NCBI GenBank assembly: GCA_964203045.1
Contig: CAXNKU010000010.1
Coordinates: 4,490-68,489, forward strand
From: Gaiellales bacterium
GTDB lineage: Bacteria > Actinomycetota > Thermoleophilia > Gaiellales > F1-60-MAGs149
Length of the DNA stretch: 64,000 bases
Direction of reading: 5' to 3'
The translations under genes and the position numbers were made by a program. How positions within the stretch are numbered: the stretch's first letter is position 1; each line of letters opens with the position of its first letter. Under the pieces are notes generated by a model, which was not told the origin of the DNA, searched no databases, and was given only the letters and a program-made list of their open reading frames with translations. Positions 1-64,000 of the stretch are shown here, piece by piece.

Positions 1-165
1 ACATGACAAACCGGGGTTTGTGGTGTCCCCCCAGAAAGCTGCGCCGAGCAGATTAGGGATGCCGATGTAGGGGGACACCACAAACCCCGGTTTGTCATGT
101 CCCCCCAGCAGATGCCGCTACTCCGCCTGAGGACACCACATCCGCGCGGTTGTCATGTCCTCCCC
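1..165. repeat. Family A palindromic repeat cluster (REP/REPIN-like): inverted doublet 1-31/70-100 plus a third copy 129-165
   Basis: 1-31 is the exact reverse complement of 70-100 with a 38 nt spacer. Each unit is itself a hairpin GGACAyvACA-N10-TGTbrTGTCC. Further copies at 10811-10930 and 48780-48890. Confidence 0.85.
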
Positions 166-232
166 CGAGTCGCCGCCACGTCTAGCTCCACCGAAGATCC
201 TCGTAGAGGATCGTAGGTAGAACCCGAGCGCG

Positions 233-934
233 CTACTCGGCGGCGAGCAGTTCGCTCTCGGTGAGATAGTCGCGCAGAAGGTGGGTTGCTGTGATGCCCC
301 GAACAATTGCCACCATGTCGTTGAGGTTGAGTCGATTGACGGTGTCGCGGGGTCGGGCGCGCTGGTCGATTGCTGCGGCCGAGACGGCTGTCACCTCCCC
401 ACAACACGCGCGCGCATCTCCGTCAGCAACGGCTGGAAACTGCGCATCGGATTGTTTTTGGCGACTGGTGAGGCGGACGACGAGAGCGGTTTTGTGCGCA
501 GCGTTCCACTCGTCGAACGAGACGACGACGTAGCGTTTTCGCTCCGTGGTCGCAGCAGCGTTGATGTAATAGATGTCGCCCCAGCGTGGGTAGTCGACGC
601 GGCCGGCCGGTGGTCGAGCGAGCTTGGGGGGAGTGTTGAGAAGTCGTCGAGCTTGCACCAGTTCCGCAAGGCCCCGTTCGATGCTGTGAAGCAGCGTGTC
701 CGTGGCAACGGCGACGATTTCTTGGGCGGCTCGTTGAGGTACGACGACGATGCGGGTCGGGTCGAATGCTTGTTGGTCGTCCCAGGGGTCGATGGTGGCG
801 GTGGGGGAGGCCGTGGCGCGTGGCACGGCCGGCACCACTCCAACTCCATGCATGGCGAGGTTCCAAGAGGTCTTGGTCAGAACGAGCGCGCGGCCGAGCC
901 CGTCGACCTGCACGATGGTGCCGCGTTGAAGCAC
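233..934 (-). CDS. Tandem two-domain PemK/MazF-family toxin (putative mRNA interferase)
   Basis: Two MazF-like starts: MLQRGTIVQV...RALVLTKTSWN...VGVVP and PRWGDIYY...KRYVVVSFDEWN...ALVVRLTS. Each ends in a helix (IERGLAELV / IVRGITATH). Confidence 0.7.
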   Translation of the reverse strand: MLQRGTIVQVDGLGRALVLTKTSWNLAMHGVGVVPAVPRATASPTATIDPWDDQQAFDPTRIVVVPQRAAQEIVAVATDTLLHSIERGLAELVQARRLLNTPPKLARPPAGRVDYPRWGDIYYINAAATTERKRYVVVSFDEWNAAHKTALVVRLTSRQKQSDAQFPAVADGDARACCGEVTAVSAAAIDQRARPRDTVNRLNLNDMVAIVRGITATHLLRDYLTESELLAAE

Positions 935-940
935 GCGCGC

Positions 941-1195
941 CTACTGCGCGTCGGCGACTGCGAGCGTAAAGAGCTCGTCGATCGATTCGGCGTGCTCGGG
1001 GTCGGCGGCGTAGTCGGCGTAGAGCGCGCAGCGACGCGCCTCCTCAACCCGAGCGCGGCGAAGCAACATGCCCTCGATCAGCAGTTCCGTCAGCGCGCGG
1101 CGTAGAGAGAGTGCATCCGAGACACCGAACCGCTCTGGGTGTGCGAGCAGTTCGGCCTTGAGTTCGCTATCGACATCAACGGTGGTGGGAGCCAT
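941..1195 (-). CDS. Putative antitoxin (RHH/MazE-like)
   Basis: 84 aa, directly upstream of the toxin on the same strand. N-terminal TTVDVDSELK strand-helix and an acidic C-terminus. Confidence 0.6.
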   Translation of the reverse strand: MAPTTVDVDSELKAELLAHPERFGVSDALSLRRALTELLIEGMLLRRARVEEARRCALYADYAADPEHAESIDELFTLAVADAQ

Positions 1196-1201
1196 GCGCC
1201 A

Positions 1202-1247
1202 AGACTACCACTATTGGTTCAGATAGTGGTGCAGAAATTGGTTCAGA
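1202..1247 (-). promoter_or_regulatory. Leaderless -10 and putative autoregulatory operator of the TA operon
   Basis: TAGTCT (1207-1202) lies 6 nt before the ATG. Inverted repeat ACCACTAT-N8-ATAGTGGT (1207-1230). Direct repeat ATTGGTTCAGA at 1213 and 1237. Confidence 0.55.
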
Positions 1248-1286
1248 ATAGATGCATCAACCAAAACCGCTGCGAGGCCCGACGAC

Positions 1287-2296
1287 TCAGACAGCGTCGC
1301 GTACGAGCGGCGTGGTGGAGCAGTGGATACCGCCACCGTTGAGGTGCACCTTGTCGAAGGGAAGGATCTCCCACGTCACACCGTGAGCCTCGAGTGCGGC
1401 AAGCGTGCGGTCCGATGCTCCTTCAGGGAATCAGCAGTTCGCCCGGTGCGACAGCGAGGCCATTGACGATCCAGCCGTCATCCAGCGGCGTGATCTCGAC
1501 GGTGTGGATGCCGAGTTCCTTAAGGGTCTGCAAAAACGTGTAGGGCAGTCCCATCGGATTGACCAGCGCGAGGTCCTTATCGATCATCAGGAAGCTGCGC
1601 GTCGATGTGGATGTCGTAGCCCGTCAGCTCGACGACGTGGAGCGTGACGCCCTGGCTGGCCAGCACCTCGCCCACCTGCCGCGCGCCCTCGGCGTTGACG
1701 CGCACGCCAATGCCGATCGCGCAGTTGGTCTCGTTGAGCCACGCGAACGAGCCACCCTCCATCACGCCCGAGCCCGAGATGGTGCGCAGGATTGGCACGC
1801 CGAGCTTGGCGAGCGTCTGCGTCGTCACCAGCTCTTCGCCGCGGCGAATGCGCGTGCCCATCCGGTTGACGATCGCACCGCCCTTGACCATCTGGACGGG
1901 GTCGCGTGTGTAGACGGCCTTGAGGTGCCGGTCGCCGACGCCCTCTTGGTAAATCACCTCGACACCACGGCGCTCGAGTGCCGCGACGAGTCCGTCGTGT
2001 TGGGCCTGCATGACCGGGATGTTCGGCGGGTCTTCGCTTTGGAAGTACCAGTGCTCGGCGAGGTCGCCGTACGAGCCAATCGCGTCGATGCGCTTGCTGG
2101 AATCGACGATGTTCAGCTCAACACCGGGCCGGTGCATGAGGATCGAACGGATCTTGCCAACATCGTTGTTGACGCCCCAGGTGCGGCCCCAGGTCGCAGT
2201 CTGCTCGGCCGCGTCCTCGAAGGTGGGCTCGCCGCCAATGGCGAACATCTTGACGGTCTCGTTGTAGACCCACATCGGGTCGAGTGGCTCGCTCAT
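1287..2296 (-). CDS. Amidinotransferase / arginine deiminase / DDAH-family protein (two apparent frameshifts near 1600 and 1425)
   Basis: Motifs YTRD, EGGS and IHID. The shifted frames continue to ...KVHLNGGGIHCSTTPLVRDAV* with the catalytic Cys, stop at 1287. Confidence 0.8.
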
Positions 2297-2400
2297 TAGT
2301 GTTCCTCCGGCCTACTGGGGTCTCTCCGTGCGTCTGGCAAGCGTACCGCGCAAGAGACCCTCATTGCGCGTTATGCTGCGCAGCGCGTCTTCGACGCTAT

Positions 2401-2472
2401 GCCCTCTTAGCTCAGTGGTAGAGCACCTCCATGGTAAGGAGGGGGTCCGCGGTTCAATCCCGCGAGAGGGCT
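2401..2472 (+). tRNA. tRNA-Thr(GGT)
   Basis: Cloverleaf: acceptor GCCCTCT/AGAGGGC, D arm TAGCTCAGTGGTAGAGC, anticodon stem CCTCC-ATGGTAA-GGAGG, T arm CGCGG-TTCAATC-CCGCG. Confidence 0.95.
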
Positions 2473-4294
2473 CTGGATCTAAGCCGAAAACCGGGAAGCG
2501 CTGCGAGGCGCGTGACCAACTCGTGACCCGTCAGCGGTAGACAGACGATAAGAGTAGAGAGTCGGTTAGGGCTAGTGATCGCCATCCGGATGATGCTGTG
2601 ATTCATCTTGGGCGTCACGCGATGTGAGGTATCTTCTTCCCCATGAACGACATTGCGTACGTCGGCGGGAAGATCCACACTCAGGATGACGCCCAGCCGC
2701 TCGCGCAGAGCCTGCTGGCGCGGGGCGGGCGCATCGCCGCCGTCGGCACCACTGAGGAGGTGCTGGCGCTGGCCGCGCCCGGTGTTGAGACCGTCGACCT
2801 CGCCGGCCGGGTCGTGATCCCCGGCATCATCGACGCCCACTGCCACCTCGAGCTGACCGCGACGCACCTGGCCTACGCCGAGAAGGCGTTCGGATCCGAG
2901 CTCGGCTCGATCGCCCGCATCGTCGACGTCGTGCGTGAGGCGGCAGCCCGCACACCGGTGGGTGAGTGGATCGTCGTGCGTTCCGACGTCGCCGTCCAAC
3001 GTCTCGTGGCCGAGCGCCGCCCGATCGTGCGCACTGACCTCGACGACGCTGCGCCCGGCCACCCGTGCGTGGTCTTCGCCGGCCTGCACACGGTGACGCT
3101 CAACTCAATGGCGCTGCGCGTCACCGGGCTGCTCGACGGCTCGGCCACGCTGCCGCGAGGGGCGGCGATCAACCTCGAGTCGGGGCGCGGCAAGGAGCTG
3201 TGGGACTGGCTGCCACTGCCGCGCTACTCGCGAGCCGCCATCGCTGACGCGATCCGTGACGAGGGCCGGGCCCGCTGGACGGCGCGCGGCGTGACCACGA
3301 TCGCCGAGCTGCCGTTTACGCACGACGGCATCGGTGCGTTTCAGGATCTGCGCCGTCGCGGCGAGCTCCCCACCCGGATCGGCCTCTGGCTGCACACGCC
3401 ACTGCTCGGCTCGGTGGAGCAGTTGACGGGCGCCGGCTACGAGACAGGCTTCGGTGACGAATGGCTATCGCTCGGCGGTATCAAGCTATTCGTCGACGGC
3501 ACGGGCGCCGACATCGACGGCAACGCCGAGCTCGACATCAAGTGGTCACAGGACGAACTCGACCACATGGTGCTGACCGCCCACGTGGCTGGACAGCAGC
3601 TTTGGATGCACGTCGCACCGACCCTCGAGGCAGCCGAGATGGCGCTGCTTGCGGTGCAGCGTGCGCAGGCGGTGCATCCCCGCACCGACCACCGGCACCG
3701 CATCGAGCACATCGGCGACATGCGACCAAACGCCGACCTGTTGGGGCGAATCCGAGCTGCCGGCATCCTGGTCGTGACGACGCCGCAGTTCACCTATTCC
3801 TATGGTGATCTGGCGCCCGACGAGGCCTGCACGCCGCTGCGCTCACTGCACGCGCTGGGCTTCCGGCCGCCGGGCAACTCCGACGCGACCGGCACGCAGC
3901 GCGAGGCGCTGAACCCGTGGCACGGGATCTGGTGCGCGCTGGCCCACCGCAGCGAGAGTGGGGTCCACATCGCAGCCGGAGGAGGCCATCGACATGGCAG
4001 AGGCGATCCGCATGTTCACGCGCGACGCTGCAGTCGCCTGTCACATGGACGACCGCGGCGTGCTGTCGGAAGGCCGGCTGGCCGACCTGGTCGTACTCGA
4101 TGCCGACCCGTTCACGACGCCGCTTGCCGACGTGCCCGAGATGCCGGTGGCCATCACCGTGATCGGTGGCGTCGCATGATGTTCTCGGCCAGCTCAGCAC
4201 CGATGCGCCGCTGAGCGAAGGTGCGCATCGTGGCGACGTGCCGCTCGAACACGGGCCGCGCTTCAATCCCGCGAGAGGGCTCTGGATCTAAGCC
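2453..4294. mobile_element. Integrated islet bounded by a 33 bp direct repeat of the tRNA 3' end (att-like), no integrase
   Basis: TTCAATCCCGCGAGAGGGCTCTGGATCTAAGCC is identical at 2453-2485 and 4262-4294, with imperfect extension on both sides. Confidence 0.65.
2643..4179 (+). CDS. Amidohydrolase 3 / YtcJ-like metal-dependent hydrolase (frameshift near 3970)
   Basis: PGIIDAHCH, IKLFVDG, RHRIEH and NSD motifs. The C-terminal AIRMFTRDAA...GRLADLVVLD lies in ORF 3958-4179. Confidence 0.85.
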
Positions 4295-4327
4295 AAAGAT
4301 CGGGACACGGCGTGCGATACTTGACGC

Positions 4328-5110
4328 ATGTCTGCTATCGAAGCGCCGATTCCCTCCACCACCATGAGCCGCTTGCGGCGCGCCAACATTGGTGCTGGCG
4401 TTTTCCATCTCGCCCAGATGATCCTGATCTTGGTGCTGGCGAATGACTTCACACTGCCGGTCACGGCGAGTTACTTGGAGGGGCCTCCCGGCTCGGCAAT
4501 GACCGACCCGGTCGTGTTGTGGGATGTACGAATCGCGTGGGGTGTGGCGCTCTTCTTCGGGCTGTCCGCGTTGTTTCACTTCCTCGTCGCCACGCCGTGG
4601 TTCTTCCCACGCTACGAGGCTGGGCTGCGCGCCGGACGCAACTACTTCCGCTGGGTCGAGTACTCGATCAGCTCGTCCGTGATGATCGTGCTGATCGCGC
4701 AGATTCTCGGCATCATGGACTTCGCCGCCCTGATCGCGCTGTTCGGTGTCAACGCATCGATGATCCTGTTCGGCTGGCTGCAGGAGAAGTACGAGCAGCC
4801 CGGCGGCGGCATGTTGCCGTTCACATTCGGCTGCATCGCGGGCATCGTGCCGTGGCTCGTCTTCTTGATCCTGATCCTCAACCCCGGCTCGACCTCGACG
4901 AACGAGGTGCCTGGCTTCGTCTACGGCATCCTCGTCAGCCTCTTTGTCCTCTTCAATTGCTTCGCCGTCGTGCAGCTGCTCCAGTACCGGCAGGTTGGCA
5001 AGTGGTCGAACTATCTGCGGGGCGAGTGGGCGTACATCATCCTTAGCCTCGTCGCCAAGTCTGCGCTCGCCTGGCAAATCTTTAGCGGCACTCTGATCCC
5101 ACCGCAGTAG
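4328..5110 (+). CDS. heR: Heliorhodopsin
   Basis: 7 TM helices. N-terminal LRRANIGAGVFH, NYFRWVEYSISSS (counterion Glu), SLVAKSALAWQIF (retinal Lys), His residues in TM1 and TM2. Confidence 0.93.
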   Translation: MSAIEAPIPSTTMSRLRRANIGAGVFHLAQMILILVLANDFTLPVTASYLEGPPGSAMTDPVVLWDVRIAWGVALFFGLSALFHFLVATPWFFPRYEAGLRAGRNYFRWVEYSISSSVMIVLIAQILGIMDFAALIALFGVNASMILFGWLQEKYEQPGGGMLPFTFGCIAGIVPWLVFLILILNPGSTSTNEVPGFVYGILVSLFVLFNCFAVVQLLQYRQVGKWSNYLRGEWAYIILSLVAKSALAWQIFSGTLIPPQ

Positions 5111-5133
5111 GGTTTGGGCGTCCTCTCCGAGGG

Positions 5134-5544
5134 TTAGCGCTCGCGGACACTGACGACGACCTGATCGGTGGCGTCGTGAACGCCACGCTGCAATGTCTTC
5201 GGTACGACGCGGCGTTCGGTCTGCTTGGGGCCGATGGTCAGCGTCAGCTCTAGGCCGAGCGCGTCGCAGAGGCGGGTCATCGTTTCGAGCGAGGGATTGT
5301 GCTCACCGTCTTCGATGCGCGCGACCTGCGGTTGAGTCATGCCGACCAGCTTGCCGAGAGCGGCCTGAGTAAGCGCATGATCGCTGCGGTACTTGAGGAC
5401 TGCGATGCCGATGGTTCGTGCGAGGACGCTGCCGTACCAGAGCTTTCGATACGTCGTATCGTCGGCGAGCAGAACATCGTCGAGTTGCGAGAGTGGAACA
5501 TCAGCGGTGCGGCGACCCATAGTGTTCATAAAGATAGCATTCAT
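5134..5544 (-). CDS. XRE-family HTH antitoxin (HigA-like)
   Basis: LTQAALGKLVGMTQPQVARIEDGEHNPSLETM HTH; overlaps the toxin stop. Confidence 0.8.
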   Translation of the reverse strand: MNAIFMNTMGRRTADVPLSQLDDVLLADDTTYRKLWYGSVLARTIGIAVLKYRSDHALTQAALGKLVGMTQPQVARIEDGEHNPSLETMTRLCDALGLELTLTIGPKQTERRVVPKTLQRGVHDATDQVVVSVRER

Positions 5545-5912
5545 GTAATGTTTTCCTTGTCGTCGCGCATAGCTCGAATGGTCGCGATTTCGACAGCGCG
5601 ACGAAACCCCCGCGGGTTAGATTGCGCCTCCGGTGCGAGGGCGAGCAGATAGAGGCCTTGGCTGTCGCGCCGATAGAGCACGCGGTAGAGGCTGCGTCCG
5701 CGCCGTGGCCGCAACTCGCGCAAGCCGATTACCGCCTTTGTGCGGATTGCGCTTGACCATGGGTGGCCGAGCTGGTCAAACTCGATTGCGAGGATTTCAA
5801 ACGCGTGGCGGATTGCTACTTCCTCGCGCGGGTGGCTGCACGCCAGACGTGTCAACTCGTCGACCAGAGCAGCGTGGAGGCGGAGCTGGCGATCCGGGAC
5901 ATTGTGGGTCAC
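5541..5912 (-). CDS. RelE/HigB-like (Gp49-type) toxin
   Basis: LGHPWS...GLRELRPRRGRSLYRVLY motif, toxin-first order. Start inferred at GTG 5912. Confidence 0.7.
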   Translation of the reverse strand: MTHNVPDRQLRLHAALVDELTRLACSHPREEVAIRHAFEILAIEFDQLGHPWSSAIRTKAVIGLRELRPRRGRSLYRVLYRRDSQGLYLLALAPEAQSNPRGFRRAVEIATIRAMRDDKENIT

Positions 5913-6106
5913 GCAGGCACCTTCATTGATCCGAGTGATCGCTGCTGGCACGCTGACTCGCGACAGGCGCGTGGTATCGGCCCAAGGTACGCGCGTCACG
6001 CAACGACTCCGCTTCGAGTGTGTCGAACGACTCCCCGCTGCGCGCACGGCCACGACGACCGGCTCAGGCGTGTAGCATCGACTCACGAACCGGTGGGGGA
6101 TATGCG

Positions 6107-6835
6107 ATGACGTTTGTTGAGGAATGCAAAGCGGCGGCAGGACCAGTCTGGGAGCGGTGGATGCACCATCCGTGGACAGAGGAATTGTTCGCTGGCACGC
6201 TGTCGGATGAGCAGTTTCGTTATTGGTTGATTCAGGACCTGCCGTACCTCGGCCAGCACATCACCACGCCGATGTATCCGAAGGTCCCACCGACGAGTCC
6301 CTTCATTGGCCTCTGCCGTGAGTATGCAGTGCGTGCACAGACAACACGCGTCGAGCTAGAGACGCTGGGCGACGTCGGCGATTTTGCAAAGACGCGCTGG
6401 GCGGCGCGACCGATGCGTGAGGGTGCGATCAACTTCTGGATCCGTACGGCCCACGAGGGCAGCTTCGGCGACATGTGCGCGGCGCTCTACGTCTGTTACT
6501 CGTTTGCCGATACGTTCGGTGGTCGCCTCAAGCGCGAGCAGCCGACGGGGCTACCGGCGCTGCAACAGGCCTGGGTCGAGCAATGGATTGATCCATATTT
6601 CGAGCGCCTTTTTGAATGCATCCGTGATGGCCTCAACGAGGCGGGCGAACATGCGACTGAGTTTCAGCGCGACCAAATGCGTTGGCTCTTCCTCCGTGGC
6701 ACGCAGTGGCAGATCGGTACCTTCGATGTGTCGATGACCATGTCTGACCCGTGGCCGGGCGAGGGCGAGGAGTGCGGCGTGATGGCCGATGCTCCGTGGC
6801 TCAGGCGCCAGGTCATCGCACACGCCGATGAGTAG
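6107..6835 (+). CDS. tenA: TenA/thiaminase II family protein
   Basis: WERWMHHPW...GTLSDEQFRYWLIQD helical TenA signature and a Cys in ALYVCYS. Confidence 0.75.
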   Translation: MTFVEECKAAAGPVWERWMHHPWTEELFAGTLSDEQFRYWLIQDLPYLGQHITTPMYPKVPPTSPFIGLCREYAVRAQTTRVELETLGDVGDFAKTRWAARPMREGAINFWIRTAHEGSFGDMCAALYVCYSFADTFGGRLKREQPTGLPALQQAWVEQWIDPYFERLFECIRDGLNEAGEHATEFQRDQMRWLFLRGTQWQIGTFDVSMTMSDPWPGEGEECGVMADAPWLRRQVIAHADE

Positions 6836-6901
6836 TTGAGCGTGACGGCACACTTCTGTGGCGTTCAACATCTGCAACGTCCACTGCGATAGCATCCCGC
6901 C

Positions 6902-7876
6902 ATGGACGCATTGATTCTTGGTGGGGGAGGCATGCTCGGCCGCAAGCTGGCCGAGTCGTACGCGGCTGATCAGGAGGCGACCCTCAGTCGCCTTTCGCTC
7001 GTTGACGCGTTTATTGAGCCAGCCCCGCCCGCGGGTGCTGGCTTCGCTGTCGATTGCAGCGTGGCGGACATCACCGACCCGGCCGTTACTCAGCGTCTCG
7101 TCGCCGAACGGCCCGACGTGATCTTCCATCTCGCAGCAATTGTCTCGGGCGAGGCCGAGCTCGATTTCGAGAAGGGCTACTCGATCAATCTCGATGGCAC
7201 GCGACTCTTGTTCGAAGCGATCCGTGGAGAGGGGGACGATTACTGTCCTCGCGTCGTCTTTACCTCGTCGATCGCTGCCTTTGGCGCGCCCTTTCCCGAG
7301 ATCATTGACGACGAGTTTATTCTGCAGCCACTGACGAGCTATGGCGCGCAGAAGGTGATGGGCGAGATGATGCTCAACGACTACTCGCGGCGAGGACTCC
7401 TCGACGGTGTTGGTCTGCGGCTCCCTTCGATCTGCGTGCGGCCAGGTGCGGCGAACAAGGCGGCCTCGGGACTGTTTTCGAACATCATCCGCGAGCCGCT
7501 GAGTGGTCGTGACGTCGTGCTGCCCGCCGAGCGGAGCACGCGTCACTGGTTCGCCTCGCCACGCTCGGCGATCCGCTTCCTTCGTCACGCCGCGACCATA
7601 GACACGCAGCGACTTGGGGCGCGGCGCTGTCTCAACATGCCCGGCCTGTCGGCCACGATCGCCGAGGAAATTGAGGCCCTGCGTCGCATCGCCGGCGACG
7701 AGGTCGTGCAGCGCATCCACGACGAACCCGATGAGTTGATCATGCGAATCGTGGCAGGGTGGCCCAGCAACTTCACAGCCGCGCGCGCGCGTGAGCTCGG
7801 CTTCTCTGCCGAGACCTCGTTCGAGGAGATCATCAACGTCTTTATCGAAGACGAGCTCGGGGGACAACTACCGTGA
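6902..7876 (+). CDS. denD: NAD-dependent epimerase/dehydrogenase, D-erythronate dehydrogenase-like
   Basis: [28 protein letters not shown] and [16 protein letters not shown]. Confidence 0.8.
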
Positions 7877-8619
7877 CGCGCGTTGCGATCGTGACGGGTG
7901 CCGGTCGAGGCCTCGGACGGGTCGTTGCGCTCGCGCTCGTCGCGGATGGCTGGACGACGATCGTGACGGGACGTGACCAGGCGATGCTGGATGCCGTCGT
8001 CGCCGAAGCCGGCCCGCTCGCCGACGCGGTCGTCTGCGATGTGACACGTGCTGACGATGTACGCCGCCTCTTCGACACCGCTGTCGAGCGGCATGGCCGC
8101 GTCGACCTCGTCTTCAACAATGCCGGTGTCGCAGCGCGGGGCGTGCCGATCGACGAGCTTGACGTGTCGGAGTGGCAGCGGGTGGTCGAGACCAATCTGA
8201 CGGGCACCTTCCTCAGCATCCAGCAGGCCTTCCGGGTGATGAAGGCGCAGGTGCCGCAGGGTGGGCGCATCATCAACAACGGTTCGATCTCGGCCACGAC
8301 GCCACGACCAAACTCGTCGCCCTACACCTCGACGAAGCACGGTGTGACTGGACTGACGAAGTCGGCCTCGCTCGATGGGCGAGCCTTCAATATCGCCTGT
8401 GGCCAGATCGACATTGGCAATGCAGCAACAGACCTAACGGCGCCCATGCGCTCGGGCGATGGTGTACCGCAGGCCAATGGGGAGCGCCTCGTCGAGCCGA
8501 CGATCGATCCGCAACACGTGGCCGACGCCGTGCTCTACATGGCCAATCTGCCGCTCGCTGCCAATGTGCAGACGATGACGGTGATGGCCACGACGATGCC
8601 CTTCGTCGGTCGAGGCTAG
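7873..8619 (+). CDS. SDR family oxidoreductase
   Basis: [17 protein letters not shown]. Confidence 0.9.
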
Positions 8620-9431
8620 TCGCTCGGACTGACAAACCGCACAGTCACTTCGCCGAGCGGGTCGTTGATGATCGTGACGGTCGAGCCTGCCTCAACCCAG
8701 TTTGTCGCGACGAGGCTGCCGAGCGTGACGACCTCACCCGCGCGCAGCAGTGAGCCGCGAGCATTGAGGCTATTGGCCAGCCAAGCCAGCGCCTCGAGTG
8801 GGTGGCCGAGAATGTCGCTGCCGCGACCAGAGCCCACCTCGCTGCCATCGATCAGCATCGTCGCTGTCGTCTGATCGAGGTCGTTCGGATCGAAACTGGC
8901 CTGCGCCTCGCCGAGGATGAGTCCGGCTCCGAAGAAGTCGTCGGCAATCAGCGTGGCGGCATCGAGCTGCCCGTAGTCGACGTAGCGGTTCTCCACGAGC
9001 TCGATCGTGGCGAGACACTCACTGACCATGGGCGCGAGCTCGCTGCGCACGTACGGCGTGCCGTTGGGATGGGGAGGAAGATCCACGCCAAGCCGGACCG
9101 CGACCTCGCACTCGACGCCAAACTGCGTCGTGCCGCGCGTCGTAACTGTCGCGGGGCTCTGGTGAATCTCGCGCTCGAGCACGCCGCCGGCGCTTGGGTT
9201 GTGGATATTGAGATACGCCTGCATGACGGGAGTTGTGCAGCCAATCTTGTGGCCCGCATACCCGCCCTCGCCGCGCGCGCTGAGCAGCGTGTGCAGTGCA
9301 GCCTGGATGCGATAGGCGCTTGCCTCATCGGGAGGACAGAGCGACGCCGGAAGGCTCGCAAAGCGGCCTCGTGCGAGGCGCGCGTCGGCTAAGACGTGCG
9401 CTGCCTCTTCGATCTTGGGCTCGGTCATCAT
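8616..9431 (-). CDS. 2-keto-4-pentenoate hydratase / FAH family protein
   Basis: [31 protein letters not shown]. Confidence 0.85.
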
Positions 9432-9510
9432 GCTTAGGTGACGGTACGCCAATCTGCGGACGTCTGCATTGGAATCGCAAACTTCCGTGCGGTTCCGCTA
9501 CCGTCACACC

Positions 9511-10732
9511 ATGCGATCCACGTTGTTTTGTTCTGCCGTCGACGTTGCCGATGCGGGTGCCGCTCAGGTGCTCTCCGACGCGTGCGAACGCGCGGGTGTT
9601 GATGGTCTCTCGATCGCAACGTCGTACCACGCAGCACGCGACCTGCACCCCCACGCACGTGGTCGCCGGGTCCGATACCTCGCACCAGGACTGTGGCTCC
9701 CCATCGACGAGCAGCTCTGGGCGGGCAGTGCAATCGCACCGCAGCTCGCCGCCGATGCCGAGACCGCCGACGCAGTGATCGCGCTGGTCGAGGAGGCGCG
9801 ACGTGACGGGCGCGAGGTCGATGGTTGGACGATCTTCCTCCATTCCGATCGACAGGGGCCGGCCGCTGAGGTTGGGGCCGAGCGCAATGTCTTCGGTGAC
9901 GTCTACCCCGAGCAGCTCTGCCCCGCACAACCCGAATCGCGTGCCTACGCGCAGACGCTGGCACGTGCCGTCGTCCAGGCCGGCATGTCAACGGTAATCG
10001 CAGAGTCGCTGCACTACCACGGTCTCGAGCATGGCCTCCATCACGAGCGCTTTCTGTTCGAACCGGGCGAGGTCGTGCGCTTCCTGCTCGGACTCTGCTG
10101 CTGCGATGCCTGTTGTACAGCGGCGAGTGCCGAAGGCGTCGACAGCGATCGTTTCCGAGCCGAGGTGGCCCGCATCGTGCAGGCGACGTTCGACTCGGGC
10201 GAGCCAGCGCCCAGGCTCTGTCGCCACGCTCGCCGCTGCGGGCGAATTGGTCGACGGTGCGATGGCCGGTTGGCTGCGGGCGCGTCTCAACACGGTGACG
10301 ACGCTGATCGCCGATGTCTCTGCTGCCTGTCAGGCCGAGGATGGTCGGCTCGTCGTCTTGGATTCGTCGGGCGCCGCCAAGGGCTACAGCGATGGCGAGC
10401 CGCAGGGAGACGTCGCGCCGACGATAGCCTGGCGCTTTGGACTCGACATTGCCGCGATCTCGGCACACTGCACCGTTGAGGCAATCGCCTACGCGCGATC
10501 GTCGGCTCGCATCTCCGACGATCTAGCCGCCTACCGCGCACTGGTTGGTGAGACGGCACCGCTCGGCGCAATCGTTCGACCGTTTGGGGTCGACTGCAAA
10601 TCGGTTGAGAATCTTGCGGAGAAGCTCGACACGATTCGGGGCGCCGGTGCCACGCGCGCCGATTTTTATCACTACGGGCTGATGCCGCTCCCGACGCTCG
10701 ACCGTATTTGCTCTGCCTTGAACGCGTCCTGA
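9511..10732 (+). CDS. Conserved hypothetical TIM-barrel/glycoside-hydrolase-like protein (frameshift near 10215)
   Basis: SYHAARDLHPH, LCPAQP, HGLHHER, LGLCCCDAC and C-terminal FYHYGLMP, split over ORFs 9469-10479 and 10031-10732. TACCGT lies 6 nt before ATG 9511. Confidence 0.6.
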
Positions 10733-10810
10733 CCCGCGCCACTCGGCGGCCTATCTGGGCTGCCCACGAGCCCACATCACGATCTGTGATGTCGGCTCGT
10801 GGCGGCGACT

Positions 10811-10930
10811 GTGGGGAGGACATGACAACCGCGCGGATGTGGTGTCCTCCCTAGAGGAGAGGCAAATCAATTCAGCACCGGCGATGTGGGGGAGGACACC
10901 ACATCCGCGCGGTTGTCATGTCCTCCCCAC
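10811..10930. repeat. Family A REPIN-like doublet
   Basis: Perfect 41 bp inverted repeat 10811-10851/10890-10930 with a 38 nt spacer, between convergent genes. Confidence 0.88.
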
Positions 10931-10970
10931 CCGAGCAATCCAGCATCCCGCAGGCTCAGAGGCAGAACAC

Positions 10971-12568
10971 TTAAGAGGCGAACGGTGAGCGCAGTGCGCG
11001 ACCAGGGCAGTGCTCTGTTCGCTTGCCGTCGAAGACCGTCGGTACGCCGCCGAGCCAGACGTGGGGAATACCGTCGGGTGTCTGGCGCGGGTTCTCGTAC
11101 GTGGCCGTGTCGTTGATGCGCTCTGGGTCGAACGCGACGAGGTCGGCGACCATGCCCGGACGCACGAGGCCGCGGTCGACCAGGCCGAGACGGGCAGCCG
11201 GAGCGCTCGTCATGTGGCGGACCGCCTCCTCGAGCGTGAGGATGCCGAGCTCGCGCGCGTAATGAGCGAGGTAGCGAGGGAACGTTCCCCAACCACGCGG
11301 GATGCGGACGGCCGCCAACCAGAATGCCGTCGCTGCCAGCCGTATGCGCAGGGTGCTGCATGATCGTTCGGACGTTCTCTTCGTTGCCAATCTCGTGCAA
11401 CGCCGTCGCCATCAGGCGATCATCGGCTGCCAAACTACAGAAGAGATCCACCGGGCGCTCGCCCCGTTGGGTCGCGAGCTCGGCAATCGAGTGGCCGACG
11501 GCCCAGCTCTGCGCCGTATCGCCGACGCCACCAACGACGATCCACGACCAGTCGATCGGTACGCCATGGAAGCCATCGGTGCCGGTCTCCTCGAGCTCGA
11601 CACGCAGCTCGCTCGCGCAGGCTGGGGTCACGCAGTCGAGCGATCGTCGGCATCGGCACCACCGGCAAAGGCCCAGCCGAGCAAGACCGAATGGACGATA
11701 GGTGTTGCCGGCAAGGTACGGGTAGGTGTCGAAGGTGATATCAACCCCGCGCCCACGAGCCGCGTCGATGATTGCCAGCAGCTCGGGTGCGCGTCCCTTG
11801 TTGTTCGGGAAGCCAAGGTGCGTATGCGCGAGATGGAGCGGAATCGCCGCGGCCTCAGCGGTGGCGATCGCCTCGGTGTAGGCCTCGATTGCGTGCGCGC
11901 CGTAGTTGCGATGGTGGGGAGAATAGAACGCGCCCGTGCCACGCAACACGCTACAGAGCGCGATCATCTCGTCCTCGTCGGCGAACATGCCGGGTGCGTA
12001 GGTGAGGCCCGCTGACAGACCGAACGCTCCCTCTGGCGAGGGCCTGGCGGACGAGGTCCTGCATCTGCCGCAACTCGTCGGCCGTCGGCGCGCGGTCGTC
12101 GGCGCCCATCACGAGCATGCGGATCGTGCCGTGACCGACGAGAAAGGCGACGTTCGTCGGTACGCCGGCGTCGAAGCGCGCGAGATAGTCGGCCACGCTC
12201 CGCCAACCACGGGGGTAATCGGGATCGCCGTTCCAGCCGGCCAGCGCACTCCGCAGCTCGGTCTCGACGACCTTATCCGCAGGCGCGAGGCTCAGCCCAT
12301 CCTGGCCAATCACCTCGAGCGTCACGCCCTGACAGGCCTTCGCCTCGTGGGTCGGGTCGGCGAGCTGGACGAGATCGCTGTGCGTGTGCATGTCAATAAA
12401 GCCGGGTGCGATGACGAGACCAGCAACGTCGAGCGTCGTCGTCGCATCGCCCACGATCTCGCCGACCTCCACGATCTGCCCGTCACGGACCGCGACATCG
12501 GCGCGTACCGCCGGCGTGCCCGAGCCGTCGATCACCTGGCCGCCGCGCAGCAGCAGGTCAAACGTCAT
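10971..12568 (-). CDS. N-acyl-D-amino-acid deacylase (D-aminoacylase), several frameshifts
   Basis: APGFIDMHTHSD, GHGTIR, DTYPYLAG, GSDG...HPR, GTFPR and ADLVAFDP, spread across ORFs 11951-12568, 10867-11988 and 10971-11390. Confidence 0.85.
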
Positions 12569-13365
12569 CGCACGTCATCTCCCGACTCGATCACGAGCTC
12601 GCGCGTCATCACACCATTTCCGGCTGTCAGACCACCATCGACCGGCAAGACGGCGCCGGTAATCCACGCCGCCGCATCGGAGGCGAGAAAGGCCACAGCC
12701 TGCGCGATGTCCTCCGGTTCGCCAATGCGTCCAAGCGGGTACCAGCGTTCGAGTCGCTCATAGAAACCTGGGTCGAGCGCCTGCCGGTCCTCCTGGACAG
12801 ACGTGCGGATCGAGCCGGGCATGACCATGTTGGCTCGCACGCCATGGGGGCCATAGCGAACGGCAAGCGATTGGGTCAGGTTGATCAATCCGGCCTTGCC
12901 AGCCGAGTAGGCCTCGCCGCCGTAATACCCAGTCGAGTTGATCGATCCGATCGTGACGATCACGCCACGCCGCTTGGCCACCATCGAGGGCAGCGCGCGC
13001 TGCGTGGCGATAAAGGCGGAGGTGAGGGTGCCGTGGAGGTCGCGCTCCCACTCTTCGAGCGTCATCGTCATCGCACCATCGGCCCGCGCCGAGAAGGCAT
13101 TGCAGACGACAAGGTCGACGGGACCGTAGGTCGTTTCGGCGAGCGTAAAGAGCTCGTCGACCCCGGTCTCGGTGCTGGCATCGCCCGCCACGCCAATGAC
13201 ACGGCGGCCAGCGGCTAGGTGCTGCTCGACGAGCGGAGCACAGCGCTCGGGCAGCAGGTCGTTGAAGGCCACGGCAGCACCCTGGTCTGCGAGCAGGCTG
13301 ACGATCGCGTGACCGATGCCGGCTCCGCCGCCCGTTACTACTGCAACTCGTCCATCAAGCGTCAT
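12565..13365 (-). CDS. SDR family oxidoreductase
   Basis: TGGGAGIG, YSAGK, ITGAVLPVDGG. Confidence 0.9.
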   Translation of the reverse strand: MTLDGRVAVVTGGGAGIGHAIVSLLADQGAAVAFNDLLPERCAPLVEQHLAAGRRVIGVAGDASTETGVDELFTLAETTYGPVDLVVCNAFSARADGAMTMTLEEWERDLHGTLTSAFIATQRALPSMVAKRRGVIVTIGSINSTGYYGGEAYSAGKAGLINLTQSLAVRYGPHGVRANMVMPGSIRTSVQEDRQALDPGFYERLERWYPLGRIGEPEDIAQAVAFLASDAAAWITGAVLPVDGGLTAGNGVMTRELVIESGDDVR

Positions 13366-13385
13366 CTGGTTATCTCCCCGCCGTA

Positions 13386-13397
13386 GATTCTAGAATC
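13386..13397. promoter_or_regulatory. Palindromic bidirectional -10 element
   Basis: GATTCTAGAATC gives TAGAAT on both strands. The + copy is 6 nt before ATG 13403. Confidence 0.5.
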
Positions 13398-13402
13398 AGC
13401 GC

Positions 13403-14671
13403 ATGGACATTGTCGCCTTCGAGCAGTTGCTCGACGACCCGATCGACTGGCGCTACAAAGGCTTCCCCGTCGTGGATCCACCCGCCACGCCTCGCACGAT
13501 CGCAGCCAAGGGCTGGAATATCTTGCGCGGCGATGTGCCGCTGCCGATCATGGCGATCCGCGAGGACTCGGTCGCTGCGAACATCGCAACGATGAAGGCG
13601 TGGTGCGCGACGCACGATGTGTCGCTCGCGCCGCACGGCAAGACGACGATGTCGCCCGAGCTGTTTCGTCGCCAGCTCGATGCCGGGGCGTGGGCGATTA
13701 CGGTCGCGCACGCCGCGCAGGGTCGGGTCTGCGCAGCCTTTGGTATTCCCCGCGTGCTGATCGCAAACGAGGTCGTCGAGCCGGCGGCCGTGCGTTGGAT
13801 CGGCGATGCGCAGCGGGCGGGAACTGAGGTCTGGCTGCTGGTCGACTCGGTTGCCGGCGTCGAACGTTTGGCTGCGGCTCGTGGCACAGACGACCCACCA
13901 ATTCGGGTGCTGATCGAACTCGGTATGGAGCAGGGCCGTGCGGGGGCTCGAACGCAGGAACTCGCCGAGGCGGTCGCCGCCGCGGCAGTCGCTGCCGATG
14001 GGTTGATCCTCTCGGGCGTGGCGGGCTGGGAGGGACACATCGGCGGCCCCGATCTCGACGTCGTTGAACAACAAGTTGACGCCTATTTGCTGCGCATGCG
14101 CGCACTGGTTGAGGCGCTGGCCGCGGCTGGGCAGTTTGCCGACTGCGACGAGGTGGTCGTGACGGCTGGTGGCAGCGCCTGGTTTGATCGCGTCTCGGCG
14201 CTGTTGCGACCAACGATCGAGCGGCCGCTGCGGCTGGTCGTGCGCTCGGGCTGCACGGTTTCGCACGACGACGGTCTCTACCGTCGGCTGTCGCCCTTCG
14301 AGCGTGGAGCGATTGCGGGTGAGGGTCGATTGACGGCAGCGCTCGAAGCGTGGGGAGTCGTGTTGTCCGTGCCCGAGCCGGAGCTCGCAATCGTTGGCTT
14401 TGGCAAGCGCGACGTGCCGTTCGATATCGAGTTGCCGATCGTGCGCTGGCACGCGCGCGACGGCGTCGTGCGTGAGTCCGAGGGCTGTGAGATCACGGCC
14501 CTCAACGACCAGCATGCGTTTGTGCGCGGCAGCGGGATCGCCGACCTCGCGGTGGGTGACCTGATCGGGTGTGGCATCAGTCACCCGTGCACGGCCTTCG
14601 ACAAGTGGCGGCTGCTCCCACTGATCGACGCCGATCGCACGATCACCGGCGCCGTCCACACGTATTTCTGA
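13403..14671 (+). CDS. Type III PLP amino acid deaminase (D-serine dehydratase/alanine racemase fold)
   Basis: LAPHGKTTMSP (PLP Lys), TAGGSAWFD, GKRD, LNDQH, GISHPCTAFDKW. Confidence 0.87.
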   Translation: MDIVAFEQLLDDPIDWRYKGFPVVDPPATPRTIAAKGWNILRGDVPLPIMAIREDSVAANIATMKAWCATHDVSLAPHGKTTMSPELFRRQLDAGAWAITVAHAAQGRVCAAFGIPRVLIANEVVEPAAVRWIGDAQRAGTEVWLLVDSVAGVERLAAARGTDDPPIRVLIELGMEQGRAGARTQELAEAVAAAAVAADGLILSGVAGWEGHIGGPDLDVVEQQVDAYLLRMRALVEALAAAGQFADCDEVVVTAGGSAWFDRVSALLRPTIERPLRLVVRSGCTVSHDDGLYRRLSPFERGAIAGEGRLTAALEAWGVVLSVPEPELAIVGFGKRDVPFDIELPIVRWHARDGVVRESEGCEITALNDQHAFVRGSGIADLAVGDLIGCGISHPCTAFDKWRLLPLIDADRTITGAVHTYF

Positions 14672-14723
14672 TCAGCGCTGCAGCGGCCGCGGACTCGACA
14701 AATGCGAGTCCACGGCCGGAGCA

Positions 14724-16277
14724 CTAATCGCCCTTGATGGGCGTACGATTACGGGTGCGCTCGGCACGCGACGAGGGGACCCAGCGGTCTGGATCGTCCA
14801 ACGCAGCGGCATCGATGCGACGACACGCATTGTTGTACGGGCCGTTGATGACGTCGTCCGGATCGGCCTGTGCGCGGCGGGCAATATCTAGGAAGGCATT
14901 GCCAAACGTGTCGAGGTCGTCCTTTGAGAAAGACTCGGCTGGCTCGGGCGTGATCGGCTCGGGCACCAAGTACGGGTGGTGGCTCGTAAAGACCGGCTGC
15001 AATCCGTAGTCCGAGAGGTTGCGGGAGATGTCGGAACTGCCGACGCCTGTCTCTTCCTTGAACCCTTCGAGCGACCAGCGGAACTGCTCGAGTGGCGTGT
15101 TCGATGTCGGGAACGGCTGCGACATTCCTGGTACCTCACGCAGCAGCGCAGCGAGGTAATTGGCGTTGAGGACAGCCGTCTCGGCGACCTCGCGAATGCC
15201 GTCAGGGCCGAGCGCGAGGATCCACGAGTACGAACGCACTGCAATCTGCGCGTTGCCAACGAAGCTGCGGATCTTGCCAATCGATTCGGGTCGATTCCAA
15301 TCCAGCTCGAACCGATCACCATGCTTCTCGACGACGGGAGCCGGGAGGAAGCGCACGAGGTCCTCTCGCACGCCCGACGCACCCATTGCCGGGCCCATGC
15401 CGTTGTGCGGCGACGAGAAGGTCTTGTGCATGTTGAAGTGGCAGAGGTCGAAGCCTGCCTCCTTCGCACGCGCGATACCCATCATGCCGTTGGCGTTCGC
15501 CTGGTCGTAGACGCAGAGTCCGCCGGCCTCGTGGACGAGGCGTGTGAACTCCTTGATGTGCGGGTTATAGATCCCGGTGTCTTCGGGGTTGGTGATCACG
15601 ATGCCCGCCGTGCGATCGGAGAGCGCGGCCTTCAGCGCGTCGACCTCGGGATAGCCATTCGGGCCGGGGTAGAGCTGGACGATCTTGTAGCCGGCCGAGT
15701 ACGGACCCGACTGGTCGCAGGGGTGCGAGAAGATCGACGAGATGATCTCGTTGCGCTGCTCACCCTCGCCGCGCGAGCGATGGTACGCGCGCACGATCGA
15801 GGCGTTGGTGTAGACAGCCGCCGAGCCCGAAGGGGGCTGCAGCGTGAAGCGGTCGAGGCCCGAGATCGCGCACAACATCTGCTCGAGGCGCCAGAGGATC
15901 TCGAGGATTCCCTGCACCGTGTCGACGTGCTGGAGCGGGTGCAGGCCAGACACCTCGGGCAGACGCACCAGATGCTCATTGACCTTCGGCGAGTACTTCA
16001 TCGTGCAGGTGCCGAGGCCAAAGTCGACTGCAACGTCGTTGCCCATCGTCTCCTGCGAGAGACGCATGAAGTGGCGCATCAGCTGTGGCTGAGCGACCTC
16101 GGGCAGGCGTGGCGGCTCCGCGCGCTGGAAGTTCGCGGGGATGCCGCTGAGCGCGTCGGGCACTCGGGCCGTGATCTCTGCCTCCGGGGGCGACGGAATG
16201 TACCCACGCTCGCCGGGGGTACCAATATCCGAGAGCAGGGGCTCGTTCCATCGAGCCTGCTGAAACTGTGCGGTCAT
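14724..16277 (-). CDS. gcvPB: Glycine dehydrogenase subunit 2-like (divergent)
   Basis: GTCTMKYSPK, TNPEDTG, DQANAN, HFNMHKTF (PLP Lys). Confidence 0.85.
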   Translation of the reverse strand: MTAQFQQARWNEPLLSDIGTPGERGYIPSPPEAEITARVPDALSGIPANFQRAEPPRLPEVAQPQLMRHFMRLSQETMGNDVAVDFGLGTCTMKYSPKVNEHLVRLPEVSGLHPLQHVDTVQGILEILWRLEQMLCAISGLDRFTLQPPSGSAAVYTNASIVRAYHRSRGEGEQRNEIISSIFSHPCDQSGPYSAGYKIVQLYPGPNGYPEVDALKAALSDRTAGIVITNPEDTGIYNPHIKEFTRLVHEAGGLCVYDQANANGMMGIARAKEAGFDLCHFNMHKTFSSPHNGMGPAMGASGVREDLVRFLPAPVVEKHGDRFELDWNRPESIGKIRSFVGNAQIAVRSYSWILALGPDGIREVAETAVLNANYLAALLREVPGMSQPFPTSNTPLEQFRWSLEGFKEETGVGSSDISRNLSDYGLQPVFTSHHPYLVPEPITPEPAESFSKDDLDTFGNAFLDIARRAQADPDDVINGPYNNACRRIDAAALDDPDRWVPSSRAERTRNRTPIKGD

Positions 16278-17656
16278 GCCAACACCTCCGTCAGAACTTC
16301 GACAAGTCGATCGATGTCGTCCTTCGTGTGTACCTCAGTGACTGCCCACAGCGACGAACGGCCGAGGGTCGGGAAATCGACGGACAGATCCTTGCCGCCG
16401 TAGATGCCATGAGCACGCAGTGCGTCATCGACGGCGCTGACCTCATGGTTGTCGTACGTGATCACAAACTCTTTCAAGATCGGACCACTAAAGCGTGGTC
16501 CGGTTACACCGGGGATCTCGCCAAGGCGCTCCGCCGCATAGCGCGAGCGCTGCATCAGCCCCTCGCCAAGCTCGCGCAGCCCCTGCGGTCCAAGCAGGCC
16601 GAGGTAGGCCGCGGCCGTGATTGCCCACAGTGCCGTGGTGGTGCCACCATTCTGCGATCCCTCACCACGCTTGACGTAGTGCGTGCGATCGAAGTTGAGG
16701 TAGCCGAAGCCGTTCTGGCCGGGCTCGAGCGTCTCCGTCTTCGCAAAGATGAAGGCCGGGCAGCTCTCGATTACGGCGGGATCGTTGTGGAACGCGAGGT
16801 AGCCAGAGAGGCCACCGCCGTAGCTCATGTGCATGCCGAGTGGCTGGACATCGCCGACTGCGAAGTCGGCACCAAACGAGCCGGGTGCGGCGAGCAGACC
16901 GAGGCCTGTCGGATCGGCACCAACCACGGCGAGGGCGCCGTGCTCGTGGGCAAGCTCCACAACCTCTGGAGCCTGAAAGTCGACAACGCCGAGAGCGTTC
17001 GGATATTCGATGTAGACCGCAGCGACATCGTCGGCGAGCGCGGCGCGCAGCGCGTCGAGATCGAGCAGCCCGGTCTCCTCGTTGAACGGGATCTCGTCGA
17101 CCTGAACGTCGTGGCTGAGATAGTCGGCGAATACGAGCCGGCGATCGAGCAAGAGTGCCGCTGGCACGAGAACGCGCTTGCGTCCCGTCAGCATCACGCT
17201 GCTCCGCAACGCCATTGCGGCGGCGGTCGACCAGTCGTAGTTCGGCGTCGTGACCACGTCGAGCTCGACGAGCTCGGCCATCAGATCCTGGAACTCCCAG
17301 AGTGCTTGCAGGCGCCCATGGTCGCCGTAGGTGTCGCCCGCATACGAGGTGACGAACTCACCGCGCCGATTGATCTCGTCGCAGACGGCAGGCACCTCGT
17401 GCTGGTAGCAGCCGGCGCCGAGGAAGCTGAGCACCTCGGTGGCTGGCGTGTTCTTGTTGAGAATCCCGGTGACGTGACGACGCAGTCGTCCCTCTTCAGG
17501 GATGCCTTCCTCCATTGGCAGGCGCTCGTTGTAGCGCAGCTCCTTGGGAACCGTGGTGTACAGCTCCTCAGTTGACTTGGCACCGATGATCCGCAGCATC
17601 TCTGCGCGTACCTCCGGGGCCGAGTTAGGAATGTAAGGATGGGGCATTGCAGTCAC
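16274..17656 (-). CDS. gcvPA: Glycine dehydrogenase subunit 1-like (divergent)
   Basis: HPYIPN, SFLGAGCYQH, GDVQPLG, SYGG. Confidence 0.85.
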   Translation of the reverse strand: MTAMPHPYIPNSAPEVRAEMLRIIGAKSTEELYTTVPKELRYNERLPMEEGIPEEGRLRRHVTGILNKNTPATEVLSFLGAGCYQHEVPAVCDEINRRGEFVTSYAGDTYGDHGRLQALWEFQDLMAELVELDVVTTPNYDWSTAAAMALRSSVMLTGRKRVLVPAALLLDRRLVFADYLSHDVQVDEIPFNEETGLLDLDALRAALADDVAAVYIEYPNALGVVDFQAPEVVELAHEHGALAVVGADPTGLGLLAAPGSFGADFAVGDVQPLGMHMSYGGGLSGYLAFHNDPAVIESCPAFIFAKTETLEPGQNGFGYLNFDRTHYVKRGEGSQNGGTTTALWAITAAAYLGLLGPQGLRELGEGLMQRSRYAAERLGEIPGVTGPRFSGPILKEFVITYDNHEVSAVDDALRAHGIYGGKDLSVDFPTLGRSSLWAVTEVHTKDDIDRLVEVLTEVLA

Positions 17657-18744
17657 TCCACTCGGTAAATGGTCTCTTCGTCGTAGCCCGTGACCAGCTT
17701 GTGCCAGCCACGCAGCTCGGTATCTGTCGCTTCGTCTCCGGTATCGACCAACAACGGTCGACCTCCCAATGCTGCGAGTTTGGCAGGTGTTGCCACCACG
17801 GTCAATCGAGTCAGGCCGGCGCGACGCAATACGGCCGGCGAGAGCTGCTGGTTACCGCGACCAAGCACAAACCCCTGGCCGCCGATCGGCGTCACCACGG
17901 TGGTGGCACCGTCGTCATTAAGGGCGGCGAGCAGCTCGGCTTCCGACCCATCGTGGACGACGACCTCGCCATCGCGAACGAGGTCGACACCGAGCAGTGA
18001 GGTCTGCAGACCGAGTGCCGCACCAATCGCCGCGAGTGTCGTGCCGCAGCCGAGCAGGAGTGTTGTGCCCTGCATGCGCTCGGCGACGCGATCCGCGATA
18101 CCGCTCACGGTCGCCTGGTCCTCGTCGTTGCTTGGCGACTTGGTCCCAGCGACGAGACCCGGACCGAGTGGGACGCGGAGCGTGCCGTAAAGACGCGGGC
18201 CAACACGACCATGGGCCGTGCCGCTGTCGTCGAGATCGACCACCTCCGCCACGCGCTCGCGGCGACGACCCACGTACCACGCGGCCGCCAACTCGCCGGC
18301 CGCCCGTGGCGACTGAGCAAACGTTGCGCTCTGAATCTTGACGCCCGCCGGGATGCCGAGCGCGACGATCGTGTCTCCGACCGTGCTGCAGACATCGCGT
18401 GCCGTGCCATCGCCGCCGGCGAAGAGGATCAGCTCGACGCCTGCCGCTGCGAGCGCGGCGACGGCGGCACAGGTATCGGCTGCCGTCGATTGTGTCCCGT
18501 CAATGGCTGCTCCCACAACGAGCGTTGGCTCGCGCCCTGCGAGCAGCATGCTGGTCTCGCCCATGTCGCCACCCGCGCAGGCGATCGGCAGGTCGGGTGG
18601 TAGTTGTCGGAGCGCGAGCGCGGCGCGTTCATGCGCGTGGGGGATAGCACCTAACGCACGCGCCTGCTCGACGAGTCCGTCGGTGCCCTTCAGTCCCACG
18701 CTGCCGCCAAGGCCCGCGACGGGATTGACCACGAGACCGATCAT
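17653..18744 (-). CDS. ATP-NAD kinase family protein
   Basis: NPVAGLGG...LKGTDG, GGDGTARD, IPAGVK, GRGNQQ. Confidence 0.85.
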   Translation of the reverse strand: MIGLVVNPVAGLGGSVGLKGTDGLVEQARALGAIPHAHERAALALRQLPPDLPIACAGGDMGETSMLLAGREPTLVVGAAIDGTQSTAADTCAAVAALAAAGVELILFAGGDGTARDVCSTVGDTIVALGIPAGVKIQSATFAQSPRAAGELAAAWYVGRRRERVAEVVDLDDSGTAHGRVGPRLYGTLRVPLGPGLVAGTKSPSNDEDQATVSGIADRVAERMQGTTLLLGCGTTLAAIGAALGLQTSLLGVDLVRDGEVVVHDGSEAELLAALNDDGATTVVTPIGGQGFVLGRGNQQLSPAVLRRAGLTRLTVVATPAKLAALGGRPLLVDTGDEATDTELRGWHKLVTGYDEETIYRVE

Positions 18745-19481
18745 GCGTCGTTCAGATGGGCGGCGAGGCGATCGGCCGCCGTTTCGATCATCAGCTCGCC
18801 GAGCTCGCGCGTGGCGGTGGTTGGATTGCCGTAGACGCCGCTGGGCGCTTCGGTCAGGGGACGGGGCGCACGGATGATCGGGTCGCTCGAGCCTGGACCT
18901 TCCGACAGCTCCTTGCCAGCCGGCGCCGGCAGGCGTTCGTCGACGGCGAGCCCACCGAGGTACAGCGCGATCGAGGTCTCGACCTCACCGGCATGCCCCA
19001 CGCCACCACCATCGCTTGGCGACAGTGCCTTGATGCGCTCGGGGTCGACGAGCGTCCAGTAGGAGAGGAACTCGACGATCGTGGTGTTCGCGACGAGGCC
19101 GCCGACAGCCGTCACTGCTGGTCCGATATTGCCGGCATGGCCATTGACGATTGTCAGTCGCTGAAAGCCCGCGGCGGCAGCCGAGCGTGCCACGTCGCTG
19201 ACGAGCGAGACCAGCGTCGTGGGCGAGAGCGACCAGGTCGCACCGAGCGGGAGCCAGTGGTCGGACGAGCCGAACGGCAGGCCAGGCAACAGCGCGACAT
19301 CGCGCGGGCAGCGCTCGGCAGCGCGATCGCAGACGGCCTGTGCCGAGGCGAGATCGAAGCCCGTCACGAGGTGGGTGCCATGCTGCTCGGTCGAGCCAAT
19401 TGCCCACAGCGCCGGCACACCGGCGGCGGCGAGGGCGCGTACTTCGGGGGCAGCGAGCAGAGCGAGACGATGCGCAGTCAT
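18741..19481 (-). CDS. Creatininase family amidohydrolase
   Basis: GSTEQHGTHL, NGHAGN, HAGEVETS. Confidence 0.88.
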   Translation of the reverse strand: MTAHRLALLAAPEVRALAAAGVPALWAIGSTEQHGTHLVTGFDLASAQAVCDRAAERCPRDVALLPGLPFGSSDHWLPLGATWSLSPTTLVSLVSDVARSAAAAGFQRLTIVNGHAGNIGPAVTAVGGLVANTTIVEFLSYWTLVDPERIKALSPSDGGGVGHAGEVETSIALYLGGLAVDERLPAPAGKELSEGPGSSDPIIRAPRPLTEAPSGVYGNPTTATRELGELMIETAADRLAAHLNDA

Positions 19482-19498
19482 GGCGATACGATAGTCAG

Positions 19499-20143
19499 GT
19501 GAGGCACGCCGTCAACCAAACCTTTGCCGCCATCAGCGCCGCGTTGGCTTCCGACTGCCTCGATCGGCTGGGCTTCCGGGACCACGTGCTCGACCCTCGT
19601 GTCGTCGCACTCGAGCCGGGCATGCGCGTGGTCGGACCTGCTCACACGTTGCTCGCGAGCGACCAGCCTGGCGACGCCAGCGACCCGTACGCGGGCGAGA
19701 TTGCCGCCGTTGACGCGATTGGTCTGGGCACCGTCGTGGTCATCAGTACCTGTCGCGAGGCCGCGATCTGGGGCGAGCTGCTTGCCACCAGCGCGACGGC
19801 CCGCGGTGCGGTCGGTGTGGTCAGCGACGCACCCGTACGCGATACGCAGCAACTCTGCGCGATGGGCTTTGCCACCTTCTGCGTCGGTGCATCGCCACGC
19901 GACTCGCAGGGGCGCGTGTCGATCGCGGCGCACAACGTGGCGATCACCTGTGCGGGCGTCGAGATTGCCCCCGGCGACCTGATCGTTGGCGATCGCGACG
20001 GCGTCGTCGCAATTCCTCAACAGGCGATCGACGAGGTGGTTCGGCTGGCGGGGGAGAAGCTCCAAGGCGAAGACACGGTGCGGGCAGCACTTGCCGCCGG
20101 GCAGACGTTGCGTAGCGTCTTCGACGACTACCGCATTCTCTAG
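19499..20143 (+). CDS. RraA family / HMG aldolase-like protein
   Basis: ASDCLD, AIWGELLA, VRD, PGDLIVGDRDGVV. Confidence 0.85.
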   Translation: MRHAVNQTFAAISAALASDCLDRLGFRDHVLDPRVVALEPGMRVVGPAHTLLASDQPGDASDPYAGEIAAVDAIGLGTVVVISTCREAAIWGELLATSATARGAVGVVSDAPVRDTQQLCAMGFATFCVGASPRDSQGRVSIAAHNVAITCAGVEIAPGDLIVGDRDGVVAIPQQAIDEVVRLAGEKLQGEDTVRAALAAGQTLRSVFDDYRIL

Positions 20144-20153
20144 CTCCGCCGCC

Positions 20154-20194
20154 GTCAACTTTGCATAGGGGCCTGACCCCAAAGCAAAGTTGAC
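20154..20194. repeat. Family B palindromic repeat (single copy)
   Basis: GTCAACTTTGCATAGGGGCCTGACCCCAAAGCAAAGTTGAC; the same unit forms a doublet at 34043-34145. Confidence 0.8.
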
Positions 20195-20251
20195 CTGCGC
20201 CCACTCGCCGTGCTTGGATTGCGTCCACGAAGTCGTGGAGAAGGAGGAGCC

Positions 20252-20608
20252 ATGGGTGGATTCGAGCGAGGCCAGTTCGATCACATCGGAGTCGTCACCG
20301 AGGAGCATCAGCACGGCGAGACGTGGGTCGAGGCGACGCGGGTGTGGGTCACCAACCCGCGTGCTCATTCGCACCACGTCGAATTTTTGCGCTTCGAGCC
20401 CGACACGCCCGTCACCGGACCACTCCGCACCGACCCGCACGTGGCGTACCGCGTGACAGATCTCGAGGCCGCGATTGGTGACGACGAGGTATTGCTCGAA
20501 CCGTTCGTGGTGGGTGACGGTTTTGCCCGCGTTGCCTTCGTCCGCGTCGGCGGAGCACTCGTCGAGTACATGGAATATGCAGACCCCAATGAGGAGGGAT
20601 GGTTCTGA
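20252..20608 (+). CDS. Hypothetical protein, VOC/glyoxalase-like
   Basis: FDHIGV...HVAYRV...LVEYME; RBS AAGGAGG. Confidence 0.65.
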   Translation: MGGFERGQFDHIGVVTEEHQHGETWVEATRVWVTNPRAHSHHVEFLRFEPDTPVTGPLRTDPHVAYRVTDLEAAIGDDEVLLEPFVVGDGFARVAFVRVGGALVEYMEYADPNEEGWF

Positions 20609-21402
20609 TGAACAATCGACTAGCAGGACACACAAACTCGTACCACTCGTACGACTTCGATCAGGCGTTGACAGGCATCGTCGAAGCCGGCTACGACGCG
20701 GTCGAGTTGACCGCCGTCCTCGGCTGGACTGAGCACGTCGATCTCGATGCTCCCCAGGCCGAACTGCGCGCTCGTCTCGCGGACTACGGTCTCGACCTGA
20801 CGGTGCTCAGCGCACACTCCGACCTGACGACACCGGAGGGCGTCGAGCTCGGCATCAAGGCCGTCCGTTGGTGCGCCGACTACGGCGTCCCCGTCATGAA
20901 CACCGCAATCGGTGGGCACTCGAGCCAGGACGAGAATGAGTCGGCGTTCCTCGACGGCATCACGCGCCTAGCGGAAGCAGCCGACGACGCTGGCGTCGAT
21001 GTCGCCCTCGAGATCCACGGCGACATCATGGCCACCGGCGCCAAGACGCTGCCGCTGCTCGAGCGGATCGGCCACCCACGAGTGCTGGTCGCCTACGACA
21101 CCGCGAACTGCGAGTTCTACGGTGACACCGCCGCGGCCGACGACATCGCGACGATGCTCCCATACCTCAGCAACGTGCACCTCAAGGACAAGCGCGGCGG
21201 TCCCGGCGTCTGGGACTTTCCAGGTCCAGGCGACGGTCACGTCGACTTCGCCGCCATCCTTGGTGTGCTTGAAGCCGGCGGCTACACAGGACCCGTATCC
21301 GTCGAGATCGAATTTCAAGGCGAGCCGTGGCCTCCACTGGCGGAGGTGACAGAGGCAATGGCGCGCTCGCGCGTGCATCTCAACGCGCTCGGGCTCGGAT
21401 GA
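20608..21402 (+). CDS. Sugar phosphate isomerase/epimerase (xylose isomerase-like TIM barrel)
   Basis: ALEIH, YDTAN, VHLKD, SVEIE metal ligands. Confidence 0.85.
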   Translation: MNNRLAGHTNSYHSYDFDQALTGIVEAGYDAVELTAVLGWTEHVDLDAPQAELRARLADYGLDLTVLSAHSDLTTPEGVELGIKAVRWCADYGVPVMNTAIGGHSSQDENESAFLDGITRLAEAADDAGVDVALEIHGDIMATGAKTLPLLERIGHPRVLVAYDTANCEFYGDTAAADDIATMLPYLSNVHLKDKRGGPGVWDFPGPGDGHVDFAAILGVLEAGGYTGPVSVEIEFQGEPWPPLAEVTEAMARSRVHLNALGLG

Positions 21403-22418
21403 TCGGCGTCGCGATTCTCGGCTCGGGCTTTATGGCCCGTACGCATGCCGCCGCTTGGGCGGAGCATGCGGATCGAGCCGAGGTTCGCGTCGTCGCCTCG
21501 CGGACGATCGAGGGGGCGGCCAAGGTCGCCGAGATCTGCGGGGCCGAGGCCTCGGACGACCTGCTCGCAGCGTTGGCACGCGATGACATCCAGGTTGTCG
21601 ACATCTGCCTGCCGACGCCGCTCCATCGTCCGATAGCCGAGGCGGCGTTCGCAGCCGGTTGTGACGTTTTGCTTGAGAAGCCGATTGCCTTGACGATCGA
21701 AGACGCTGAGGCGATTATCGCGGCGCGCGATGCGAGTGGTCGCAAACTGCTGCTCGGATTCGTACTGCGCTTTTGGGCCGAGTATGAGGAGCTCGTGCGT
21801 CAGGTCGCGGCTGGCACCATCGGCACGCCACAGGTCGTCAGCACCTTGCGTCTGTCGGCACCGCCCGACTGGAACGAGTGGATGTCTGATCCCGAGGTAT
21901 CGGGAGGTGTGGCTGTCGATTTCCTGATCCACGACATCGACCAGATCAACCTTCTGCTCGGCCGGCCACTGTCGGTGCATGCCCGTGCCGTGCTGGCTGG
22001 TCCGCACGATGCGCCGCAGCACATGATCGCGACGATCACGTGCGAGGGTGGCATCGCGACTGCCGAGGGCGGGCTGTTGCTGCCCGCCAGTTACCCCTTC
22101 ACGAGTGGCATGCGCGTGCTGGGAACGGGCGGCGTGATCGAGTACCCGTTCTCGGCCGCGCCGAGCGAAGATGGCGGAAACATCGGTGGCGTTGATCAAG
22201 CAGCGAATGCGCTGACGGTCTATCCCACGACTGGTGCGGCACGCACGATTGACGCTGCGGGATCCGATCCATGGGGCCGCGAGGTCGGCTACCTGATCGA
22301 CTGCATTGCCTCTGACACGACCCCTCAGCGCGCGACGGGCGAGGACGCGCTGCTCGCCTTGCGGGTCGCCTTGGCCGCAAACCGCTCGTTGCAGAGTGGA
22401 CAGTCTGAGCAAGTTTAG
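21399..22418 (+). CDS. Gfo/Idh/MocA oxidoreductase
   Basis: GSGFMA, LEKPIA, DFLIHDID. Confidence 0.88.
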   Translation: MIGVAILGSGFMARTHAAAWAEHADRAEVRVVASRTIEGAAKVAEICGAEASDDLLAALARDDIQVVDICLPTPLHRPIAEAAFAAGCDVLLEKPIALTIEDAEAIIAARDASGRKLLLGFVLRFWAEYEELVRQVAAGTIGTPQVVSTLRLSAPPDWNEWMSDPEVSGGVAVDFLIHDIDQINLLLGRPLSVHARAVLAGPHDAPQHMIATITCEGGIATAEGGLLLPASYPFTSGMRVLGTGGVIEYPFSAAPSEDGGNIGGVDQAANALTVYPTTGAARTIDAAGSDPWGREVGYLIDCIASDTTPQRATGEDALLALRVALAANRSLQSGQSEQV

Positions 22419-22499
22419 ACTGTAGAGAAATTGCTACTTGCATTCTCTGAGTTGTGGAAGTTACAGTAACGCCGAATGGAGACGAGGGAGAGAGATCGA

Positions 22500-23603
22500 A
22501 TGAAGACCGGACTTGTTTGGGACGAGCGTTACATGTGGTGGGACACTCGTTCGGGTGCCGCCTTCATGCCGGCCGGTGGCTGGCTCGAGCCGGGTGAGCA
22601 CGCCGAGAACCCCTCGACCAAGCGCCGCTTCAAGAACCTGATCGACGTCAGCGGTATGGCCGATCACCTCGTCCCGGTCAAGCCTCGTATGGCGACGGTC
22701 GAAGAGGTCGAGCGCTACCACACCAAGGAATACGTCGCTCGCATGAAAGAGCTGAGCGACACTGGTGGTGGTGATGCCGGCGAGATCACACCCTTCTCCG
22801 GTGGTGGTTTTGAGATCGCCCTGCTGGCTGTCGGTGGCACGCTGATCGCGATCGAGAAGGTCGTCAGCGGCGAGCTTGATACGGCCTACGCGCTGGTGCG
22901 GCCTCCTGGCCATCACGCGCAGAAAGATATTGGCCGCGGCTTCTGCATGTTCTCGAATGCCGCTCTCGGTGCGATGCATGCGCGACAGGCGCTTGGCCTT
23001 GAGCGCGTCGCCGTCGTCGACTGGGACGTGCACCATGGCAACGGTACCCAGTGGGCGTTTTACGACGACCCATCGGTGCTGACGATCTCGCTGCACCAAG
23101 ATCGCTATTTCCCGATGGACTCCGGCATGGTCGACGAGGTCGGCGAAGGGGCAGGCGTCGGTGCCAACATCAATGTGCCGCTGCCAGGAGGGTCGGGCGT
23201 CGGTGCGTATGTCAGCGCCTTCGAGCGCGTCGTGGCACCAGCACTCAATCGCTTCCAGCCCGACCTGATCCTCGTGGCCTCGGGCCTCGACGCCAGCGCG
23301 CTCGATCCGTTGGCTCGACAGCAAATGCACTCTGACGGGTACCGCCAGTTGACGCGGGTGTTTATGGACACCGCCGCGGCCAACAAGTCGCACCTCGTCT
23401 TTACGCATGAGGGCGGCTACTCCGCGGCATACGTGCCGTTTTGCGGACTGGCCGTACTCGAAGAACTGACCGGGCATCGCACGCCGGTCGAAGATCCGTA
23501 CCTGCCGATCTTTGCAGGGATCGGTGGACAGGATCTGCAGCCGCATCAAGCGGCTGTGATCGATCAGTCGGCTGCGCTTGTGGAGAACGTACCGACGCGT
23601 TAG
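22500..23603 (+). CDS. Class II histone deacetylase family (acetylpolyamine/acyl-lysine deacylase-like)
   Basis: RPPGHHA, GFC, DWDVHHGNGTQ, GLDA..DPL, HEGGY. Confidence 0.92.
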   Translation: MKTGLVWDERYMWWDTRSGAAFMPAGGWLEPGEHAENPSTKRRFKNLIDVSGMADHLVPVKPRMATVEEVERYHTKEYVARMKELSDTGGGDAGEITPFSGGGFEIALLAVGGTLIAIEKVVSGELDTAYALVRPPGHHAQKDIGRGFCMFSNAALGAMHARQALGLERVAVVDWDVHHGNGTQWAFYDDPSVLTISLHQDRYFPMDSGMVDEVGEGAGVGANINVPLPGGSGVGAYVSAFERVVAPALNRFQPDLILVASGLDASALDPLARQQMHSDGYRQLTRVFMDTAAANKSHLVFTHEGGYSAAYVPFCGLAVLEELTGHRTPVEDPYLPIFAGIGGQDLQPHQAAVIDQSAALVENVPTR

Positions 23604-23646
23604 TACCCCGCTTCCAGTTGGAAGCACAACCTTGGAGGGAAGATTC

Positions 23647-25014
23647 ATGATCGAAGGAGAAGAGGGCGCAACCCCCGCTGACGAGATCGTTCAGCAGTCG
23701 GTTCGACGTCGCACATTTCTGAAGGGTGGTGCCGTTGCCGGTGCCACGTTGATGGTCGGTGGCGTGCTCGCCGCGTGTGGAGCCGCCGATGACACCAGCG
23801 GTGGTGGCGACGCAGCCGCCAGCGGTGACGGTGGCGGTGGTTCGAAGGCCGACTACGTAATCGGTTGCCTGTATCCGCTGACCGGAGCCAATGCTGCAGA
23901 CGGTGAGCAGATGACGAACGGTTCCGACCTCGCCGTGCAGGAGATCAATGCAGCTGGCGGCATCGGCGGTCGCATGATCAAGCGCGAAGTGCTCGATACA
24001 GACATTGGCAGCCCTGAGCAGATCCAGCAGAACTACCAGAAGCTGATCGACATGGGCTGCGACTCCATCATCAACGGCTACCTACTCGCATGGGACGCCG
24101 CGATGGACATCGCCGCGCAGTACGGCGCACCGTTCCTCAACGCGTCGACGTCTCAGGCTCAGTGCGATCTGATCAACTCGGATGCGAAGTACAACTGCAT
24201 CTTCCACGTTGACCCGCCGGAGACGTGGTACGGCCGGGGCTTCCCCAAGTTCCTCAACGATCTTGAGGCAACGGGCGCCTGGAAGCCACGCAACAAGAAG
24301 ATCTACATTGTCGAAGGCAACGTGCCTTACTCCCAGGTGATCTCGAAGGTCACGCAGGAGACGGCTCCCGAGTACGGCTGGGAGATCGCTGGCGTCGAGC
24401 CGATGGGTGCTGGTGCCATGGCCGACTGGGGCCCAGTCCTCTCGAAGGTCAAGGCTGCCGACGCGGCAGTTGTCATGAACACGCACTACCTGCCGTCCGA
24501 GTTGGCGACGTTTACGACCGGCTTCGCGGCCGATCCGACCGACTCGTTGCTCTACGTGCAGTACGGCGCTTCGGTGCCGGAGTACCTCGAGCTCGCAGGA
24601 GACTCTGCCAACGGCGCTATCTGGGCCACGGTGACGGGTGTCTACGGCGATGCGATTGGCACGACCTTCGCCGAGCGGTACGAGACGGCGTTCAGCAAGC
24701 CTGCGGGCTACTCCAACTCGGGTACTGGCTACGACGAGGTCTACATGCTGGCCACCGTCTGGGCGATGCTCGGCGATTCGAAGGACTTCACGAAGGTCAA
24801 CGACTCGCTGCGCAAGATCATCCACCGCGGTGTCAACGGTGGCTACTTCCTGCCGCAGAACTTCGGCCTGTCCTTCCCGGCCGAGACGCCGGACATGAGC
24901 CTCTCGCAGGCTCATCTGTTCTTCCAGATCCAGAACGGTGCGAACGGCACGATCATCGCGCCGGCACCGTTTACCAACGGTGAGTACGCTCCTGCCCCTT
25001 GGCAGAAGAGCTAG
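23647..25014 (+). CDS. Liv-type ABC substrate-binding lipoprotein with Tat signal
   Basis: RRRTFLK twin-arginine motif and LAAC lipobox; PLTG...LAVQEINAAGGI. Confidence 0.88.
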   Translation: MIEGEEGATPADEIVQQSVRRRTFLKGGAVAGATLMVGGVLAACGAADDTSGGGDAAASGDGGGGSKADYVIGCLYPLTGANAADGEQMTNGSDLAVQEINAAGGIGGRMIKREVLDTDIGSPEQIQQNYQKLIDMGCDSIINGYLLAWDAAMDIAAQYGAPFLNASTSQAQCDLINSDAKYNCIFHVDPPETWYGRGFPKFLNDLEATGAWKPRNKKIYIVEGNVPYSQVISKVTQETAPEYGWEIAGVEPMGAGAMADWGPVLSKVKAADAAVVMNTHYLPSELATFTTGFAADPTDSLLYVQYGASVPEYLELAGDSANGAIWATVTGVYGDAIGTTFAERYETAFSKPAGYSNSGTGYDEVYMLATVWAMLGDSKDFTKVNDSLRKIIHRGVNGGYFLPQNFGLSFPAETPDMSLSQAHLFFQIQNGANGTIIAPAPFTNGEYAPAPWQKS

Positions 25015-25032
25015 TCGCGGTACGGCCCCAGA

Positions 25033-25749
25033 ATGCTTAGCGGACAAAACATCCGAAAGACCTACGGGGCCTTCGTCGCCCTCGGCGGAGTCTCAATCTC
25101 CGTCGAGGGTGGCAAAATTCTTGGTGTGGCCGGGCCTAATGGTGCCGGCAAGACCACGCTGTTTGACGTGCTGACGGGTCGGGTCAAACCCGATTCGGGC
25201 AGCGTAATGCTCGACGGCGTCGATGTCACCCGGCAGGGCGCGTTCAAGCGTGCCCGGCGCGGACTGGCCCGGACGTTTCAAGCCCCACTCGTACCGACGT
25301 CGTTGACGGTGGGCGAGGCACTCGAGGTGGCCCGCACGGCGTACTCGCCGCGGATCGATAAGACCGACGAGGCTGCGCTTCGCGCCCTCACCAATTTCAC
25401 TGCACCCGACAGCAAGCTTGCTGGCTCGCTCGACACGCTCGATCGTCGCAAGTTGCTGCTGTGTTCTGTCTTGCTCCACAAGCCGAAGGTCTTGCTGCTC
25501 GACGAGCCGTGCTCCGGTCTCCTGTCCGACGAGATCAGCGAGATCGAGACGATCATTCGCCGCCTCGTCACCGAGACGGGCATGGCTGCGTGTGTTGTCG
25601 AGCATCGCCTCGAGATTCTCGAGGCGCTGGCCGAGCAAGTGCTCGTGCTCGATGCGGGCGACGAGATCGCGCTGGGCTCGCCCCACGACGTCTTCCAAGA
25701 CCCGAAGGTGCGCGAAGCCTATTTCGAGGCTCCGGGAACTGCCGCATGA
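25033..25749 (+). CDS. ABC ATP-binding protein (LivG-like)
   Basis: GPNGAGKTT, LLLDEP. Confidence 0.88.
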   Translation: MLSGQNIRKTYGAFVALGGVSISVEGGKILGVAGPNGAGKTTLFDVLTGRVKPDSGSVMLDGVDVTRQGAFKRARRGLARTFQAPLVPTSLTVGEALEVARTAYSPRIDKTDEAALRALTNFTAPDSKLAGSLDTLDRRKLLLCSVLLHKPKVLLLDEPCSGLLSDEISEIETIIRRLVTETGMAACVVEHRLEILEALAEQVLVLDAGDEIALGSPHDVFQDPKVREAYFEAPGTAA

Positions 25750-26423
25750 CCCCTGTTTTAGAGATCAAGGGCCTCGAGGCCGGCTACGGCCCACTGCGCG
25801 TCCTGCACGGCATCGACCTGACAGTTGCGGAAGGTGAGCGCGTTGGCATTCTCGGCCTCAACGGCCACGGCAAGACCACAATGCTGCGCGCAATTGTCGA
25901 CCTCGTCGATTGGCGACAGGGCGAAATTCTCTATGACGGTGAGTCGATCATGAAGGCGCCGACGTTCGCGCTGGCGCGGCGTGGCGTCGTCTTGATGCCG
26001 CAGGGCGATGCCCTGTTTCCTGGCCTGTCCGTCAAGGACAACCTCGACTCTGGTGCCTATCCCGGCGGCACGTGGCGTAAGCGCAAGGAGCGTCGGGACT
26101 ATGTCTGCGAAATCTTCCCGCGCCTCGGTGAGCGCCTTAATCAGGTGGTCGGCACGCTTTCGGGTGGCGAGCGGCGCATGTGCTCGATTGGTCGAGGCCT
26201 GATGAGCGAGGCGCGACTCTACCTTGTCGATGAGCCGTCGCTCGGACTTGGGCCCGGTATCGCGAAGGGTATCTGTGACACCCTGATGGCACTTGACCTG
26301 CAGGGTGGTGCACTACTAATCGCTGAGCAGAACCGTCTCCTGATTGATGGCAGAGTGGATCGCGCACTTCGCATGCACGGTGGAGAACTAACGCCGGACA
26401 CCGGCGAGGATGGGGTGCACTGA
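25746..26423 (+). CDS. ABC ATP-binding protein (LivF-like)
   Basis: GLNGHGKTT, LSGGE, DEPSLG. Confidence 0.88.
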   Translation: MTPVLEIKGLEAGYGPLRVLHGIDLTVAEGERVGILGLNGHGKTTMLRAIVDLVDWRQGEILYDGESIMKAPTFALARRGVVLMPQGDALFPGLSVKDNLDSGAYPGGTWRKRKERRDYVCEIFPRLGERLNQVVGTLSGGERRMCSIGRGLMSEARLYLVDEPSLGLGPGIAKGICDTLMALDLQGGALLIAEQNRLLIDGRVDRALRMHGGELTPDTGEDGVH

Positions 26424-27298
26424 TGACCGGAGTTCTCGTCACAACTATCAATCTGACTGCGATTTACGCGCTCGTCGCCCTCGGCATCTCCCTGACCTGG
26501 GCTGGACTTGGTTTCCTCAATTTGTCGGCGGGTGTGATGTACGCAGGTGCTGCGTATGGTGCGTGGCTCGTCTCGACGGAGATCACGACGAATGTCGTCG
26601 TTGTCCTGCTGGGCGGCATCCTGACCGGCGTCCTGTTTGGTGCACTGATCTGCTTGACCGTGTTTCTCCCACTCGATAGTAAGCCGAACTGGGAGATCCG
26701 CACGCTAACGGCGACGCTCGCACTCAGTTTCATAGGCGTCAACCTGTATCAATGGAAATTTGGGCCGCAATTCAAGCAGTTCGAGCCGCTCTTTTCCTGG
26801 CTCCCCCAGTTTCGTCTGGGTGAGGCACTCGTCAAGTCGACCGTCACGGGTACGGTGATTGCCACAGCGGTTATCGTCACGATCGTACTGATCTACCTTG
26901 GATCGTCACGGATCGGACTCGGTGTGCGGGCGTTGACGCAGAGTGTGGAGGGTGCCGCGCTGGTCGGCATCAACCGCCGCACATCCGCCTTTGCGATCCT
27001 CGGCGTCTCCGGCGCTTTCATCGGACTCGCAGCAGTGCTGCTCGGGCAGACGTTTTTCGTTGAGCCGAATTCGGGTTACGTGCCGCTGATCAAGGGCCTG
27101 ATCGTAGCTCTGCTGGGCGGTCTCGGCTCGTTGCGGGGTGCCGTCATAGCGGCCTTTATGGTTGCTCTCTGCGAGGCGTTGACGCTGCAGTACTTTGGTG
27201 GCGCTTGGGTTCTGGTGACGCTCTTCCTGCTGATCTCGATCGTCTTGATTATTCGTCCGCGTGGCGTGGCGGGCGTCTTGGAGACGACTCGTGCCTAA
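26423..27298 (+). CDS. Branched-chain amino acid ABC permease (LivH-like)
   Basis: YALVALGISL, LGGLGS, RPRG; hydrophobic. Confidence 0.88.
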   Translation: MTGVLVTTINLTAIYALVALGISLTWAGLGFLNLSAGVMYAGAAYGAWLVSTEITTNVVVVLLGGILTGVLFGALICLTVFLPLDSKPNWEIRTLTATLALSFIGVNLYQWKFGPQFKQFEPLFSWLPQFRLGEALVKSTVTGTVIATAVIVTIVLIYLGSSRIGLGVRALTQSVEGAALVGINRRTSAFAILGVSGAFIGLAAVLLGQTFFVEPNSGYVPLIKGLIVALLGGLGSLRGAVIAAFMVALCEALTLQYFGGAWVLVTLFLLISIVLIIRPRGVAGVLETTRA

Positions 27299-28589
27299 GC
27301 GTTCGACTGATCTTGTGCATTACGCAGTACTGGCGGTCGTCTTTCTGATCGCGCTCGTGGTGCCTTTTGTCTTCGGGACACTCTCGATCATCGGCTCGAT
27401 GACGGTGTTCCTGCTGCTCTTGTCGTGGAGCATTTCGTGGCGCCAGGGCGACAAGGTGTCGTCGGATGGCAAGACAGATCGCTCGTCGTGGCTCTTCTGG
27501 GGCATGGCGGGTGTGATTGCGATTGTCATTCCGCTGGTCGCTGGCACGCCGTTTCTGCTGGCGACGATGGTCGCATTCTTTATCTATCTGACGTGGAACA
27601 CGATGTGGGGTCTCGTGCTCGGCACGGCGGGGCTGCAAAGTTTCGCGACGGTTGCGGTGGCAGGTATCTGTGCGTACGCAGCGGCGTATCTGACGATTGA
27701 TATCGCCAGTTCGAATGCGGCTGCGGCCGGCGCTGAGTGTTCTGGTAACCGACTTTTCGGCGTGCCTGTATTGGAATGGTGGGTCGCTGTTCCTGTCGCA
27801 GCCTTGGTTGGTGTCCTCGTCGGCTTCCTCATTTCGCTGCCGGCAATTCGCTTGAAGGGCATCTACTTTGCGCTCTTGACGATCGGTCTCGTGGAGCTCT
27901 GCCGTGCGTATGCGGGTCAAGACAAGTGCAACCTTGGCGGCGCGCAGGGCCTGTACGGCGCCTCGAGCTTTATACCCAGCGACATGATGGGCTCGCTCGA
28001 TGGCTACCGCTATGCCTACGCTGCTGGCCTCCTGATGGTCGCCGTCTCGTTTTTGATTTACTGGAAGATCAATTACGGTCGGCTTGGCCTGCTCTTGCGC
28101 ACTGCGCGAGAGAGTGAGCCGGTCGCCGAAGTGCTCGGCGTCAACGTGGTTCGTGCCCGTATGTGGGTCTTTCTGATCTCGTCCGCCATGCTTGGCGTTG
28201 CCGGCGGCTTCTACGTCGCCTACTACAAGTCGGTCTCACCAAATTTCTTCAGCTTCTCGACGGTGCTGTTGCTCTTCGCGATGATCATGATTGGCGGTAT
28301 TAACTCGCCTCGGGGCATTCTAATTGGCACGATGTTGTTGACCTTTGTGGATCGTCGCTTCGTCGATGTCAGTCCGCCAGAGGCGCGCTTTATCTTTATT
28401 GGTCTACTGCTGCTTGCAGTGACGCTGCTTGTCTCGAACGGCCTAGTCTCCGTTCCCGAGCAGCTCCGTCGCCGTCTTGAGGGTCGGGGACAACGCGGCT
28501 CTGGGCCGTCTGCGGACCCGCCCGAAGAGCAGGGGGCGATCGAGCAAGAAGCCCACATGCCACCGGGGTCACGCCCCGGTACCGGCTAG
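27291..28589 (+). CDS. Branched-chain amino acid ABC permease (LivM-like)
   Basis: RLKGIYFALLT, IGGINS; multi-TM. Confidence 0.87.
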   Translation: MPKRSTDLVHYAVLAVVFLIALVVPFVFGTLSIIGSMTVFLLLLSWSISWRQGDKVSSDGKTDRSSWLFWGMAGVIAIVIPLVAGTPFLLATMVAFFIYLTWNTMWGLVLGTAGLQSFATVAVAGICAYAAAYLTIDIASSNAAAAGAECSGNRLFGVPVLEWWVAVPVAALVGVLVGFLISLPAIRLKGIYFALLTIGLVELCRAYAGQDKCNLGGAQGLYGASSFIPSDMMGSLDGYRYAYAAGLLMVAVSFLIYWKINYGRLGLLLRTARESEPVAEVLGVNVVRARMWVFLISSAMLGVAGGFYVAYYKSVSPNFFSFSTVLLLFAMIMIGGINSPRGILIGTMLLTFVDRRFVDVSPPEARFIFIGLLLLAVTLLVSNGLVSVPEQLRRRLEGRGQRGSGPSADPPEEQGAIEQEAHMPPGSRPGTG

Positions 28590-28625
28590 ACCATACGCCC
28601 CCGCGGCACGAGGAGGATCCCGACC

Positions 28626-29948
28626 ATGGCCGAACAGGAACTCGTCACCAAGGTGACGACTGCGATTGATGCGCTCGCGACCGAAATGATCGACGCGCTG
28701 TCCGAGGTTGTGCGGATTCCCAGCATCAACCCGAAGTACCCCGGCCAGGTCTATGACGAGGTCGTCGGTGGCGAGGGCGAGGTCAGCAAGGTCTTTGCAC
28801 GACACTACGAGGCGCTGGGCGCGAATGTCGATCTATTTGCGATTGAGCCGGGCCGCGAGAATGCCGTCGGCGTCGTCAAAGGCGCTGGTGGTGGACGCTC
28901 GTTGATCTACAACGGCCATGTCGACGTCGTCCCGGTCGGCGATGCCGCCAACTGGACGGGCGGCGATCCGTTTAGCGGCAAGATCGACCACGACCGCGTC
29001 TGGGGTCGCGGTGCGACCGATATGAAGTCCGGCATCATGGCTCAGGCCTTTGCCGCGCGTGCGCTCAAAGAGTGTGGGATCTCGCTGAAGGGCGATCTGA
29101 TCCTCGAGGCTGTCGTCGGTGAAGAGGTGATGGACCACGAGTGTGGTGTCACCGCCACGATTAAGCGTGGCTACACCGCGGACGCCGCAATTGTCTCGGA
29201 GCCGAGCTCGCCACCGTCGCCACTCGCAGTGGTGCCGATCTCGCCTGGGCTGCTCTGGTTCTCGGTGACGGTCTCTGGCAAGTCGTCGCACTCGTCGATG
29301 CGCGGCAACTCCTTCCGCGCCGGTGGCGATGGTGCGAGTGTTGGCGTCAATGCGATCGATAAGGGCGTGCTGATCTTCAATGCGCTGCGGCAGCTCGAAG
29401 ACGAGTGGGGCCTCACCAAGCAGCATCCACTATTCCCGCCCGGCCACTTCACGATCCATCCTGGTGTCGTCGTCGGCGGCCCTCATGGCGTGATGGTGCC
29501 GTTCTTCCTGAGCGAGTTTATGACGATCGACTATTGCGTCTGGTATTCGCCGGACGACAATCCCGAGGACGTCAAGAAGGAAATCGACCTCCACATCCAT
29601 CGTGCGGCTCAGCTCGACACGTGGCTGCGAGAGCATCCGCCGGTCGTTGACTGGAAGATGAATTGGCCAGCCAACACGCCGGATGCCGAGGAGATTACTG
29701 GCATCACGGTGAAGGCGCATGAGCAGGCCGCGGTCGGGTCGCGCTTCGCGGGCACTCCCGACGTGGTTGGCTTTGCGGCGGTTGAAGACTGCACGTGGTT
29801 GACGCTCGGTGGCGTGCCCGCCATCTCGTATGGGCCGGGCGATTTGCGCGTCGCCCATGCGGATGACGAGTACGTGATGATCGACGAAGTCGTGACGGCC
29901 TGCAAGACCTTTGCGGTCGCTGCCATGGATTGGTGCGGCGTAGCCTGA
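28626..29948 (+). CDS. ArgE/DapE family M20 deacylase
   Basis: NGHVDVV, GRGATDMK, GEE, YGPG...AH. Confidence 0.9.
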   Translation: MAEQELVTKVTTAIDALATEMIDALSEVVRIPSINPKYPGQVYDEVVGGEGEVSKVFARHYEALGANVDLFAIEPGRENAVGVVKGAGGGRSLIYNGHVDVVPVGDAANWTGGDPFSGKIDHDRVWGRGATDMKSGIMAQAFAARALKECGISLKGDLILEAVVGEEVMDHECGVTATIKRGYTADAAIVSEPSSPPSPLAVVPISPGLLWFSVTVSGKSSHSSMRGNSFRAGGDGASVGVNAIDKGVLIFNALRQLEDEWGLTKQHPLFPPGHFTIHPGVVVGGPHGVMVPFFLSEFMTIDYCVWYSPDDNPEDVKKEIDLHIHRAAQLDTWLREHPPVVDWKMNWPANTPDAEEITGITVKAHEQAAVGSRFAGTPDVVGFAAVEDCTWLTLGGVPAISYGPGDLRVAHADDEYVMIDEVVTACKTFAVAAMDWCGVA

Positions 29949-29985
29949 GTCTGGCCCATGCCAGATCACATCGAAGGGATTCGGC

Positions 29986-31458
29986 ATGAACGCGAACGAG
30001 TTTTCGTATCAGACGACAGCAGAGTTGGCACGGCTGGTCGCGACCAGTGAGGTGACGCCGGTCGAACTCGTCGAGTGTGCAATCGAGCGCATCGAAGAGC
30101 GCAATCCGTCGCTCAACGCCGTCATCTACAAGGGCTATGACACGGCGCGCGCCGAGGCCAAGGTGGCCGAGGCCGCCGTGCGCGATGGAGCGCCGCTTGG
30201 TGTCTTGCATGGTGTGCCGACGCTGATGAAGGACCTGTTCGACTTCAAGCCGGGCTGGAAGTCCACGATGGGTGGCATCCCCGCGCTCAAGGATCTCGTG
30301 ATCGACGCCTATTGCGTCTGGGCCGAGCGTGTCGAAGCGGCTGGTGGCATCATCGTCGGCAAGACCAATAGTCCCGTGATGGGCTACCGCGGCGTCACCG
30401 ACAACCCACTGTTTGGTGCCACGTGCAACCCCTTCGATACGGCGCGTAACCCAGGCGGCTCGTCGGGTGGCAGTGCGGCGGCGGTGGCTGATGGTTTGGT
30501 CTCGTTCGCCGAGGGTACTGACGGGGGTGGCTCGATTCGGATCCCCTCCGCCTGGTGTGGCACGTATGGCTACAAGGCGTCGTTTGGTCGGGTGCCGCTC
30601 GTCATGCGCCCGAATGCCTTCGCCGGGACGCAGCCAACGATCGTCGAGGGGCCGATTACTCGTACGGTTGAGGATGCCGCGCTGGTGATGACCGCGCTTG
30701 GCGGTTTCGACGGGCGTGATCCCTATAGCTCGCGCGAGACCGTCGACTACATGGGTGCGCTCAACCAGTCGATCGAGGGCATGCGTATTGCCTACAGCCC
30801 CGACCTGGATGTGTTTCCGATCGATCCACGTGTCGCGTCCACTGTCGCCACTGCAGTCAAGGTCTTCGAGGAGGCTGGCGCGCATGTTGAGGAGGTCAAG
30901 CTTGGCCTCTCGATCGACCAGCTCGAGTTGGCCCGTCTGTGGTGCCGCATGATCATGCCGCTCAACATTGCTGGCCTTGATGCTTTTGCGGCAGGTGGGC
31001 TGGACCTGATGGAGGGCGACAACCTGCCGCCGGTCTATCGCGAGTGGGTCGAGACCTGCCGCAACATGGGCCTCGCCGATCTGCAGCGCGATAACGTCAT
31101 GCGTACTGAAGTCTTCGACGCGATCCAGGGCGTCTTCGCCAACCACGACATGCTCGTCACACCGACGCTGTCGGCAATGCCACCGCTCAATCAGCCTGGC
31201 GGCGACACGATGGGTCCGTCCGAGGTCAATGGTGTTGCCATCGATCCAAGCATTGGCTTCTGCCTGACGTACATCACGAACTTCTCGCATCATCCGTCGG
31301 CATCGATTCCGGCCGGACTGTCGGAAGGGTTGCCGGTCGGCATGCAGCTGATTGGGCCGTCCGGAGACGATTCGGCGGTACTCGCAGCGAGCGCTGCCTA
31401 CGAGCGCCTCCGCCCGTGGCTCGATACGTATGAGATCTGCCGTCAGCGGCCGATCTAA
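29986..31458 (+). CDS. Amidase (amidase signature family)
   Basis: KD, GKTN, GGSSGGSAAAV, GTDGGGSIRIP. Confidence 0.92.
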   Translation: MNANEFSYQTTAELARLVATSEVTPVELVECAIERIEERNPSLNAVIYKGYDTARAEAKVAEAAVRDGAPLGVLHGVPTLMKDLFDFKPGWKSTMGGIPALKDLVIDAYCVWAERVEAAGGIIVGKTNSPVMGYRGVTDNPLFGATCNPFDTARNPGGSSGGSAAAVADGLVSFAEGTDGGGSIRIPSAWCGTYGYKASFGRVPLVMRPNAFAGTQPTIVEGPITRTVEDAALVMTALGGFDGRDPYSSRETVDYMGALNQSIEGMRIAYSPDLDVFPIDPRVASTVATAVKVFEEAGAHVEEVKLGLSIDQLELARLWCRMIMPLNIAGLDAFAAGGLDLMEGDNLPPVYREWVETCRNMGLADLQRDNVMRTEVFDAIQGVFANHDMLVTPTLSAMPPLNQPGGDTMGPSEVNGVAIDPSIGFCLTYITNFSHHPSASIPAGLSEGLPVGMQLIGPSGDDSAVLAASAAYERLRPWLDTYEICRQRPI

Positions 31459-31482
31459 TCTCGCTGCGCGACGCCGCTTGCG

Positions 31483-32286
31483 CTAAATCCCGAGTCCGTC
31501 CCAATAGGCTTTCGAGCGGCGTGCTTCGGTGATGCACTCCTCGAAGGGGGGCCAGTTGTAGTCCGTAAACTCGATCTCCATCGAGACGGGTCCCGCATAG
31601 CCGGCGTCATCGAGCGTGTGCAGGATGCGCGGAATGTCAATCTCGCCGTCACCAAGGGGCGGGAAATCCGCGACGCCCTTGCCGCCGCGCTTGTCCTTCA
31701 GGTGGAAGTGACCAAGGTAGGGGAGGGCCAGTACGAGGTCTTCCTCGGGGATGGCCTCCGTGTAGTAGACGACGTTGCCTGGGTCGTAGTTGATACCGAC
31801 CCACGGGTTGTCGATCTGGGCGAGGATCTCACGGCCAATTGCGGCGGTGGGCAGCAGGTTCGAATCTGTCTCAATGCAGAGCCGGATGCCCGCCTCCTCA
31901 GCCTCCTCGGCGATGGCACGCACGTTCGATATAAACGCGGCGATCTCCTCGGGCGTTTCGGCGTCACCCGTAAACGTGTTGAGCACGCTGATGCCGAGTT
32001 CTTTGCCAGCCCGCAGCACGTTCGTCAGGCGCTGGCGCCCAATCTCCAAATGGAGCGGTGCGTGCCCACTCATCGAGATGCAGTTGAGGCCGTACTGATC
32101 GAGCAGGCGCTGACAGTTTGCGATCTCAGCTGGGCCAAGATTGTCGGGGTCGAGGTGCTCAAGGAAGTCCTTGACGGCGCCAATCTCGACGTTCTTAAAG
32201 CCCGCTTCTGAGAGGCCTTGAAGCGCCTGTTCAAGCGTATAGGGCAAGAAGATGATCGACGAGCCGGTCTGAGTCCAAGCAGCCAT
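31483..32286 (-). CDS. Sugar phosphate isomerase/epimerase
   Basis: CIET, NYDPGN, FHLKDKRGG, SMEIEF; paralog of 20608-21402. Confidence 0.85.
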   Translation of the reverse strand: MAAWTQTGSSIIFLPYTLEQALQGLSEAGFKNVEIGAVKDFLEHLDPDNLGPAEIANCQRLLDQYGLNCISMSGHAPLHLEIGRQRLTNVLRAGKELGISVLNTFTGDAETPEEIAAFISNVRAIAEEAEEAGIRLCIETDSNLLPTAAIGREILAQIDNPWVGINYDPGNVVYYTEAIPEEDLVLALPYLGHFHLKDKRGGKGVADFPPLGDGEIDIPRILHTLDDAGYAGPVSMEIEFTDYNWPPFEECITEARRSKAYWDGLGI

Positions 32287-33617
32287 CACGAGCCTCCAGT
32301 GGTTGTTCCACACCAGTCAAGTACGGCAAGGGCAAGAGCCTTGGCCGAGAGGGTGAGTTCATCGACGAGCACAAATTCGTTCATGCCGTGGGCGATCCGC
32401 AATTCGCCCGGGCCGTAGACAACCGCTGGGATACCCTCGCGTTGGTAGAACGTCGCATCGCACGCTGCGCCAAAGTTGGAGGGGTAGTCGGGTGTCGGGT
32501 CGGGCTGTCGCGTGCCAGAAATCTCGGCGTGCGCGGCGACCATCGTTTGGGTAATCGGCGCCGACCATGGCTGCTCGTAGCCCTGCCAGGAAAGGTGCCA
32601 CGTCAACTCGGGTGGGTTTTCGCGCAGCCACGGATCGAGCTGGGCTGCATGGTGCACCTGGGCCGCGATCTGGGCCTTGATCAGCTCGGGATCGATCGTT
32701 GGGCTATGCCACGCGACGTACTCCACGCGGGCGCGATCCGCGAGCGAGGCGGGAAATGGCATCCCGGCATCGGCGTGGAGCACGTTGGGTCCAATCGTGA
32801 ACCACCCGTGGGAAAAATCGGGGTGACGCATGTCAACGCTCCACTCAGCCTCGAGTTGCTGGAGGGCTTGCACGAGTGGAATCACCTTCTCGACAGCGTT
32901 GACACCAATCGATGCGCCTGGTCCACCGGGGCGCGTTGCCAGTGGGCGATTACCGCAGTGGGTGGCCTTGCCGACGATGGAGAGGGTAAACACGAGTGCG
33001 CTCGGAGCCACCGAGTTGACGCTGAGCGGGTACGGGATTGAGGAAGGCTCCGTGACGATCGCGCCGTCGGTCCGGTTACCTGCGCGAATCACGGCGGAGG
33101 TTCCAAGATCGTGTTCCATCATCTCCTCACCGATTACGGAGTGGAGATGTAGATCGCCGGCGAGTTGGACACCACAGTCTTCGAGTGCCTGTGCGACCGT
33201 CCACATGGCTGCACCAGAGCCCTTCATGTCGGTCGAGCCAATGCCGTAGAGACGACCGTCGATGATCTGCGGGTCCCACGGATTGCCGGTGACCCAGCCT
33301 GCCGGCTCGACGGGGGAGACGGTATCGACGTGTCCGTTGAGTGCGAGCGAACGACCACCGCCTGTGCCTTTGCGAATGCCGACGAGGTTCGAGCGCTCGG
33401 CATCCTCCGCGACTCGACTGACTGTTAGCCCTGCCGCCCGGTACGACTCTTCGAGCAGATCGTTGACCTTTGTCTCGCCGCCAATCACCTCGTCGTGCAC
33501 GACGCCAGGAAGCGTGGGGTTGCGCGAGTCAATTCGCACCATCGCCTGTGTCAGCGCGATTGTCTCCGACGCCAATTCCTCAATTCGACGGACCACAGCA
33601 GCTTCGATGTCATTCAC
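32286..33617 (-). CDS. ArgE/DapE family M20 deacylase
   Basis: NGHVDTV, GSTDMK, GEE, YGPGELRIAH; paralog of 28626-29948. Confidence 0.9.
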   Translation of the reverse strand: MNDIEAAVVRRIEELASETIALTQAMVRIDSRNPTLPGVVHDEVIGGETKVNDLLEESYRAAGLTVSRVAEDAERSNLVGIRKGTGGGRSLALNGHVDTVSPVEPAGWVTGNPWDPQIIDGRLYGIGSTDMKGSGAAMWTVAQALEDCGVQLAGDLHLHSVIGEEMMEHDLGTSAVIRAGNRTDGAIVTEPSSIPYPLSVNSVAPSALVFTLSIVGKATHCGNRPLATRPGGPGASIGVNAVEKVIPLVQALQQLEAEWSVDMRHPDFSHGWFTIGPNVLHADAGMPFPASLADRARVEYVAWHSPTIDPELIKAQIAAQVHHAAQLDPWLRENPPELTWHLSWQGYEQPWSAPITQTMVAAHAEISGTRQPDPTPDYPSNFGAACDATFYQREGIPAVVYGPGELRIAHGMNEFVLVDELTLSAKALALAVLDWCGTTTGGS

Positions 33618-33701
33618 GTTTTGCCCCTTACGGTCGCTACGTGATGACTCTAAACCACGCCGATCACAGATGGAAGGGCGCGTTTCTGCGGTGTGTCCTG
33701 G

Positions 33702-34007
33702 CTATGCGGGCAGTATGCCTTCGAGGATCACGAAGTCGAATGCTGCGATGTCTTTGCGCAGCGCCACGGCCGTTTGGTAGGCCTCGGAGTGATAACACTC
33801 GAGCGCGGCGGCATAGCTTTCGAATTCGATCACGACGGTGGCGTCTCGCCCGGAGCCTTCGGCCTGTTCAAACTGCCCACCCATTGCCAGCACCTTCGGC
33901 TTGTAGTCAGCGAGAGCCGGGCCTGCTGCAGCCCTGTAGTTTTCAAACTCCACCGCGTCGAACACGGTGTTGTGGACGACCCAGTAACCCTTTGCGATAT
34001 CAGTCAT
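33702..34007 (-). CDS. DUF1330 domain protein
   Basis: KGYWV...VVIEFES...YHSEAYQ. Confidence 0.85.
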   Translation of the reverse strand: MTDIAKGYWVVHNTVFDAVEFENYRAAAGPALADYKPKVLAMGGQFEQAEGSGRDATVVIEFESYAAALECYHSEAYQTAVALRKDIAAFDFVILEGILPA

Positions 34008-34042
34008 GGCGCGAGTATAGACGCCTGTCTGATCGCGCGACC

Positions 34043-34145
34043 GCCGTCTTCAACTTTGCTTTGGGGTCAGGCCCCTATGCAAAGCTCGCGAACTTGCAGC
34101 GAACTTTGCATAGGGGCCTGACCCCAAAGCAAAGTTGAAGACGGC
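34043..34145. repeat. Family B REPIN-like doublet (47 bp arms, 1 mismatch, 9 nt loop)
   Basis: 34043-34089 is the reverse complement of 34099-34145 except at one base. Confidence 0.88.
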
Positions 34146-34156
34146 TGGGAAGCGGA

Positions 34157-34442
34157 CTAGATGCCGAGAATCTGGGCCTTCTTAGCCGAGAATTCGTCTT
34201 CGGTCAGGATGCCCTGATCACGCAGTTTGGCCAGCGCCTCGAGCTGAGCCGTCAAGTCGTCCGCTGGGGCTGCTGCGGGAGCGGCCTCTTGAACGGCTGC
34301 GGCCTGCTGTTCGCCGGCTGGCGGCATTCTGCGCCGCGTACTTCTGCTGCTGCTTATTCGAGACCGCGTTGGCGGTACCAACCACAACTGCGGTGCGCGC
34401 CATGGCGCCCACCAAGCCGGGTCCTCGTCGTCGTCCCATCAT
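34157..34442 (-). CDS. SHOCT domain protein (frameshift near 34315)
   Basis: GLVGAMARTAVVVGTA N-terminus and a C-terminal LEALAKLRDQGILTEDEFSAKKAQIL in a different frame. Confidence 0.75.
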
Positions 34443-34455
34443 GGTGCTGTTCCTC

Positions 34456-34884
34456 CTACGCGTTTTCGACCGCGGCAAAGGCAGCCGCGACGATGGATTC
34501 GGGGATGTACTCACGAGCTACGACGAAACCGCCGGAGTCTTCGATGGCGCTGGAAAGACGCTTGGCCCAGGTGTGCTCCCAGACGATGATCGCGGCGGAC
34601 GAACCGGGCGCAACCTCTTCGGCCAGCAGGTGAATGTCTTCAGCACTGAGCAGGTCGACGGGATCGTCGTGGAAGCCGGCGAACTCGGGCGCGTGGATGC
34701 TGGCATCCTCGATCTCGAACCAGGCCATGCTACCGTCCTCACCCTTGGTGACAAAGGCAAGATCGAGCACGCGGATCGTGTCGTTGTCCATTAGTTCTCT
34801 GAGGGCCGGGGCGACCTGACCATTAAATTGACTTCCCGGAAACGAGAAGACGGCGATTTCTACGGGGCTCACAGGCACTCCCAA
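34456..34884 (-). CDS. DUF6325/DUF1269-like protein
   Basis: PVEIAVFSFPG...IRVLDL...IVWEHTWA; typical neighbour of SHOCT genes. Confidence 0.7.
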   Translation of the reverse strand: MGVPVSPVEIAVFSFPGSQFNGQVAPALRELMDNDTIRVLDLAFVTKGEDGSMAWFEIEDASIHAPEFAGFHDDPVDLLSAEDIHLLAEEVAPGSSAAIIVWEHTWAKRLSSAIEDSGGFVVAREYIPESIVAAAFAAVENA

Positions 34885-34961
34885 GTCGGCGTTACTTCGC
34901 GAAGCATAGCCATCGCGGAATGGTGTAACGGGAGTTGCTACCGGTCCGATACACGTGTGTC

Positions 34962-35594
34962 TTAGAGGTTGTTCGCGTAATCGTCCGACACGAACGCTTC
35001 GACAGCCGCCTCGTCAAGTTCGCTCAGAGCGATGTGGTCGCTCCAGACCTGAGCGGGGCGTGGCAGAGCGTCATTGCTCGACCACTGCTCCGGCTTCCAG
35101 AGACCCGAGCGCATAAATGCCTTTGCGCAGTGCTGAAACGCACACTCGACCGTAACGCCAATGCCGAGTTCGGCTGGCTTGCCACCCGTTTCGAGGCCTT
35201 CCAATAACGCGGCATCACGCGTCACACAGGCTCGGCCTCGAATCCGCAGCGTCTCGCTCCGACCGGGGATCACAAAGAGGATTGCAACGTCGCCGCCACC
35301 AACGATGCGGTGGAGAATGTCGATCGTCTTGTTTCCCGCAGCATCGGGGATCACGAGACGGTTGCGGTCGAGCACGCGCACGAAACCAGCCGGGCCGCCG
35401 CGCGGCGAAACGTCGGTGCCATCAGCATCACTGGCGGCGATCACCAGAAACGGCGAGTGGGCGATCAGGGTCTGGCAGTGCTGATCAAGATGATCGATCG
35501 CCTTCTGTTGCACCGCATCGTTCGGCGGACCGTAGATAGCCTCGAGGTCGGCGATCGAGGTGATCAGGCTCGGAAACTCCGGTGGCGTTGGCAT
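34962..35594 (-). CDS. Pyridoxamine 5'-phosphate oxidase-like FMN-binding protein (MSMEG_1061-type)
   Basis: DVSPRGGPAGFV, PDAAGN, HCAKAFMRS. Confidence 0.85.
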   Translation of the reverse strand: MPTPPEFPSLITSIADLEAIYGPPNDAVQQKAIDHLDQHCQTLIAHSPFLVIAASDADGTDVSPRGGPAGFVRVLDRNRLVIPDAAGNKTIDILHRIVGGGDVAILFVIPGRSETLRIRGRACVTRDAALLEGLETGGKPAELGIGVTVECAFQHCAKAFMRSGLWKPEQWSSNDALPRPAQVWSDHIALSELDEAAVEAFVSDDYANNL

Positions 35595-35603
35595 GCGTCG
35601 ATA

Positions 35604-36911
35604 CTAGCGGTTTGGCGCGTGCAAATCAGGTTCGATTGGGCTCGCAGTCGAGCGCGCATCGCGACGATCGGCGGCGAGGCGGATACCGAGGCCGATCACG
35701 GCGCCAAGGATCGCAAACGGTGCGATCGCGCTACCCGAGCCACCAATCAGCAGCGCACCGAGGAGAGCCGACGTCGCCGGCAACTTGATCATCGCCGCGG
35801 TTGCCGCAGCAATGCCCGCTGCAGCGAGCGCACTGACGGAGACATCGGGCAGAAGCAACGCGCCGCCAACGGCAACAGCGACGCCGAGGAAGGTGGCAGG
35901 GAAGATCGGTCCACCACGAAAGCCACCGCCGAGCGCAACGGTGTACGCGATCGCTTTAAAGATCAGGATGGCGAGCACGGTAATGACCGATGTCTCGGTG
36001 ATCAGCCCGGCCATCCCGTACTCGCCGCTGAAGAGGATCTGGTCGATTTCGACGTCGAAGCCAAGCATCGCAGCGGTGAGCGCAGCGGCGGTCACGAGCG
36101 CACCGATGTACAGGGCAGATACGGGTCTGCGCTCGGCAACGCGGCCAAAGCGCAGCCCGCCCTCACGCGCGATCAACGTGACGATCCCCGCGAGGATTGC
36201 GACAGCTGCTGCACCAGCAAGATCGCCAACCGCGATGTCGTTGTACGCCGGCATGCCCGGCACGCCAAGGCTGTGCGTGCCCACGCCGGGAATGCCTCCG
36301 ATCCCGACTTGCACGAGATAGCTCGCACCGAGCGCAACGAGGACCGGCAAGATGAGAGCGCTAGGGGCCAGACCGAGTGCCGCAAACTCGAGGATCATGA
36401 AGGCGGTGATGAACGGGTTGCCAAAGACGGCGCCGATCGCCGCCGTGCCACCGAGGAAGGCGCCGGCCTGCTTAGCCTGAGCATTCTTAGAGCGACTCAG
36501 CAGGATCAGTCCGAGCGCCGAGCCGAGCACGATCAGCGGCGCCTCAGGACCGAGGGCAATACCAAAGATAAGCGACGCGATCGCAGCCAGCAAGATGCTC
36601 GGCACAATCTTCAGGGGGTTGTCGAAATGGAAGCCCGTCAGTGGCCCACTACCGGTGTGGCCTGGCAGTCGCTGAGCGATCGCGACGAGTGTCGCGCCGA
36701 CGAGTAGCAAAATCGCGGCCCACCACCACGGTGCCGATGCGTAGCCCATGGCATCCGGCAGCGACGAGAAGACCAGTGTCTGTAGTTCGTGCACGACCAA
36801 GAGAAACGCTGTAGCGCCGATTGCGGCGACGATGCCCACGACAACGGCAATCATCAACAGGAGCGACATGCTCTTGGGGGAGGGGGTCTCCATCGTGGCG
36901 GGGGCGGACAT
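35604..36911 (-). CDS. ClC family chloride channel/transporter
   Basis: LGPEAP, GFRGGPIFP; multi-TM. Confidence 0.8.
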   Translation of the reverse strand: MSAPATMETPSPKSMSLLLMIAVVVGIVAAIGATAFLLVVHELQTLVFSSLPDAMGYASAPWWWAAILLLVGATLVAIAQRLPGHTGSGPLTGFHFDNPLKIVPSILLAAIASLIFGIALGPEAPLIVLGSALGLILLSRSKNAQAKQAGAFLGGTAAIGAVFGNPFITAFMILEFAALGLAPSALILPVLVALGASYLVQVGIGGIPGVGTHSLGVPGMPAYNDIAVGDLAGAAAVAILAGIVTLIAREGGLRFGRVAERRPVSALYIGALVTAAALTAAMLGFDVEIDQILFSGEYGMAGLITETSVITVLAILIFKAIAYTVALGGGFRGGPIFPATFLGVAVAVGGALLLPDVSVSALAAAGIAAATAAMIKLPATSALLGALLIGGSGSAIAPFAILGAVIGLGIRLAADRRDARSTASPIEPDLHAPNR

Positions 36912-36961
36912 GGAGGAATCGTGCCATGCGGCGCGCGGCGCGGGCAGATACTGGATACGTT

Positions 36962-36997
36962 CGAATCCTGACTGCACAGTCAGGATTCGTCTATGCT
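36962..36997 (+). promoter_or_regulatory. 13 bp perfect inverted repeat (operator-like) abutting a leaderless -10
   Basis: CGAATCCTGACTG-CA-CAGTCAGGATTCG (36962-36989), then TATGCT (36992-36997) 6 nt before ATG 37004. Confidence 0.55.
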
Positions 36998-37003
36998 GCA
37001 GGA

Positions 37004-38107
37004 ATGAGTTCGCAACACGTCTCCCTCGCCGCCGAGTTGTATCGATCGCCAGCCGCCTTCGAGAGCGAGATCGACAGCGTCTTTCGTCGCAGCTGGGCCT
37101 GCGTCGGGCGCGCCGAACATGTCGCCGAGCCTGGCGCCTACTGGGCGACGGATGTCGCGGGCCAAAACATCGTCATCGTGCGCGACCACGACGGCACGTT
37201 GCGGGCGTTCCACAATGTCTGTCGCCACCGCGGTTCACTGCTCTGCAACGCCGGCACCGGCACACTGAAGCGCGCAATCAAGTGCCCCTATCACTCGTGG
37301 GCGTATGCGCTCAATGGCGAGCTGATCGGCACGCCAAACGTGCGACCCGACGAGATCGACCGATCAGCCTACGGCCTGCTCGACATGCCGGTCGCCGAGT
37401 GGCAGGGCACGCTCTTTGTAGATCTCGGTGGCAAGGCCGGTTCGTTCGACGACTACCTCGCGTCGCACGACGACGAGCCACTCACGATGGAGCGCTTCAA
37501 CCTCGGCGCGCTACGCATTGCGCGCACGACGACGCGCGAGGTCGCAGCCAACTGGAAGATCGTCGTCGAGAACTATCGCGAGTGTCTGCACTGCCCGACC
37601 GTGCACCCCGAGCTCGTCGACATGGTGCCCACGTATCGCTCGGGTCGCATTGTCGACGGCGCGCGCTCCGACTATGGCGTGAGCCTCAAGGAAGAAGCCA
37701 CGGCATTGACGTTGTCGGGCACGAGCCCCGTGCCGCACCTACCGGGGCTGACCGAAGAAGAGGGACGCTCCGTCTACGGGGCCTACCTATTCCCCAACTC
37801 GATGCTCGACGTCTTCGGTACGTATGCGAACGTCACAACCCTCTATCCGCGAGGCGCCGATCGCACCGTGGTCGTGACGGATTATCTGCTGGCGCCTGAC
37901 ACGATCGCTGACGCCTCGCTTGCAGAGGGCATCGACGGTCTCGTCGAGTTTATGGAGATCGTCATTGCGCAAGACGCCGACGTCGCCGAGCGTGCCCAGC
38001 AGGGCATCGTCTCTCGCGCCTTCGTGCAGGGTGTCTATCCCGAGAAGGACGATCCGTTGCATGAGTTCAACGAGCGCTACCGCGCGCTCGTTGCCGAATC
38101 TGAGTAG
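37004..38107 (+). CDS. Rieske ring-hydroxylating oxygenase alpha subunit (GbcA/CntA/choline monooxygenase-like)
   Basis: CRHRG...CPYHSW Rieske motif; NWK..ENYRECLHC..VH mononuclear Fe site. Confidence 0.88.
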   Translation: MSSQHVSLAAELYRSPAAFESEIDSVFRRSWACVGRAEHVAEPGAYWATDVAGQNIVIVRDHDGTLRAFHNVCRHRGSLLCNAGTGTLKRAIKCPYHSWAYALNGELIGTPNVRPDEIDRSAYGLLDMPVAEWQGTLFVDLGGKAGSFDDYLASHDDEPLTMERFNLGALRIARTTTREVAANWKIVVENYRECLHCPTVHPELVDMVPTYRSGRIVDGARSDYGVSLKEEATALTLSGTSPVPHLPGLTEEEGRSVYGAYLFPNSMLDVFGTYANVTTLYPRGADRTVVVTDYLLAPDTIADASLAEGIDGLVEFMEIVIAQDADVAERAQQGIVSRAFVQGVYPEKDDPLHEFNERYRALVAESE

Positions 38108-38115
38108 CTCGACCG

Positions 38116-38691
38116 CTACCGAATAAACTGGTCGACGAAGTCTTCGCCGAGACCATTGGCCTTGTAGGCCTTCTTGCAGTGTTCGATCAGGCCGACGTTG
38201 TCCTCGACATGCTCGACCTTGCCGTCGTCGTCGATGTAAAGGACGGGGCCGAGGATCGCGAAGAAGGTCTGCATCTCATCGCAGTCGTCGGCGACCGTCA
38301 GCGTGTGAACCTCGCCCGGCGGCTCGAACACGTAGCTGCCAGTCTCGGCGACCCACGTGTGCTCGAGGTAGCGCCAGCGGCCCTTCAAGACGAAGCCGTG
38401 GACGGGAGCGGGATGGCGGTGCCGCGAGAGTACGCCGCCCTTGCGGACACGCAGTACCTCGCCGTGACCGCCGGTGTTCATATCGAAAAAGAGTGGGCGA
38501 AACCAGACGTTGGGCTCGATCTCGACCCAGATACGCTCATCCGTTGGCTCGGGTACGACGATCTCGGGCTTCATGCCGAGATGCCCCATCACGGGCGGGT
38601 CGTAGTGGACGTGCTCAGACTTGGGTGGTACCCAACCGATCATGCGGTTGGTGTCGATCTCGATGTTGGCGAGATCTGGCATTTCAGGCAT
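38116..38691 (-). CDS. Cupin, 2,4'-dihydroxyacetophenone dioxygenase family
   Basis: RHRHPAPVHG, WRYLEHTW, FEPPGEVHTL. Confidence 0.85.
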   Translation of the reverse strand: MPEMPDLANIEIDTNRMIGWVPPKSEHVHYDPPVMGHLGMKPEIVVPEPTDERIWVEIEPNVWFRPLFFDMNTGGHGEVLRVRKGGVLSRHRHPAPVHGFVLKGRWRYLEHTWVAETGSYVFEPPGEVHTLTVADDCDEMQTFFAILGPVLYIDDDGKVEHVEDNVGLIEHCKKAYKANGLGEDFVDQFIR

Positions 38692-40093
38692 CTGTGGTCT
38701 CCTCGGTCTCGCTCTGCAGACGAGCAATCAACGCGTTCTTTTGTTCATTATCCAGCTTCGACAACTCGTTATTGAGAGCGGGCTCGTCGACGTGCTGATT
38801 CCACCAGTCAACTGCATCGGCACCGAACAATGCCCACTTGCCAACGAGGATGCGCGTCACCTCATTCGACGGAGCCATGATCCAGCCGGCCTTACCGTCG
38901 CGGAGGATGCGTTCGATCTCGAGCCCCTTGCCGTAGCCACGGCCGCCGCAGACCTGCAACATCTTGTCCGACGTCTCCCAAGCGGCCTTCGCCGCCAGCA
39001 CCTTTGCGGGCAACGACCATTGGGTCATGCTCGCTCGCGGACGCGCATCGGGGTCGGTCTCGTACATCTCCCACGAGCCGTTGTCGGTGCGGCGATCGAG
39101 TTCTTGTGCGAAGGAGTACGCATAGAGGCGCGAGGCGAGCACGTCGGTCAGGCACGAGCCAAACGTGTCTTGTACGGTGGCGTAATCGGCGATCGTGCGG
39201 CCGAATTGCGCGTGTGAGCGCTGAGTTGCGTGCTGCTTGCCGACATCGAGCGCTGCCATCGCCAGGCCGTTATAGGCACCCGCGTACTGGACGAACGCCA
39301 GGGGATCGATCGCCTCATCGTTGCTGGCCGCACCGTCACCAGGCCAACCGACGATCCGGTCAGCGGGAATCACGGCGTCGATCTCAACGGGCCCTGAATG
39401 GTTGGCGTGCATGCCGAGCGCGTCCCACTGATCCTTCTTCGCATCGACCTCATCGGGGTAGAGCAGAAAGACCGCGAGGTCCGAATAGTCGCCGGCAAAG
39501 TCGGGACTCGTCGTCTGCGTCAAGTACCACTGGGCGTAGCCGCACGAGGATGTCCACGCCGCCTTCTTACGGACGTGCCAGCCAGCCTCAACGCGCGTGG
39601 CACCCGAGGTCTTCGGATACCAGAAATGGCCGCCCGTCTCGGGGTCGGTGTACGAGGCCGTACCGACGAGACAATCCGAGTCGATGCGCGAGATCAGATC
39701 TTCGATGTGGGCATTCCCGGGCGCGCGAAAGACGAGGCCCGCCAACGCCACCATGTGCATCATGTAGATCACAGCCGTCGAGGGGCAGCCATAGCGGGCG
39801 AGCGTCTCCGTCAGCATCAAAATGCCAACGTGGTTCTCGCCGCGGCCACCATACTTCTTCGGCACGACCGCTCCGAGAATGCCGAGTCCGGCGAGCGCCT
39901 CGATGTTCGCCTGTGGGTAGGCGCCCGTTCGATCGCAAATGATGGCCTGCGGGCGAATCACGCGTTCGCAAACCTCGATCAGCTGGGCTTGGATGGCTCG
40001 TTGGTCGTCAGTCAGAAACCACTCGGGCTCCCACTCTCGATTGAGTCCGCTGTACGGACCCTCGCCCCACTGGTGTGCCAACGTCTCCGTCAT
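38684..40093 (-). CDS. Acyl-CoA dehydrogenase family flavoprotein
   Basis: VPKKYGGRG, YTDPETG, LQVCGGRGY, ERILRD. Confidence 0.85.
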   Translation of the reverse strand: MTETLAHQWGEGPYSGLNREWEPEWFLTDDQRAIQAQLIEVCERVIRPQAIICDRTGAYPQANIEALAGLGILGAVVPKKYGGRGENHVGILMLTETLARYGCPSTAVIYMMHMVALAGLVFRAPGNAHIEDLISRIDSDCLVGTASYTDPETGGHFWYPKTSGATRVEAGWHVRKKAAWTSSCGYAQWYLTQTTSPDFAGDYSDLAVFLLYPDEVDAKKDQWDALGMHANHSGPVEIDAVIPADRIVGWPGDGAASNDEAIDPLAFVQYAGAYNGLAMAALDVGKQHATQRSHAQFGRTIADYATVQDTFGSCLTDVLASRLYAYSFAQELDRRTDNGSWEMYETDPDARPRASMTQWSLPAKVLAAKAAWETSDKMLQVCGGRGYGKGLEIERILRDGKAGWIMAPSNEVTRILVGKWALFGADAVDWWNQHVDEPALNNELSKLDNEQKNALIARLQSETEETTDA

Positions 40094-40173
40094 ATGATCC
40101 TCCGCTACTGAGTCTGGGGGAGGCGGCGATCAACCGCTATCAAAAAGGTGCTGCGTTAGGTGGCGCCGTGCGG

Positions 40174-41055
40174 TTACAACGCGTCGCGATAGGCCGTCGG
40201 CGGAACGCCAACGTGACGCGTGAAGGTCGCCGTGAAGTGGCTCTGCGACGCAAAACCGACAGCGTGGGCAACCTCTCCGACTGGAAGCGTGCTCGCGGCT
40301 AGCAGCGTGCGGGCACGATCGATGCGGCGGATCGTCAAGTAGCGGTGAGGCGTAACGCCCGTGCTCTTGTGAAAGCCGCGGGCGAAGTGGGCGCGGCTGA
40401 CACCCGCAGCGGCCGCGAGGTCGTCGAGCGTGAGTGGTGCAGCGATGTCTTCGTCGATCAGCGCGCGCACATGTCGCAATTGTGCGGGTGAGAGCCCACC
40501 AGGCACCCGTCGCTCGCGCGGATTCATGGCGCAGTGCGTCCGCAGAAGGTGGAGAGCCACGGCGTGTCCCATCGACTCGGCGAACAAATCGCCAGCAGAC
40601 TGCGGTTCGCGCATCTCTTCGGCGAGCAGCCGTGTGGCCTGACGCAGAAACGGGTCCTCAAAGGCAAAACGTTCGATCAGCTCGGGGGAATCGAAGCCAG
40701 CTTCGGTCGCCACCTCGGCCAGAAACGCCGGGTCGATGTACAGGTGGAGCTCATCGGTCGGCCGATCCCAACGCCAGGTATTCTCGCGTCCCGCCGCGAT
40801 GATCAGCGAGTGGCCGGGACGAAAATCGGCCTCAACGCGCCCCTCATCCGTATCACGCTCGACATGCAAAGGGCCCCGCACGGTGAAAGAGATGTAGTGC
40901 ATGTCGAGACCTGGAAGCGTGAGCCGATCGGGTAGCTCGCTAAAGCTCCACATACCGACACCCACGCCGCGCCAACGCCGTGGGCGCGCCTGCAACAGGT
41001 CCTCGCCGCCGAGGTGGCCAACCCAGGTGGCGGGGGAGACGGGGGCGGCTGGCAT
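40174..41055 (-). CDS. AraC family transcriptional regulator
   Basis: C-terminal SRAHFARGF...GFASQSHFT double HTH. Confidence 0.9.
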   Translation of the reverse strand: MPAAPVSPATWVGHLGGEDLLQARPRRWRGVGVGMWSFSELPDRLTLPGLDMHYISFTVRGPLHVERDTDEGRVEADFRPGHSLIIAAGRENTWRWDRPTDELHLYIDPAFLAEVATEAGFDSPELIERFAFEDPFLRQATRLLAEEMREPQSAGDLFAESMGHAVALHLLRTHCAMNPRERRVPGGLSPAQLRHVRALIDEDIAAPLTLDDLAAAAGVSRAHFARGFHKSTGVTPHRYLTIRRIDRARTLLAASTLPVGEVAHAVGFASQSHFTATFTRHVGVPPTAYRDAL

Positions 41056-41124
41056 CCATAGATCCTAGTGCCATTCGGGCGACCCGTATCGGGAGCGCCT
41101 AACTGCGATCGTCCCCGTGGTGAG

Positions 41125-41355
41125 CTACGACGCGACGGGCTCGGGGCGCCGGATCGTTGCCGACGCCTCGATCACGAGTTCGTCGAAGCCCTCGCCGCCC
41201 GCGTCGATCATGTCGAAGAACTGGCGACGTTGGCGAGGAGCCCAAAACTTGTTGAGGTGCTCGGCGATGCCGGCCACACCCTCGTCGTGAGGCTTCGAGT
41301 GGAAGAACGTGGCAATCTGGTTTGCCTCGCGGAGCATCTTGGCCTCAGTCGCCAT
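41125..41355 (-). CDS. fdsD: Formate dehydrogenase delta subunit
   Basis: ANQIATFF...HLNKFWAPRQR. Confidence 0.88.
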   Translation of the reverse strand: MATEAKMLREANQIATFFHSKPHDEGVAGIAEHLNKFWAPRQRRQFFDMIDAGGEGFDELVIEASATIRRPEPVAS

Positions 41356-44239
41356 GAATCAGCTCGCCGTCATGCTCGATGCGACGGGATTGCTCGGCCT
41401 GCTGGTTGTACTCCTCTTGCCAGTTCGAGCGACCCGTCGCCAAGGCAACCTGTACGGCCGTGACCTTGTACTCGGGGCAGTTCGTGGCCCAGTCCGAAAA
41501 GTCGGTCGTGATCACGTTGACCTGCGTGTCGGGATGGTGGAACGTCGTGTAGACAACGCCCGGAGCGACGCGCTCGGTGACATCCGCGCGGAGCGAGGTC
41601 TCGCCGGCACGCGAGGCGAGGCTAACGAGGTCGCCGTGGTTGATGCCACGCTGCTCGGCGTCGTGCGGATGGATCTCGAGGACGTCTTCCTCGTGCCAGA
41701 TGACATTCGCCGTACGGCGCGTCTGTGCACCGACGTTGTACTGCGAGAGGATGCGGCCTGTGGTGAGGAGGAGCGGGAAGCGTGGGCCCGAGCGCTCGTC
41801 GGTCGCGACGTATTCCGTGTTGATAAACCGGCCCTTACCGCGGACGAAGCCGTCGAGGTGCATGATCGGCGTGCCCATCGGTGCCTTCTCGTTGCACGGC
41901 CACTGGACCGAGCCGACCTCGTCGAGATGGTCGTACGAGACACCGGCAAAGCTTGGCGTGGTGCGCGCAACCTCGTCCATGATCTCGGACGGATGCGTAT
42001 AGGTCCAGTTGAGGCCCATCGCGTTGGCGATGCCCATCGTGACTTCCCAATCGGCAAAGCCGTTCTTCGGAGCCATCACCTTGCGGACGCGGTTGATGCG
42101 ACGCTCGGCGTTCGTAAACGTGCCGTCCTTCTCGAGGAAGGTCGAGCCTGGCAAGAAGACGTGCGCGTAGTTGGCCGTCTCGTTGAGGAACAGGTCGTGG
42201 ACGACAACGCACTCCATCGCGGCCAGACCGGCGGCGACATGGTGCGTATCAGGATCGGACTGGAGAATGTCCTCGCCCTCGATGTAGATGCCCTTAAAGG
42301 TGCCCTCGACAGCGGCATCGAGCATGTTCGGAATGCGGAGACCGGGCTCCTTCACGAGCGTGACGCCCCATTCCTCTTCGAAGATGTTGCGGACGTCTTC
42401 GCCCGAGATGTGGCGGTAGCCAGGCAACTCGTGCGGGAAGGAACCCATGTCGCAGGCGCCCTGCACGTTGTTCTGGCCGCGCAGCGGATTGACACCGACG
42501 CCGGGGCGACCGATGTTGCCCGTCAGCATCGCGAGATTCGCAATTGCCATCACGGTCGTCGAGCCCTGGCTGTGCTCGGTGACGCCGAGGCCGTAGTAGA
42601 TCGCACCGTTGCCACCCGTGGCATAGAGCCGGGCCGCACCGCGGATCGTCTCGGACGGAACGCCCGACAGACCCTCAACGACCTCGGGGCTGTGGCGCAG
42701 ATCGGTGACGAACTCCATGTACTCCTGGAACTCGTCCCAATCGCAGCGCTCGCGAATGAACTGCTCGTCGTAGAGGGCCTCGGTGACGATCACATGCGCC
42801 ATCGCTGTGATGACTGCAACGTTCGTGCCCGGCTGCAGTGGCAGGTGGAACTGCGCCTCGATGTGCGGCGTACGGACGAGTGCGATCTGGCGCGGGTCGA
42901 GAATGATCAACTTGGCACCAGCGCGCAGGCGCTTTTTCATCCGCGAGCTGAAGACCGGATGGGCCTCCGTCGGGTTGGCGCCAATCAGCACGATCACGTC
43001 GGTGTGCTCGACCGAGTCAAAGTCTTGGGTGCCGGCCGACGTGCCGTAGGCCTGGCCGAGGCCGTAGCCCGTGGGGGAGTGGCAGACGCGGGCGCAGGTA
43101 TCGACGTTGTTGTTGCCAAAGCCCTGGCGGACCAGCTTCTGGACGAGGTAGGTTTCTTCGTTCGTGCAGCGGCTCGACGTGATGCCACCGATCGAGTCGA
43201 TGCCGTGCGTCTTCTGGATCGAGGCGAAGCGTTCGGCGACGAAGGCGTACGCGTCGTCCCACGAGACCTCGCGCCACGGCTGATCGATCGAATCGCGGAC
43301 CATCGGCTTGGTGATGCGATCGGGATGGCTGGCATAGCCATAGGCAAAGCGGCCCTTGACGCAGGAGTGGCCACGGTTGGCCTTGCCATCCTTAAACGGC
43401 ACCATGCGGATCAGCTCGTCGCCGCGCATCTCGGCCTTGAAGGAACAGCCGACTCCACAGTACGCGCAGGTTGTGACGACGGAATGCTCGGGGATGCCAA
43501 TCTCGACGACCGACTTCTCCATCAGCGTCGCGGTCGGGCAGGCCTGGACGCAGGCCCCGCACGAGACACAGTCAGAATCGATAAACGACTCGTGTGCACC
43601 GGCTGAGACGCGGCTCTCGAAGCCGCGACCCTCGATCGTCAAGGCAAACGTGCCCTGCACCTCTTCGCAGGCGCGGACGCAACGCGAGCAGGCGATGCAC
43701 TTCGACGGGTCGTAGGTGAAGTACGGATTCGACTCGTCCTTCTCCATGTAGCGGAAGTTCGACTCGCCACGCACCTTTGGGGTGAAGTGGTTGGCGTCGA
43801 CGTTGTAGCGAACGCTGCGGAGACCGACGACGCCGGCCTGCGTCTGCAGCTCACAGTCACCGTTGGCGGCGCACGTCAAGCAATCGAGCGGATGGTCGGA
43901 GATGTACAGCTCCATCACGCCACGACGAATCTTCTTTAGCTTCTCCGTCTGCGTGTGCACGACCATGCCGGGCGTCACCGGTGTGGTGCACGAGGACGGC
44001 GTGCCGTTGCGGCCGTCGATCTCGACGAGGCAGAGGCGGCACGAGCCAAACGCCTCGACCATGTCGGTGGCGCACAGCTTTGGGATCTCGATGCCAGCTT
44101 CCATCGAGGCGCGCATGATCGACGTGCCCTCGGGCACCGTCACCTCAAAGCCGTCGACGTTGAGCGTGACCAGCGTCTCCGAGGTGGAGGCGGGTGTGCC
44201 GTAATCGATCTCGCGAATCAGACTCATGGGGTTCTTCAT
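41345..44239 (-). CDS. fdsA: NAD-dependent formate dehydrogenase alpha subunit (Mo/W, Cys ligand)
   Basis: N-terminal FeS motifs, CAYCGVGC, CARVCHSP, LRGQNNVQG, CPEYK. Confidence 0.93.
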   Translation of the reverse strand: MKNPMSLIREIDYGTPASTSETLVTLNVDGFEVTVPEGTSIMRASMEAGIEIPKLCATDMVEAFGSCRLCLVEIDGRNGTPSSCTTPVTPGMVVHTQTEKLKKIRRGVMELYISDHPLDCLTCAANGDCELQTQAGVVGLRSVRYNVDANHFTPKVRGESNFRYMEKDESNPYFTYDPSKCIACSRCVRACEEVQGTFALTIEGRGFESRVSAGAHESFIDSDCVSCGACVQACPTATLMEKSVVEIGIPEHSVVTTCAYCGVGCSFKAEMRGDELIRMVPFKDGKANRGHSCVKGRFAYGYASHPDRITKPMVRDSIDQPWREVSWDDAYAFVAERFASIQKTHGIDSIGGITSSRCTNEETYLVQKLVRQGFGNNNVDTCARVCHSPTGYGLGQAYGTSAGTQDFDSVEHTDVIVLIGANPTEAHPVFSSRMKKRLRAGAKLIILDPRQIALVRTPHIEAQFHLPLQPGTNVAVITAMAHVIVTEALYDEQFIRERCDWDEFQEYMEFVTDLRHSPEVVEGLSGVPSETIRGAARLYATGGNGAIYYGLGVTEHSQGSTTVMAIANLAMLTGNIGRPGVGVNPLRGQNNVQGACDMGSFPHELPGYRHISGEDVRNIFEEEWGVTLVKEPGLRIPNMLDAAVEGTFKGIYIEGEDILQSDPDTHHVAAGLAAMECVVVHDLFLNETANYAHVFLPGSTFLEKDGTFTNAERRINRVRKVMAPKNGFADWEVTMGIANAMGLNWTYTHPSEIMDEVARTTPSFAGVSYDHLDEVGSVQWPCNEKAPMGTPIMHLDGFVRGKGRFINTEYVATDERSGPRFPLLLTTGRILSQYNVGAQTRRTANVIWHEEDVLEIHPHDAEQRGINHGDLVSLASRAGETSLRADVTERVAPGVVYTTFHHPDTQVNVITTDFSDWATNCPEYKVTAVQVALATGRSNWQEEYNQQAEQSRRIEHDGELIHGD

Positions 44240-44248
44240 CGGGTTCTC

Positions 44249-45805
44249 CTACTCGGCCTTCTGCGCAGCAGCGGTGGGCTTGAGATCAGTGCGGAAATGG
44301 GTAATGACACTCATGACGGGATACGGCGTAAAGCCACCGAGCGCACAGAGCGAGCCGAACTTCATCGTCTCGCAAAGGTCGGTGATCAGGGTGATCTGCT
44401 CGTCGACGTCGGCGCCAGCGGCGATCTCGTCGAACGTCTCGACGCCACGCGTCGAGCCAATGCGGCATGGCGTGCACTTGCCGCAGCTCTCGATCGCGCA
44501 GAACTCCATCGCGAAGCGCGCCTGCTTGAGCATGTCGGCGGTGTCGTCGAAGACGGTCACGCCGGCATGGCCAATCAGGCCTTCCTTGGCGGCGAAGGCC
44601 TCGTAGTCGAAGGGCGTGTCGAACAGCGACTCTGGGAAGTACGCGCCGAGCGGGCCGCCGACCTGGACAGCCTTGATCGGGCGGCCGCTATGCGTGCCGC
44701 CACCAATCTCGGTGACGAGCTCGCCGAGCGTCATTCCGAAAGGAGCCTCGAACAGGCCGCCGTGCTTGATGTTGCCGGCCAGCTGGATCGGAATCGTGCC
44801 GCGCGAGCGACCAACGCCGTACTCCTGATACTGGGCTGGGCCCTCAGCGAGGATGACGGGCACCGACGCGAGCGAGATGACATTGTTGATCACCGTTGGC
44901 ATGCCAAAGAGGCCCTTGTGTGCAGGCAGTGGCGGCTTCGAACGCACCACGCCACGCTTGCCTTCGATGCTGTTGAGCAGCGAGGTCTCTTCGCCGCAGA
45001 CGTAGGAGCCGGCTCCAACGCGGACCTCGATGTCGAAGGCTTTGCCCGAGCCGAGCACGTCGGCGCCGAGCACGGTGGCGGCGCGCGCCGTGGCGATCGC
45101 CTCTTCCATCGTCGCGATCGCGTGCGGATACTCGGAGCGAATGTAGATGTAGCCCTTGGTCGCCTCGGTCGCGAGACCAGCGATTGCCATGCCCTCGATC
45201 AGGACGAACGGATCGCCCTCCATGATCATGCGGTCGGCGAACGTGCCGGAGTCGCCCTCGTCGGCGTTGCAGACGATGTATTTCTGCTCGCCCGCCGTGT
45301 CGAGCACGGTGCGCCACTTGATGCCGGTCGGGAAACCTGCGCCACCACGGCCACGGAGGCCCGAGTCGGTGACGGTCGTGACGACGTCAGAAGGGGTCAT
45401 CGCAATCGCGGCCTTGAGGCCAACGAGACCGCCGTGGGCCTCGTAATCGACGAGCGAGACTGGGTCGGTAATGCCGCAGCGCGCGAAGGTGAGGCGCGTC
45501 TGGCGGGCAAAGAAGGGGATCTCCTCGGTGGCGCCGAGTGCGAGTGCGTGCGACCCACCAGTGAGGAAGTCGGCATCGAACAGCGAGGCGACGTCGGCGA
45601 CCGCAACGGGGCCATAGGCAATGCGGCCAGCGGGCGTATCGACCTCGACGAGCGGCTCAATCCAGTGCATGCCACGCGAGCCGTTGCGCACCACGCTGGC
45701 GTCGAGGCCGCGCGAGACGATCTCGTTGGCGACGGCGGCAGCAACTTCGTGCGCGCCGAGTGCAATCGCGGCGGCGTCGCGAGGGACGTAGATGCGGACG
45801 GTCAT
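44249..45805 (-). CDS. fdsB: Formate dehydrogenase beta subunit (NuoF-like)
   Basis: GLRGRGGAGFP, NADEGDSG, YVCGEET, ESCGKCTPC. Confidence 0.92.
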   Translation of the reverse strand: MTVRIYVPRDAAAIALGAHEVAAAVANEIVSRGLDASVVRNGSRGMHWIEPLVEVDTPAGRIAYGPVAVADVASLFDADFLTGGSHALALGATEEIPFFARQTRLTFARCGITDPVSLVDYEAHGGLVGLKAAIAMTPSDVVTTVTDSGLRGRGGAGFPTGIKWRTVLDTAGEQKYIVCNADEGDSGTFADRMIMEGDPFVLIEGMAIAGLATEATKGYIYIRSEYPHAIATMEEAIATARAATVLGADVLGSGKAFDIEVRVGAGSYVCGEETSLLNSIEGKRGVVRSKPPLPAHKGLFGMPTVINNVISLASVPVILAEGPAQYQEYGVGRSRGTIPIQLAGNIKHGGLFEAPFGMTLGELVTEIGGGTHSGRPIKAVQVGGPLGAYFPESLFDTPFDYEAFAAKEGLIGHAGVTVFDDTADMLKQARFAMEFCAIESCGKCTPCRIGSTRGVETFDEIAAGADVDEQITLITDLCETMKFGSLCALGGFTPYPVMSVITHFRTDLKPTAAAQKAE

Positions 45806-46275
45806 GCCGTCACCTCGGCGACCAGAGCAGCAACCTTGTCGGCATCGATGCGACCAATCACGCGCGACTCGTCGAGAATCGCGGCCGGGGCGCAGGAGCA
45901 GAGCCCGAGGCAGAAGATCGGTTCGAGCGTCAGTGCGCCATCGGCGGTCGTCTCATGAAAGTCGATGCCAAGGTTGGCCTTGATGTCGGCGGCAATCTGG
46001 TCGGCGCCAAGTGATTGGCAGGCCTCGGCACGGCACAGCTTGAGTACGTGCTTGCCGGCCGGCTCGCGGCGAAAGTCGGGATAGAACGTCAGCGTGCCGT
46101 GAACCTCGGCGCGTGCGATGTTGATGGCGTTGGCGATCACCTGCACGGACTCCTCGGGCACGTAGCCAAAGGAGTGCTGAACGGCATGCAGAATCGGCAT
46201 CAGCGGACCCTCGAGGTGCGTGTACTCAGCGGCGATCGCCGCGGTGCGCTCCTTGATTTCGCTGGCTGCTGCCAT
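45802..46275 (-). CDS. fdsG: Formate dehydrogenase gamma subunit (NuoE-like)
   Basis: CRAEAC, CLGLC 2Fe-2S motifs. Confidence 0.9.
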   Translation of the reverse strand: MAAASEIKERTAAIAAEYTHLEGPLMPILHAVQHSFGYVPEESVQVIANAINIARAEVHGTLTFYPDFRREPAGKHVLKLCRAEACQSLGADQIAADIKANLGIDFHETTADGALTLEPIFCLGLCSCAPAAILDESRVIGRIDADKVAALVAEVTA

Positions 46276-46373
46276 CAGACGTTCGCCTCCGGGGCTCTGC
46301 GGTGGGGGCACTCCGCTCGCACACAGTATTGCGCGGTCGAAAACCCGGTACCAATCAGAAGAACCTGTTGCAT

Positions 46374-46390
46374 GATAGGCACAGACTATC
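46374..46390. promoter_or_regulatory. LysR-type box upstream of fdsG
   Basis: GATAG-N7-CTATC (T-N11-A) in an AT-richer upstream region. Confidence 0.45.
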
Positions 46391-46446
46391 TAAAAACAGC
46401 GAAACAGCGGTTTGGGATAGCCTAAACGTGTCTGGTGCGGCGGAAC

Positions 46447-46478
46447 GCGACATTCTGGGCCCGGGCCCAAAATGTCGC
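46447..46478. repeat. Family C palindrome copy 1
   Basis: GCGACATTCTGGGCCCGGGCCCAAAATGTCGC, directly after the stop of 46478-47722. Confidence 0.82.
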
Positions 46479-47722
46479 TAATGCACCGCTTGACCGCGAG
46501 CAATCCGGTCGAGCGTGCCCTCGAATTGCGTGGCTAACAGGTCGGAAGGAGCGAGTTCGCGCATCTCTTCGAGGCGGTAGCGCTCGACGCGGGGCTCGCC
46601 CGCACCGGCCTCCTGCAGAGCGGCAAGACGGGCCGGTTCGCCAAGCCGACGATTGCGGTGATCGGTGTGCATCAGCTCGAAATCCTCATACGAGCACTCG
46701 GCCGTTTCGAGATAGCCGGCCTCAATTGCAGCCGCGACGAGTTCGCTGCCCGTCGTCGTGCGCTCGACGACGATGTTGACTCCAGGGGCCTCGTTGTGGG
46801 TCGTCTTGCCATCGGCATCGAGGATCCAACCATCAGGAGCCGAGATGTCTGCGAGTTCGCCAATCGCATCGGGGCAGATCTTGCAGCGCCATTGTGCGTC
46901 GTACCGCCACGGTGCGTCCCGATCGAACCAGGCCTGTCGGTAGGTGATATCGAAGCGCCGGTCGCCGGCCTCCACGCGCGTTGGCCCGGGCCAGCCCTCA
47001 CCGCGGAATCGAAACAGCGTCACCTCATCGGGCTCAATGCCGTGTGCTTGAGCAATGCTCTCAGCCGTCGTCACGTTGGGCACGCCCCCGCAGAAAATCG
47101 TCAGGAGATACGGGACCTGCGTTTCGACGCGCGGATCATGACGCGCCAGATTGTGGATCGCCGTGACATCGCACGGCTTACCGATGACGGCGAACCGCTC
47201 GCCCTCGTCTAGCAGTTGCTGTACGTGCACGAGCGGCGCGGCTGGGCCGTAGCGCGACTGCGCCGCCACCAGCGTGCTCTCACCCGGTCGCGAAATATGC
47301 GCGTCCGTCAGCATCGGCTGGGTGGGGGAGGTGCGCACATGCAGCACCGCAGTAACCCTGCCCGAATCGAGCAAGAACTGTCCAAGCGTGGTCAAGACGC
47401 CACCCGCGGCAGCCGTAAATCGCACCTGCGGATCTGCCGCCCAGCCACGCTGCATTGCCCGCAGTGGACCCCAAATCGGATCGAGCGTGGTGCCCGCTTC
47501 GAGCGTCGCCGGGTCGGGGCCAATTGCGGTCGCACCAGGACAGACATCGACGAGCAACGCATCCTGTTCCGGCGAAAGCGGGTCGCCAAACTGTGGACGC
47601 AGATCGCCGCGCTTCGAAAGCGCCATCGTCAGCTGATTAGGCGCGAGTGAGGTACAGATGCCACAGCCCACGCAGAGCCCACCATCAACGACATCCTTCA
47701 GAGTCGTGGGCTGGCCGCTCAT
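46478..47722 (-). CDS. Coenzyme F420 hydrogenase/dehydrogenase beta subunit (FrhB/HCAR-like)
   Basis: CVGCGIC, CPG, AAGGVLT, GKPCD, FCGG, FRGEGWPG, CKICPD. Confidence 0.85.
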   Translation of the reverse strand: MSGQPTTLKDVVDGGLCVGCGICTSLAPNQLTMALSKRGDLRPQFGDPLSPEQDALLVDVCPGATAIGPDPATLEAGTTLDPIWGPLRAMQRGWAADPQVRFTAAAGGVLTTLGQFLLDSGRVTAVLHVRTSPTQPMLTDAHISRPGESTLVAAQSRYGPAAPLVHVQQLLDEGERFAVIGKPCDVTAIHNLARHDPRVETQVPYLLTIFCGGVPNVTTAESIAQAHGIEPDEVTLFRFRGEGWPGPTRVEAGDRRFDITYRQAWFDRDAPWRYDAQWRCKICPDAIGELADISAPDGWILDADGKTTHNEAPGVNIVVERTTTGSELVAAAIEAGYLETAECSYEDFELMHTDHRNRRLGEPARLAALQEAGAGEPRVERYRLEEMRELAPSDLLATQFEGTLDRIARGQAVH

Positions 47723-47743
47723 CCGAGCACTATCGTAGCCCGA

Positions 47744-48160
47744 CTAGAAGAGGTCGCTAGGACCGCCGTCATCGATGCCATCGAGCCCCTGGTTGGGATC
47801 CTCGTCGACGCCGTCCCACTGATCCATCGCATCGCTCGCACCACCGCCACCCCATTCGCCGGAGTCGACACCACCAAAGTGTTCGTCTGCGACGTCGTCA
47901 AGCGGACCACTGAAGACCTGCACCGAGAGGTCTTGACCGGCGGCGAGGAGTGCCACCGTTGTGAGGCCACGACCAAGCTCGCCGGTCCGCATCTCCTGCG
48001 CAAATGGTGCGACGCCAGACCGGATTGCCGTGCACGCCTCCTCGGCCAACTCGGGCTGCACATCCAGCCAGCCGCCCTCGATCGAGTCGACGCCGTCAGC
48101 GCCGCTCTCGAAATCCGCCAGCCACACGCCGCCACCCTGTGTCCACGTTCGAATGTTCAT
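47744..48160 (-). CDS. Hypothetical protein with acidic Gly/Asp-rich tail
   Basis: ATG 48160 with upstream GGAAAG; 138 aa; coherent ORF downstream of the nuclease. Confidence 0.5.
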   Translation of the reverse strand: MNIRTWTQGGGVWLADFESGADGVDSIEGGWLDVQPELAEEACTAIRSGVAPFAQEMRTGELGRGLTTVALLAAGQDLSVQVFSGPLDDVADEHFGGVDSGEWGGGGASDAMDQWDGVDEDPNQGLDGIDDGGPSDLF

Positions 48161-48218
48161 GTCTGCTTTCCGCCGATCGCCATGGAGTATCTCAAGACCC
48201 GCAACAGCATGCCGATCG

Positions 48219-48743
48219 CTAGTCCGATTTGCGTGCTTGGACGGCTGCAAGCAACGCCGATTCGACTCGTTCGTGCCCCTGCTCGACCAGCAGATCGACG
48301 AGCGCCGGCTTGCGCAGCGAACTACCCGGTTCGAGTCCGAGCTCTGCCTCGAGCTCGGCGACCCACAACGCCTGTGCCAGCAGGTAGGTCTTCGACTTGT
48401 GTGGATCGCGGGGCGCACGCAGGTACTCAAGGGTCACCACGTCATCCGCATCATCGGCCACCCAGATGCCCCACCACGGTGGCAAGCCCGCGAGCACTCC
48501 GGCGAGATGCTTCTGCTCCGTCACCATCACGAGGTGGCGGAAGCGGCTGCGAAAGCGGCGCTTCTGACCCGGCAGGCGCTTCAGCGAATCCTGCGCCGAC
48601 TTGATCTCAATGCCCGTCAGCACACCATCCAGCATTGCGGCCATGTCGATACGACGATCACCAAACGTCACCTCATCGACATAGCCGATGCCAGTAGCGT
48701 CGAAAACGGCGTGCAGGTGATTACGGATTTCGGTGTCATGCAT
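48219..48743 (-). CDS. sce7726-family PD-(D/E)xK nuclease-like protein
   Basis: EV...RIDM...GIEIKSAQDSLKRLPGQ...PPWWGI. Confidence 0.72.
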   Translation of the reverse strand: MHDTEIRNHLHAVFDATGIGYVDEVTFGDRRIDMAAMLDGVLTGIEIKSAQDSLKRLPGQKRRFRSRFRHLVMVTEQKHLAGVLAGLPPWWGIWVADDADDVVTLEYLRAPRDPHKSKTYLLAQALWVAELEAELGLEPGSSLRKPALVDLLVEQGHERVESALLAAVQARKSD

Positions 48744-48779
48744 CGCTGGTCCTGTCGGGGAAGCTTGGCATGGGCTTAC

Positions 48780-48890
48780 GGGGGACACCACAACCGCGCG
48801 GATGTCATGTCCTCCCTGGTTGATCGCGCGAATACTCCTTGCGCTGCTGCAGGGAGGACACCACATCCGCGCGGTTGTGGTGTCCTCTCT
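48780..48890. repeat. Family A REPIN-like doublet
   Basis: Near-perfect inverted pair 48780-48817/48851-48890 with a 33 nt spacer, between divergent genes. Confidence 0.85.
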
Positions 48891-48904
48891 GCGAAACTCC
48901 AGCC

Positions 48905-49339
48905 ATGGCTGATGAAGAACGGATTCCCTTCGCTTGGAACGACCACGTCAACGCGTTTGAATCGATCGCGGTTCTCGTTGGCGAACTTGTCGGCAGTGGC
49001 ATGCGGCCGGCGGCGGCGTTCGAGCAGGCCTGGGTCGACGTCGATGTGCCAGAGGACTATCGCGACAAGTTCTGGCGCGTCGCCGTCCCGACGATCGCCG
49101 AGTATGCAATCCAAGAGGGTGGCGTGCCCAGCCTTGCCGGCGTCGATCTGTCCGAGATCGATCTCGAGGAGGGCGACTTGCGCGGCTTCGACTTTACGGG
49201 AGCGAATCTCGCGGGGGCATACTTCGCCAAGGCGCTGCTCGACGGCGCCAACTTTACGGGCGCGGATCTGACCGACACCGATTTTGCCGGTGCCAGCCTA
49301 ACCGGCGCGATCATGCCGGACGGGTCACTCCACTCCTAG
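48905..49339 (+). CDS. Pentapeptide repeat protein
   Basis: C-terminal A(D/N)LxG repeats (ANLAG, ANFTG, ADLTD, ASLTG) ending MPDG. Confidence 0.8.
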   Translation: MADEERIPFAWNDHVNAFESIAVLVGELVGSGMRPAAAFEQAWVDVDVPEDYRDKFWRVAVPTIAEYAIQEGGVPSLAGVDLSEIDLEEGDLRGFDFTGANLAGAYFAKALLDGANFTGADLTDTDFAGASLTGAIMPDGSLHS

Positions 49340-49357
49340 CAACGGTGCTCGGGTGGC

Positions 49358-49498
49358 CTAGAAGTCGTCGTCGTCTTCGTTGCCGTACGTAAACTCGTTG
49401 TACTCCTCGGCAGACAGCGCATCAATCGCGGTGTCGTCATCGAGCGGATCCGGAGCGAGTGGGACGAGGTTGTCTTCGTCGCGTTCGTCGGGCTTCAC
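49358..49498 (-). CDS. Small acidic protein (46 aa), absent from the ORF track
   Basis: AGGAGG 5 nt before GTG. Reads MKPDERDEDNLVPLAPDPLDDDTAIDALSAEEYNEFTYGNEDDDDF*. Confidence 0.5.
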   Translation of the reverse strand: MKPDERDEDNLVPLAPDPLDDDTAIDALSAEEYNEFTYGNEDDDDF

Positions 49499-49679
49499 GG
49501 TTGCCTCCTGTGGCGAGAGTGTGGGCGAGATCGATGCTGATCAAGATAATTGTGCAGACAGCGATCCCGATGATGATGCGTTGAGTGTCCATGGTGCAGC
49601 GTCGGCGTCATCCACCGCATGCTTATGGGTGCACCCCCGGTCGTGACCAAGTCGTTACCAACTGCCGCTCCAGCGACCT

Positions 49680-51068
49680 CTACGGCGCAGGCGCAGCGAG
49701 CACTTTGCCCGGGTTCATTAGCCCGAGCGGATCCATCGCATCCTTGATGCGACGCATCATCGCCATCGTCTCCGCATCGTGCTCGATCGGGAGGTAGCGA
49801 ACCTTGCCCGACCCGACGCCGTGCTCTCCGGTGCACGTGCCCTCCATCGCGATCGCGCGCTGCACGAGGCGATCGTGCAACGCCTCGGCCGCCTCGACCT
49901 CCTCGGCACTGGTCGGATCGACCACGATCGTGAGATGAAAGTTGCCATCGCCAACATGGCCGACGATCGGTGCAAACACGCCAGAACGATCGAGGTCGGC
50001 GCGCGACTCTTCGATGCATTCGGCTAGCCGCGAAACCGGCACGCAGACGTCCGTCGGCATGCCCCGGCAGCCTGGGCGTAGAGCGATCGTTGCCTCATAG
50101 ACCTGATGGCGGGCCGACCAGAGGCGCTTGGCCTCAGTCGGATCGGTTGTCCACTCGTAGCCCTCAGCGCCATGTGCTGCGACGACTTCGCCGAGCGCAG
50201 CGGCATGCTCCTGCACGCCCGCGACCGAACCGTGCAGGTCGATAAACAGGGTTGGGCGTTCGGCCATTGGCAGCTGCGACCGCAGCACGATCGCATGCAT
50301 CGTGACCTCGTCGAGCAGCTCGATTCGCGCGACGGGGAGCCCCATCTGGATCGTCTCGATCGCGGCCTCAACCGCATCGCGCACGGTCGGAAAATTGACG
50401 ACGGCCGACGCTGTCGCCTCGGGCAGCGGGTACAGCTTGACGGTCAATTCCGTGATCACACCAAGCGTGCCCTCCGAACCAATCAAGAGGTGCGTCAGGT
50501 CGTAGCCAGCGGACGACTTGCGGGCCCGCGAGCGCGTGCGCATGATCTCGCCGTCGGCCGTCACGATGGTCAACGACAGCACGTTCTCGCGCATCGTCCC
50601 GTAGCGCACAGCAGTCGTTCCCGAGGCGCCGGTGGCAGCCATGCCGCCGAGCGTCGCATCGGCACCTGGGTCGACGGAGAAGAAGACACCGTCCTCGCGC
50701 AGCCGCGCCTCGAGTTGACGGCGTGTCACGCCGGCCTCGACCGTGGCGTCGAGGTCCTCTGGGCGCACGGCGATGATGCGGTTCATGCGGGTCAGGTCGA
50801 TCGAGACACCGCCATGGAGTGGTGTGACGTTGCCCTCCAGCGACGAGCCAACGCCAAATGGGACCATCGGCACGCGGCGCTGATTGCAGACGCGGACAAC
50901 GCCCGCGACCTGCTCGGTCGTGGCGGGAAAGACGACGGCGTCTGGCAACACGGTCTCGTGTGCCGATTCGTCGTGGCCGTGCCGGTCAAGCTCGCTTGCC
51001 GAGGTGGTGACGTGTTCTTCACCGACGACCGCGGCGAGTGCGGCAACGAGTTCTGTCGAATCGCTCAT
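49680..51068 (-). CDS. FAD-binding oxidoreductase (D-lactate dehydrogenase/GlcD family)
   Basis: GSSLEG, GSEGTLG, GHVGDGNFH, GEHGVG, NPGK. Confidence 0.9.
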   Translation of the reverse strand: MSDSTELVAALAAVVGEEHVTTSASELDRHGHDESAHETVLPDAVVFPATTEQVAGVVRVCNQRRVPMVPFGVGSSLEGNVTPLHGGVSIDLTRMNRIIAVRPEDLDATVEAGVTRRQLEARLREDGVFFSVDPGADATLGGMAATGASGTTAVRYGTMRENVLSLTIVTADGEIMRTRSRARKSSAGYDLTHLLIGSEGTLGVITELTVKLYPLPEATASAVVNFPTVRDAVEAAIETIQMGLPVARIELLDEVTMHAIVLRSQLPMAERPTLFIDLHGSVAGVQEHAAALGEVVAAHGAEGYEWTTDPTEAKRLWSARHQVYEATIALRPGCRGMPTDVCVPVSRLAECIEESRADLDRSGVFAPIVGHVGDGNFHLTIVVDPTSAEEVEAAEALHDRLVQRAIAMEGTCTGEHGVGSGKVRYLPIEHDAETMAMMRRIKDAMDPLGLMNPGKVLAAPAP

Positions 51069-51682
51069 GGGCGAAAGCGTAACCGCGCAGCGGCGAGGTC
51101 TTCGGGTGTATTGACGTTGACCAACGCATCGAGGTCGGCCGGGACGAGGCCAGGCAAGGCCAGCAGGTCGGCCTCGTCAAGGATTTGGCTGGCAATCCGG
51201 TCGGGCAGCGCGTTCGCGCCGCGTACGCCTTCGGCCAGCAAGGCCGAAACTGTCGCCAGCACCGACGTGCGATAGACCGCGGCGAGTGGGTGGCGGTGTC
51301 CGTCAGCAATCGGCACGACGGCATCGAATTCGTCCGTCAGTGCAGCAAGCAGTCCGCGGACGAAGGTGGGATGGAGGAGAGGCAGATCGACGCTCGCCAC
51401 GAAGACCACGTCTGCGCGATCGCCGATCGCGATCAACCCCGATTCGAGACCACGCAATGGTCCCTCGTCGGCGACGGTATCGTGGACACACTCGACTCCG
51501 CTGGGTAGTTCGGGCAGCGCTTGACCGACGGCAGTCACGGCCACGACCGGAGCAGCACCAGCCGCGCTCAGAACGTCGGCGACATGAGCAGCGAGCGGGC
51601 GCCCAAACCACTCGAGGTCGGCCTTGGTTGCGCCCATGCGGGTCGAAGCACCGCCGAGCAAGAGGATCCCGCCGGTCTGCAT
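51065..51682 (-). CDS. mobA: Molybdenum cofactor guanylyltransferase
   Basis: LLGGASTRMG..KA, GPLRG, VDLP, NVNTPED. Confidence 0.85.
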   Translation of the reverse strand: MQTGGILLLGGASTRMGATKADLEWFGRPLAAHVADVLSAAGAAPVVAVTAVGQALPELPSGVECVHDTVADEGPLRGLESGLIAIGDRADVVFVASVDLPLLHPTFVRGLLAALTDEFDAVVPIADGHRHPLAAVYRTSVLATVSALLAEGVRGANALPDRIASQILDEADLLALPGLVPADLDALVNVNTPEDLAAARLRFRP

Positions 51683-52422
51683 TACGCGTCGCCGCGGCAG
51701 ACCGCGGCAAAGCCGGTACCAATGGCATGCCCGACCAGCGTGGCCGAGGCATCGGCCAGACGGGCATCGCGCTCGAGCCGATCGGGGTCGACGCCGTTAC
51801 GAGCGAAGAAGGCAGCCGTCTCGAGGAGCACCGTGCCGTCGAAGTCGCCGCGGATCGCACGTGCCAGCGCATCCGCGAAGAAGATGGGAGTCTCGGGGTG
51901 ACACTGAAACGCCCACGTCTTTCCGTGCCGCAAGGCCTGGATGCTGGCATCCGTCTCGATCAAAATTGTCGAATCCGCTGGCGCAGTAAAGGCAAAGGCA
52001 TGCGCGTGGAAGCTCGAGTACATCTCCGGGATGCCGCGCAGCAGTGGATCATCCTGTGCGGCGGGCAGCGTGCGAACGTCGTGGTACGCGAGCTCCTGGT
52101 CGCACTTGTAGACATCGCCGCCGAGTACTTGGGCGAGCAACTGTCCACCAAGGCAGACGCCAAGCACGGGCAAATCCTGAGCCAGGGCGTCTTCGATTGC
52201 GCCGCGCGCACGGTGTACCGCCGGATTGTCATCGATCGGATCGGCGAGCCCGGGCAGCACGATCAGGCCGTCATAGCCCGCCATCGAGGGCACATCGTTG
52301 AAGGCCATGTGCGTGTCGAGCTCGGCGCCGGTGCCGTAGAACCCGTCACCAATTCGACCGAGTCCTTTGTCGACGTCGTTCTGCACGACGAGAATGCGGA
52401 GGGGGGAGCCATGCTCGCTCAT
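51682..52422 (-). CDS. Type 1 glutamine amidotransferase-like protein
   Basis: GVCLGGQ and QCHPE (Cys-His-Glu triad). Confidence 0.85.
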   Translation of the reverse strand: MSEHGSPLRILVVQNDVDKGLGRIGDGFYGTGAELDTHMAFNDVPSMAGYDGLIVLPGLADPIDDNPAVHRARGAIEDALAQDLPVLGVCLGGQLLAQVLGGDVYKCDQELAYHDVRTLPAAQDDPLLRGIPEMYSSFHAHAFAFTAPADSTILIETDASIQALRHGKTWAFQCHPETPIFFADALARAIRGDFDGTVLLETAAFFARNGVDPDRLERDARLADASATLVGHAIGTGFAAVCRGDA

Positions 52423-52458
52423 TGCGGCAGGCTATCAGCCACTGCTAGGGTCAGCAGT

Positions 52459-53688
52459 ATGAAAACGTGCTGCGTGATCGGTGCAGGCGTCGCGGGACTG
52501 ACCGCGGCAGATAGTCTCGCCCAGAGTGGCGTCGAGGTTGTCGTCCTCGAGGCCCGCGATCGCGTTGGCGGCCGGGTCTGGTCGGACCGGCTTGCGGGTG
52601 GCGGTCTCGTCGAGCGGGGTGCCGAATTTATTACCGCCGGGTACGACGCCACCGACGCGATGGTCGAGCGCTTGGGCCTTGCCTACGCAGGCATGGGCAT
52701 TCGCTATCCCGACCGCGCCCTACGCCCCGACCCAGGCATCGACCGAGCCGAGGCGCTGCGCGTCGCCGGGCTGGTTGAGGCCGCCGCGGCTGCCGCCGGT
52801 GCGGACGCGATGGCGATCGACATTCTTGATGCGGTTGTCGAAGACGCCCGCATTCGCGAGCTGCTCGCGAGTCGCGCCCAGAGCGCCTCGTCCGTGGCAC
52901 TCGAACTGTTGCCGGCAGAACGCCTGCGCACGATCGGGCACCTGCTTGATGACGGAGAGACGCGGCGCGTTGTTGGTGGTAATCAGCAGCTCGCACTGCG
53001 ACTCGCGGAAGGGCTCGGGGCTGCGGTGCGTCTCTCGACGCCCGTGCTGCGGATCGAGCATGGCCCGAACGGTGTGCGCGTCCACACAGCGGACGACGTG
53101 ATCGAGGCTGATACTTGCATCGTCGCCGTGCCGCTCGCCGTTACCGAGCAGATCGCGTTCGATCCACCTTTGTCTTCGGAGCGTCGTGCCGCGATGGCGG
53201 CAATCCCGATTGGGCAGGCCGCGAAACTCGCAGTGCCCGCTGATGAGCCGGTAGCAGCTGCGGCGATCATGTCGACGCCCGGCCGCTTTTGGGCCTACAC
53301 GTCGGCGTGTGATGAGGTCGGTGGCACGGTCGTTGGCTCGTGGGCCGGTGCCACGCCTGTGCTCGATCTACTCGAGGTCGACGAGGGATCGACCGTCTGG
53401 GCACGCGAGATCCGGGCGCTCTGGCCCGAGTTGCCGGCGCTCGATATTGACGCCGCGAGCATGACGGTCTGGCGCTCCGACCGTGAGTGGACGGGCGGTA
53501 GCTACTCCGCGGTCACTGGCATTCCCGACGATCGCGATCGCCACCCAATCGGTGACGCGATCGGACGCCTCGCATTTGCAGGCGAGCACACCGCACCGCG
53601 CGATTGGACGGCCACCATTGAAGGCGCTATCCGCAGCGGGCAGCGGGCGGCAGACGACATCCTCAACACACTTGGAGACGCACAATGA
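52459..53688 (+). CDS. Flavin monoamine oxidase family protein
   Basis: GAGVAGL, EARDRVGGR, AGEHT...EGAIRSG. Confidence 0.88.
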   Translation: MKTCCVIGAGVAGLTAADSLAQSGVEVVVLEARDRVGGRVWSDRLAGGGLVERGAEFITAGYDATDAMVERLGLAYAGMGIRYPDRALRPDPGIDRAEALRVAGLVEAAAAAAGADAMAIDILDAVVEDARIRELLASRAQSASSVALELLPAERLRTIGHLLDDGETRRVVGGNQQLALRLAEGLGAAVRLSTPVLRIEHGPNGVRVHTADDVIEADTCIVAVPLAVTEQIAFDPPLSSERRAAMAAIPIGQAAKLAVPADEPVAAAAIMSTPGRFWAYTSACDEVGGTVVGSWAGATPVLDLLEVDEGSTVWAREIRALWPELPALDIDAASMTVWRSDREWTGGSYSAVTGIPDDRDRHPIGDAIGRLAFAGEHTAPRDWTATIEGAIRSGQRAADDILNTLGDAQ

Positions 53689-54017
53689 GCAAGGCAATTC
53701 GACTCGCAGCAACCGACCTCGACACCGTCGAAGCGGTCCTCGAAGATGGTGCGTTGGCAAAGACCGTCGTCCAGCTCGACTCGGGCGGCGGGTTGTCCTC
53801 GGGCGTCTGGGAGTCCGAAGCCTTCACGTGGGACACCGACGGCTACCCCGTCGATGAGACCTGCGTGTTGATCGAGGGTGTCGTTGAGTTCCGCTACCCG
53901 GACGGCACGATCGAGACGTATGGCCCCGGCGAGGCGTTCGCGATTGCCAAAGGCACTCCACTCGTCTGGCACCAGGACGGCACGGTCAAGAAGTTTTTTG
54001 TCATCCGCGAGAGCTGA
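53685..54017 (+). CDS. Cupin (EutQ/DUF861-like)
   Basis: GVWES...ETCVLIEG...KKFF. Confidence 0.8.
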   Translation: MSKAIRLAATDLDTVEAVLEDGALAKTVVQLDSGGGLSSGVWESEAFTWDTDGYPVDETCVLIEGVVEFRYPDGTIETYGPGEAFAIAKGTPLVWHQDGTVKKFFVIRES

Positions 54018-54044
54018 GTAGGCAGCGGGGCTGACCCCTTCTGT

Positions 54045-55364
54045 TCACTCGACGTAGAGCGAGGGGCGCGGCTGGCCGAGGATGGCGCGTGCCGCGTCCC
54101 GACCTGTGCGCACAGCGCCCTCCATGTAGCCCGCTGACCAGTGGTCGGAGCCGGCCACGTAGAAGGGCGGCTCATGCGTGCCATGGAGGGGGCCGACCGC
54201 CATCAGATCGCCGGGCTCCCAGATAGCGACATAGCCGAGCGTGTAGGGGTCGGTGCCCCAGTGCCGCCACAGCACCGCCTTCGCCTCAACCGGACCACAC
54301 AGTCGTTCCAGCGAGTCGAGCAAGCCCTGCGTCAGGGTCCCGGGCGGTGCGGCATCGATGTACCCGCGCTTCTCCGGGCCGAGCAGGGATGACAGCGTGT
54401 TCTCACCTTGCACCCAGAAGCCACCGACCGCGTGCTCGGACACCGCCAGACCGTTCCAGCCGACGCGGCGCCAGACGGGCTCGTCGAGCACGGTGATGCC
54501 CTTCGACGCCAGCGCCTGACGCTGGCGATGGAGCGACCGTACGCGCTCTGTCGAGAGTCCGGTGATGCCGACGCGGCGTAGCGGGCCGACGGGCAGCGCA
54601 CAGACCACCGCATCTGCGGTCATGACCTCGCCGCTCACGAGCGTGACGACGCACGGAGAGCCCACGTGGATCGATGCGACGGGCGCGCTAAAACGGATCC
54701 GACCCGAAAGCTCGGCCTCGAGCGCATCGACAAGCACGCTCGAGCCGCCCTGTACCTTGAGGTTCTCCCACTGGCTGTAGTTCGTGTTGAGGACGCCGCC
54801 GACGCTGGCAGCCGCGCGCGCCCAGGACAGCACCGAACTGCGCTCGAACGTGCCTCCCGCCGAAGCGAAGGCCTCCGCTTCGAACAGGCGGTACGCCATC
54901 CACGTCGGCTCGAGCGACCGAATCAGCGCTCCGACCGAGAGATTATCGAGGCGTTCGGCGTCCGGATGTGACCACGGGTCGGCAGGATTGACGGTGGCCG
55001 CGATGCGCAGCATCTCCTCCTGGAGACGCTCGAAGCTCGCAAGATCCGCCTCCGTCAGCCACTCCTCGCCGATGTGCGCGCCATCGAGCATGTCGTAGCC
55101 GTTCTCTCCCGACTCGTCGGTGTAGCTCGGCACGATCTCAAGCCCGAGCTCGGCCGCGAGTTCCAGATAGCCATGATGGACGGTGCCAATGATCTCGCCA
55201 CCCATCTGCAGCACGCGTCCGTCGTCGAACTCCATGCCCTCGACACGACCACCGACGCGCGCACGCGCCTCGACGATGACGACGTCCGTTCCCGCGCGCG
55301 CCAGATCGCGGGCGCAGGAGAGTCCACCGAGGCCTCCACCGACAACTATTACATCCGACTTCAT
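54045..55364 (-). CDS. Flavin monoamine oxidase family protein
   Basis: GGGLGGL, EARARVGGR, GYMEGAVRTG. Confidence 0.88.
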   Translation of the reverse strand: MKSDVIVVGGGLGGLSCARDLARAGTDVVIVEARARVGGRVEGMEFDDGRVLQMGGEIIGTVHHGYLELAAELGLEIVPSYTDESGENGYDMLDGAHIGEEWLTEADLASFERLQEEMLRIAATVNPADPWSHPDAERLDNLSVGALIRSLEPTWMAYRLFEAEAFASAGGTFERSSVLSWARAAASVGGVLNTNYSQWENLKVQGGSSVLVDALEAELSGRIRFSAPVASIHVGSPCVVTLVSGEVMTADAVVCALPVGPLRRVGITGLSTERVRSLHRQRQALASKGITVLDEPVWRRVGWNGLAVSEHAVGGFWVQGENTLSSLLGPEKRGYIDAAPPGTLTQGLLDSLERLCGPVEAKAVLWRHWGTDPYTLGYVAIWEPGDLMAVGPLHGTHEPPFYVAGSDHWSAGYMEGAVRTGRDAARAILGQPRPSLYVE

Positions 55365-55391
55365 GACAACCTCATTCGTGAGAAGGGGGGG

Positions 55392-56336
55392 CTACCGGAA
55401 CGGCGCGCGCGTGCCCGGTTGAGGAAAGGGGTTAGACCAGGCGCGACCGCCGTCGGTCGTGGTGATGCTGATGCGCGCCCACTCCCAGAATTCGGGTGCA
55501 TCAAAGCGCGCGGCGATGATCAGGCCAGCGCTGTCTCGTTCGAGGATCTCGCCGCGATAGTCCGACACTGCGGGATCGGCATTAACACGACCGCCATCCC
55601 ACGCGCCGGAGTGGAGCGTGACGGCTGAAGCAGGCGAGCAGCGCACAATCATCTTGTCGCCGTCGGCTCGGAGATCGAGTAGCTCGGGTCCCGTGGTCGA
55701 ATAGAACGCGCCGGAGCGCAGCGCATTGAGCACAGCCTCACGCGAACGCTCTGCAGCTTTGACGATGGTCCAACCGAGTCCTGCGTCAGACCCGATCGGG
55801 GCGGTTGCCTCGTGTGAGTCGTCGGTCGCGATGCCCTTGATCGAACCGCCGAGCTGGCGCGCGTGGTCCCACTGGACCTCGGAGAGTCCATTGCCCTGCT
55901 GCGCCTCGCATCCGCCGTTGAACACCTCGAGACCCGAGAGCGCTGGGGCGCTCAGATAATCGTCGGCCGTCAGGCAGCTCCAGCGCGGGTGTGCGAGGTA
56001 CGCGACACCGCCGTGGTCCACGACCCACTGGGCGCAGGCTGCGATCGACGAAAACTCCTCGCGCGGCTCGGGCAACTCGTCAATGCCGAGTGCCAGCACC
56101 TCGGCCTCGAATGGCGCGCGATCGAGCTTCGCGGAGAGCTCACTCGCAGGGATCATCACCATCGACGAGGACTCTCCGATGGTCAGTCCCCAATGATCGG
56201 TGATCGCCAGTACGTCACAGCCGGCCTGCTCGTAGTGCGCGACGAGCTCGTCGACCGTCGGAGTGCCGTCCGATTGGTCGGTATGGCAGTGCAGCTGGCA
56301 ACGCAACCATTCGCCCGGAGCTTCAAAGGGATTCAC
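55392..56336 (-). CDS. PHP-domain metallohydrolase (CehA/McbA-like)
   Basis: LHCHT..SDG, AITDH, AHP, TDDSH. Confidence 0.8.
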   Translation of the reverse strand: MNPFEAPGEWLRCQLHCHTDQSDGTPTVDELVAHYEQAGCDVLAITDHWGLTIGESSSMVMIPASELSAKLDRAPFEAEVLALGIDELPEPREEFSSIAACAQWVVDHGGVAYLAHPRWSCLTADDYLSAPALSGLEVFNGGCEAQQGNGLSEVQWDHARQLGGSIKGIATDDSHEATAPIGSDAGLGWTIVKAAERSREAVLNALRSGAFYSTTGPELLDLRADGDKMIVRCSPASAVTLHSGAWDGGRVNADPAVSDYRGEILERDSAGLIIAARFDAPEFWEWARISITTTDGGRAWSNPFPQPGTRAPFR

Positions 56337-56437
56337 ACGTGCGACCGTAGCATGCTGACTGCGCTGTCAGTAATCGCGCTCGTCGGATCGGTGCCATCGG
56401 TAGCGCGGAGGGTGAGTGCGCTCTACGCTTCAGCGCT

Positions 56438-56860
56438 ATGGCGGAGAAAATCACGGACGAAGAAGCGGTCGAGCGTTCGTGCGCCGACGTCACTACCGGC
56501 GAAGCTCGGTACCTGATGGCGCTGCTCGACATGCAGCGCGATGGCACGACGGGCGATACGTCGCAGGCGGGGCTCGCGCGTCACCTTGCTGTGTCGGCTC
56601 CGACTGCACTCGAGATGCTGCGCCGGTTGCGTTCGCTCGGACTCGTTGAGGATAAGACCGTGCACCTGACACCTGCCGGTGCGAGCGCCGCGCTGGTGCT
56701 CAGCTCGCGTCGGCGTGCGGCGCTCGCGATCATGCAGGACGTGCTTGGGTTGGAGGGCGAGGACGCCGAGCACGAGGCGGCTTGGCTGGCAGCCAGCGCG
56801 TCGCCACTCCTCGGGCGGCACCTCATCTCGTGGCGCGCCCACGGAAACTCCAGCTCCTAA
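56438..56860 (+). CDS. DtxR/MntR-like wHTH regulator (degenerate metal sites)
   Basis: LARHLAVSAPTALEMLRRL...LTPAG; dimerisation helix QDVLGL. Confidence 0.7.
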   Translation: MAEKITDEEAVERSCADVTTGEARYLMALLDMQRDGTTGDTSQAGLARHLAVSAPTALEMLRRLRSLGLVEDKTVHLTPAGASAALVLSSRRRAALAIMQDVLGLEGEDAEHEAAWLAASASPLLGRHLISWRAHGNSSS

Positions 56861-56869
56861 GCGCGGGCG

Positions 56870-57934
56870 TTAGACGGTCGCGGTCGCAGCAGCGGCCACG
56901 CGCTTGGCGACCTCTGCTCGGACACGCGGTGCGACTTCGTTGCCGAGTAGCTCGATGCTGCGAAGCGTTGCCCCATGGTCCGTTGGTGCGGCGCTCAGCT
57001 TGATCAGAAAGCGCGTGTTGCCGAAGACGGCGTGGTAATCCAGGAGCTTCTCGACGACGTCGTCGACCGAGCCGATCAGGAGCGCGCCGCCTGGATCGCA
57101 CTCGCGCTCAAAATCGTCGCGCCCGCGGGGAGCCCAACCACGCTCGCGGCCAATCACGTTCATCATCGAGTTGTACGTGGGATAGACGAGATCGCGGGCC
57201 TCTTGGGATGTTTCGGCGACAAAGCCGTGTGCGTTGATCCCGAGTTGCAGCGTCGCGGGGTCGTTCCCATACTCGCCCCAGGCTTGGCGGTAGAGGCGCG
57301 TCATCGGCTCGAAGTGGGCGTACTCGCCACCGATGATTGCCAGCGCCAACGGTAGTTCGAGTGCCGCGGCGCGCACGGCGGATTGTGGCGTGCCACCAAT
57401 TGCGAGCCAGATTGGCAGCTCGTCTTGGAAGGGGCGGGGGAAAACGTCGCGACCATCGATCGAGGGGCGGTGAACGCCTTGCCACGTGACGGTCTGGCTC
57501 TCGCGGAGTGTCAAGAGCAGATCGAGTTTCTCCGTAAAGATCTCGTCGTACTGGCTGAGGTCTTGCCCGAAGAGAGGAAACGACTCGATAAACGACCCAC
57601 GCCCAGCCATGATCTCGGCGCGTCCCTGAGAGATCTGGTCGATCGTCGCGAATTGCTGAAAGACGCGGACAGGATCTTCCGAGCCGAGTACGGTGACGCC
57701 ACTCGACAGGCGAATGCGCTCCGTGCGCGAGGCGGCGGCGGCCAGCACTGTAGTGGGCGACGAGATCGAGAAGTCGGCACGGTGATGCTCGCCGAGCGCG
57801 ATCACATCGAGACCAACCTTGTCGGCCAGCTCGATCTCATCGAGCAGATTGCGGATTCGGAGGCCTTGGTCGATGCGAGCGCCGGTGGCGGCATCGGGCA
57901 TCGAATCACCAAAGTTGTAGAGGCCAATCTGCAT
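56870..57934 (-). CDS. LLM class flavin-dependent oxidoreductase
   Basis: GEHH, DPVRV, GRGSFIESFPLFG. Confidence 0.88.
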   Translation of the reverse strand: MQIGLYNFGDSMPDAATGARIDQGLRIRNLLDEIELADKVGLDVIALGEHHRADFSISSPTTVLAAAASRTERIRLSSGVTVLGSEDPVRVFQQFATIDQISQGRAEIMAGRGSFIESFPLFGQDLSQYDEIFTEKLDLLLTLRESQTVTWQGVHRPSIDGRDVFPRPFQDELPIWLAIGGTPQSAVRAAALELPLALAIIGGEYAHFEPMTRLYRQAWGEYGNDPATLQLGINAHGFVAETSQEARDLVYPTYNSMMNVIGRERGWAPRGRDDFERECDPGGALLIGSVDDVVEKLLDYHAVFGNTRFLIKLSAAPTDHGATLRSIELLGNEVAPRVRAEVAKRVAAAATATV

Positions 57935-57981
57935 GACGATGACAACGCAACGAGACCTACAGATAGTCCCATCACGCAGTT

Positions 57982-58015
57982 GCGGACATTTTGGGCCCGG
58001 GCCCAAAATGTCCGC
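57982..58015. repeat. Family C palindrome copy 2 (perfect 34 bp)
   Basis: GCGGACATTTTGGGCCCGGGCCCAAAATGTCCGC. Confidence 0.85.
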
Positions 58016-58107
58016 CTACGTTTCGCATCGTGAAACCGCCCCTCGCGAGGCCAGTGGCCGCCTCAGCGTGACGAATACGTATTCGTCACACGCGGGTGAC
58101 GCGTTTG

Positions 58108-59454
58108 TCACACGCCGAGGTCGAGTGCTGCGAGCACGCCGGCGAATTCGTCGACGATGCCGGCGTGCTCGGGCTTCATCAGCGTCGAGCGCAACACCGT
58201 CACTGTTGGCTGGTCGGCTTCGAGGCCAAGGTCGTTGGCGCTGACCACGAGCTTCGCAACATGCCAGCCACGCTCAGCGAGTTGCTGGAAGGCGATGTCG
58301 GTCGCCGCGCTGACGGCGCTTGCCGTGGTGCGGGTTGGGTACCAGCAGACGATGTCGAGGTCGGGCTCGAGCACGAGCGTCCAGCCGTTGAGCAGGCGGA
58401 TGTGGTCGGCGAGTGCGAGGGCGGCAGAACGCGCGCCGGCGAGATGGCTACCGAGTCCCTCGCGTGTGAGTGGCACCGCGCGCAGGGTTGCCCAGAGCGC
58501 GGCGGCAGCAGCACCAGAGCGCGAGCATTCGAGGCTGATCTCTCCTGGATGGAGTTCGTCGCTCGTGAAGTACGTGTACGGCGAATCGTGTTTGTAGAAC
58601 CGCCCAACGCTCGGATCGCGGAAGACGATGCAACCACACCCGTACGGCTGAAGGCCGTGCTTGTGCGGATCGATGGCGATCGAGTCGGCGCGGGCAAGGG
58701 CATCGAAAGGCGTGCGCGCTACGCCAGGTGTGCCGCCGTCGGCGAGGATTGCAAAGAAGCCGCCGTAGGCAGCATCGACATGCAGGCGGGCTGCGTATTC
58801 CTCGCAGAGATCGGCGATGCGGTCGATCGGGTCGAGCACGCCAAGTCCGGTTGAACCAAGCGTCGCGACAACGGTTCCAACGCCACCGTGCTGCAGGCGC
58901 TCTTCGAGTGCTGCCAGATCGAGCGTGCCGTGGGCCGTCGCCGGGACAGTCTCGTGTAGTGCGCCGACGACCTCAGAGATGCGTGCGTGCGTGTAGTGCG
59001 CCTGTGCGCTCGACAGCACGACCTTCTCGGGATGCAGGCTGCGCGCGACCCAGAGTGCTTCGAGGTTCGCGATTGTGCCCGACGCCGTCAGATGCGAGAG
59101 GTGCGTCTCCTGGTGCAGCATCCGTGCGATCTGATCGACGGCCTCGCGCTCGAGATGTGCGGTGGCCGGTCCGCCATCGAAGGCGTGGTTGTTCGAGTTG
59201 AGCAGCATTGCCATCGCGTACCCCGCCCACGCCACCGGATGCGGCGGTTTGAGCATCTGCCCGAGGTACTGGGCATCTGCAAACGGGTACGACTGGCCGA
59301 GTCGGTCTGCCAACTCAGCGAGCGCTTCGACCCACTCAGCTGGCGGCTCGCCGCCGTCGTGCGTCAGTGACGCGAGCGGCAGTAACTCGCCGCCACGCCG
59401 ATGAAGACGAGCGATCTGGTCGGATGGAAGTTGAGGCTCAGACACCACCGCCAT
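58108..59454 (-). CDS. Group II PLP-dependent decarboxylase
   Basis: SGTIANLEAL, HVDAAYGG, DPHK. Confidence 0.88.
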   Translation of the reverse strand: MAVVSEPQLPSDQIARLHRRGGELLPLASLTHDGGEPPAEWVEALAELADRLGQSYPFADAQYLGQMLKPPHPVAWAGYAMAMLLNSNNHAFDGGPATAHLEREAVDQIARMLHQETHLSHLTASGTIANLEALWVARSLHPEKVVLSSAQAHYTHARISEVVGALHETVPATAHGTLDLAALEERLQHGGVGTVVATLGSTGLGVLDPIDRIADLCEEYAARLHVDAAYGGFFAILADGGTPGVARTPFDALARADSIAIDPHKHGLQPYGCGCIVFRDPSVGRFYKHDSPYTYFTSDELHPGEISLECSRSGAAAAALWATLRAVPLTREGLGSHLAGARSAALALADHIRLLNGWTLVLEPDLDIVCWYPTRTTASAVSAATDIAFQQLAERGWHVAKLVVSANDLGLEADQPTVTVLRSTLMKPEHAGIVDEFAGVLAALDLGV

Positions 59455-59461
59455 CGTACGC

Positions 59462-59499
59462 GAGGCGACATTCTGGGCCCGGGCCCAGAATGTCGCCTC
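59462..59499. repeat. Family C palindrome copy 3 (perfect 38 bp)
   Basis: GAGGCGACATTCTGGGCCC|GGGCCCAGAATGTCGCCTC. Confidence 0.85.
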
Positions 59500-59557
59500 T
59501 GCCAAATCAGCTGCCGTCACTCGACTCTCGTTTGGTCCCGGCCTGTAGCATGGCGCG

Positions 59558-60475
59558 GTGACTCCAGCGATCCCAGACGACGTTCGTGCACGCGACCTTG
59601 TTGGGTATGGATCGGACCCGCCACAGTGCGGCTGGCCGGGCGGGGCAACGGTTGCTGTCAACCTCGTCGTGGTTTACGAGGAGGGCTCCGAGTCGTCTGT
59701 GCTCTGGGGTGACGAGCGCAACGAGGGCTGGGGTGAGTACGCGGGGGAGGGCCCCCAACCGCCTCGGCGCGACCATGGCAACGAAGGGCACTACGAGTAC
59801 GGGAGTCGAGCGGGGATCTGGCGTCTCGCCCGGATCATCGACGAGGCCGGCGTGCCCGCCACGATCTCGGCAACAGCGACCGCGCTCGAACTCAACCCCG
59901 GGGTCGCCGCGTGGATGAACGATCGCGAACACGATCTGCTTGGACATGGCTGGCGCTGGTTGCCGCCGTGGAGCATGGATGAGGCAACAGAGCGCGAGCA
60001 CCTTGGCTACGCGATCGAGACCTACGAGCGGGTCTGTGGTCGGCGTCCACGCGGCTGGAACAGTCCGTACTCGGCCAGCGATGCTACGCGCCGACTGCTG
60101 CTCGAAGAGGGCGGTTTTCTCTACGACTCCGATCCCTGCTCGGACGACGTCCCCTATTACGCGGACTGCGATGGGCGGCAGCTGCTCGTCGTCCCGTACT
60201 CCAAGACCTACAACGACAGTCGCTACCTCGCAAGCCCCGGCTTTGCGAGCCCGCGCGATCACCTCGAGCTATTGACGATGGGTCTCGACCAGCTTGTCCG
60301 TGAGCAACGCACCGCGATCATGACCGTTTGTATTCACGCTCGCTGGACAGGGCAGGCGGCTCGTGCGGCCGCACTCCGTGCGTTCCTTGACCACGCGACG
60401 AAAATCCCCAGCGTGGCCTTTATGCGCCGCGATGACATCGCGCGCTGGTGGCTCGATACGGTTCCCGCCAGTTGA
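59558..60475 (+). CDS. Polysaccharide deacetylase family, PuuE allantoinase-like
   Basis: RDLVGYG, YEEG, YEYGSRAG, HGWRW, YDSD. Confidence 0.82.
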   Translation: MTPAIPDDVRARDLVGYGSDPPQCGWPGGATVAVNLVVVYEEGSESSVLWGDERNEGWGEYAGEGPQPPRRDHGNEGHYEYGSRAGIWRLARIIDEAGVPATISATATALELNPGVAAWMNDREHDLLGHGWRWLPPWSMDEATEREHLGYAIETYERVCGRRPRGWNSPYSASDATRRLLLEEGGFLYDSDPCSDDVPYYADCDGRQLLVVPYSKTYNDSRYLASPGFASPRDHLELLTMGLDQLVREQRTAIMTVCIHARWTGQAARAAALRAFLDHATKIPSVAFMRRDDIARWWLDTVPAS

Positions 60476-60502
60476 GGCTCCTGAGCCGTATGCTCCACCT
60501 CA

Positions 60503-61939
60503 ATGTTCCGTAACTCTTTCCCGCGTCTTGAGCCCGTCAGCTCTGACGGTCTCGCCACCATCGAGCGTGGTTGGATGCGCCTCGTGTCCGAGATTGGTGT
60601 GCGTTTCGATCATCCGGAAGCGGTGCGGACTCTGGTTGAGGCGGGTCAGCGTGCCGAAGGTGACATCGTCTTCTTCGATCCCGAATGGGTGCTCGAGCAG
60701 GTCGCCAAGGCGCCGTCGGGATTTACGCTCCATGCCCGCAACGCTGCCAATGACATCCAAATCGGCGGAGACCAAATGGTCTTCCTGCCGGTGCAGGGTC
60801 CGCCGTTTGTCCGGCGTGGCCTTGAGCGGCGCGATGGAACACTCGCCGACTTCGACGACTTCTGTCGGCTGGCCCAGACGCTGCCAGATTTTGATTCTGT
60901 CGGCAGCCTGCCGTGCGAGCCCAACGATGTTCCGCTCGATTCGCGCCACCTCGACATGGTGCGTAGCATCGCGATGCTCACTGATAAGCCGTTCGGTGGC
61001 GGTGCGGTCTCGGTCGATGCTGCTGAAGACGCACTAGCGATGGCGCGCATCATTTTTGGTGATCGGATGGACCGTGAGATCTGTATCTACACGAACATTA
61101 ACGTCAACTCTCCGCTGGTCTACGACGGTCGCATGCTCGATGCGTTGATGATTTATGCGCGTGCGCGACAACCCGTCTTGATCGTGCCTTTCCTGTTGAT
61201 GGGGGCGATGGCTCCTGCCAGCACGGTCGCAGCACTCGCCCAGCAATTCGCTGAGGCTCTGACCGGAATCGCTCTGATGCAGACGATCAATCCTGGCTGC
61301 CCTGCCGTGCTTGGCTCGTTTCTATCGACGACGGATATGAAGAATGGCTCGCCGGCTTTTGGAGGTCCCGAATCGCATTTCGGTCTGCTCGTCTCGGGGC
61401 AGCTCGCACGTCGTTACAAGCTGCCGTGGCGGGCGGGTGGCGGGTCCCTCACGACGAGTCCGGTGCCCGATGCGCAGGCCGCGTATGAGGGAATGAACAC
61501 CATGCAAGCGGCATTCCTGGCGGGCGCCAACATCGTTATGCATACCGGTGGCTGGCTCGAAGGCGGGCTCGTTTCCTCGTTCGAGAAGTTGATCGTCGAT
61601 CTTGACATCGTGCGCACTCTGCGAGCCGAGTTCACGCAGCTCGACATCAACGATGACGCACTCGCGTTTCGTGCTCACGACGAGGTGCGCCATGGCGGCC
61701 ACTTTCTCGGCGCCGAGCATACGATGGAGCGTTTCCGCGACTGTTTCTATCGTCCACAGCTCGCCACGACCGACAACTTTCAGCGCTGGTCGAAAAATGG
61801 CGGGCTCGATGCGGCGGCCCGTGCGACAGGGATTTACGAGGGCCTCCTCGCCGAGTATGAGCAGCCGCCGATGGCCGACGCGATGCGTCAAGAGCTCGAC
61901 GAATATGTCGTTCGTCGCCGCGCCGAACTCGGCGACTAG
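60503..61939 (+). CDS. Trimethylamine methyltransferase (MttB) family, non-pyrrolysine
   Basis: NSPLVYD, GAMAP, PDAQAAYE, HTGGWLEGG, GGHFLG; no in-frame TAG. Confidence 0.88.
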   Translation: MFRNSFPRLEPVSSDGLATIERGWMRLVSEIGVRFDHPEAVRTLVEAGQRAEGDIVFFDPEWVLEQVAKAPSGFTLHARNAANDIQIGGDQMVFLPVQGPPFVRRGLERRDGTLADFDDFCRLAQTLPDFDSVGSLPCEPNDVPLDSRHLDMVRSIAMLTDKPFGGGAVSVDAAEDALAMARIIFGDRMDREICIYTNINVNSPLVYDGRMLDALMIYARARQPVLIVPFLLMGAMAPASTVAALAQQFAEALTGIALMQTINPGCPAVLGSFLSTTDMKNGSPAFGGPESHFGLLVSGQLARRYKLPWRAGGGSLTTSPVPDAQAAYEGMNTMQAAFLAGANIVMHTGGWLEGGLVSSFEKLIVDLDIVRTLRAEFTQLDINDDALAFRAHDEVRHGGHFLGAEHTMERFRDCFYRPQLATTDNFQRWSKNGGLDAAARATGIYEGLLAEYEQPPMADAMRQELDEYVVRRRAELGD

Positions 61940-61970
61940 TGCCTCGACGTCAGGCCGCGAAGCACACCAC

Positions 61971-62390
61971 TTAGGAGTGGAGTGCCTCGACGTCGTCGCA
62001 GTGGTGTTTGGCGGCACGGACCGACTCGGTGTCCCAGAGGTTGCCGACTAGGCGGTGCTTTGGCGTGCCGACGACGATGGAGGTCGGCGAAAACTTCTCG
62101 CACACGGCCGTCATGCAGGAGCCCTCTGGTCCAGATGACGCCTGTGGGGTCGCCTCGAGACCAGTGGCCTTGGCGGTGGCGCACATTGCGACAGCGCGTA
62201 GGCTCGCGTCGTGGTCGCTTTCGCCAGGGACGAGTTCGAGGCCGAGGCCATGTCCCATGGTCGTGTCCATACCACCGTGCGTGACCATGACGACACTGGT
62301 CGCGCCACGTTCTTGCGCTAGGGCTACTACCCGCTGCGCGACGAGATCGTCGGAATCCGTATCTGAGGAGAAACCCAGGATGCTAGTCAT
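61971..62390 (-). CDS. Universal stress protein-like
   Basis: ILGFS...IVVGT...AAKHHCDDV USP-type pattern. Confidence 0.55.
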   Translation of the reverse strand: MTSILGFSSDTDSDDLVAQRVVALAQERGATSVVMVTHGGMDTTMGHGLGLELVPGESDHDASLRAVAMCATAKATGLEATPQASSGPEGSCMTAVCEKFSPTSIVVGTPKHRLVGNLWDTESVRAAKHHCDDVEALHS

Positions 62391-62516
62391 ACCCTTGTTG
62401 TACACCCGCGACCGCGGCATTGCCACTGAGGTGTTGCTGAGCAGTGCAGTGCTTGGTGATCGTCAGAGGCGGCAATGTCGATAACATATGCCGATGCTCG
62501 GTGACCAGAGTCACGT

Positions 62517-63170
62517 ATGACAGGCGGCCACGGAGCTAGCCACGGGCATGGCCACTCGCAGATGCACGGCCCACGGTGGCTTTCGGTCACCACGGTCACG
62601 ATTCTTGGAGTTGCTGCTGTCCTCGCGGGCGTGACTGCGTGGAAAAGCGCCGTGATGCAGGGGCATGCGGTGGAGAATCTCACGCTTTCGTCAAAAGCCA
62701 CCACCGACGCGAATGCTCTCACGCAAACGGCTGAGCGCAGTATGACGACGGAACGCCAACTGTTTATCGATTTTCGTTCTGCTCTCGACTCGAACAACAA
62801 AAATCGCTCCGTGATGATTTACGGAATGATGAATCCGAATACGCGCGCAGCGATCGGTTGGTGGCGCGAGCAGCCGGACACGAGTCGCCCAACGTCGCCG
62901 TTTGTCTCCGCAAATCCCTCGTGGGATGCGCCTGGAGTGATCATCGACGCGAAAGCGGCCTTGGACAGGTCCGACGAATACCTGCATCTTGCTGAGTTCC
63001 AATTAGGTCGGGCCCATAGTCTCGAGTTTTTAGCTGCTCTGTTGACGATTGCATTCCTCGCGAGCGGTCTTACGCCCCTCTTTGAATCGCTGCGGTCGCG
63101 TATCTCGTTGATTGCGGTCAGCACAACCGTAGTCATCGCATGTCTGATTGGCACTGTGGTGTTCTGGTGA
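62517..63170 (+). CDS. Hypothetical membrane protein (His-rich N-terminus, 3 TM)
   Basis: HGASHGHGH, one N-terminal and two C-terminal TM segments; overlaps the next start (GTGA). Confidence 0.6.
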   Translation: MTGGHGASHGHGHSQMHGPRWLSVTTVTILGVAAVLAGVTAWKSAVMQGHAVENLTLSSKATTDANALTQTAERSMTTERQLFIDFRSALDSNNKNRSVMIYGMMNPNTRAAIGWWREQPDTSRPTSPFVSANPSWDAPGVIIDAKAALDRSDEYLHLAEFQLGRAHSLEFLAALLTIAFLASGLTPLFESLRSRISLIAVSTTVVIACLIGTVVFW

Positions 63171-64000
63171 CCAAAACTGCCCTCCTTGTTCTTGTGATGG
63201 GCGTCGTGGCCGTCGTTGCGGGCGCCTGTGGATCGTCAGTGGGAGGGGAGCAGCAGGCCTCGTCGACCACCGCGTTTAAAGGCACTAACTGCGACGGGAC
63301 GGTTGCGGTGATGCTTCCGTATGGCCGCTTTGGTGCCACGGATTCGGTGCAGATGAATTGGGCGCGTGTCTCGCTCGATAAGTTCAACCAGGATCACAAC
63401 ACGCTGTTCACGTTTGAGCCAAGTAACGTCGATTTTGATCCCGAAGCGGGTGTCAACGAGGCGAAACGAATCGTCACGAACCCGAACGTGATTGGGGTGG
63501 TCGGTCCCAAAACATCGGTCGTGACGAAGGCGGTGGGTCTGATCTTCGACGCTGCTGGTCTTGTCTATGTCTCGCCGTCGGCGACGAACGCCACGCTCAC
63601 CGATGGCAAGCTCAAGGGTTTTTATCGGGTGGTTGCGAGCGATGCCCTGCAAGGCCCCCGGATGGCCCAGTTCATTGAGGAGGAGCTAAAGCCGAAGACG
63701 GTGTTGGTCGTCGAGAACGATGAGCCGTACTCGAAGGGGCTTGCGGACAGCATCGTGGAGACGTTGACTGCAGTGGGCATCCCCACTCAGCGCATCACGG
63801 TCGGTCTCGAACAAAAGTCGTATCAGGAGGTCGTCGCGCAGGTGACGGATTCGATCAATGTCGTCGCGATGCCGCTACTGATCGCGACGGATGCTCAGCG
63901 GCTTGCAAATCAGCTCCGGGCGGGTGGAAAATACCCCGCGTTGATTGGCGGAGACAGTCTCTTTGTGGGGGCGTTTTCGGCCCCGGGCGCCTACGTCTCT
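63167..64000 (+). CDS. Branched-chain amino acid ABC substrate-binding lipoprotein (partial, runs off the window)
   Basis: Open frame from GTG 63167: VAGAC lipobox, VIGVVGP, VSPSAT, FYRVVASDALQG. Confidence 0.8.
   Translation, partial: MTKTALLVLVMGVVAVVAGACGSSVGGEQQASSTTAFKGTNCDGTVAVMLPYGRFGATDSVQMNWARVSLDKFNQDHNTLFTFEPSNVDFDPEAGVNEAKRIVTNPNVIGVVGPKTSVVTKAVGLIFDAAGLVYVSPSATNATLTDGKLKGFYRVVASDALQGPRMAQFIEEELKPKTVLVVENDEPYSKGLADSIVETLTAVGIPTQRITVGLEQKSYQEVVAQVTDSINVVAMPLLIATDAQRLANQLRAGGKYPALIGGDSLFVGAFSAPGAYVS

Follow-up and report, generated by a model that had tools for sequence, protein, structure and literature searches.

A conserved two-gene module pairs a single-chain tandem MazF-like protein with a predicted antitoxin of an unannotated family

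Toxins of the MazF/PemK family typically consist of a single domain of about 110 amino acids and act as symmetric homodimers with two equivalent sites. Every surface of a homodimeric MazF must serve both the catalytic subunit and its partner. In type II MazEF systems such as B. subtilis MazEF and M. tuberculosis MazEF-mt1 and MazEF-mt9, whose antitoxins are of the RHH type, the antitoxin gene lies 5' of the toxin gene and the C-terminal helices of the antitoxin lie across the groove between two toxin subunits. Mutagenesis has marked an Arg and a Thr as the critical catalytic residues of K. pneumoniae and B. cereus MazF, and in M. tuberculosis MazF4 (Rv1495, MazF-mt7; PDB 5XE2/5XE3), a homodimer of single domains of about 105 amino acids, Lys19 stands in place of the catalytic Arg (excerpts of PMC8086154 and PMC7354611). 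In solved MazEF complexes, the antitoxin displaces the first loop and fills an inter-subunit pocket that also binds downstream RNA, according to an excerpt of PMC8086154.

Here we describe a locus in a Gaiellales bacterium (assembly of 1.86 Mb, 77% complete) at which two unequal MazF-like halves, unlike the equal subunits of MazF4, are encoded in one chain. The window, meaning the whole 64,000-nucleotide stretch that was analysed, carries the following features. We think it likely that they constitute a two-gene MazEF-like module whose toxin is a single-site, RNA-cutting pseudo-dimer in one chain, predicted to be blocked by the 84-residue protein encoded upstream.

233..934, minus strand: tandem MazF toxin gene, 233 amino acids in a single reading frame, GTG start, 0 internal stops
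644..934, minus strand: N-terminal MazF-fold half (residues 1-97), with G14 and V37 in place of the catalytic K/R and T; R4-G5 and the helix-1 motif W24-N25-x-x-M28 are retained
593..643, minus strand: Pro-rich linker (residues 98-114), ordered, from the AlphaFold model and the family alignment
245..592, minus strand: C-terminal MazF half, MazF4-like (residues 115-230), with predicted catalytic K133 (codon 536-538) and T156 (codon 467-469)
941..1195, minus strand: predicted antitoxin gene, 84 amino acids, founder of an unannotated family; N-terminal part RHH/CopG-like (a lead only); toxin binding predicted for residues 41-83
1202..1210, minus strand: possible extended -10 element TGG-TAGTCT, 6 nt 5' of the ATG, read by eye
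1215..1245, no strand assigned: predicted operator, three TGNNNCA heptads at 12-bp spacing (1215-1221, 1227-1233 and 1239-1245), a family-conserved array
1253-1259 and 1195-1201, no strand assigned: additional TGNNNCA heptads, from sequence
1207..1230, no strand assigned: 8-bp inverted repeat ACCACTAT / ATAGTGGT (1207-1214 / 1223-1230), overlapping the heptad array, from sequence

The toxin start sits 6 nt beyond the end of the 84-residue open reading frame, with both genes on the minus strand. An initial annotation, made from the sequence alone, had read the toxin as a single 233-residue ORF, and indeed no stop or frameshift separates its halves. The same unbroken frame recurs in other assemblies at 92-97% protein identity (P0003, P0004, L001 and L022), and it is therefore no assembly artefact; this rules out two genes merged by error or by a frameshift. 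The closest locus belongs to a Thermoleophilia MAG (Actinomycetota) and is 92-93% identical in DNA across both genes and their flanks. Between the halves, which span residues ~1-97 and ~115-230, the linker is tightly kept in length, with 21-25 residues from L93 to P116 in 57 of 59 aligned family members. Two single-domain PemK matches are encoded in the same genome besides the tandem toxin. Two lake metatranscriptome runs yielded only short contigs on parts of the toxin and antitoxin genes, possibly from library DNA, and none that spanned the toxin-antitoxin junction with 31 letters on each side.

Modelling and profile comparisons both point to a repeated MazF fold. The AlphaFold model of the toxin reached a pLDDT of 95.5 and a whole-chain pTM of 0.92, linker included. 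Residues 1-97 of the model aligned with MazF chains at Z 11-12 and an rmsd of about 2 Å (best Z 12.0, rmsd 1.8, 95 residues aligned), and residues 115-230 aligned with the S. aureus toxin chain 7ewi at Z 9.6 (rmsd 2.9, 101 aligned). Profiles of the two halves matched each other by hhalign with 98% probability (E 2.6e-13). Positions 3-100 of the family profile found M. tuberculosis MazF4 as the best match among PDB sequences (E 4.8e-11), together with many other MazFs. The two MazF-like modules and Pro-rich linker of the initial annotation were thus recovered, and both halves are predicted PemK folds. The annotation had also anticipated two PF02452 matches; we found one, on the C-half (residues 119-214, 28 bits against a cut-off of 23.1), and the N-half of the window protein alone gave no match to this model. 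When N-halves from across the family were isolated, 9 of 14 matched PF02452 at E<=1 (best 6.4e-5). A phmmer search of PDB sequences with the N-half plus linker returned 0 matches, and among the NCBIfam MazF models none was reached by the toxin, with nothing near any cut-off.

The halves differ sharply at their active sites. In joint alignments, K133 occupies the Arg/Lys position, aligned with the Lys of MazF4, and T156 the Thr position. The C-half also shares a VRLT-type strand 3 with MazF4, and its chemistry is probably ordinary MazF chemistry. At the corresponding positions the window N-half has G14 and V37. The greater degeneracy first noticed in this one N-half proved to be a property of the whole family and not drift in a single genome: the K/R plus T/S pair is present in 54 of 59 C-halves versus 2 of 59 N-halves, or in 58 versus 3 under a lenient count that allows a slip of one residue. 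C-half catalytic residues are near-invariant although members share only about 36% identity over this half. Across N-halves no polar residue is conserved at the active-site positions, and R4, G5, W24, N25 and P44 are kept. Both halves are under purifying selection and the N-half is not decaying, with dN/dS of 0.08-0.13 for the N-half, 0.07-0.15 for the C-half and 0.02 for the antitoxin (three pairs among the window, L001 and L022); three further pairs of near-identical loci gave values from 0 to 2.2, with too few changes to inform. Together with the fold, the profile match and the predicted complex described below, these counts support the proposal of a fused pseudo-dimer with diverged halves.

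Two variants stand apart. In an ERY-motif subgroup (P0064, P0074, L053 and L054), Glu replaces the catalytic Lys, the next Arg is retained and a QWRTRW-type loop is present; Glu occurs at the catalytic Lys position in 3 of 59 aligned members. Judging from these residues, the subgroup possibly has shifted catalysis or is inactive. Separately, L015 (genome G306) carries at about 1260-1800 on the plus strand a stand-alone MazF-fold gene that lacks both catalytic residues and lies 3' of an antitoxin-like gene, possibly representing a non-canonical MazF class.

The small upstream gene is a constant companion of the toxin. Scanning metagenome contigs gave 31 loci, one of them a false match (L052), which we dropped because only 18 residues of an unrelated protein matched. 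A homologous gene of 82-107 amino acids lies directly 5' of the toxin in 22 of 22 metagenome loci with sufficient upstream DNA, and in L001; among the other 8 of the 30 true loci, one holds the 3' part of the gene and seven are cut too close. A profile built from the upstream genes found the partner 5' of the toxin in 11 of 11 later whole-genome loci, nine at E<1e-3 with default filters and two with filters off, one of the 11 being a near-copy of L001. Loss of the antitoxin gene was never seen among loci with enough upstream DNA, and the two genes form a conserved operon. In L062-L065 the stop codon of the antitoxin gene and the start codon of the toxin gene share nucleotides (TGATG or GTGA), which suggests translational coupling.

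Gene order in this operon matches that of type II MazEF, and the partner itself differs from its described counterparts. Its family gave no significant match to Pfam, NCBIfam or PDB sequences, setting the system apart from that of MazF4. Unlike the RHH-type MazEF antitoxins, it carries an extra conserved segment (P20, G24 and S30) and belongs to no library family. The model of the protein has an extended N-terminus followed by two short and two long helices. Its neighbour in the ESM Atlas is an RHH_1/CopG cluster (score 0.93) in which RHH_1 is found on 36% of members, and its Foldseek rows all had E>3, headed by a chain of the MazEF-mt1 complex (E 3.2). We take the RHH/CopG-like character of its N-terminus as a lead only.

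Structure prediction of the two proteins together suggests how they meet. The toxin-antitoxin prediction scored ipSAE 0.87, 0.84 and 0.87 versus 0.00 in all three controls, and the mark used is one that 116 of 157 complexes of known structure pass, as do 2 of 215 mismatched pairs; because MazE-MazF complexes have already been solved, this success may partly reflect likeness to them. Runs shared at least 86% of their contacts, and partner pLDDT was at least 83. Antitoxin residues 41-83 are predicted to contact both toxin halves. Residues 75 and 79 would touch two strands, 63-66 in the N-half and 182-184 in the C-half, that are equivalent by hhalign and whose counterparts pair across the MazF dimer. 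This bridging fits halves arranged as the subunits are in a MazF dimer, an intramolecular packing predicted from the pTM and the contact list. In the same models, Tyr59 and Ala63 contact helix 1 of the N-half (W24, A27 and M28), Tyr62 contacts F166 and C177, and the interface takes in K133, R154 and T156. The antitoxin is thus predicted to span the two halves and to cover the active site of the C-half. Conserved linkage and predicted binding both argue that the upstream gene is the cognate antitoxin, as had been proposed.

From these predictions we can outline a mechanism. The toxin halves would pack like two MazF subunits, with the C-half supplying the catalytic Lys133 and Thr156. The N-half, its catalytic residues lost, would take the place of the partner subunit and complete the groove that binds RNA and antitoxin. 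The C-terminal helices of the antitoxin would occupy this groove, as in type II MazEF, and cover the active site. The N-terminal part of the antitoxin probably forms a dimer, and the 12-bp heptad array is the likely site at which it represses the operon. Were the antitoxin lost, the toxin could attack single-stranded RNA and growth would stop; here we infer RNase activity, toxicity and autorepression from MazEF biology. Homodimeric MazEF toxins have two equivalent sites, whereas in the tandem toxin one site would be live and the other dead.

The promoters of the family share a distinctive periodicity. An operator-like inverted repeat had been reported at this locus; the 8-bp repeat exists, but it is short and is only one of several arrangements arising from a 12-bp heptad array that is conserved in the family. 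The palindrome of L001 differs from that of the window and is built from two TGNNNCA heptads. A 12-bp-spaced heptad pair occurred in 11 of 17 promoters versus 3 of 4344 background windows, with the motif chosen after those promoters had been viewed. Eight further promoters served as a held-out set (the 11 later loci minus the near-copy of L001 and two whose antitoxin gene had not yet been located; some are kin). Without reference to any motif, 7 of these 8 showed lag-12 periodicity (17 or more matches in 30), compared with 8.9% of 2250 background windows. Two of the 8 carried the strict heptad pair (background 2 of 2250), and 6 of 8 the pair with one mismatch (background 51 of 2250). Short pseudo-palindromes in a spaced array are the kind of site to which RHH dimers could bind cooperatively, and the repeats at the promoter are candidate binding sites. 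A scan for sigma-70 consensus promoters and terminators found none; the extended -10 read at 1202..1210, if used, would give a possible leaderless transcript.

The distribution of tandem toxins is patchy. A phmmer search against 1.84 billion representatives at 50% identity gave 90 matches, 56 of them 220-248 amino acids long and so retaining the fusion, which the initial annotation had suggested searching for. The other 34 are by appearance mostly fragments or short start calls, and one (P0092) is a true single domain. Our alignment of 59 members comprised the window protein, 55 of the 56 full-length matches (a 97% copy was left out) and three proteins from other assemblies. A search for split or short forms (30-120 amino acids) with the profile of this alignment gave one match among 319 candidates, a fragment, in a word-indexed search that was weak and missed ordinary MazFs too. 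Full-length matches were present in 1 of 401 genomes sampled from the phylum (the window's own), 3 of 401 from the class and 12 of 401 from the order; 107 other genomes of the phylum sample had half-length MazF matches only. The phylum count takes in two unpublished genomes (G001 and G120), on which no other result rests. Within the genus, 7 of 26 other genomes carry a tandem toxin, of clearly different subtypes. A 61-member ESM Atlas cluster of 223 amino acids, auto-named PemK-containing, may be the same family. Source annotations label the tandem proteins ordinary MazF toxins or hypothetical proteins, and the architecture has been hidden by these names.

How the two halves came together can be read in two ways. 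In our tree, C-halves form one clade (SH-aLRT 96) and N-halves another. C-halves stand beside MazF4-like single genes, actinobacterial relatives among them, and the L015 single-domain gene is placed among the N-halves, both in a weak tree (SH-aLRT 88). A tree constraining N- and C-halves into one clade was not rejected (p-AU 0.58; the test used 110 columns and 27 of the 59 members, leaving out a duplicate single-domain row). These data are therefore compatible both with an internal duplication and with a fusion between two different mazF genes.

The surroundings of the module bear on whether its main job is phage defence by abortive infection, the antiphage role raised at the outset. Papers setting MazEF against phage are among the references of PMC10440598, BREX genes lie near L028 and a phage portal gene near L037, and the patchy distribution described above would suit such a role. 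Against this, 0 of 11 proteins matched a defence-system model in PADLOC-DB 2.0, and searches of viral contigs, phage records and plasmid records gave no match to the toxin (phage and plasmid records were searched with a single protein). The neighbours in 21 loci (71 ORFs assigned with Pfam, picked from 127 heuristic calls after excluding module genes, antisense shadows and most duplicates) are mostly housekeeping genes that vary from locus to locus. No third gene is conserved beside the module across these loci, and one locus is flanked by another TA pair. The pattern is that of a rare, mobile chromosomal TA cassette, unlike a defence-island system. We consider a primary role in phage defence improbable. 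At L028, PglZ and BrxL (BREX) lie at 5770-8675 on the plus strand, just 3' of the tandem-MazF operon, the only defence context in the 21 loci.

Other readings concern what the N-half, or the toxin as a whole, actually does. A regulatory or sensing N-half, with a protein or ligand docking at its dead site or at the linker to turn the C-half RNase on or off or to provide a second target, would account for purifying selection as strong as on the C-half and for the N-half's own retained motifs; topoisomerase I interplay has been reported for MazF4/Rv1495, the closest solved relative (parts of PMC3001090 and PMC9760754). W24, M28 and strand 63-66, however, lie in the predicted shared antitoxin groove, where the conserved N-half residues have the plain role of completing the one working groove and call for no new ligand, and a conserved third gene is missing; we judge this reading unlikely. 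Missing Arg and Thr are no proof of an inert N-half, since stand-alone MazF-fold genes that lack the catalytic pair exist beside antitoxin-like genes. The N-half could then be a toxin of the MazF/CcdB fold that is non-canonical and uses other chemistry, with a MazF4-like RNase fused to it. The placement of L015 would fit this, as would Rv0299, a very divergent MazF homologue described as marginally toxic as a GST fusion in an excerpt of PMC5175181. With no conserved polar residue at the N-half active-site positions, and a single clade of both halves compatible with the tree test, we find two toxins in one chain very hard to credit. Equally far-fetched to us is a toxin that is harmless or nearly so, the pair persisting as a selfish cassette under its own regulation or as a regulator that binds RNA. 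Its activity is an extrapolation and the Glu subgroup exists, yet the catalytic residues are near-invariant in strongly diverged C-halves and the antitoxin gene has never been seen lost. Our preferred reading therefore remains a one-site RNase whose N-half serves as the partner subunit.

A natural tandem MazF has apparently gone undescribed: searches of open PubMed Central and bioRxiv full texts, subscription journals being outside this scope, returned no such description. Matches to "double mazF" were papers on double mutants, plus a near-identically titled preprint of one, rather than on tandem proteins. Searching the main texts of three surveys by term (PMC13107127, PMC10440598 and PMC2701414) likewise did not bring up the architecture; their supplements could list members. 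The part of the initial annotation that supposed an undescribed TA architecture thus stands within the open literature, and its antiphage part lacks support. By its architecture the protein does not fit the description of a typical MazF/PemK toxin, and we regard the locus as a real, conserved and apparently undescribed MazEF variant, distinguished by an asymmetric toxin in one chain, antitoxins from a family without annotation and an operator of characteristic form. Park, Yamaguchi and Inouye reportedly engineered a MazF-MazE fragment fusion in 2012, which is like the present protein in holding MazF within a single chain and unlike it in being artificial and in joining toxin with antitoxin, not two toxin domains.

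Since the roles of catalytic and partner subunit are here split between different sequences, the residues required for catalysis can be told directly from those required of the partner. Mutants in a single half would allow tests of site coupling and of antitoxin stoichiometry. The upstream proteins add a predicted antitoxin family that lacks annotation, and their operator has a distinctive 12-bp spacing. MazF enzymes are wanted as RNA restriction enzymes for mRNA analysis, and 186 homologues have been screened (excerpt of PMC13107127); a scaffold in one chain, each half of which could be altered without touching the other, would be well suited to this. More tentatively, joining the subunits may have freed MazF from two-fold symmetry so that the N-half gained a new job, either extended RNA recognition, yielding a monomeric, long-motif RNA restriction enzyme with no counterpart among homodimeric MazFs, or a dead-site sensor that switches the RNase on through a protein or ligand such as a phage product. 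We hold this to be a speculative possibility; if true, the family would represent a single-chain RNase under natural regulation, accompanied by an antitoxin family and an operator family that are both new.

The window also holds several features adjoining the module. A tRNA-Thr(GGT) gene lies at 2401-2473 on the plus strand, about 1.2 kb from the module, and no integrase was seen nearby. An arginine deiminase/DDAH-like amidinotransferase gene at 1289-2296 on the minus strand is split by an apparent frameshift near 1580-1620 and is continuous in L001 and L023. Between this gene and the antitoxin, L001 (1100-1552) and L023 (2019-2471) carry an SMR family transporter gene; window positions 1197-1289 are without it, and the promoter stretch is unalignable to L001 and L023 despite flanking genes that are 92-93% identical. 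Just 3' of the toxin, window positions 1-165 and the DNA running past the left window end contain a REP-like 37-bp palindromic repeat in direct and inverted copies. It has about 88 genome-wide matches at up to 6 mismatches, densest on contig C1, and its copy number at the toxin site varies among the close relatives L001 and L022.
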